From contig NC_043026.1 in assembly GCF_006345805.1 (NCBI RefSeq), forward strand, positions 2,232,001 to 2,296,000: DNA of 64,000 bases, written 5' to 3'. The DNA is from Octopus sinensis (taxonomy: Eukaryota). The notes under the pieces were generated by a model. It was not told the origin of the DNA. It did not search any database and saw nothing but the letters and a program-made list of their open reading frames with translations. Shown here piece by piece: positions 1-64,000 of this stretch (the first letter of the stretch is position 1; each line of letters opens with the position of its first letter). The position numbers and the translations under genes are program-made.

Positions 1-416
1 AGAAAGAAAGAAAGATGCAGAGTCGCGTGAGAGTTAATATCAAGGCTAACTTGATAAACAGAACAATCTTACTTAATAGGGTGCGTGCGTTTAGTCGTAT
101 AATATGTTAATAAAATAGAACATATGCATATATATAAACATATATGTACGTACCTACCTCTACATGTACATATACACGCATATATGTGTACAGGACACCA
201 AAAAGACGTCGAACACATAGAGAGACGAAAAACATAGACACAAACCAAGGAACAAGACAAGCAAAAAAAGAGAGATACAGGACAATAAGCACAACGAAAA
301 ATCCCCTTCTTCAGTCGCTAAGGTTTCATCTACTAAACGTTCGAAGGATAAAAGCGAGACGTATACTTCGAAGAAAACTTCCTTCCTGCGAAAAGCAAAT
401 CAATTAAAATTCTGAG

Positions 417-464
<48 letters not shown>

Positions 465-1059
465 CTTCATAATAATTCATCCTAGCAGAACTTCCTGGTG
501 GTCATGACAAAGCCCTTCAAACAATGAGCCTAACTTACATTCAGAATATAACTGGGAAGGAAGCACACAATATCTATTGATTGAAACCAAAAGCCCAAAG
601 GCAAAAAAAATTCTTTTTTAAATAAATAAGATAATTGGTTCTATAACAGATGGACTTATTTAGAAATAGAAGTATATAGAAAATTTTAATAATTTTGAGA
701 AGTCTTACAGGATGAAATGATATAAAGAGGTATAAAAGTATAAAAATATGGCATACACATATACATATATAGCGAAGGCAGGATAGCATGAGAAAATCCA
801 GTTGGCGGCCAGTAGTATTAGTAATAATAATAATAACTCTTGTAGCTCAACTAGTAATAACATGATTCATTAGAACAACCTTGCCGAACAACAATAACCA
901 CAAAAACAATATCAAAAACCTAGAAAACAGAATCCCAAACCATAAGACAAGATTAACCAAACCCAGACACACAAGAATCAACCATGAATTAAAGAAAACT
1001 TATAATAGACAACAAATTAAACAACTACTGCCACAAAATCTAATTGCCACTCCAAGCAC

Positions 1060-1303
1060 CCAGACAAACAGACCTAACCAAAAATATAAAGACCATGACA
1101 TCTTTTGGTATAACCCGATTTGGGACTCCAGCATCTCATCTAATATCACGAAACAGTTTTTCACTGCACTGGATTGCTGCTTCCCTAAAACTGGAGTGTA
1201 CAGCAAAACATTTAACCGTCACACTATAAAACTATCCTATGCAAATTCATCAAACATAGAGCACCATATCCATAGGATTAACAACCGTAAACTGAGACTT
1301 TAA
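1060..1303 (+). mobile_element. Penelope-like element ORF fragment (region between RT and GIY-YIG)
   Basis: IFWYNPIW...FPK...KTFNRHTIKLSY resembles the WFNPP...HFP...KIFNRNTVKISY motif I recall from PLE ORFs. Confidence 0.65.
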
Positions 1304-1380
1304 GCCCAACTCATTTAACCAGCCTAAAGACAACGTTTATTACTCAAATTATACTAAACACTTTCAAACTTCAGACACTG

Positions 1381-1640
1381 TGTCATCCCTTGTGAAAGGT
1401 AGGAGAGTCCAGTTTGCTGGACATTGTTGTAGAGCTGAAAAAGAAGTAATTTCTACTCTTCTCCTCTGGAAGCCATCTACTCGCAATACCAGAGGGCGCA
1501 CACTCTCCTACCCTGATGTAATCTCGAGGGATACAGGCATCCAGCAACAGGACCTCCGTAATGCTATGATGGACCGTGAAGTCTGGCGTAACAGAGTAAA
1601 TTCCATTGTCTCGACCACGGTCGAACAATGATAATGATAG
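1381..1640 (+). mobile_element. 5'-truncated RTE-like LINE 3' end
   Basis: RRVQFAGHCCR...LLLWKP...RGR...AMMDREVWR, typical LINE ORF2 C-terminus, followed by a short TGA/TAA-type tail. Confidence 0.75.
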
Positions 1641-1747
1641 AATATCCACGAATATTTGAATACTCTGTATTTGACATATGATCGTGCCATCTAAATCCAT
1701 ACACGTATACATGTATATATATGTATATCTGTCTGTATATACAGGCA

Positions 1748-2314
1748 TAACTAAACACTTTCAAACTTCGGACACTGGTAGAATGTGTCATTTTTTACTC
1801 ATAGCGTTTTTGAGAAAAGCTGATATTTAGGAAGTTATTTCACGTGGTATTTCGGTAATTTCAACCAATCAATGACGTGTATTCAGCTGAATATAATTAC
1901 TGCTGTTGTTTGTCAACAAGAACTTCCAGCGGCGTATATTTCGTTTGTCACTGTTAGTTATGTCAACCATAACCCTAACCCTAAAACCCTAAAACCCTAA
2001 CCCTAACACCCTAACCCTAAAACCCTAACCCTAACCCTAAAGCCTTAAAGCTAAAACCAGTACAAACGCACGAACGATGTCATAAATAAGAGTGACAAAC
2101 GAAAAATACACCACCGGAAGTTGTTGCTGACAAACAAGGGCAGTAATTTTATTCAGCTGAATACACGTCATTGATTGGTTGAAATTACCAAACTACTACA
2201 ACTTTATCGTGAAATAACTTCCTAAATATCAGCTTTTCTCAAAAACATTAAGAGTAAAAGATGTTTTATATGACACATTCTACCAGTAATACGATGTTTG
2301 AAAGTGTTTAGTTA
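1748..2314. mobile_element. Foldback MITE with about 220-bp TIRs and a central (CCCTAA)n-like tract
   Basis: TAACTAAACACTTTCAAAC...GTTTGAAAGTGTTTAGTTA termini with long arm complementarity; degenerate telomeric repeat at about 1970-2040. Confidence 0.85.
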
Positions 2315-2984
2315 CAAAAACTTATTTTTTAAATCTGTCGGTCAAAAGGTAAAGATCCGAATTTATCTATAAATAAATTGTCATAATAAAACTCAGAGTT
2401 TTGGATACTGGGGATACTAGTCTGCTCCAGCAGCTTATCATCTTTGTAAATGGTGAAATATATACCCTTTTTTTCATCCTTTATAATTGTGTAACTTATA
2501 CTCGTGTAGTATATACCTAATGTATATGTGCATGCATATATACATTGTGTACAAATGATTGTATATATACAAGTGTCTCCTTCCTTCATACTCACATATA
2601 CGTATGTATATACGTTTATATGTCTGCTGGTGTAGATATATCTGTCAGGCAAGAGGGTGTATTTGTGTATATACATCAAGTCTTGCAGCGAAGGGGAATG
2701 TTCTGCAGTTTACGTTTCTTTTATGCGTATGTTTATATTTGTATATACGTCTATTCGCGTATGCACGTGCATGGGCGTATAGAGCTGTGTACATGAGCAT
2801 TTTGATGCGTGGATTTTTGCGTATAGGATTTTTTTAATATGTTTTCCGCGAATGTATATACATGTGCGTATAAACTACGTTTTGTATATCCACGCATGTG
2901 TATGTGTGCGTGCGTGTAGAGTTGTATATATGAGCGTAGTGATGCGTGCATGAGTATATTTACGTGTGTATGTGCATGTATGCG

Positions 2985-3075
<91 letters not shown>

Positions 3076-3108
3076 TTGTATGCATATGTACATGTGTGTG
3101 TATGCGTG

Positions 3109-3156
<48 letters not shown>

Positions 3157-3377
3157 CATGTGTGTGTGTGCGTACATGTATGTGTGTGTATATGTGTGCA
3201 TGTGCAGATTCTACGAATGAAGTGTTACTTTCACCATTCCTATTTGAGTAATTTCCCTTTATTTAACGTTCTTTTTTCACAGCGTTTTGTCTTGATAACT
3301 GATGAGACGCCGGAGCAGACTTCATCCTCGGTATCCGGAAACTCTGAGTTTTATTATGACAACCAACTAACTGTCAC

Positions 3378-3419
<42 letters not shown>

Positions 3420-3450
3420 CATATTCATTTTTTTTTTTTTTTTTTTTTAC

Positions 3451-3491
<41 letters not shown>

Positions 3492-3935
3492 TTTCCTTTA
3501 TATAAATACATTTACATGTTTTCGGTTTTTGAAAAACCTTATCAAAAATGTGTGTGCTAAAATGGAATATGTAGAGAGAGAGAAAAGAGGTATTAATATT
3601 TTAAAATTAAAATTAGAATTAAAATTAAGCTTTTCATAGATTACTTTCTGTTTTCCTGCAAGAGCACATATTAGGCTTGCTGGCATGATAATCTGAAGTG
3701 TCTGTGACCGCAATCTGTTTTTGTAAATTAAATAGTGTGGTCAAGACTTGTTCCCTATAGGAGTGGCTGTAGCAGTCAAATAACTGGCAGCAGTAATAAT
3801 AATTGGCGTTGTGATGAAGTTGAAGAAATCGGTTTCTTCAACTCCTTGTCTTTATTTCTTATGAATAACTTGCATATCCACATATCCATATATATACATA
3901 CCTACTCATATATACACTCACCCATATACACATAT

Positions 3936-3973
<38 letters not shown>

Positions 3974-4163
3974 TCACATACACACATACAGATACATACA
4001 CACACTCATATATACATATACATACATGCTTACATCCCAGTAACTTTTGAAAGTATTTATGGAATAAATATTTGGCATAAAAAATAAGTTCTAGGGTAAA
4101 TTTGCTTGACTAAAATCCTTCAATGTGATGCTCCAGCATGGCTGCAGTCAAATGACTGAAACA

Positions 4164-4207
<44 letters not shown>

Positions 4208-4455
4208 ACCCGATGACGGGTCAATACCCTGAAACTCGAGTCCGTGTGTATCATAAGTTGAAGACGGGAAGGATGGCTTCCCTTTGCAAATACTGATAGG
4301 GCACAGAAAGTGTGTCAATAGCCAGCTGGAGGAGGTGTCCTCCTGGGGCTACAAACTACAGTAGCATCCACCCTTAGGGGTTAGCCATATTCAAATGGCA
4401 AATATACGTCACGATGTGTTGCTGCTACTGTTTATAACTCGCTCTGAGATTTATC

Positions 4456-4499
<44 letters not shown>

Positions 4500-4887
4500 C
4501 ATATATATAAAGACAGAAATATATACGTCTCTAAAGTGATGAGCGTTAAGAGGCATTAAGCAGGAAAATGTGAAATCCTTGGTGACCCTGGCTCCATCTG
4601 TGACTGCAGGGAGCTTGCCTACCTTATCAGCTCATTGAGATAGTGTTTTTGTGACTATTCAGTTGTTTTGACTCTTATTTCTAGCAATACTGGTGCGATT
4701 TGTGCCCTTTCTCAATTTAGTGATGTATATATATCTCTGCCTTTAGGTTGTAAAATTGCAAATTAGCTGCCTGTTTTATATATGTATGTTCCAGCACACG
4801 ATCTCAGATCAAATCCCTTGCTATGTGAGTACATCTCCGTAATATATATATATATATATATATATAGATAGATGTGTATATATATAT

Positions 4888-5012
<125 letters not shown>

Positions 5013-5207
5013 ATATACACACACACAAAATAAGAAAATGGAGGAATAGATTTCTTTCAATCATCAACTACTATATAATACCAATTCATATAATTTATTA
5101 ACTAATTATTTAGGAACATCCAGATCAAACAGAATACTACAGAATAAAACAGTACACATCAATGAGTAAGATAATACCATAAGAACAATGCATATAAATA
5201 TTAAAAT

Positions 5208-5336
5208 GGATCTTACAGCTGTTTCAGCCTGTAGATAAGAGTATCTCATTATGCTCATATTAGTCAGATGTATTGAGGTAATATGCAGTTATAAATGAGT
5301 TACTTATATATATATCTCAAGGCCTCGTCAGAGATC
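5208..5336 (-). ncRNA. Hammerhead ribozyme motif (type I) with long helix II, inside a non-coding element at about 5022-5630
   Basis: gaucu-CUGACGA-GGCC...GGCU-GAAA-CAGCU-GUA-agauc; stem I, palindromic stem III and the GUA triplet are all present. Confidence 0.8.
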
Positions 5337-5713
5337 ATGAAGTACAATTATAAAGGTGTAAAATGAAGATATAAAGTGCAAATATGAATATTAGAGAAGG
5401 TACACATATACAAGAATAAGTATATATACATATATACATGTACATATAAGTGTATATACACCTACATATACATATGTATAAGTATATACATAATAATATA
5501 CATACACATAAGGTTACAGTTAATCAGATCTATATACTAGAATATATATACATACATATATCCACATCAAAGTGTGTAAAACATTTTACCATATAATACA
5601 ATAAATGAATCAATTGCATTGCAATTCTTAGCATCTATGTATTAGCCTTTCTGGGTACTTCACTGGCAGTATATTGGATAAATGATATCCCATAGTGGGT
5701 TACTCTCATAACG

Positions 5714-5773
<60 letters not shown>

Positions 5774-6360
5774 TGTATGTATGTATGTATACATGTATGT
5801 ATGTATGTATGTATGTATGTAGGTAAGTAGGTAGGTAGGTAGGTAGGTATGTGTGTATGTTTGTATGTATACATGTATGTGTGTGTGTATGTGTGTGTGT
5901 GTAGGTATATAGACCCTGCATAAAACAAGATCAGAACAGAGACATCAGAATGTCATACAACGACATTAGTCTGTGTAATTACCAAAGTTAATCAATTGTA
6001 AACTCATCCCTCCTCGGCTAACGATCATGTAAACAGCAAACAATTAGACATGCTTGAGTAAACAGTCTTTTTTCTTGGACGTATATATATGAGTGTGTGT
6101 GTGTGTGTGCGTGTGTGCGTGTGTGTGTGCGTGTGTGCGTGTGTGTATGTGTGTGTGCGTGTGTGTGTGTGTGTGTGTGTACATGTCCCAGTATGTGCAC
6201 GTGCATGTGTATTAATGTGTGTCGTGTGTATAATTTCGTGCGTATGTATGTCTGTGCATGTGTGTATGGGTGTATGTGTACATATGTGCATATGTATGCA
6301 CGTGTACATATGTGTGCGTGTATGTGTATGTGTTTACATGTGTGTATATGAGTATATATG

Positions 6361-6391
<31 letters not shown>

Positions 6392-7340
6392 AGCAGACTA
6401 ATCCAGGATTTACTAATCTCGTCGCCATATCTGTTTAGCCAGGAATAGACTGGCCCCGCCGTCAGTTGTGATGACAAGGGTTCGAGGTGATCCGATCAAC
6501 AGAACAGCTTGCTTGTGAAATTAACGTGCAAGTGGCTGAGTACTCCACAGACACACATACCTTTCACGTAGTTCTCAGGGAGATTCAGTGTGGCAAAGTT
6601 GGCCCCTTTGTATTACTGGTACTACTCATTTTTGCCAGCTGATTGGACTGGGGCAACGTGAAATAAAGTGTCTTGCTCAAGAACACAATACCTCACCGGG
6701 AACTGAACTCACGATTCGACGATCGTGAGCCAAACACCCTAACCACTCAGCTATGCACCTTCACCATCAACGAATAAATGACTGGTTTATTTCCCAACCC
6801 TGTTTTCTCACCTCTATTAATTCTGACATTTTGTCATGGCTGGGAACAAAATCTCTTGAATCCATTTCAAATGCTTCTATGTCAGTTTCACAGGGTTTTG
6901 CTTTTGTTTTCTATGAATTAATATGTTTGTGTGGAACACAAATGGGTCTAAAATGTGAGTACATGAGTGAGGGCGGGGTGGCAGGGTGCATAGGGCATCA
7001 TCATCATCATCATCACCACCGTCACCGTCATCGTACCGCCACCAACACCAGCACCCGCACCACCAAAACCATCATCACCATTACCAGCACCAGCATCACC
7101 ATCATCATACCACCACTACCATCACCACTTCTACCACCACCACCACCATCATCATCAGCACCATCACTGCCATCACCAACACCACCATCATCTTCACCAT
7201 CACCAACACCACGACTACTACTACCACCACCACCACTACCATCATCACCGTCGTCATCGTCTTCTGTGCTGGCATAGGTTCATCAATTCCACAAGATTCA
7301 AGGAGACAGAGGACGGCATCAAGCTCCAATATCTGCTTTA

Positions 7341-7383
<43 letters not shown>

Positions 7384-7677
7384 TGCGCACCTCTATACAT
7401 ATATATATCATATACATACATACATATGTATATATATATATATTTCTTTACTGCCCACAAGGGGCTAAGCATAGAGGGGACAAACAAGGACAGATAAAGG
7501 GATTAAGTCGATTACATCGACCCCAGTGCGTAACTGGTACTTAATTTATCGACCCCGAAAGGATGAAAGGCATAGTCGACCTCGACGGAATTTGAACTCA
7601 GAACGTAACGGCAGACGAAATACCGCAAAGCATTTCGCCCATATATATATATATAACATATATATACATATATATAC

Positions 7678-7797
<120 letters not shown>

Positions 7798-7806
7798 TAT
7801 ATTAAT

Positions 7807-7890
<84 letters not shown>

Positions 7891-8559
7891 AATTAATATA
7901 AAAGCTAAGTGTAATATAATACTATAAAGGAAAAAATTTATCGTCGCTAACTGTGACTACATATACAGACATTTACATATAGTTCAAATTTATAGAAAAA
8001 CGAAAGACACAGATAGGTGTATGAACAACAAGCAAGTGTATTAGTTTGATGCTCAAGAAAATGAAAAAGTCTTTTACATTTTGAGCCTCTGCTCTTCAAC
8101 AGAAAGGAATAAGAGGAAATAAACAGAGAGAGAATGAAAAAAACCTTGCAGATTTCAGTGGTCCAACATGGCGAATATATACATACATATATACATATAT
8201 ACACATGCATACACACACACGCACATCTTTATATATACAGGCACAGGTATAGCTGTGTAGTAAGACGCTTGCTTCCCAACCATATGGTACTAGGTTCAGT
8301 TCTACTGTGTGGTACCGTGGGAAAGTGTCTTCTACAATCACCCCCAAGCCTTGAGTGTTTAACATCCATTGTCAATGCTAGCATGGGTTGGATGGTGTGA
8401 CCAGAGCTGGCAAGCCAGAGTGCTGTACTAGACTTCAATCTAACTTGGCATGGCGCATTTACATGTCGCTACATGGGTGATGCTATGTGGCATTGCACGG
8501 CCGCTTTTATATGGCACTACCAAGGGAGATGGACACATCTAGAAGGATTGGTCTTGAAA

Positions 8560-8970
8560 CTTCTACTGCAGGTTATGGGTCTTCTTGCATATGGTCCAGC
8601 ACCAGGTATTTCAGTCCTTGGTCATCTCACCTGAAAGGTGCAGCTTCCTAAGTTCATTCTTCAGTATTTCATCCCATGTCTTCCTGGGTTTCCCAGTTCG
8701 ACATGTTCCATCCACTTCCAGAGATCAGCACTTCCTTAAGGAGCTGTCAGCATCCATCTGCAGCACATGAGCAAACCAGGGCAAGCAATTCCTCTTAAGC
8801 CTAACTTCTCTCTCAGAACACTGGCACTCTGTTGAACATGAACACTTACATTACACGTCCAGTGGAACTTTCTAGCCTCACTCCTTTATAACCTTCACAT
8901 GTCTTCTGCATTTTTGGTTCACGTCTCACTACCATACAAAATTGCTGTCCATATACATGCTTCATACAAT
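8560..8970 (-). mobile_element. Decayed RTE-like LINE 3' fragment
   Basis: Minus strand reads EVDGTCRTGKPRKTWDEILK...MTKD with stops, typical ORF2 C-terminus. Confidence 0.6.
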
Positions 8971-9015
8971 CTATCTATCTACCTATCTATCTACCTATCT
9001 ACCTATCTATCTATA

Positions 9016-9052
<37 letters not shown>

Positions 9053-9122
9053 GTTTATCTTTCTACCTATCTACCTATCTATCTATCTATCTATCTATCT
9101 ACCTATCTATCTACCTACCTAC

Positions 9123-9196
<74 letters not shown>

Positions 9197-9197
9197 G

Positions 9198-9269
<72 letters not shown>

Positions 9270-9290
9270 CCTCTCTATCTACCTACCTAC

Positions 9291-9321
<31 letters not shown>

Positions 9322-9329
9322 CTATCTTA

Positions 9330-9366
<37 letters not shown>

Positions 9367-9494
9367 GTCTGTCTGTCTGTCTATCTATCATCTATCTATC
9401 TATCTGTCTATCTATCTCTCTCTTCTATCTATCTATATACTATCTATCTATCTATCTGTCTCTCTATCTGTCTATCTATCTGTCTCTTATCTGT

Positions 9495-9557
<63 letters not shown>

Positions 9558-9640
9558 CTATCTATTTATCTATCTATCTATCTATCTATCTATACTATCT
9601 ATCTATCTATCTATTCTATCTATTTATCTATCTATCAATC
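8968..9640. repeat. (ATCT)n microsatellite, about 670 bp
   Basis: Seen directly. Confidence 0.98.
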
Positions 9641-9674
9641 AGTGTGTGTGAGCATGCGTGTGCGTGTGTATATG

Positions 9675-10555
9675 CGTGCCTGATATATAATTATCCAAAC
9701 TGTTGCTATAGTAACGAAGCTAAAGGACGAAGAGTGAAGCCACTTTGTACTGATTGACCTTGAACTCTGCAGTGCATCCGCACTAAGTTCTAACGTTCTA
9801 GCTCACTTCCGCTGTTTATAGCAGTGCTTGGAAGGAAGGTGTGTAGCATGTGATCATTGCATCGACCACGACAGAGAAAGTTGAGCAGAGAATCTGCATC
9901 AAATTTTGTTAAAAGTTTGGCGATCCCTGCTCAGAAGCTTACGCTAAGTTTTCAAAAAGTTTTCGATGTTCTCGACACAATCAAGGAGATCTTGTGCAAC
10001 AGAAACACGAGTGTTTTTTGGGGTTTTTTTGTCAGCTGGAAGCAGTTTTGGTGCAAACTTGACAAACGCGCATCTCATACCCAAATCTTCAATGATAATG
10101 GACTGAACTGAACCATAACTAATCTGCACATTCTCTGATAACTCACGGATGGTGATTCAACGATTTCCCCTCATGGCTGCATTCACATCTGCTATGTTTT
10201 TCTCAGTTCTGCTGGTTGCGGGTCTCTCAGAACGTTTTTCAATATCGACATTTTTTCGGTCACCTAGGAAACGTCTGAACCACTTGTACACTTGTGTGCC
10301 ACTCATACACTCCTCTCCATACGCTTTCTGCAACTTAGAGTAGGCCTCTGAACAATTTTCTGTCATGGTCAACGCGATGATCACATGCTACACACCTTCC
10401 TTGCAAGCACTGCTGTAAACATCGGAAGTGAGCTAAAACTTTAAAACTTAGTGTACATGCACAGCAGAGTTCAAGGTTAATCTATACCAGGCAGCTTTAC
10501 TCTGTGTGCTTTAGCTTTTTTACTATGGTAACTGTCCGGATACTTATTGATCAGA

Positions 10556-10560
<5 letters not shown>
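9675..10560. mobile_element. Mariner derivative made of two inverted 5' ends
   Basis: Minus-strand transposase N-terminus (AYGEECMSGTQVYKWFRRF...RSERP; AKFAPKLL-like motif), terminus CGAGGTCTGATCAATAAGTATCCGGAC; about 9690-9950 is an inverted, diverged copy of the right end. Confidence 0.8.
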
Positions 10561-10602
<42 letters not shown>

Positions 10603-10829
10603 GATTACATATATTATTTATTTTTATGCTCAGTTATAATGAAAACAATTTTAAATTAACCTGATGGGTTGCTCTATACTTTTGTAGAGTACAAATGTAT
10701 TATTGTTGTTAATAATGTTGTTGACAGTGAATTCAAAGTTTTAGTCCGCTAAGGCAGCCCCACACTGTCTTAATTAGCCAACATTTTAAAGTCACCTTCA
10801 ACAACATTCTTGTATAAGAATTATATATA

Positions 10830-11720
10830 TCTACTACGTATGTAGGAAATTCTGTCTGTGGGTGTGTTTATGGAGTTGTTAGCTAACTCCTCCCACATCG
10901 TTTTATCGATTTTGATGAAACTTGACACGTGAGTAGAACTCATATCTGGAAACCTCATGGCGCACTTAGATTGTTGGAAAATATCTATAATAGGGCCCTT
11001 GAAAGAGATCCTTATATATATCTAATATATTTTATTTTGAAAACCAAAGGAAATAACTCATTCGTCTCTGGAAGGGATCCTTATATATAGCCAAGGGAAA
11101 TAACCCATTCATTTTCCGAAATCATTTGGTATAAATCAAATTGAGTATGCTTACTTCTTAGTATTTGATCTGTTAGAGTTATTTTCGCAATTTATCCACT
11201 ACAACCCTAAAACAAGTAAATAGTATTTTCCTAAACAATAGATCCACTTATTTCAGTTAGTGACTTATTCACGAATATACCAACACTAGCGCTCCTGAGG
11301 GTAATATTCTCTGGGAACGCACAAAAGTCCTTTTCAGAGTAATTTACTTTGAATAATTATCTCATATCTGATTAGCCTGTTATTACATAACATGATTCAC
11401 GATTTTAGTATACATACCTTATTAGTATTTCCTTCTATCTTCTATATGCTCTGAAGCCCTTTATTTGAATTCTTACTATCAGGTAACTAATTCCAAGTTT
11501 TTGCATAACTGCCTTCACAATTTGGGTATTCATAACTTATTGAGAATTCCTGAAAACAAGATCCTGAGTAAGACAGTTCGATATTCTCTGTAAATGCAAA
11601 AAAAAAAAAAAACAATTTAAGAGCTACATACTTTGTATTACTGGATTAGCGGAACAATTATGAGAACAGAACCAAGGGATAAACCCCGCTTTCCTTGGAA
11701 TTACCGGGTACATCAGCTAG
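10830..11720 (+). mobile_element. Non-autonomous Helitron-like element
   Basis: 5' a|TCTACTA start, tctgtctg and gattttgatgaaactt motifs, 3' GC-rich imperfect hairpin then CTAG|t. Confidence 0.6.
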
Positions 11721-12074
11721 TATATACACATATAGTTGAAAAGAGGTTATGAATCCATATAAATCAAAAGTTATAACCTTTGATAAAAAGTGAAAATGGA
11801 AACAACACAGAGTTATGTTTAAAGATTCTTTTTATGTTTTTCTTTAATGAACAGAATTTTTATTCTTTTTTTCTTTTATTTGTTTCAGGCATTTGACTGC
11901 AGCCATGCTGGAGCACCGCCTTTAGTCAAACAAATCGAGTCCAGGACTTATTCTTCGTAAACCTAGTACTTATTCTGTCGGTCCTTTTTGCCGAATCACA
12001 AATTCATGGGGATGTAAACATACTAATATCAGTTGTCAAGTGATGGTGGTGGGACAATCACAGACACACAAACA

Positions 12075-12118
<44 letters not shown>

Positions 12119-12250
12119 TATATATATATATACAAAATTTGTAAGTAAAAAAATTTATAATCTTCGGAATTTTTAAAAATATGCTAGGCCACTGGTTTTA
12201 ATTGATTAATATCAATTTCTACCCTTATTTAATTTTATATATATATATAA

Positions 12251-12281
<31 letters not shown>

Positions 12282-12479
12282 GATATATATCATATGTATA
12301 TATATATATTATATATTAGATATATATGTGTGTGTGTGGGGTGGGTTATATATTATATGGGGGGGGGATAAGAAAAATCAACGAAAACGCACATTGTAAA
12401 TAAATAAAGGCTTTTTATGAAAGGTAACGACAGATATATACACTTAGATGGACTGAGGTAGTAATACAAGTCATAAAGG

Positions 12480-14500
12480 TCATTATTATGAGATGATTAA
12501 AAAGTCAGAAAGCAAAGCATACCATGGTTTCGTCATAAGCTATTCATTGCTTTGAATAAACACCGGCTAATGAACGGTGTCAGGTCTAATAGTTCCTGAG
12601 TAAAAAGATTATTATAAGGGAGGTAAGTAGTTCTGGATTTAGTGCAGTTGTGTAAGATATAGAATTATAATGTGAATGGTGTAGGGAGAGTATAGTGATT
12701 AGTGGTGTTAATTGAAGGGTTAATGGTGTTCTGTATTATATTATGTGTTCATATTTAGTTGGGGAAGATATTTGTTGATGAAAATTCCCTCTTTATTCAA
12801 CCTTTGTTGCATTGTGGTGTTCTGTGAACATTGATAGAAGGGGAAGATTTGGAAATTGGGATTAAGATTCCTGGCACACCTTTCTATGTGTTCGCTCACC
12901 TTTAACTGTCTGTATTGTGGGTGACGGATTTGCTCTTTGTGGATGGTGGTTCTTCGACGGAGTGATATTCCTGTTTGTCCAATATAGGGGTTACCACATC
13001 CTAAGCATGTCATGACATAGATTAGATTTTCCGAGGGCAGGTGCGCAGGTGAAATTTGATTTGATCTTAAAATATTTTTCTTGTTTGAAGTGAAATTCTG
13101 AACCCCCCAAAGTGGTGGGGGCATGTCCACAGTTAGGACGACCACATTTTTTTACTTTTGGCTCTGTTGTTAGTGGATATAGTCTTGCGCTGGTTAATTT
13201 TTCAGTGACTTCGGTTGCCTTTTGGTTTTATAATTTTGTGAGAGCTTAAAATTTCGCTCATTGTTTTGTCTGCTGTGAGGATGGGAAGATTTTGGGTGAT
13301 AATGTTGACGGCTTCGTTGTTTCTAGGGTTACGTGTGGAAATGTACGGGAGTATTTTTAAGTCTGGTTTAGTATTTCGGCCGGTTTGCCTTAACATTTGT
13401 ATATCTATTTCCTTAGCTCTTTTGATGCTTTCATTTATTAATGAGATTGGGTTATGTCTTTTAGTTAGTGTTGATCTAAGTTCAAGGAATATTTGTTCAC
13501 GAGTATATGTATCCAAAACTATGGTACAGATTCTTCTCGCTAGATTAAAAGGTATATTAATTTTTATGTGTTTGGGGTGGCAAGAGTTAAATAATAGGTA
13601 TTGTTTAGAATCTGTGGGTTTATAAATGATGTCTGTTTCTATGTGGTTGTTAACTATTTTCATTAAGATGTCTAGAAAAGGGAGTGTTTACTGTTGTGTT
13701 CCATAGTGAATTGTATATTGCTGGTGTATGTTGTTAAGCATTAATTTGAAATAAAGGAGTTTGTCCATGCTGTCTTTCCAAAGTATGAAGCAATCATCCA
13801 ATATCTCTTCCAGTCTCCTTTAAAAGCAATTAAAAGAGGCGCCATATTTTTTCTAGTGATTGGTTGGTATAACTTGAGTTCTAGGTAACCCATTACAAGG
13901 TTTGCAATCACTGGAGCAGCTTTGGTTTCCATTGCGGTTTCCACATTTTTGGTCGATAGTAGTTGTTGTATCGAACATGAAAAAATTGTTCAGCAGGATG
14001 AATTTGAGTGCTTCGATTATAAAACTGGGATCTCTTATGGGTATTTTTCTAGCCAGAAAGTGATTGCTTCTATACCATAGTCGTGTGGGATATTGGTGTG
14101 ACAGATTCACCACATCGAAAAGATACCAGCAGGGATCCTTCCTTTACTGTCTTCGGGGAGGTGGTTCAGCATGTCTAGGTCATCCCTGATAAAGCTTTTC
14201 AATATTTTTAAAAAGGTTTGAGTAATATGTCGAGGGAGTTGCTCAAATGGTGGGTTTCACAAGAAGGGTCTCAGTTTGAGGTCAGTAAGGGGGAGGGACA
14301 TTAATGCATAGGCTGTAGAGACTTTGCAGGCTTCACAAATGTGTGGATTTTTATGTATTTTGGGTAATCGGTAGAATAGGACTAGGACTGTATTTAAAAA
14401 TGGATAAATAGTCTATTTCAAGTTTAGTGAGAACCTTTCCATGAATTTGGAGCAAGGGGGATAAGTTTTTCAGTGTTTTCTGTGGGTTGTAATGTGTTAA
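12480..14500 (-). mobile_element. Degenerate Penelope-like retroelement (RT + GIY-YIG endonuclease)
   Basis: FYRLPKIHK, AMETKAAPVIANLVMG, YKPTDSKQYLLFNSCHP, NLIYVMTCLGCGNPYIGQTG...R...H; many frameshifts; hammerhead half-site GAAACCATGGTA near 12520-12531. Confidence 0.92.
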
Positions 14501-15094
14501 TTCTCATAGTAAGTTAATTTCACCAGCTCGAGCGACAGTCAACATGCAAAGCAGGATCTTTCCACCACCAACACCTTCATTTCGACGACGCTTTTCTCTG
14601 TCATCACCATCGTCGTCCTTCAACTCTACGTCGTCTCCATCTCCGTCGACTTCAGAAATACGTACACAGCACTCGCTCAGGTTTAGCTTTCTTCCTGTTG
14701 TGATATTCACCGAGGTAAACAACACAGCATTACCTGCGAGAATTCCTGTGTCAAGGGCCCTGGCACGGCATTGAAGCCCCAACTGCTACACGCTATGTGT
14801 TCAACCGTCATTCTGCCTTGTGACTCCAACATACTCTTACAGAACAAACTGCTATTATGTACCTTACTACGAACTGGTCTAATTTAAATACAGTCCTAGT
14901 CCTAGTCTATTCTACCGATTACCCAGAAGAGATCCCAGTTTTATAATCGAAGCACTCTTTCCTATGCTCTGTATTCTGTTTTGCCCGCATACACCTTGTT
15001 TGAACTTCTGTCGCACACACGAACACACAGACACAAACACTTGTCGCATGGCACACAGACACTAAACTCGCTAGCACTAACTCTCTCTCTCTTC

Positions 15095-15159
<65 letters not shown>

Positions 15160-15343
15160 TACCAACTTCCGTAAATAAAGTCTTTTCTCTCAAACAGCAG
15201 AACGGTTGTCGTCCGCATTAATTCCTCTTCGCCCTTATTCTTTTATGCCATGTATTTTGGCTGGCTTTTGTGTGGGACGATCGTGCGGCGTTTTAAAAGA
15301 GGACATTACTGTCACCCCTCCTACGTACGGTCGTATTCCTTAC
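14500..15343 (+). mobile_element. 5'-truncated LTR-like repeat
   Basis: Ends ...ttccTTACA; has AATAAA near 15174; its 3' part matches 55875-55980 in reverse complement. Confidence 0.55.
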
Positions 15344-16166
15344 ATATCTAGCCTAGGGCTATACAATTGCCTCCGACAAAGGTTCCTCTCAGATACGCAC
15401 ACACATACGCGCGGCACACACACACCACACGCATACACACATACACGCGCACGTAAACACGTATACATATAGATAACACCACAGATACACATACACCACA
15501 TGCTCCACATACACACCAAACACACAGACATACACATATACAGAAGCACACACACCCCCACATGCATATGTACGCACACACACACACTCATGTGTAAGAG
15601 ACTTTTTTAACCTAGGTCCAATGGGACATAACTCTTGTTGGATTTTCATAATTTTAAGGGAGTAAGTTTGCTGGTCCTGCTTCATTGATGCGCTAGAAAT
15701 AGTAGACAAAATAACACTATCGTCTTTTAAAATGAAGGGACACTTTACAAAGGTGGAGAAGAAACTTATTATCAAAAAGTCATAGCATCCAATATTGGTG
15801 TTTAGATTTTTTATATCACATTAGAAGGAGAGAGAAAATATTGATAAAGGAAACATTTTCACCTTCAATGTTTCTCGCCCCCTTTTTTTTTTTCACTTAA
15901 GGGCCCTTTGATTTATATTTTACTCTATTGGAATCCCGTAGCCATTCGATATTAAAGAAATCCTATTAACTTACGTATAAAAAAATGTATTGGAAGTGGA
16001 TGAGGGTCAAAGTCGGAGGCCTTGAAAGGCAGACGACCGGCATTCAAAGGTTCTGCTTTGAACACCTGGATATTTTAATAATTTTTATCGTAAAATGAGT
16101 TTCACACACACACACACACACACGCGCGCAGATGAATAGTAAAGTATTATACACTTTTGTTTCATA

Positions 16167-16229
<63 letters not shown>

Positions 16230-16403
16230 AGTAGGAGTGGGTGTGTGGTAAGTAGCTTGCTTACCAAACCGGGTTCGTTCCCACTGCGTGGCAGCTTGGG
16301 CAAAGGTCCTTCTACTATAGCCTCGGACCGACCAAAGCCTTGTGAGTGGATTTGGTAGACGGAAACCGAAAGTAGCGCGTTCGTATATATATATATGTAT
16401 ATA

Positions 16404-16452
<49 letters not shown>

Positions 16453-18062
16453 TATATATATATATAAGATATATATATTATATATATATCTGTGTATTTG
16501 AGTGTGGCCATTGCCAGTACCGCTTGACTGACATTCGTGCTGGTGGCACATAAAAGCACCCACTACACTCTTGGAGTGGTTGGCGTTAGGAAAGGCATCC
16601 AGCTGTAGAAACGCTGCCAGATCAGATTGGAGTCTGGTGCAGCCATCTGGTTTGCCAGACCTCAGTCAAATCGTCCAACGATGCTAGCATAGAAAACGGA
16701 CATTAAATGATGATGATGATATGTTTGTGTGTCTGTATTTGTCCCCACAACATCGCTTGACAACCGATGCTCGTGTGTTTACGTCCCCGTAACTTAGCGG
16801 TTCGGCAAAAGAGACCGATAGAATAAGTACTAGGCTTACAAAGAATAAGTCCTGGGGTCGATTTGCTCGACTAAAAGGTGGTGCTCCAGCATGGCCACAG
16901 TCAAATCACTTGAAACAAGTAAAAGAGTATATATATATATATATATATAAATGCTATGTGAACGATAATGTATCTATGTATCTTTTTTTTTTACTTGTTT
17001 CAGTCATTTGACTGCGGCCATGCTGGAGCACCGTCTTTAGTCGAGCAAATCGACCCCAGGACTTATTCTTTCTAAGCCTAGTACTTATTCTATCGGTCTA
17101 TTTTGCCGAACCGCTAAGTGACGAGGACGTAAGCACACCAGCATCGGTTGTCAAGCGATGTTGGGTGGGGGACAAACACAGTCACACAAATATATACACA
17201 TACATATATATACATATATATACATGTATACGACGGGTTTCTTTCAGTTTCTGTCAACCAAATCCTCTCACAAGGCTCTGGTCGGCCCGAGGCTATAGTT
17301 GAAGACAGTTACTCAAGGTGCCACGCAGTGGGACTGAACCCGGAACCATGTGGTTCGTAAGCAAGCTGCTTACCATATATATAAATTTTGTGAACAAAAG
17401 TCGGGATGTGTGACGTTCAGTTACTCAACAAATGAAAAATGCATTGACTACTACAAAATGTACAAAATGTAGGACAGACACAGAAGGACCCTAATTCTTC
17501 ATCAGTTATCGACCAAAATACTTAACACTCAGTTTCATGCTTAAATGATAGGACCGAGAAGTTCGCACATCGCTGGCATCCGCAAAATTTGCGGAGATTT
17601 AGGGCTCGAGAAAGCAAAACAGTACAGAGTGGACGTAGGAAAGTAAAGAAATGACGCAGACAGAATGAATACGGCCTTTCGACCCAACACAATGGTGGCG
17701 GGTAACGCCTAGAAGGAATCTTGAATGGACACAGGAGAAATAGGAAGAGAGGAGATGAATGGCGACCGGCAAGCTAAGCGTCCGGTGGCGAAAAGGCAGA
17801 GAGATGAGAAAATTAGTCACGGGTCACGCGTGGGCAGTAAATAGAAGGGAAGGAGGACGAGAGAGTGACGGAGAGAACAGCGAAGGAAGGAAGGGAGAAA
17901 GTCTACAATTAAGAGCGAGAAGACGAGAGAGAGGAAGAGAAGAAGTTGGATGAGGAGAAGAGAGAAAGAAAGAAGATAGAGTCACAAAAAATATACGACT
18001 CTCCCCAGACAAAATAATACATAATATATATATATATTCCATATATATATATATATATCACC

Positions 18063-18310
18063 TTGACCGACCAGTCCGTCAGGCGTCCATTTGACACCGC
18101 TGTTCACAGACGCTGTCCACTCCTCTCTGGATCGCGCCTTCCTCATCCACGTGATCCCAATCATCCTCCTGAATCCGTAACTCCACCGTCGGGAGGTCTT
18201 CCGGTGGTCTTTTCCGCTCACGCGGGTACCACTCGACATGTGTGCGTCCACCCGATTATCGGTGAGCCGGGGACGTGTCCCAGCCCATCTATACTTGTTG
18301 CGTGTCCGGC
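18063..18310 (-). mobile_element. LINE 3' end fragment (RTE-like)
   Basis: TWMRKARSREEW-type ORF2 C-terminus preceded by a GRPP-like segment. Confidence 0.5.
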
Positions 18311-18886
18311 TTTTATCTTATATCTATAAGACTGCCATATTACTATGGCGATAACAATTAATTTCCAGTAACGCTGCCGTAATCTCTTTTAGAGAGACTT
18401 AGTATTTTAATTATTTCTATTATTATTACATATATATATATATATATATATCTATATATCTATAATATATATCTACTAGCCCACGCCATACACACATACA
18501 CACACAAGCACATACACACACGTGTCATCATGCACACATACACACACACGCTCACACGACGCATGACCTCCCCTCACGACAACACACCCACACACATTCC
18601 CCCTCATCACTTTCTTTACCATACTGTATTTGATAAACTCTCCTGTCTTTTAAAAAACATTATATTCTTCTACCTTACTACTTCCACTTTCAATATGTGA
18701 ACCTCGTGAGTAACACCGCGATTCTTTTCCTCTGTCTTCCCTTCTCGGATCTTTCTTCTCCTTTGTTTCCGACGAAGAGCTCCGCTCGAAACGTTAAACC
18801 CCCCTTCTTCCTCTCTTTTCCTCAGCGTCCAATCTTATCATTTGTTCCACGTCCTTGCGTTTTTTTGTTTTCTTTGTTTGGATTAA

Positions 18887-18928
<42 letters not shown>

Positions 18929-19443
18929 CATTGTTGTGTCTGGAGAATCATTCTCTTTTAGTTTCTTATTAACTTAACCACGCACTGTTCGATTTCCACT
19001 CATTTCCTTGTTATTTTTCTAAAATTTTCGTTGTGTCCTGCAACTATTCATTGGTCGTTGACTCTGTCCGTTGTTGGAGCTGTGTTCTTTTTGTTTGTTG
19101 TTTGTGTGCATGTGTGTGTGTCAGTGTGCACGTGTATACACCTATGCATGTTATATGCATGTGCGTGTATGCATGTATGTGCATGTATGTGTATATGTAA
19201 GCGTTTATGTGCTTTTGCAAGTATGTATGTATTCTGAATGTTTGTGTATTTGTACGTGTGTATATTTGTGTGTTTCGTATGAGTTGTGTGTGCGCATGCG
19301 CATGCGCACTCATGCACACAAACATGAATACATACAAACACATGAACATGAGAATACATACATACTGCAAACAGACGTACACACACTTACACATACATAC
19401 ACATATACATACATTCATAGACGCACACACATCATACATACAT

Positions 19444-19474
<31 letters not shown>

Positions 19475-19582
19475 TACATACATACACATATACATACATA
19501 CATACGAACATACATACATATATACATGCATACATACATACATACATATATACATACACACACACATACATACATACATACA

Positions 19583-19616
<34 letters not shown>

Positions 19617-19686
19617 CATGCATACATACATACATACATATATACATACACACACACATACATACATATATACATACACACACACA

Positions 19687-19718
<32 letters not shown>

Positions 19719-19729
19719 CATACATACAC

Positions 19730-19764
<35 letters not shown>

Positions 19765-19789
19765 CACACATACATACATACAAGTATAC

Positions 19790-22700
19790 CTAGGAGAAGT
19801 CTACATTGAACAAAGTAACGAAATTACTAAACGGAACAACCTCGATGGAAACCAAAACTTGAAGAGATCAACAACGCGCACCGCCATCTTGGATGGTTAG
19901 CTACAACAATAAATGTAAGGAGAAGAATGAGTTTACACCTCACCAACTCTACCTTTGACAAAAATTAAAGAAACTTTATGGCAACTCTTCACACCGAGCT
20001 CTTGAGGCAAAGCTAATCACTTTAAAACGTGAACTCAGGGCAATGAGCGAGAAACTCCGCTATCGCATGCGAATTTTTGAACGAGCCAGTTTTAATCGCA
20101 GGTTTGCTTCCAACCCACGAGCATTTTACAGAGAGATGAGGAAGGAAAACATTTCCATTAAGAAAGTTCCCTCCCAAGAAGACCTACAATCATTCTGGTA
20201 CAAAATCTGGAACAAAAAGAGGGATTTCAAACTGAATGTATCATGGTTCAATACAACGGAGAGAGAATATTATATCAACACCATGAGTAAAACATACAAC
20301 ATTGATGGAGATATCTTCGCTACAGCAGCAGGCAAACTGCACATGGAAGGGACCTAATAGTTGGAGATCGGTACAAAAAGCTGACATTTTATAGAAAAAT
20401 TGATAAATACGTTCAAAAGGACTCTGAAAGGTCAGACTGATAGACTAAGTTGGTTTGCTACAGCATGGACAGATCTTGTTGCCAAAAATGAAATCAGTGA
20501 GATGGGAGGAAACTACAGGCCCATTGCTTGCTTAAATATTATGTACAAACTGTACACAGGTTGTCTCAACAAATTCCTCCTGGGCCAATGGGAGTCGAAC
20601 AACATTGTGACTGATGAACAGACTGGTGGGAAGAAGGGAGTGTGGGGCTTGGCCGAACACATTTTAATAAACAAAACTGTACTATCTGAGGTAAGAAAAC
20701 AACTTAGAAACCTTGTCCCAGTATGGCTTGACTATAAGAAGGTGTAGCGTACACACACGAGTGAAATTCCTTTCTCCTTTATTATGCATTCGAACGTAGC
20801 AGGGAACAGCTAACCGTTGGCCGCTACTTGGACCCCGTTGTCCACTACTTTGATTGGTTGGTATTGGCGCAATTTGTCTCTTACTCTGTCGCTCCAATTA
20901 GCCGCGTATAACCAATCGGAGCCTCTAAATAAAATCACGTGAGACAGCTTGTTCTCAACCCAATTTTGATCCTACAGCTCCTTATAAAACCCCAACTTCT
21001 CTTCGTCCAACAGCCTTACGGCAGCCTCAATCTTTGTCTCCACCATCATCTTCAACGTCGTCAACATCATCTCTACGAACACATCCCAACCAACAACTCG
21101 CCCACATCCCGACACTCCACTGTTCCTGAATCACTTCGCCATGGATCAACAGCCAATATCCAACCTGCAACGACTCCTCTACCAATCACCCAGACGGCAA
21201 CATCACCTACGACCTGTAAACAGCTCAACATAATGGCTGCCACTTCTTCATACAGTATTTCAACTACCGTGTACAATTCACTACGAACTGCTATTCTCAT
21301 TCTTGTGTCTATGAACTTCTCACTTCGATGCTCTTTCACTGTCTTTTTCATTGCCATTCTTATATATTAACACGCGCACACATCTATGCTTACACACGCA
21401 CACACATACACTTTGTTCTCGTGACGGCCGGTCTATTATTTGGTGTAGATGATGTTCACACAGTCACACATTGTTATGTGTAGTTTGGGTTCTAATGGGA
21501 TAGACAACCAAATGAAAACCATTGTTATTGTTTACGTGTTTATTGACTTCTCATGATACACGGACTCGACATTCAGCGTAGTGATACATAATATACTTTA
21601 CACACAGTTGTACTGTTCACTAACAAAATAGTGCCAAGAGTGGGGATGTAGTTTGGCATACGTAAACACATAGATATGAATGTGTAACACACATGCTTAC
21701 ATATGAATAAATCTTCTCCTAATCATTCTACCCGGTTGTGTCTCCCTTTTCTCTCAGGCATTTATATGTACTATTCATTTTAGATTTATTGTATCGACCG
21801 TCTGATGTACTAAACAGCCATTCTCGTCACCTCGCATCACATGGTCCTTACAAAGGCATTCGACTCCATCCCTCATTCATGGCTGTTGAAGTACCTACAT
21901 CTGGTAAAGGTACCCACTACCTTAATTGCTGCTATAGAGAGACTCACAAAGACATGGACGACAATTCTTACCCTCACAACTAAGAACAGAATAATTGTTT
22001 CTGATAGAATAGGCATTTCAAAGGGGATATTCCCGGGAGATAGTTTTTCTGTACTTCTTTACATTTGGGCACTGAATCCATTATCGTTCCTACTACAGAA
22101 AACAAATGGTTCCATGATTGGATCTTCAACTGCTAGAAATATCAATGGAACTCTTGATTTCTTTGTAGACGACCTCAAGATTTCTGCTAAAAGTGTTAAC
22201 AATGCCAAAAAACAGTTGGAATTAATAACGTTTTCATTTGATACAGGCATGGAATTTGGCCAAAAGAAATGTCCATATTTGGTTATAGAATGAGAAAAGT
22301 CAGTCCCCCAAACCCCAAACCTGTGCACCAACGGTCTCTCTATCTCCCCATTCCACACAAAGGCATTGACGAAAATATATAATATGAAGGCACACTGAAT
22401 GAAAATTGAGTGACCCGGGAATATTCCACCATACTTAGAAAAATACGGCAGTCGGAACTCTCCTCTTACAACAAAACATTATCCCACAATGCATTTGCAG
22501 TACCAGTGCTGATCCCAACATTTGGGATACTTGAATGGTCTGTAGAGGAAATCTACTCCATAGATATCAAAACCCGCAAAATCCTGGCAACAACTGGGAA
22601 CTTCCACAGAAACAATGATGTTGACAGGCTCTACCTAAGAAGAAATGAAGGCGGTAGAGGCCTGAGATAAGTGCAGACGGCCTTCGAATACCGTACGGTA

Positions 22701-23712
22701 TTACTCAGGCAGCACTTGCTAAACAACAGTAGCAAAAATTAATATATAAATGCAGCGCTGAAAAGTAAAGTTAGCAATATTGTACGAGTTGGCAGTGAAC
22801 TCCTCAAGAAACACTCTCTTCCTGATGATCTCCTATACAGGCCCAAAACAGCTGGGCCCTCTTACCCCAGAAAGACCTGGATGGAAAGCATTCAGTAGAC
22901 AAAAAAGACTATGCCCGGAAGCTTGAAGAAGACAATAGAATTGACATGAAGCTCAGCCTCTCTTGGACACAAGACCTCTACATCACATCACACTTTGAAG
23001 GCTATGTGTTTGCAATCCAGGAACAGGAGATTGCCAGAAAATACCTGGTGAACAAGAGAGTTAGTGACGCTCTTGTAATCCCAAGCTGCAACCGCATGTG
23101 TAGGCTCTGTCATGATTTTGTGGAAGACGTCACGAATGTGATTAGCAGCTGTCCTAAAATGTCATCATGGTACTTCCTCCCTATGCAGCACGATGTTGTT
23201 GCTAAAACAATTTACAGCGCCATCTGCAAGGAAGACTGTCTTGAAATAAATTTCCCTGTTATGGAATACACCAATTCAAGGAACATTGGTGGAATATTCC
23301 CATCAAAACTTCTGTCGAATATAGACGGATATTGTTGTTTGGAACAGAGGGGCAAAGGTATGTACCATCATAGAGGTTAGATGGTCTGCAGATATAAATA
23401 TCTCTTTGAAAATCAAAGGAAAATAGGATATCTAAGGACGACTGATTCGAAACTCCAGCTTCTACATCCAGATTATGAATTCATATTCATACCAATAACA
23501 ATTGGAGCACTAGGTTTTGCTAAAGGAGAATCTGGATAAACTGGGATTTTCAGAAAGAGAAATCGATCGGCTAATTCGTATGACAAGTGCAATCTGTGAG
23601 TGGAACAGTAAAAATATGCAAGAGTTTTCTCAAATTCCAAATGTGAATTTGTCTGTGTTAATACATCCCAAAGATGGAGCTTTGTATCTTTGTTGGAAAC
23701 CGGCACCCTCCT
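19790..23712 (+). mobile_element. Decayed R4/Dong-type (restriction-like endonuclease) non-LTR retrotransposon, interrupted by a solo LTR
   Basis: NYRPIACLNIMYK, WLDYKK|AFDSIPHSW, GIFPGDSFS, FFVDDLK, GMEFGQKKC, RLYLRRNEGGRGL and a CRLC...SSC...HD zinc-knuckle region; many stops; flanked by (CATA)n and (TG)n. Confidence 0.9.
20743..21852 (+). mobile_element. Solo LTR (Gypsy-like), 1110 bp, 4-bp TSD AAGG
   Basis: TGTAG...CTTACA termini; AAGG at 20739-20742 and 21853-21856; removing it restores DYKKAFDS in the LINE RT. Confidence 0.9.
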
Positions 23713-23716
23713 CTGT

Positions 23717-23763
<47 letters not shown>

Positions 23764-23980
23764 CGTGTGTGTGTGTGTGTGCGTGTGTGCGTATGTGTCA
23801 ACGAATTACACTCACAAGGTATTGCTTGATCTACTTCCACAGGATTGAGCTTTAGCTGACCGCATTCACGCAGTGGTTCAGAGTCCTTGACCACTTCTGC
23901 TCAATTAAGAATGCCTTGGGGGTGGGGATTAAACAACAACAATAACAACAATTAGTATTCAGTGTCCAATTAGACGATTG

Positions 23981-23986
23981 TTTATT
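23981..23986 (-). terminator. Probable polyadenylation signal (AATAAA) of the CRISP-like gene
   Basis: tttatt on the + strand about 130 nt past the stop codon. Confidence 0.6.
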
Positions 23987-24116
23987 AACATCTTACAGAA
24001 GATTTCCTTTGGCTAAGTATTTGCAACCAGTGTTACAAATTTAAAAAAATCTACTCTGCGAGTGAAGGGCTTAGATTCTTCTTTCCTAACCAAAGACCGT
24101 CAATGTCGCTTCTGTT

Positions 24117-24229
24117 TCAGCAAGATCTACAGGATTTCCTGCAGTTCGTTCTCATATAATTTGGGTTGTTGTTGCATTCTCCCATATCTGCCCACATTTT
24201 GCAGTTCTTGTTAAGGTCAGGACAAGGAT
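24117..24229 (-). CDS. CRISP-like gene coding exon 5 (ShKT domain and stop); not in the ORF track
   Basis: (D)[36 protein letters not shown]; ShKT-type cysteine spacing ending CxxSCxxC; ttttaaag| acceptor in phase 1. Confidence 0.92.
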
Positions 24230-24633
24230 CTTTAAAAAGAAATTAAAAGTCGTTTCACAGTACTATTAATAGAATCACCAGGTTGAGTGAAATTCTTTTA
24301 TTTCAATATTTCAATTCTTTCTAATGTATTTACTTAGACTTTTATTATTTCATACTCTCTGTGTGTGTGCGTGTGCGCGCGCAGTGGAAGTGGGATGGTT
24401 CATCTTTGCTCGCTTAGTATTTGGGTTTAATTTTTTTTTGATTTGGTTGAATCTTGGTTGCTTCTTTTTTTTGTTGGTTTGTTGGTCAATTAGTTTTAGT
24501 GTTTGGCAGAAAAAAGTCATTTTAAATTGATTTTTTAACGTAAGCGTGCCCAAACAAGTCGAATGCTTACACAGAGCAGGTTTTACAACCACATCATCCA
24601 AACCGACCGGGTGAAACCGGGCTTAGCTGCTAG

Positions 24634-24722
<89 letters not shown>

Positions 24723-27700
24723 ACAGTTAAAACAGTTTGGTATGGTTCTATATGACGTAAAGATTCGCAGGCCCCCTAACAGAAACCCGCCTCTTTCAGG
24801 CTTTGGATTGCCATTGCATGGAACAGTTAAATAATACATGCAGCTCTTTCTAAATGTGTTGAATGTCCTATACATCTATATACGCGCATGCGCATGAGCG
24901 CGCGTACCCTGGATATGACTATAAACTGCTTCCGGAAGTAGGGCCTTGCTTCAGGAATTCTAAGGTTTTGAGGAGAGTGGAATCACCTGTTATCCATCAT
25001 GTGAAGGCGCGTGGCTTAGTGGTTAGGGTAATGGACTCGCGATCGCAAGATTGTAGTTTCGATTCCTGGGTCGGGCGACACGTTGTATAGAACACTTTAT
25101 GTCACGTTGTTCCAGTTCACTCGGCAAAAATCAGTAATTCTGTAACAGACTGGTGTCTCGTCCACGCGGGGAATATACGCGCCATGGAAACCGGGAGACC
25201 GGCCCTTATCACTCGAGAAGGTAACTTTACCTTACTTTGATAGCCACCATTGATCCCAGTTCTATCCCAAACCGCAGTGGAAGCATCTGTTAGGGTCTCA
25301 GGTATGACTTAATTGGCCATACCTGAGACAGGTAGGGCTTGCCTACCTGTGCATGTAAAAGACGAATCTAGAAGACGCTACAGAAGAAGCAACAATGCAG
25401 TATAGAGTGCAGAGAGCAAGATGAGGCAAGCAAGACATGTTGGTCATCCACTGCATCCATCTCCATCCCCAGTCGTCTTGTCCTGGTCTTGCCACTGGAC
25501 TGAATATAATTACAGACAAGAGAGTGAGGTTGATGGTGGGCAACTTTTCTTCACTTCGAAGTCACTGTGCAAGTCATCGGTCCTCGTCTCCGCCACCGAT
25601 CAACATGGAATATGTATATATAAAAGTGCACGACGCGTGTCTGACTTCGCCACGGTGTCAACGTTCACATAGCTTGAGATTGCTAGGCTGTCGTTTCGAC
25701 GTTTCTGTGGGGAACTACAACAGGGATGAGATCGCCGACCTCGTCGGGTTATATATCTTGGATACCCCCAAGAAACACACTCACCCACACAGGTCGGCCC
25801 TTTCCAGGGACGACGGACAATGTAAACTCGTACAAGTTTACATTCTCCTAGAAGTAAGTTCTTATGAAAAAAAGGGGTTCTTCACTCCCAGTGGTTCATA
25901 TGTTGGTTAAGCCATAGGTGGAAACCTAACTGGTTGGGAACCACAGTGGCTAAGAACTGGTTCCACATTCTTCAAACACTTGGAACTCCCGTTGTGGGGC
26001 CCTACTACTGGATTCAGGTTAAATTCATATCCGGGTTACTGAAGCCCTAATACTTTATCTTAAACATACAATCTTGCCCCACAAAATGATGCCTGATGTT
26101 ATTTTAATACAAGGTAAAGAGGCGGAGGTGAGTGCGCGCGCGTCTTTGTTTTTGTGTCTGTCCCTCCTCGTCATTGCTTGGCAACCGGTGTTGGTGTGTT
26201 TACGCCCCTGTAACTTAGTGGTTCGGCAAAAGAGACCGATAGAAAAAGTACGAAGCTGAAAAATAAACAAATACTATGATTGATTTGTTCGACGATAAAA
26301 ACCCTTCAAGGTGGTACTGCAGCATGGCCACAGTCCAATGACTGAAACAAGTAACAGAATACAATGTTAGCTCAAAATACTTTCACCTGATCTAATTCTG
26401 ATATATGATGGCATCGACATAAAGTTGCCCAATACTTTATTAATAATATATAATCTCGGCAAATAGGAAATGCTACCCGTTTTGCCCATCAAAAGAGAGT
26501 ATCTACTTCAGCATTATATACACAGGGGAAGACTTACCCATGGCTGCTACGTCACCTGAATGTCCTCCTGTGAAAAGATAGAAGAGTTTCATATCATTTC
26601 TAGCATAAATTATAAATTCACTTTTACGCACATGCGCACACGCGTTTCCTTCATTTTGTACCACGTGCAGATAAGTATAACCTGAAGACTGGACTGCAAG
26701 TGTCAATAAAACAATAGCAGCCCACTTGATAAGTTCACCCATGTTGATGCGCATGCGTGTGTGTTTGTTTCCCCATGCTTGAAACTGGTGCTGGTTTGCT
26801 TATGTTCTGGGAACTTATCAGTTAGACAAAGAGAACAGATGGAATAAGAACGTGACTTTTAAAAAATTTATGCTGGCAACAATTTGTTCGACGAAAAACC
26901 CTTCAAGGTGTTGCTCCAGCATGGCTACTATCCAACGACTGAAAACAGTAAAAGGTAGAAGGTAAAGTATCTAGCGGCACTCGTCATCGAACCCACTCAG
27001 GGCATGCTGGAGATCACCTTCTGATGAGCCAAGTGGCAGCATATCGTCTAGGAATACCAGCCGACCAATCCTACACTTGTGATATCACTTCCAAAACAGC
27101 CGCGCACGTCAATCCAGTTCATAAAATTTTGAAAATGGTGGTGATAAAAGGCACCCCTGCCGATGTCCAACGCCACATTGGAAGGTTTCTGCTTTGCGCC
27201 ATTTATCCGAACACAAACATCTGTGCATTGATATAGGGATTTCACGGCAACCAGAAGTTTTCCATTAATCCCAGACTCCTGTAAAACCCTACACAGCATC
27301 GGATCATATGTCTTTCAAGGTCTACAAAACAATGTACATCTCTTGGCTATATCCTTACGATTTAAGGTGGTGACCTGACAGAATCGTTAGCACGCCGCAA
27401 AAAATGTTTAGCGGTATTTCGTTCATCTTCACGTCCTGAGATCAAATTCCACCGAGATCGAATTTACCTTTCAGCCTTTTGGGGTCGATGAAATAAGTAC
27501 CAGATGATCACAAGAGTCGATTAAATTGACTTACGCCCTTCTTCGGAATTGCTGGCCATGTGCTAAAATTTGAAATCTATTATTGCTTTCGTTATCTATA
27601 AAAGCCAACGCAATTTGTCTTTATGCACAATAATGTCTTCTGTTAAACATTTGCGGGTGTTGTTCGATTAATTCTTGTTGTTGGCTGCGTCTCGTGTTTC

Positions 27701-28687
27701 CGAGCTTGCAATCCAGTTCATTTTTCTGGGTGTTTGAACCGCAGATGGCTTCGCAATCCAAGAGTTGCATGAAACATTGTGGACAAGGGATAAAAGGGGC
27801 TGGTTTGGAAAGGAGAAGGCACTGCTTTCTCTCCTGTCTCTTGAGTTCAGCTCTCGCGACTCGGGCTTTCTCGAAGTCCGCAGAACCCGTTTTGATGGTG
27901 TGTCTCCAGGGGGGTCTGTTTTCCGAGATATCTTCTCAGTGTGCGGGGTCGATATTGGTGCTTTTTCAGGGTTGATTTGAGTTGGTCCTTGTACCGCCTC
28001 AAGGGGGCTCCACGAGGACGTTTTCCTTCAGTCAGTTCACCGTAGAGACAGGTCACGGACGTGACCTGACCATCGGAGGCGATGTTCAATGATCATTGAA
28101 CACTGAACATTGAATAATTCTACAAGTAGAACAAGAAACATATTTTCATTCATTAACTCAACCAGCTACCAGTGTAACCAACAACAACAACAATACCTAC
28201 ACAACAATGTTTACATACATACATACATACGTACATACGTACATACGTACATACATACATACATGCATGCATACATACACACATAGTCTAAACATGCAAC
28301 TATATGCATGAAAATACATACATAAAAACAAAGCATAAACCTCCACATGCACCGACTCCAAATACCATACATATACACACATATATACACAAATACCCTA
28401 TTGAGGTTGTTGAAATTCCAATGAAGAGCCTTTGATCTGGGTTAGAAACAGGTTCTTTCCCATTTGGCAAAAAAATCTTGAAATAAAACTGAATAATGAC
28501 ATACATACATACATACTTATATCGTGGCTGTGTGGTAAATAGCTTACTTACCAACCACTTGGTTCTGGGTTCAGTCCCATTGCGTGGCACCTTCGGCAAG
28601 TGTTTTCTACAAAAGCCTCGGGCTGACCAAAGCCTTGTGAGGTGATTTGGTTGATGGAAGCTGAAAGAAGCCCGTCGTATATATATT

Positions 28688-28723
<36 letters not shown>

Positions 28724-40550: not shown

Positions 40551-41395
40551 TGTAAGGACGAGAAAAAGCATCATCGACAGAACCCCTCCTTACTCACATG
40601 GAGTTCGTAATTGTCAAGTCTAACAAGGTGAATACCTTTTGAATATTTCAAACACATGTACAAAATACCATTTGAATCTACCAACACAAATTTGGTCAGA
40701 GCCTCTTTACTTGTTCTTGAAATGTTTGTAACGGCAAAGAAATTTATTGCTAAACAGTTTTAAGATAAAATATCGGCCTCAGCCTTTGTATCGATAATTA
40801 TTTGTTGCTATGATTACATGTTGTAGGATGTGAAAGGGGAACAATGCATGAAGTTTTAAGAAAGTATTTATTTACCGTTAAGCTACAATACCTTGCCTCG
40901 ACGAGCAGGTTAATGATACATCCAGAAGCATGCAAAGTAAAGTTTGTGTTTGTGTCCTCTTCATTGTTTAGTAGTAGTAATTGCTGAGAGAGACAGGATG
41001 ATGTTGTAAGAGAACAGAATTAGAGCTAGAGAGAATTGTAGGGTGTTGTCTCACAGTTGCTTTCTCCCTCTAACCAGACGTCGTTGAGTCGTCACCACTG
41101 TGACGAAGGATAGATATATCATTGAGAACAATAGATTTAGTTGGTGGTCTTGTTATCTCTATTCTAGCTTTTGGTGAAGTGGAAGAGGTTAGAAAGGGTC
41201 AAGTGGTGAAGACATTATTTCGGCCTAACTAAAGGCATCTGGAAAATGTAAAACTGCTGTCGGAGAAAAACCATTGTTCCACCGTGGGAACAGTTCTGTT
41301 GCAGTGTTAATTTAAATTTGGCTGTGGTGGATCGAATCTACTTCATGCATGCAAGATTCACTACATGTTCAAAATGTTTAATTCTTACCTGTATC

Positions 41396-41400
<5 letters not shown>
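40551..41400 (-). mobile_element. LTR-like repeat resembling the 20743 and 14500 elements
   Basis: Starts TGTAAGGA (reverse complement of TCCTTACA) and has similar composition; other end not found. Confidence 0.4.
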
Positions 41401-41491
<91 letters not shown>

Positions 41492-42009
41492 CGCGTGCGT
41501 GCGTGCGCGTGCGTGCGTGCGTGTAATATTAGAGGGAAAAGCAAAACCAAGGCAGAACGAGTATTTAGAATGATTTAATTAGAGCAAGGTAAACTTGAAG
41601 CCTTCCAGCCGCCTCTGGGATAACCCAAGTGGTAGGTTAGTTAGTCCACGCACTGGGTATTCCGTCATCAGAGACAAGGTATGAATATTTTAGACTGAGA
41701 AAATTTACAGTTTACATAAGGAATAAAATAGAAGAAAGTATTCTACCTTACTCTTTATTCTTCTGTTTTATTCTTTATAAACTGTAAATTTTCCCTGTCT
41801 AAAATATTCATACCTTGTCTCTAGTGACGGAATACCCAGTGCGTGGACATGCTAACCTAACGGACGACCAACTATAGCACTTACTCAGCGTAACTATTCA
41901 TTTAGACCACAAGCGAACTCACACCACGATATTCTCTCTCTCTCGCTCTCTCTTTATATATATCAGTAACGCCCATAATATAAGTAAGAAATATTTATCA
42001 TAGAAGCAT

Positions 42010-43440
42010 TGAGACTAGATATTTTACACATATTTAGATATATTTAATATCTATCTTTCGTGAAAATTCCAGATGATTGCAGTAAACACGTTGTAAGTTA
42101 CGAGGAAATAAATGAAGAATCTTCCAAATTGCAACAGCCAAACGTTAAGGGTCACTTAGAAAAGCAATGAGAAATGGAACAAGAACAAAAAGGAAACCCT
42201 TACTCTTAAGATTTTGTGACCATCCCTTTTGCTATCAATGCAAAAGAATGGAATAATATTGTTCCATTCGTTTTTCAATAATTCCCAGAGTTCATCTTGG
42301 TTCTTTGGATTCCTCCTTCGCGCTCCATCTCCAATAATCTTCCAAAGGTTTTCTATAGGGTTGAGGGCAGGACTTTCAGGTGGCCCGTCCATGAGATCAA
42401 CCCCTTCATCACACAAAAAATCTTTGATTCTCTTCATAGAGTGTTAGGGAGCGTTGTCCTGCACGAAGATAGGAGGTTGAACTGGCGAGGATCGGAGATG
42501 TGGAAGGGCATGTTGTCTAGGAAACTACTTGTAGATTTCAGCATTGAGAGTCCCTTGTAGGCGAATAAATGGAACAGGACTAGCAGCAGACATCATTCCC
42601 CGTATCATTACGCTGCCTCCATATTTCACTGTCTTGTTCACACATGCACGAGATAGCCTTTCGCCACTTTTTCGTCGGAAGTACATATCACCATCGGAAC
42701 CGATCACATTAAACCTTGATTCATCGCTGAAATGAACCTGAGACCACTGTTCTTCTGTCCAAACGATATGTTCGTGAGCGAAATGAAAACAGGATCTTCG
42801 ATTCTTCTTGGAGATCAGAGGTTTCTTTGCCGGTGCTCGAGCAAGCAAACCAGAACCTCGTAACCTCCGAGAAACTGTTTTGCGCGATACGTTGACAACG
42901 GAAGTAGAGCTAAACTCAGGGAATATCTCAGCAGCACTCTTAAACCTATTTTTCAGTCACTTGCTAACATTAATACGATCCTGTCTTGGTGAAGCTTTGC
43001 AAGGTTTACCGGTTTTGGGTGTAGCATCTGTCGATCCGGATGACTTAAAACTAGTAACAATTTGTTGCACAACACTTCTAGACCTTCCTACAGTATTTGC
43101 TATCACAGAATTTTATTTGCCCTCTCGGTGAAGGTACACAGGCGTTTGTTTTTCCCTACCGGTCGTCTGTCACAAGCCACCATGTTGACAGTTGAATGGT
43201 TCAATAATGTGAAATCATAAGAAGTAACTGTTAGCCCATTAATAGTCTTCTAAGCAACAAATACCTCGGTTAGTAGTTCATCTTTTCTGAGTGACTTAAC
43301 TTTTGGCCGCTGTAGTTTGGAAGATTGTTTGTTTATTTCCTCATAATTTATGGAATATTTATTCGATTCACTTGAATTTTTCACGAAAGATAGATATTAG
43401 ATATATCTAAATATGTGTAAAATATCTTCTCTCAACGTTT
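42010..43440 (-). mobile_element. Tc1-family DNA transposon, near full length, frameshifted transposase
   Basis: TGKPCK, KKPLISKKNR...FA, WSQVHFSDESRF, QDNAP, PESPALNPIENLW (DD34E type); long TIRs (tttacacatatttagatatat...ttcgtgaaaa and its inverse at about 43370-43421). Confidence 0.92.
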
Positions 43441-44385
43441 TGTTAATCTTCTATAATAACTCTTTCAATACACTTGTTCTTACAGATCCTTATATTATGG
43501 CTGTTACTGTATGCATACATACATATATGTATATGTGTGTGTGTGTATACACACACACACACACACACATATCTCATCATCATTTACGTCTGCTTTCAAT
43601 GCTGGCATGAGTTTGACGGTTTGACAGGATCTGGCTAGGCAGAAGACTGCACCAAACTTCTGTGTCTGTTTTGGCATGGTTTTTATTACTGGATGCCCTT
43701 CCTAACGCCAACTACCCTGCAGTGGTTAGAGCATTGCATGCACAAACATGGGGTAGTGAGTTGGATTCTTGGACCAGGCTGTGTGTTGTGTTCTTGAGCA
43801 AGACACTTTATTCCACATTACTCCAGTTCATTGCAACATCATTGGTGCCAAGCTGTATCAGCTCCTTTGCCTTTCCCTCGGATAACATCGGTGGTGTAGG
43901 GGGGGGGCAGTATGCATGGGTGAATGCTGCTCTTCCATAAACGACCTTGCCTAGACTTGTGTGTTGGAAGGGAACTTTTCCAGGTGCAATCCCATGGTCA
44001 GGGGCTCCTTTAAATATATGTATATACATATATAAAGTCCTGGTAGGGGGTAAAGATAGGATGAGTTCGGGGTTATCAACACTGTCGGATTCCAGACTAA
44101 GACTGAAATTTTTCAGGTATAGAAAATCCTGGTTTCCAGACAGTAAACCTTGGGGGTATAATTCTTAATCTTAGTTTTTGGTGTGGATATATATATATGC
44201 GTGTGTGTAGAGAGAGGGATAGATATAGGCACAGGGGTGGCTTATAGGTGCAGGAGTGGCTGTGTGGTACAAAGCTTGCTTCCCAACCACATGGTTCGGG
44301 GTTCAGTCCCACTGCATGGTACCTTGGGTAGGTGTCTTCTACTTGTGAATGGATTTGGTAGACAGAAACTGAAAGAAGCCCATCT

Positions 44386-44443
<58 letters not shown>

Positions 44444-44709
44444 TTGTGTGTCTGTGTTTGTACCCCCACCAATGCTTGACAACTAATGTTGTTGTGTTTA
44501 AGTCCCTGTATCTTAGCAGTACAGCAAAAGAGACTAATAGAATAAGTACTGGGCTTACAAAGAATAAGTCAGGGGGTCGATTTGCTTGACTAAATGTGGT
44601 GCTCTAGCATGGCCACAGTCAAATGACTGAAACAAGTAAAAGATTATTATAAATATATTGGATTAAGTCTTTCTTTGTTTGATTTACTTAATAGTGGTTT
44701 TGTCTCTAA

Positions 44710-44759
<50 letters not shown>

Positions 44760-44764
44760 TATAT

Positions 44765-45160
44765 AGGTGCAGGAGTGGCTGTGTGGTAAGTAACTTCCTT
44801 ACCAACCACATGGTTCTGGGTTCAGTCCCACTGTGTGACACCTTGGGCAAGTGTCTTCTACTATAGCCTCGGCTCGACCAAAGCCTTGTGAGTGGGTTTG
44901 GTAGATGGAAACTGAAAGAAGCCTGTCGTATATATGTATATATATATGTGTGTGTGTCTTTGTTTGTCCCCCAACATCGCTTGAGAACCGATGCTGGTGT
45001 GTTTATGTCCCCGTAACTTAGCGGTTCGGCAAAAGAGACCGATAGAGTAAGTACTAGGCTTACAAAGAATAAGTCCTGGGGTCGATTTGCTCGATTAAAG
45101 GCAGTGCTCCAGCATGGCTGCAGTCAAACGGCTGAAACAAGTAAAAGAGTAAAAGAGTAA
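44765..45160 (+). mobile_element. tRNA-derived SINE family A (representative). Other copies at about 8237, 11875(-), 16226, 16985(-), 28523, 35116(-), 35595, 44246, 46375, 53519(-), 54301, 57275, 59820(-)
   Basis: Head GGTGCAGGAGTGGCTGTGTGGTAAG...GGTTCAGTCCC (A/B boxes), internal (TA)/(TG) tract, tail ...CTCCAGCATGGC...GAAACAAGTAAAAGA; many copies on both strands. Confidence 0.9.
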
Positions 45161-45319
45161 AAGAGAGAGTATATATGTATGCTTCTGATGTATGTATGTA
45201 TGCAATATCTGTGTGTGTTTATGTATAGATGTGTGTGTGTTTATGTGCGTGAATTGTGAGAATCTGCAAAAGATGGCAAAGCCATGAGGGAGAGAAGAGG
45301 ATAACTCTGTGCTACTCAC

Positions 45320-45402
45320 CTTCAACAAAGTTTCTTTGGAATGTCGCTGAGTGGAGAGAATCTCTGATTGCAGCAACGGTTCAACACAGCTGGCTTTATA
45401 TA
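45320..45402 (-). promoter_or_regulatory. Putative TATA promoter and about 50-nt non-coding exon 1 of the CRISP-like gene
   Basis: TATATAAAG at 45402-45394; Inr-like GCAATC about 31 nt downstream (TSS near 45369); ATG-free stretch ending in a consensus donor AAG|GTGAGT at 45320/45319. It would supply the acceptor in front of the ATG exon. Confidence 0.6.
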
Positions 45403-45517
45403 GAGAGCTAAGGTACACTCACCCACACCCAACTACATGCACAGACACACCCATTACCCATTGCACATATTACAGATGTGTGTGTGTGTGTCATATAGTG
45501 TGTGAGTGTGTGTGCAC

Positions 45518-45566
<49 letters not shown>

Positions 45567-45575
45567 CATATATGT

Positions 45576-45634
<59 letters not shown>

Positions 45635-45882
45635 CATATATGTATACATATATATATATACATATATACATATATATATATATACATATTTATATGTTTA
45701 TATATATATGTGCGTATATATATGTATATATCAATGTATATATGTATATATCAATGTATATGTATATATATATAGGTACATATATATATATGTATGTATA
45801 CATACATATGTACATACATACATATATATAGACACACACATGCACATATATATATAGAGAGATAGATAGATATGAACATGTG

Positions 45883-45932
<50 letters not shown>

Positions 45933-45996
45933 TATAAGCATTAGCAGATGAGATAGATTGTACAGATGTCTTAATATGCTTTTACATATAATCATT

Positions 45997-46034
<38 letters not shown>

Positions 46035-47867
46035 TATTCATCAATTGAGATAATGATGCCATAATCCTTTTTATTCTATTAATTGTCAACTGATTTCTCT
46101 ATGTAAGTTATTGATCACAATCTCTCAATCCATTATTATTCTGAACAAGAAAAATGGTTCACCGCAAACGCACCCTTTTAAGACCAGCATAAACAACACA
46201 GACATACATACACAATTATACATACATTGCAGATACATACATGTCTATGTGTGTGTTTGTATGTATGTATGTATGTGCTTGTGTGTGTGTGTGTGTGTAT
46301 ACCTATAGGTATACATATATACACATATATCTATATACACATACAAATATGTATATATATATTTGTATGTGTGGATGGCTGTGTGGTAAAAAGTTTGCTT
46401 CCCAACCACATGGTTCCAGGTTCAGTTCCACTGTGTGGCACCCTTGGCCAAGCATCTTCTAGCACAGCCTTGTGAGTAGATTTGGCAGACAGAAGCTAAA
46501 AGAAGCCTGTCGTGTGTGTGTATGTGTGTGTGTGTGTGTATTCTTCAACACCACTTAACAACCGTTGTTGGTATGTTTACATCCCCATAACTAAGCAGTT
46601 CAGCAAAAGAAGAACTGGGGCTCTTTTCATTTGATTAAAATTCTTCAAGGAGCCATTCCTTAGCATGGCTCCAGTCAAACGACTGAAACAAATGGAAGAT
46701 ATACGTAGACATATATGATTATTCTGTTTTATTTCAAGATTTCCAGCCAATAGAGAAAGAGCTGGTTTCCAAACTAGATCCAAGACTCCTTTATTGGAAT
46801 CTCAGCAGCACCTTCAGGGCATTTTTATATGTATGTATGTATGTATGTATGTTTGTATGTATGTATTTTCATGCATATCTAAACATGCTCATATATATTT
46901 GTATGATAAACTTCTGGAAAGTTTTACAGATGTTTACAGTTCCAGTGATGGATTGGATCTACAATCTTCGAATCAGCTTTCCCCTTTCTGGTTTTGAGAG
47001 CCCTAATTTCTCAAGATTGGCATTTAGGCAGTGTGTTACATATCCCAGTATAAACCTGAACTTGTAATCTAGGTAAAGTAACTCTATATTTCTCAATAGT
47101 TCAGCAGAGGTGTTTTCTATTTCACTGATCTTTAGCCTTATGTTAACCACTGGACAGCTGTTTGTATGTGAGCATGTATGTATGCTTTAATATTTATATA
47201 TATATATATATATATATATGTTTGTATATAATCATCATTTAATGTCCGTTTTCCATGCTAGCATGGGTTGGACGGTTTGACCGGAGTCTGGGAAGCCAGA
47301 AGGCTGCACCAGGCTCCAGTCTGATCTGGCAGTGTTTCTACAGCTGGATGTCCTTCCTAAGGCCAACCACAATGTGAGTGTCGTGGGTGCTTTTTACATC
47401 CCACTGGCACAAGAGCCAGGGGAGGCTGGCAAACGGCCACGATCGGTTGGTGCTTTATACATGTCACCGACATACATATGTATGTATGAATATATGAAAA
47501 TATACAAAATTCTATTTTCACAAAGTAATTGTGACACAAAGAAAGAAAATTACATTTTACTGAAAAGTTTTCAGATAAAAACACAGGAAAAAATGGAACT
47601 CAAAGCACAAATATATAAATGCATATTTATTATTAATATTCATCAGAAGCAACAGAGTGACTCAAAGGCCCTGAGTTTCATGCATTAGCTTGATAAGTAC
47701 TAATACATGAAACTATTAACGCTTGAGTCACTTTGTTACTTCTGCTGAATATTAATTAAGTATGTGTGTGCATGTGTGTGTATGTGTGTACATACATACA
47801 TACATACATATATATATATATATGCTTGTGTGTATATATATATATATATATACACATATATACATAT

Positions 47868-47907
<40 letters not shown>

Positions 47908-47912
47908 GTATG

Positions 47913-47949
<37 letters not shown>

Positions 47950-47950
47950 G

Positions 47951-48036
<86 letters not shown>

Positions 48037-48137
48037 GTTAATCCAAACATGAAAAGACAAAGAGAAAACACAACAATGCGAGGATTTGGGGCAAGTATAG
48101 TGTTATTGCACACTCAGGAAAGGAAAGAAAGAAGGAG

Positions 48138-48174
48138 GATTTAACGTTTCGAGCGGAGCTCTTCGTCAGAAACA
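48138..48174 (-). ncRNA. Minimal hammerhead motif of the Penelope pLTR type
   Basis: guuu-CUGACGA-AGAGC-UCC-GCUC-GAAA-CG-UUA-aau; a second copy with core CCGACGA is at 18765-18799 (+). Confidence 0.7.
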
Positions 48175-48771
48175 TAGAAAAAGGAAAGGTCCAAGGAAGG
48201 GAAGACAGAGAAAGAAAATCGCGGTCACATATTGATGGAGCGTAATAGGTAAAGTGATGGAACGGAATAAAGTGTGCATATATTTCTTAGCTAGCTGAAT
48301 CTCTGCTGCAAACAGTTATGCTATGAGGGCTGCTCAATGTACCTAATCATCAAGCTCAGATTAGTTTAATTAAATGAAGGTTACATATCATATATTACAT
48401 ACACTGTCCATTCTTTGTTCTCTGTTTCTGCCGTCACTGCTTGAAGCTTACAGTCTTCCTACTCTTGCACTGTACCCCTATATAAAAAAGTGAAACCAGT
48501 CAAGTCAATAAACATCTTTAAAAGACCTCTGCCTTTTCAAATCCTCTTCACTCTATATTTTCACTCATCTGGTACCTTCCAATTCGACTTTGTTATATAT
48601 ATGGATGCAGTTAAATATATATCTAGTCACAGAGTGACAAATGGTTTCATATCCATAAAGTGCCTGGCTTTATAGACAATTCATCAGACTCTAATAGTAA
48701 AGGGTCACTCTATGGCTGGACACACTTAACTGCATATAAATACATTACTGTTCTATCTTTATATATGTGTG

Positions 48772-48803
<32 letters not shown>

Positions 48804-48972
48804 TGCCACTTTGTTCAAGGTGTTACCATGTGGATAGGTGAAGCGAACTTATATGCATTTTGCTGATTTAATATAAATCAACTAAATGCACTTAACTGTT
48901 ACCTGAAAGGAGACTAGGACACTTATCCAGAAGAAACTCGTCAGATTAGAATTTGGTGAAAACAATATTTTA

Positions 48973-50205
48973 TTGGGTTGTCCGGAAAGTTTGTGCCAAT
49001 TTATAGTAGCTTACCTTTCGACTTAGTTCAGAACATGGTTGTGTCCATAAAGTAGGATTTGACTACACCTCCATTTAGAGCACAGTTTAAGCTATCTTTT
49101 CGTGGAAGAAGGTTTATGTTCCTATAACCTGTGTTAATTCTGTAACCCTTTAAAATGGAAGAAAGTTCATTTTCAATACTTGATGGTTTTCTTTTACCGT
49201 AAAGGGAAAATGCTTCACAAGCAACCAAAGAAATATGCGCAGTTTATGGTGATGTTTCTTTATCTGAAAGAACTGTACGGAAGTGGTTCACAAGGTTCCG
49301 AGCTGGAGATTGTAGCCTTATTGATAAAGAGCAATCAGGCAGACCATCCACTACAGATGATGACCAAATCAAGTCATTAATTGAGAATAACCCACATTGG
49401 ACAACCCGAGAATTGGCAGAAAGCCTCAACCTATCAAAATCCGTTATTCATGAGCACCTGGTAAAGTTTGGGTACACAAAACGCTACGACGTTTGGGTAC
49501 CACAAGAGTTGAGTGAGAAGAATCTTTTGGAGTGAAAATGCGTCTTTTTTAAAGCAAATTGTGACAGGTGATGAGAAATGGATTATCTACTGAAATGTTC
49601 AGAGAAAGCGATCCTGGAGTAAGCGACATGAGCCACCCTTAGCGACCCCCGAAGTGCGTCTTCACCCTAAAAAAGTCTTACTTTGTATCTGGTGGAATTG
49701 GAAAGGAATTCTGTACTATGAACTACCAGACAATAAATTCTGAGGAATATTGCTCACAACTGGACAAGTTAAAAGCAGCAATTCAAGAGAAACGTCCAGA
49801 ATTGGCCAACAGGAAGGGTGTTGTTTTCCAACATGATAATGCAAGACCGCACGTTTCTTTGGAAACCAGACAAAAATTGCTGCAGCTTGGCTGGGATGTG
49901 TTACCCCACCCTCCATATTCACCAGATATTGCTCCTTTGGATTTCTACTTATTCAGGTCTCTGCAGAATAGTCTTAATGGTAAAAATTTAAATTCCTTGG
50001 ATGACATAAAAAGATACCTTGATGAATTCTTGGCCATGAAACCACCTCACTTCTGGGAAGAGGGTATTTTCAAGTTAAAGGAAAGATGGAGACGCATTGT
50101 GCAACAAAATGGTTCATATTTGGTTCATTAAAAATGTAAATGGCAAGTATTTATTGACCTTTTACTTTCCTTTAAAAATCGGCACAAACTTTCTGGACAA
50201 CTAAA
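48973..50205 (+). mobile_element. Mariner transposon, near full length, pseudogenised
   Basis: TA TSDs; TIRs TTGGGTTGTCCGGAAAGTTTGTGCC / GGCACAAACTTTCTGGACAACTAAA; WVPQEL, IVTGDEKW, HDNARPH, HPPYSPDIAPLD (DD34D type); internal stops. Confidence 0.95.
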
Positions 50206-50453
50206 TAACAAATAAATTATGAATACGTATAATTCTCCATTCTTCTCTATAATGTCTTCATTATATACTCTGCATGTTGACTGAAATCTCATGAAATGAA
50301 CTCAAGATTTACCTAACGAATGAAGGACAGTTTAATCGTTTATCTTAAATGATTCTAAAGGCTCTCTAATATTCAATGTAGTTAGTCAAATCTGGATAGT
50401 ATCACAGTGCTCATAAGGTACCTGCCTGGATTTCAAATCCCTATTCCTTTATG

Positions 50454-50490
<37 letters not shown>

Positions 50491-50526
50491 TATATACACA
50501 CATATATATACATATAGATATATTTA

Positions 50527-50865
50527 GGGAAGAGGATTTGGAGCTGCAAAGGTCTTTTAAAGATGTTTATTGACTGGACTGGTTTCAATTTTTAAAAACA
50601 AATTTTAAAAATAAAATGCAAGGCTCTGAGTAGCCTTTGTGGTGTTAAAAAATGGTTAACATAGATTCTTTAAAATACAGTTATAGAGTCTCTGACAATG
50701 ATATGAAATTGTTTCTTAACAATTTCATATCATTGTCAGAGACTCTATTTTATTATTAAATGCAGAGCCTTGCATTTTATTTTTAAAATTTGTTTTTAAA
50801 AATTGAAACCAGTCAAATCAATAAACATCTTTAAAAGACCTTTGCAGTTTTAAATACTCTTCCTT
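50527..50865. repeat. About 340-bp palindrome with a perfect 31-bp-arm central hairpin
   Basis: 50683-50713 is the exact reverse complement of 50718-50748; the outer arms also pair. Confidence 0.9.
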
Positions 50866-50915
50866 ATATATTTTCACTCGTGCAATACCTTCCAATTGTA
50901 CTTTGTTATATATCT

Positions 50916-50963
<48 letters not shown>

Positions 50964-51039
50964 GTAGGTAGATAGATAGATAGATAGATAGATAGATGGG
51001 CAGACAGATAGATAAATAGATAGATAGACAGATAGATAA

Positions 51040-51070
<31 letters not shown>

Positions 51071-51145
51071 TGTTTCTTTATTAGCCACACAGGGCTGCAC
51101 ACAGATAGAACAAATTACAAGGTAGAGCTTTTCTTTTGAAGGTTT

Positions 51146-51214
<69 letters not shown>

Positions 51215-52140
51215 GGATGGGCAGACAGATAGATAAATAGATAGATAGACAGATAGATAAATAGATAGATAGATGTTTGTTCCTTCTTGAGCCACGCCTG
51301 GCTCATAAGGGCCGGTTTCCCAGTTTCCTTGGCATATAGGTTACCTACCTGGACGGGACGCCAGTCCGTCGCAGGTGAGCTGCAAGATGCAGGAGGAGAG
51401 AGTGAGAAAAAGTTGTGGCGAAAGAGTCAGCAGAAGTTCTCCATTACCTTCTGCCAGAGCCATGTGGAGCTTAGGTATTTTGCTCATAAACACACATCAC
51501 CCAGTCTGAGATTCAAACCCGTGATCCCTCGATCACGAGTCCACTGCTCTAACCACTAGGCCATGTGCCTCCACAGATAGATAGATAGATGCAATTAAAT
51601 ATATGCCCAGTCATAGAGTGACCAATGGTTTCACATCCATAAAGTGCCTGGCTGGACATATACTTAGCTGCATGTAAATACATTACTGTTCTATCCTTTT
51701 AGAGTTTGTTTCTTTTCAGATATGTGATGATGTGTGTGTGTGTGTGTGTTTTAAACGAAATTATGAGTGCCAAGTGTGTTGGTATTCTACAGAAAAGAAA
51801 GGAATTCTTGAATGCAGGGTGGCTGTGATGATAGTTTAGAAAATTGGATAAATACCGTTTTTAGAAGATGGGAAAAAAAGTGGCCAGCAATCCTGTACAG
51901 ACAATCAGACCGTATACCTTTCAACTGCCAGCTGAGCACTGGGTACCATTAAGCCAAGAGATCCCTGGCAACAATTACCATCTTCGGGCAATGCTAATTA
52001 ATAGCTCTTGGAATGTAAGATCGTTTTGTAAACAAACGTAGAAGCACTGAATGTGCTGGTATTTCACAGAAAATAAAGGAATTCTCAAAAGCAGGATGGC
52101 TGCGAAGATAGCTGAGACAATAGGGTAAATAGCCTTACTG

Positions 52141-52216
<76 letters not shown>

Positions 52217-52339
52217 GTATATGTATATGTATATATGTATATATGTGTATATGTATATATATATATATGTATATGTATATATGTATATGTATATATACGC
52301 ACATATCATTGTCATTTAACATCTGTTTTTCAATGCAGT

Positions 52340-53110
52340 CGTTCCAGATGTGACCATCCTGCCCCGTGTTCATTGTCATTGTTTAATGTCTGTTTTGCAT
52401 ATATGTGAATTGTGTATGAGTTATGTAAAGAAAAAATAAAAAAGAAAAGAGACCCATGGCTGTCTCTTGTAAACAAGTTTGGCTTTGTACGCTGCACCAT
52501 GCTTTCACCATCCTGTCTCATCCAGTCATAGTATACCAAGGGTTACATTTTCTAATGTAATCTTTGTTATTGTTGTTGATTTAGTTCTTCAGGTCCTCTC
52601 TGATTGCATTGGTTTTTATGATTGAAGGTTTTTTTCCACCTGTGACCATCCCATCTTTTATTCAGACATAGTGTGCCAAGGACTACACTATTCAATGTGA
52701 CATTTATTTTCATTGTTATTCTTGCTTTGGTTGTATAGTCTCAAGTCAGTTTTGATCGAGTGTACTTATAATTAAAGACAGTCCAGCTGTGACCATCCAG
52801 TCTTTTACTCAGATTAGTGTATGTAGGACCACATTGTCTAATATGACTGTTGTTGTTGTTGTTGTCCCTGCTGCTCTGCTTATTCAATCTTGATTTAGTT
52901 TACCTATAATTAAAGACAGTCCAGCTGTGACCATCCTGTCCTATGTTCAGAAACAGTGTATCTCGGTTTACATTAACTAATGTGACATTAGTTGTCACTT
53001 TTTCTGATCGTTTAACCTCAAATGAGTTTATCAATTATTAAAAAGTGCTCCAACTGTGACCATCCTGTCGTTTGTTCGTTACTTGATGTGATGTTTGTTG
53101 TCACTGTTTT
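52340..53110. repeat. Degenerate tandem array, about 130-150-bp unit, 5-6 copies
   Basis: Core (c)tgtgaccatcc at about 52350, 52504 (variant), 52641, 52788, 52926 and 53055. Confidence 0.8.
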
Positions 53111-53721
53111 TGTTGTTCTGGTTGTGTAGACCCAACAGCCCTACCTTAGCCTGCTCTTAATCTTTCATAAGGATAACATGAGTATCCGAATATGTTATGC
53201 GATACTCCTTCAAGTCTTCTCTAACAATAATAATATTAGTATTTTGATGCAGCACCAACCGAGCGTGGCCGTTTGCCAGCCTCGCCTGGCCCCTGTGCCG
53301 GTGGCACGTAAAAAGCACCCACTACACTCATGGAGTGGTTGGCGTTAAGAAGGGCATCCAGCCGTAGAAACACTGCCAAATCAGACTGGAGCCTGGTGCA
53401 TCCTCCTGGCTTCCCAGACCCCGGCCAAACCGTCCAACCCATGCTAGCATGGAAAACGGACGTTAAACGATGATGATGATGATTCTTTTTTCGCACTGAG
53501 GAGGAGACAGTAATATATACTCTTTTACTTGGTTCAGTCATTTGACTATGGCCATGCTGGAGCAGCACCTTTAATCAAGCAAACTGACACCCAGGACTTA
53601 TTCTTTGTAAGCTTAGTACTTATTCTATCAGTCTCTTTTGCCAAACCGCTAGGTTACAGGGACGTAAACACACCAGCATCAGTTGTCAAGCGATGGTGGG
53701 AGGACAAACATAGACACACAA

Positions 53722-53799
<78 letters not shown>

Positions 53800-54449
53800 G
53801 ACAGGCTTCTTTCAGTTTCTGTCTACCAAGTCCACTCACAAGGCTTTGGTCAGGTCAAGGCTATAGTAGAAGACACTTGCCCAAGATGCCACGCAGTGGG
53901 ACTGAACCCGGAACCATATGGTTGGTAGACAAGCTACTTACCACACAGCCACTCCTACGCCTATGTAATTAATTTAATTTTAATTAAATTAATTTCTAAT
54001 TTTTCTCCCATGTTATTTACTGCTGTTTGAAATGATTATATGCATGGATTACATTCATTTACAATTTTTCACACTTTCTCTTCTCCATCTTTAACAGTTT
54101 GTTGGGTTTCTATAGGATACGTGTTCTATAAATACTCACAACACACCTTATACTTGTAGCATTTTCATATTCACAAAATTCTTACAACAGTAAGCTACCA
54201 ATGAAATAGGAAGTAACTTTATTAGAAATCGACTTTTGGAAGCCTCCAAAGTAAAGGATGAAACAGAACTCAACCTTTTCTCACAGACACACACACATAT
54301 AGGTGCAGGTGTCGCTGTAGGATAAGAAATTTGCTTCCGAACCATATGGTTCTGGGTTCAGTCGACTGTGTAGCCCCTTGAGCAAATGTCATCTATTATT
54401 GCCTCCGACTGACTGGATTTGGTAGATGGAAACTGAAAGATGCTTATTG

Positions 54450-54515
<66 letters not shown>

Positions 54516-54520
54516 GTATG

Positions 54521-54587
<67 letters not shown>

Positions 54588-54588
54588 C

Positions 54589-54668
<80 letters not shown>

Positions 54669-55102
54669 CATATTTTGATTTTAATAATATAGGGTAAAAT
54701 CAGTAATAATTTTACCAGGTAGCCAGTACGTATATAAAAACCTTTTAGGTAAATTTTACAAATTATTCTATAATTATGTATAAATATTATAAATAGATGA
54801 GTGTATTTTTACCTTGTTAACAATTAACACAGAAAAAAAAATAAATAGTTACCAGGGCAGCAAAAATCTCACAAGTAAAGGTGTTGTAACTCCTTGTTTA
54901 TAAAGGTAGAAACTTCGTGTTTACGTTGAATATTTTGAATAATATGAATAAAAAATATTAATATCCCTACTCTTTCTGTTAGCTACTTATGACGTTATAT
55001 CATATAACGTTTTTTTAAACAATATTAATAGCGTTCTGTCTATCGCTATACAAATCCATCATTTTTTGCTAAAATGTCTTATTGATGAGTTTCGTTTTTT
55101 TC

Positions 55103-55188
55103 ACTTTCCTGAGGAGAAGATTGCATTGTTTATACCATTTATTCTTTTGAATAGTATCAGTGGAATTTTCGAAACATGTGTCGAAAGT
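55103..55188 (+). ncRNA. Hammerhead ribozyme motif with extended helix II
   Basis: acuuuc-CUGAGGA-GAAGAUU...AAUUUUC-GAAA-CAUGU-GUC-gaaagu; perfect 6-bp stem I. Confidence 0.8.
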
Positions 55189-55227
55189 AAAAATATTTGA
55201 TTACACCTGTGTTAACTCCATTTTTTA

Positions 55228-55261
<34 letters not shown>

Positions 55262-55360
55262 ATCAGCAACAATTTAGATTCAAATGAATATGGTACTTAA
55301 TTTAGATGCACCAGAATTTTGTATGGTGTTATCCATAAAAATATGCGTGGTGATTATAAT

Positions 55361-55715
<355 letters not shown>

Positions 55716-55874
55716 CACACACATGCACACACACACACACTTCTCCTTTGTCTTCGTCTCCACTTCCTTACTCCCTTCTGCCTCTTCTGCCTCAGACATT
55801 TTCCAACTGTTGACCATCACCATAAGCAACCCTTACTTTCAGTATGATGACTTGGTATTCAAACAGATTCTAGA

Positions 55875-56843
55875 GATGACCGTACGTAAAGGAGATGCTG
55901 ACAGAATGTCTCCTTTTCAACACCACACAGTTGCCTTACAAAGAAGAAGCCAAAATACATGGAATAAAAGAATGCCAGTGCCAAGGAAGAATAGAGAAGA
56001 CGGCACAACCATTAAAGAAGAAAACTTTATTTACAGATGCGTACATAAGAGCGTGTATGAGTGCTAGCAGAGTGTTTGTCTGAGTGCGTGCGACAAGTGT
56101 GTGTCTGTGTGTTCGTGAGTGTAGTCAGAACAATAGGAAATGAGTCTCTCAGGATACAAATGAATGTTCAGACAAGATGTTGATAAATACCGCTTCAGTG
56201 TAAGACACACCATGGCAGTGGTTCTGTATCAATGAAGTTGGTGGCAAAGTGGAGAGACAGTTGAACCCATGTGGTGTAGTGGTTGAGGCATCAATCCTAT
56301 GCCAGGTTGCTTTGGTACAGAAGGTCTCGCAGGTAGAGCTGAGCTGTTAACCTTGGTGAATATTCACAACAGCATGAAGTTAAACCTGGGCGATGGCTGC
56401 GTACATATTGTTGAAGTCAACGGTGGTGATGGCGACGTTGAGGTGAAGGCAATGGAGGTGGAAAACGTCCTGAGATACTGCATGTTGTTTTTGGTGTCGT
56501 CGCAGGAACATGGCTGGGTCACTGGAACTGGCTGTCTGGTTTAGATGCTCCGTGGTCAATGGTCAAGGACCAAAGACGAACAATTCACTGGATCACTGGG
56601 TTTTTTATACGTAACAGTAGGCTCAAATTGGATTGTGAACTAGCTGTCTTACATGATCTTATTCAGGGACTCTGATTGCATATTGGCGTGACAGAGTAAA
56701 AGACAAATTGCACCAATACCAACCAATCAGAGTGGTGGACACAACAGGGTCCAAATTGCAGCCAAAAGTTAGCTGTTATCTGCTACGTCCGTATTTGTGT
56801 TATATATGTCAGAGAGAGAGGATTTCACTAAGGGTACGCTACA
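55875..56843 (-). mobile_element. Solo-LTR-like element related to 20743-21852 (5' end) and 14500-15343 (3' end)
   Basis: The reverse complement starts TGTAGCGTAC and shares gattggttggtattgg.gcaatttgtct with the 20743 element. Confidence 0.7.
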
Positions 56844-58068
56844 AGATCTTGGCTCTGTCTATGGTATGAAACCAGTCAGGTCTGCTGGCTATTGACCAGC
56901 TAAAGTGCAGACCATTTAACACTTCCTACTCGTGTGTTTTTCCTCTCCAGGTATGGGGATGACATCTAAATGCTGACTTCCTCTTGTGAGGAGGACATCA
57001 ACATGTGTTCACTGTGAATTACTCCTAACCTACCAACCCAGAGTCACAAACATACTAAATGAACTTTCTCAATCGTGCAACAGGTGTAATGAGGTAGAAT
57101 TTAAAGCAAGCTTGGGCAACCTTTTACAAGATGTGGGTTGCATAAGATATGGCTTATTAACAGGTGGGTTGCATTGCTAAATTAATTTAATGTAGTTTCT
57201 TACTTGGTGTTCCATTCAGAAAATCCCCTGATTCATGGTTTGCGGGGGACTGATAGAAATCACCAACACCAAATAAGAAGCTTCCTTCCCAACACATGGT
57301 TCCAGGTTCAGTCCCACTGCATGGTACCTTAGCCTCATGCTGAACAAAGCCTTGTGGATGGATTTACTTGATGAAAACTGAAAGAAGCCCATCATATGTG
57401 TGTGTGTGTGTTTGTGTGTGTTTGTGTCTGTGTTTCTCCCCCACCACAGCTTGACAGCCAGTGTTCGTGTGTTTACATCCCTATAATGTAGTGGTTCATC
57501 AAAAAGAGAGCAAAGGAATAAGTACCAAAAACAGATACTGGGGTATGTTCATCCCACTAAAAAATTCTTCAAGCAGTGCTCCAGTATGGCTGCAGTCTAA
57601 TGACTATGTACAGACAAATATATGAATCAGAAAATACCTGGAACACACCCATATTCAGGACTTTGTGGTTGTTATTAAGACAGCAGAGCATAGCATGAAA
57701 AAAGTGGGAAACCCTCCTCATAAATAAAATGAAGCCATTGATCAAAAGCAGATAAGAGTTTGCACGGGGTCGATTGCTTGTTGTCACAGGGTTGTCCAGA
57801 ACACATCATTGACCACATTCCCTTCCTATAGATCTGGAAAAAAGCTACCAACTCAACATCATTCTCTACTTCTTCATGATGAAGGAATATTCACCTCAAA
57901 ATATAGAAATATAGAAACACAGACACAAAGACACACATACACACACAAACACACACACATATGATGGGCTTCTTTCAGTTTCCATCAAGGTAAAGTACAA
58001 GCGGTTCTTCTCTCTTCCTCACTTCTGCTTTCACTTCTAAAGGTTTTTGAACAATTTCAATCTTAATT

Positions 58069-58296
58069 TTAACCCTTTAGTAATTAAACCAGTGATGTCT
58101 GGCCCAAATATTCTTCATGTTTTAAGTTCAAACTGGTCAGATCTGGCCTGTCACACCCATCCTACAATGTCATTCTAAAAATATAGAATCACATCATCAA
58201 AATTTCAAAGCTATGAGATAAAGCAGGATTAATTCAAAGCAATGTGAAAAAATAAGCAGAACATTTAACAGAGTAATCTGAATGCTAAAGGGTTAA
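58069..58296. mobile_element. piggyBac-like MITE (TTAA TSD); related copies at about 60105-60330 and 62732
   Basis: ttaa|CCCTTTAG...CTAAAGGG|ttaa. Confidence 0.7.
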
Positions 58297-58338
58297 ATAT
58301 CAAAACAATAAAGGCTTCTTTCAAACTACACCCTGCTA

Positions 58339-58376
<38 letters not shown>

Positions 58377-58578
58377 TTCAAGCAGCTGGATTTGGCTCCA
58401 TGCAACTTGAAGTTTTGTCGGCCTCTAACAGAAGTCCACCAAACTTTAAGTCATATGTAGCTGAATCAAACTATTTTAAATAATATATATGACTCCTAAA
58501 TAATATATGTAATGCCTACTAAATGTGTTGACTACCTGTTCCTTTTGTTTGTTCACTCACTCTTTATAAATATAAATA

Positions 58579-58651
<73 letters not shown>

Positions 58652-58853
58652 AAAGAAAATGGAGGAATACACTTTAATCAATAATCAACTACCAGGTAAT
58701 ACCCATTTACATAATTTATTAACCAACTACATAGGAACATCAAGATCAAACACAATAATACAGAACAAAACAGTGCACATCAATGAGTAATATGATACAA
58801 TAAGTACAATACGTATAAATAAATATAAATAAATATAAATATAAATATAAATT

Positions 58854-58984
58854 AGATCTTACAGCTGTTTCAGCCATGTAGATATGAATATCTCATTATG
58901 CTCATATTAGCCAGGTGTGTTAAGGTAATATGTGGTTATAAATGAGATACTTATATATATATCCCAAGGCCTCTTCAGAGATTA
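58854..58984 (-). ncRNA. Hammerhead ribozyme motif, homologue of 5208-5336, inside an element at about 58646-59360
   Basis: aucu-CUGAAGA-GGCC...GGCU-GAAA-CAGCU-GUA-agau; 59164-59295 is an inverted copy of 58646-58760. Confidence 0.8.
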
Positions 58985-59375
58985 TAAAGTACAATTCAAA
59001 TATGAATATAAGAGAAGGTACACATATACAAGAATGAGTACATATACATAATATGTAATATATACATACATATAAGTGTATATACACATGCACCTACATA
59101 TATATAAGTATATACATAATAATATACATACATATAAGGTTACAGTTAGTCAAATCAATATATTAGAATATACATTCTATTGTGTTTGATCTTGATGTTC
59201 CTATGTAGTTGGTTAATGAATTATGTGAATGGGTATTATCTGGTAGTTGATTATTGATTAAGGTGTATTCCTCCATTTTCTTATTTTGTATTATGAATTT
59301 GAGGTAAAACATTTTACCTTTGCCCATATAATACAATAAATGAATTAATTGCATCGCAATTATATATTATGTATA

Positions 59376-59449
<74 letters not shown>

Positions 59450-59571
59450 CAACTAATAAGGGTGAGAAAATTGGATACTAATTTAATAGTACCATCAATT
59501 TAACACCAAGTGGCTTAGTGCATAAAAACCAGGAATACAATAAATTTTATACGTAAATATAAGAGAGTAAC

Positions 59572-59613
<42 letters not shown>

Positions 59614-60351
59614 GAATAAATAAATGGAGTTAACGCAGGTGTAATCAAATATTTTTACTTTCGACACATGTTTCGAAAATTCCACTGATACTATTCAAAG
59701 GAATACTTGTGAGATTTTTGCTACCCTAGTAACTATTTATTTATTTTTTCCATGTTAATTGATAACAAGGTAAAAATACACTCATCTATTTATAAATAAA
59801 TATATACACACACACACACACACACAAATTTGCACCCAATTTCTGTATACTAAACTCCCATACAAAGTCTTGCTTAGCCCAGGGCTATAGTAGAAGACAC
59901 TTGCTCAAGGTGCCACACAGGGGGACTGAACATGAGACCATGTATTTATAAACCAAACTTCTTAGCTACACAGCCACACCTGCACCTACAAGGGGAAGTA
60001 AGTATGCAAAAAGACGTTACAGAAAATCCAAATTAAGCCAAAAATGGCCAAACATTCTTCTTTCAAACAGCTCTGAATGGAATTTCTTTCTTTAAGTTAA
60101 TTTCACCCTTTAGCATTTAAACTGACCTTTTCCAGCTAAAATATTCTACCTGTTTAATATTTAAACAGACCAGATCTGACCTTTCATGCCATCTTTGCAA
60201 TATCATTTTAAAAATTAACATTTGCCTCTACAAAATCTCAAAGCTACAAGATAATGGAGGATTAATACAAAACAATGGAAATAGATAAGAATTACTTTTG
60301 ACAGAATAATATGAATGTTAAAACGTTAAATGCCTCTAAATTTCTTTATTA

Positions 60352-60468
60352 TTAACCTTTAGCACACTGCATTTGTCTTTAAAATTGTTTCCCCTGCCAC
60401 TCTCCTGTTACTACAGGGGAGATAACTCATATAGTGACGTAATGCACTATGAGTGTTCTAAAGGTTAA
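60352..60468. mobile_element. Small TTAA-flanked MITE
   Basis: ttaa|CCTTTAGcacac...gtgttCTAAAGG|ttaa. Confidence 0.55.
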
Positions 60469-61179
60469 TTTTCTAAAATAATCCTTTCTACTAAAGGCAC
60501 AAAGCCTGAAATTTTGGGGGAGAGGACCGGTCAATTATATTGACTCCAGTATGTAACTGGTATGTAATTTATCAACCCTGAAAGGATGAAAGGCAAAGAT
60601 GACCTCAGCTGAATTTGAACTCAGAATGTGAAGACAGACAAAATACCACTAAGCATTTCGCCCAGTATGCTAACGATTCTGCCAGCTCACCACATTTGCC
60701 ACCTTTTCCAAAATATTCATCATCAGCAGTCAATAATTGCAGGGGCCTGACTAGCTGCTGCCAGTTTGTACTAGTTACTGTTGAGGCATCAGGGGTTTCT
60801 AAAACCCTGTGTGACTGATCTCCTCTGCAAAATCAGGATAACAGTGGCCCGTCTGAGAAATGACCCCTGTATGGCAGAGAGGCTGTTGCAGTGAAAGCTG
60901 CTGGCCATTCTCCACAACAACAGCATCACAGTGATTACCGAGGGACATGGTTGAGCACACCATTTGTTCAGGAGGTGTATGTGACCCCATTGCCTCTTCT
61001 CGCTCCATCTTCTGCTGCTTTACTCCCCACCCTTTTTCTTTTCTTCCCTTTCACCCCCACTCCATTTCTTTCTCTTTAAATGTTATAAATAAATAAAAGA
61101 AATTTTATACAAAGAAGAGAAAATCATGCAAAACTACATCAAAAGGACATTTTTTGAAAAAAATTTTTAGATTAAAATT

Positions 61180-61870
61180 TGTGGTGGAAGAAAATGAGAC
61201 ACCTTCATTCGATGATTCATGATGCCATTCAGGTTGAGGATCTCTCATTTTTCCGAATATAGTAATAAGATATTATTCTTTACAAACAAGTCTTGAGGCA
61301 TAATTTCAAGTGGCTGATACTTTCACAAGTTTTCTCATGGTCATTTCTTGATTCGGAGCATGTGTTTTTATTGTAGAATGTTTCAAAAGGGCTGATTAAT
61401 CCATTGAAAGTCAAGAAAAAATACTTTGCATTGACTTATGTGTATCATCGCTTGAGATAAAACTAGATTTAGTTTGTGGGCAAAACAGTGTAAGAGAAAA
61501 ATAGTTGAATCCTCCTTGTTACATTGTTTACGCAGGTCATTTAACTCATTCAATTCTCTTGCTATAACAACAACACCATCGTACATATGAGTAACTGGTA
61601 TAATTTCACATTGATATGTTTGTGTACGATTTGTGACAAATGGCTAAAGCACTTCAGCTGTTCTTTTTGTAAAGACAGTATTTTAACCCTAAGAACCATT
61701 CATGTATTTTTTATCCAACAACTGACTTCCAGTGATTGTGTCAGGGATTTTACGAAGCATTACAGACATGAATTTTGAAGGCTGGATTTGTCTTTCTCCT
61801 TTTGTCAAATACAAAAAACTAACGCAGATGGTATGGGATTGTTTTGTTAACCGTTTTACTGCAAGATTTA
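61180..61870 (-). mobile_element. hAT-type (ZMYM1-like) transposase relic
   Basis: YDG...HCFAHKLNLVL, the CxxH motif of hAT transposases; frameshifted. Confidence 0.75.
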
Positions 61871-62011
61871 ATTTTCATGCTTATTAGGGGCAGGCATGGC
61901 TGCGTCGTAAGAAGAAATTTGTTTCCCAATGGCTCTGAGCTGAGTCCCACTGTGTGGCACTTTGGGGTGGAGTATCTTTTATTATAGCCCTGAGCTGATA
62001 AAAATCTTGTG

Positions 62012-62450
62012 AATGGTGGTGGTGTTGGTGATTGTGGTGGTGGTGGTGGTGGTTGTGGTGGTGGTGGTGATGGTGGTGGTGGTGGTGGTGGTGGTGGTGG
62101 TGGTGGTGGTGGTTGTGGTGGTGGTGGCAGTGGTGGTTGCGGTGGTGGTGGTGGTGGTGGTGGTGGTGGGTGGTGGTGGTGGTGGTGGTGGTGGTGGTGG
62201 TGGTGGTGGTGGTGGTGGTGGTGCGGTGGTGGTGGTGGTGTGGTGGTGGTGGTGGTGGTGGTGGTGGTGTGGTGGTGGTGGTGGTGGTGTGTGGTGGTGG
62301 TGGTGGTGGTGGTGGTGGTGGTGTGGTGGTGGTGGTGGTTGGTGGTGGTGGTGGTAGTGGTTGCAGTGGTGGTGGTGGTTGCGGTGGTGGTGGTGGTGGT
62401 GGTGAGGAGGAGGAGGAGGACAATAATGTTGGTGGTAATGATGATGATGC
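62012..62450. repeat. (GGT)n trinucleotide tract; a similar (CAC/CAT)n tract is at 6996-7262
   Basis: Seen directly. Confidence 0.97.
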
Positions 62451-62961
62451 TGATCCGCTGAGACTTGTAGCATTGTCAACGAAGTCTCTTGGCTGCTCTC
62501 TTTCCATCATATTTGCTTAGCAAACTCAACAAATTTGACCCTTTGACCCCTGTTTACTGATCCAATGCTCTCATCGTGGCCCTTTAAATCTCTGCTCTGT
62601 TTTTACGGACAGACTGTATCAATGTAACATTTCATGAGGTCCCTGTTTCTATTAAGAAACTATTTTGATTGGCACAAACTCCCTTTTTATCACTCAACAT
62701 ATTCTCAGCCCCTAGCTTTACCAAAAGTTTTTAACCCTTTAACATTTAAACCAGCCATATCCAACCAAAGTAATTCTTTTATTTATTTCAGTCATTTGAC
62801 TGTGGCCATGCTGGGGCACCTCCTTGAAGAGTTTTACTTGAACAAATCGACCCCAGGACTTTTTTGGGAAGTTTAGTACTTATACTATCCGTTTCTTTTA
62901 CAGGGACATAAACACATCAACACCAGTTGTCGAGTGACCATGGGAGGACACACACACACAC

Positions 62962-63469
62962 AGTAAAATCTATTTGCCAACATAAGGTGGCAGTCCTGCA
63001 TAGGACCACATTATTACCTTTTAACCCCAGAAAAGCATCTTTTCCAGCTAGTTATCAACACACCATCTGTGTCTGAAATATAGTGTGAGCAATGGAGCAC
63101 ACTGTTTCCTCCAAGCCACTAGCAGCGCTAACAGACCAATGGTTTCGGAGTAATTACCCGTCCTTGGTGCAGGACAACCGCCAGCTAGAGACAGCAGCTT
63201 ACTCAACCCTCCTCACAGTAGTGACACAGTCACTGATCTCATAATGAGGAAAACAGCAAGTTTTGAATCTCTGAATGAGATTTAAGTAGTAACTATACTG
63301 TTGGTACTGCTAGTGGCTGGGAGGGAGTAGTACGTTCCCTTGCTCACACTGTATTTCAGACACAGATTGTGCACCAATAACCAGCTGGAAAAGATGTTTT
63401 CCTGGGGTTAAAAGGGAGTAACATGGTCCTACACAGGACTACCACCTTACATTGGCAAATAGATTTTAC
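62962..63469. mobile_element. MITE with about 140-bp TIRs
   Basis: AGTAAAATCTATTTGCCAA...TTGGCAAATAGATTTTACT with extended arm pairing. Confidence 0.8.
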
Positions 63470-63526
63470 TAAGAAATAATTAGAACTAAGATCTCATTCA
63501 GAGATTTAAATCTGGCTGTTTTACTC

Positions 63527-63567
<41 letters not shown>

Positions 63568-64000
63568 AGGTTATAAGAGGTAATGGTGTCATTGAGACCC
63601 AAAGGTGTCAGGTAATGCTGAATAAGTGCTATAGACAGACCATAGTTAAGTTCCAGATTTGGTGATTTTGAGAAAAAGGGGTTCAATGCCTGTCATATGT
63701 CAGTGTGTGTACATAAGAATTTTTTGTGTAATGAGATAAAAAAACCCAAGGCTGTGTAGATATGAGAACATTTATAGATAGAAGGTCTTACAGCTGCTTG
63801 TAGGATATGTATTGATTATATCCCTTCATCGGAGACGGTGTGAGAGGATGGTTAAGTAATAATTAATTTAGATGGGATATAAAATAGAGAGTGAGGTGGA
63901 GGAAAGAAAATAGATGTGAGATATGTAGGGATATTGCATTTGTAGATGCATTTTTTAGGCAGAATGGTATATCTGTAAGATTCCAATACCTTATGAGAAA

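Follow-up and report, generated by a model that had tools for sequence, protein, structure and literature searches.

The window analysed here, 64,000 nucleotides of the Octopus sinensis genome, contains three insertions of one retroelement family, each with a type I hammerhead motif on the minus strand (Table 1). For the first of them, the initial annotation had given an extent of 5022-5630; the insertion really reaches 5712, and its last part (5576-5712) is an inverted piece of the element's tail. The homologous element that had been reported at 58646-59360 is present, and a third copy at 38106-38760 had been overlooked. The longest ATG frames in the first and the 58.6 kb copies have 50 and 63 codons and (TA)n flanks are seen at both, so that neither is protein-coding and both adjoin (TA)n, as had been stated. 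A short interspersed repeat, present in multiple copies, neighbours the element in the window.

Table 1. Parts of the three insertions, in window coordinates.
Feature	Position	Strand	Evidence
5′-truncated 3′ end (3′ UTR/pseudo-LTR) of Hydra-type Penelope-like element, subfamily A	5026..5575	-	84% to 3′ end of ORF-bearing L117; 3′ end common to 16 of 30 loci
Inverted tail piece of the same element, 5′ end of insertion	5576..5712	+	92% to tail directly after 3′ end in L117; direct orientation in 14 of 30 loci
(TA)n target at 3′ end of subfamily A insertion	4842..5017		
(TA)n beyond inverted tail, other end of subfamily A insertion	5713..5740		
Type I hammerhead motif, subfamily A copy	5209..5336	-	sequence; descriptor and shuffle control
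Stem I 5′ strand GAUCU	5336-5332	-	sequence
Core CUGACGA	5325..5331	-	sequence; 93% identity over 8 subfamily representatives
Helix II, 99 nt, GGCC at start, GGCU at end	5226..5324	-	sequence
Helix II predicted architecture: proximal and inner stems, with a one-sided internal loop and a 10-bp middle stem between them	5226..5324	-	folding z -3.2; RNAalifold and pair counts, 20 copies
GAA	5225-5223	-	sequence
Palindromic stem III ACAGCUGU	5222-5215	-	sequence; self-duplex -11.1 kcal/mol
GUA, predicted cut	after 5214	-	sequence
GAA, stem III ACAGCUGU and cleavage nucleotide, whole block	5214..5225	-	
Stem I 3′ strand AGAUC	5213-5209	-	sequence
Third copy, subfamily F2	about 38106..38760	-	92% to ORF-bearing L154, 77% to intact L131
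Third-copy hammerhead core	38395-38389 and 38303-38292	-	helix II 85 nt, GUC site
Second copy, subfamily B	58651..59175	-	93-94% to ORF-bearing L109
Second-copy hammerhead core	58978-58972 and 58871-58860	-	helix II 100 nt, stem I 4 bp
Inverted piece of second copy (3′ end and part of tail)	59178..59360	+	96% to L109

The motif of the first copy has CUGANGA, GAAA and NUH in order, with three helices, and is open at stem I, as in type I hammerheads. Each part that had been claimed at 5208-5336 was located in the sequence in the claimed order, and the two inner helix II pairings that had been named (gagaua/uaucu and aguaacucauu/aaugagauacu) are present in the predicted fold. We used a descriptor that combines the core, stems I and II of at least 3 bp, a palindromic stem III and a helix II of up to 150 nt; it found three motifs in the window (at 5331, 38395, and 58978) and none in 200 block-shuffled windows. 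Rfam gave no hammerhead family among the matches listed for the whole window (150 of 188), nor among the four matches to 5150-5400 with E up to 10, its hits being low-complexity and microRNA-like; this miss is expected with an insert so long and is not counted against the hammerhead. The motif is real, and sequence, descriptor and folding (see below) agree on a type I hammerhead with a palindromic stem III and a structured long helix II.

A DNA search of the genome returned 1834 first-look candidates, of which 40 were scored, and we mapped 30 loci (three of them duplicating other loci) on a natural long copy, L117; since the loci were picked by likeness to 5040-5400, very short copies are under-counted among them. 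A 20-mer of the hammerhead has 1573 exact matches in the genome, and the reversed 20-mer has none. The 3′ ends of the copies fall at two fixed positions, roughly 200 and 385 nt beyond the cut site and at (TA)n (on the L117 map, +209 to +216 in 16 of the 30 loci and +396 in 14), and a TA-rich repeat follows the element directly in most of the loci, with three or four exceptions. Their 5′ ends are dispersed between -140 and -1433 in all 30, the pattern of random 5′ truncation; 11 of the 30 contain inverted pieces. Contigs of four runs (organisms A-D) cover the motif region, with bins at a depth of 25-29 of 29, which shows presence only.

Upstream, the homology continues through kilobases of AT-rich non-coding sequence (a long 3′ UTR) into same-sense reverse transcriptase (RT) and GIY-YIG ORFs. 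In L117, which is 84% identical to the subfamily A copy over 5025-5575 and 92% over the tail (84-92% overall), the A-type 3′ end is joined to a 781-aa frame and, in addition, GIY-YIG. L109, 93-96% identical to the 58.6 kb copy, shows the order inverted copy, truncated pseudo-LTR (pLTR), tail, RT ORF, 3′ UTR, hammerhead, tail, and is without the endonuclease through an internal deletion; L154 is 92% identical to the third copy. In a sister subfamily (F), L130 and L131 (98.7% identical to each other) have intact 960-aa ORFs and pLTRs with the same hammerhead on either side, at distances of 5570 and 5602 nt, with the hammerhead 514 nt upstream of the ATG in this type of unit; their motif has 148 exact genome matches and is young. 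Twenty loci were fetched around those GIY-YIG hits that were best or longest, and 17 of them held the hammerhead region of the family (L118, L121, and L123 have only other pLTR pieces, L124 and L128 none, and L120 and L131 were counted by motif).

These loci decide against the first reading, by which the window element would belong to a non-autonomous, retrozyme-like family of its own that Penelope elements mobilise in trans. Three things would suit such a family: the copies are mostly short and without coding capacity, internal deletions are found in some of the long ones (L109), and no intact ORF of subfamily A itself was seen among the loci examined. But the same 3′ end is joined in continuous, in-sense homology to RT/GIY-YIG ORFs (L117, L109, L130, and L131), the 30 loci share no common 5′ end, and no short head-to-tail tandem units (150-450 nt, with a hammerhead each) occur among the copies examined. 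Apparent tandem arrays on C9539 and C11013 (L094-L099) turned out to be duplications in an ankyrin gene region, in which ankyrin-repeat exons carry along 3′ UTR fragments of the element. We therefore hold the non-autonomous reading to be very improbable and already largely refuted, while the proposed link to Penelope-like elements is borne out: the window element is the 5′-truncated 3′ end of an autonomous Hydra-type Penelope-like retrotransposon. The element at 12480-14500, which had been named as an example of the mobiliser, has to be dropped, since it is Neptune-like and gives no tblastn match to the family ORF. A Neptune-like ORF beside L066/L108 is antisense and was not seen near other copies, and we take its position as chance.

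The coding element has a single ORF, with RT followed by a C-terminal GIY-YIG, flanked by pLTRs with the tail and inverted 5′ copies (L130, L131, and L109); the Pfam match to GIY-YIG is weak (E 0.0067, below the cut-off). RIRWR/RIRWK and HSDKT (DKT, not DKG) are found in L109, L130, and L131, and the ORF also has YRDD; L130 and L131 have a CxCX5C linker and CxxC and CxH around the E and N, and, as judged by eye, no CCHH. No CxCX5C pattern turned up in L143-L146, families with 55-nt arms, or in L139. DKT or DKS occurs in 56 of 57 database relatives and DKG in none, and the Neptune features (CX2-5CxxC linker, CCHH, and DKG) are absent from the family ORF. [quoted passage not shown] By its motif set the predicted protein is of Hydra type. 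A quick RT tree of 67 rows was made solely from this genome's ORFs and from unnamed database proteins (those 57 of 150 hits that cover more than 400 residues); in it the nine ORFs of long-armed elements group together (SH-aLRT 95), with the short-armed L101 placed elsewhere. This group may be just an octopus radiation, since its members are from a single genome. One database protein, labelled Octopus sinensis, is 99% identical to the family ORF, and the closest named relatives are from Argonauta hians; in both species Hydra ORF fragments (P0001 and P0008) carry the annotation "GATA zinc finger domain-containing protein 14-like."

Other repeats were seen elsewhere in the window. The element at 12480-14500 (minus strand), which we take to be of the Neptune clade, is a decayed Penelope element with many stops and frameshifts and a decayed linker and CCHH; its hammerhead, at about 12515-12555 (minus strand), is likewise decayed and has a short arm and a CAUG palindrome. 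At 63706-64000 (minus strand) lies a decayed copy of another repeat family, whose hammerhead combines the shared stem III ACAGCUGU with a CCGAUGA core and has about 21-27 nt in helix II; this family also occurs at L168, L170, L172, L183, L184, L189, L191-L193, L195, and L197, and no ORF lies within 1.5 kb of it in 11 loci. An open frame at 866-1303 (plus strand) resembles a Penelope-like thumb/linker fragment and has no Pfam match. A near-perfect 205-nt inverted repeat at 41644-41848, similar to a small DNA transposon, ranks first among the Rfam matches but stays below threshold. The frames at 49203-50131 (plus strand) and 42525-42956 (minus strand) were judged by eye to be remnants of Mariner/Tc1-like transposases, and a short AACCCT-type repeat array lies at 1965-2054.

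The second arm of a hammerhead usually has 10-25 bases. Helix II in this family has 85-112 nt: 99 in subfamily A, 100 in B, 85 in F2, and 112 in L152. Over eight subfamily representatives, identity is 93% in the core, 67% in helix II, and 59% and 63% in the flanks, the core being more conserved than the flanks between subfamilies; within subfamily A the core has two variants in 392 cells and no singletons in 14 columns, compared with about 0.3 per column elsewhere, a difference that is nominal. The predicted fold of helix II in the 5209-5336 motif beats 300 of 300 dinucleotide shuffles (z -3.2). Eight of 12 motifs reach z -2.6 to -5.7 and the other four are weak (-1.6 to -2.0); 16 flanks given the same folding test ranged from -1.95 to +1.13. 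Among 20 loci of Hydra families that are more distant, 55-60 nt arms are found in two further lineages, a 112-nt arm in L152, and a short arm in L101. L137-L151 are further Hydra families with frames of 887-1124 aa, an Asn-rich linker, and a 55-60 nt helix II, apparently in many young copies.

Covariation was examined in 20 complete copies chosen from 65 distinct motif sequences, together with L154 and L156, and with the 112-nt L152 left out. RNAalifold gave 20 pairs over the 20 copies, 6 of them changed on both sides. In a 37-pair structure, 89.5% of the cells are paired (31-47% in slid controls), and 8 of the 37 pairs (7 in helix II) have changes on both sides, a number reached in 7 of 500 shuffles; there are 26 double-change cells, and 0 of 500 shuffles reach as many. 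The compensatory changes in helix II that the initial annotation had proposed to look for were thus found by both RNAalifold and pair counts, in related copies; by our count they come from about six independent events, several via wobble or mismatch. No trace of A-to-I editing was seen, there being no A>G excess in helix II of 28 A copies (4 of 37 singletons). The conserved rod of helix II is apparently a ribozyme variant under structural selection. One might instead read the insert as a spliceosomal intron, with a short hammerhead left once it is spliced out: in subfamily A it has a branch-point-like CUAAU and ends in CUACAG right before GCUGAAAC, and the intron of the D. virilis Penelope touches that element's hammerhead (PMC4209133). 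Of the 37 A-type motifs, however, 33 have the terminal AG, as against just 1 of the 24 from other subfamilies, and the insert covaries as a stem; we reject the intron, which is scarcely credible on this evidence.

Stem III varies by family (ACAGCUGU, ACGAUCGU, ACAAUUGU, and ACACGUGU) yet is always palindromic, although self-pairing requires wobble pairs in one family (ACAUGUGU). The self-complementarity extends to its two central bases, which are unable to pair within a single molecule. A self-complementary stem III is a known signature of dimer cleavage (PMC4209133 and PMC6765202), and a stem that changes but stays self-complementary fits cleavage as a dimer. In each of the 12 motifs the predicted active monomer is less stable than the best fold, by 1.2-7.9 kcal/mol, and in 11 of them the best fold mispairs the core; the intermolecular stem III duplex has -6 to -11 kcal/mol.

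We looked for 5′ ends of copies at the cut site and found no excess over the control: 1 against 35 read-through copies in subfamily A, 0 against 148 in subfamily F, and in B-E 3 against 2 in a control window 12-13 nt upstream, with 30 of 48 hits inspected. A promising lead from L002 did not survive comparison with the control. Since there is no such excess, we infer cleavage from conservation only. Nearly every copy extends across the site to one of the two downstream 3′ ends, so the template was uncut or rejoined. Several fold-back insertions consist of two short inverted copies head to head (L166; L164/L165; L174/L175; L185/L186), and in L166 both arms start at or beside the cut site. That nearly all copies read across the site without an excess of ends speaks for a motif that no longer cleaves and whose fold is retained in the 3′ UTR as a signal for protein binding or packaging; subfamilies D and E, where CCGA replaces CUGA, and subfamily F, with only 2-3 contiguous stem I pairs, point the same way. 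Such a loss is improbable, however: families with RTs of only about 45-50% identity have retained the catalytic core, the palindrome and the GUA or GUC cleavage triplet.

The reading we consider probable is that the window element derives by truncation from the 3′ end of a Hydra-type Penelope-like element that encodes protein, and has a conserved type I hammerhead, whose paired helix II of about 100 nt likely keeps the core closed and possibly binds the element's protein, and which likely cleaves only as a dimer. From what is known of Penelope biology, the ORF protein would nick (TA)n and start reverse transcription at one end of the tail or the other, and would usually stop early, giving short non-coding copies such as 5026-5575. 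In a pLTR-ORF-pLTR transcript, the two hammerheads could pair via their stem III palindromes and excise a unit-length RNA. Excision may be slow or protein-controlled, as almost all inserted copies read across an uncut or rejoined site.

What the long arm does within such a dimer is a separate question. The same active dimer ribozyme could have a helix II that is a tolerated expansion, paired only so that the core closes, and we give this nearly an even chance. Other parts are long in this lineage as well, with ORFs of 887-1124 aa (about 700-725 aa in most full-length database relatives), units of 3.6-5.6 kb (under 3 kb in PMC8557442), and a tail of 175-183 nt (as against 30-40); arm length is variable (55-60, 85, 100, and 112 nt) with little likeness between classes, and (TA) slippage occurs in the helix II loop. 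On the other hand, all 20 copies, which span subfamilies A to F and have flanks only about 60% alike, agree in six columns of the middle stem (CUCAUU/AAUGAG), at about 20 nt from the core, and the one-sided internal loop after the proximal stem recurs in the 55-60 nt class. The invariant middle stem thus suggests a role for the arm beyond closing the core, while the general lengthening of ORF, UTR, and tail suggests tolerance. A stronger form, rather unlikely at present, is that in a single lineage of octopus Hydra elements the 55-112 nt helix II would be an RNA domain to which the RT/endonuclease protein binds and which gates cleavage; if true, it would be a natural protein-switched ribozyme in more than 1500 copies, missed by standard descriptors, with its switch at the site where engineers graft aptamers.

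The young intact element (L130 and L131, with 148 exact motif copies) offers a protein and RNA pair for the open question of what hammerheads do in Penelope-like elements, and the arm series of one genome (about 10, 25, 55-60, 85, 100, and 112 nt) permits a direct test of the contribution of helix II. Published core-search descriptors permitted spacers of 7-17 nt (PMC8557442); together with the Rfam miss, this means that "hammerhead-less" elements may hide long-armed ones. For annotation, these repeats are to be treated as Penelope ends and not as retrozymes, and one ORF fragment of the family goes under the label "GATA zinc finger domain-containing protein."

The kind of element is known, as Hydra elements have already been described in Octopus bimaculoides, and the ribozyme variant with an arm of about 100 nt is apparently undescribed: in the literature searched, as far as its accessible text goes (Repbase and Dfam being outside the scope), no arm of 85-112 nt is reported, nor any cephalopod hammerhead beyond PMC8557442. 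The Hydra clade, including Hydra-1_Obim of O. bimaculoides, is similar in its RWK-type motif and DKT, CxCX5C, C-terminal GIY-YIG without CCHH, and (TA)n target, and in having a hammerhead near the 3′ end, a near-palindromic stem III, and inverted 5′-truncated copies (PMC8557442). It differs in unit length (under 3 kb, compared with 5.6 kb and a tail of about 180 nt here) and in helix II, as 26 of 26 rows of File S2 of that paper have stems of 3-7 bp and loops of 3-10 nt, whereas the arms here have 85-112 nt (55-60 in the sister families). A short hammerhead like that of Hydra-1_Obim is present in this genome in a separate, distant family, with 31 motif hits. Known pLTR hammerheads with a "larger than usual" helix II share the pLTR location, the palindromic stem III, predicted dimer cleavage, and mostly solitary truncated copies; their larger helix II has 6-8 bp, in contrast to a multi-stem rod of about 30 bp here, and the "long helix II" of viral hammerheads likewise means 6-8 bp. 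The non-canonical PLE-X1_sMoe of Selaginella has the largest helix II in File S2, about 53 nt and near the 55-60 nt class, but it is an endonuclease-less plant element of another clade, with half the length of the window motif, known from a table that gives no covariation (PMC8557442). Non-LTR retrozymes share the type I hammerhead, non-coding copies, and kinship to Penelope pLTRs, and are 150-450 nt head-to-tail repeats without an ORF, unlike the dispersed truncated ends of an ORF-bearing element found here (PMC7229834; bioRxiv 10.64898/2026.07.22.740005). The Poseidon element PAc of Anolis also has a tail between two reverse-transcription starts and an uncut RNA template, with no RNA ends seen at the cut site; its hammerhead requires protein, and cleavage is dispensable for insertion in vitro (PMC11167929). 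The PAc ribozyme is short, protein-assisted, and overlaps the ORF start, whereas the octopus hammerhead, with its long arm, lies well upstream of the ATG.
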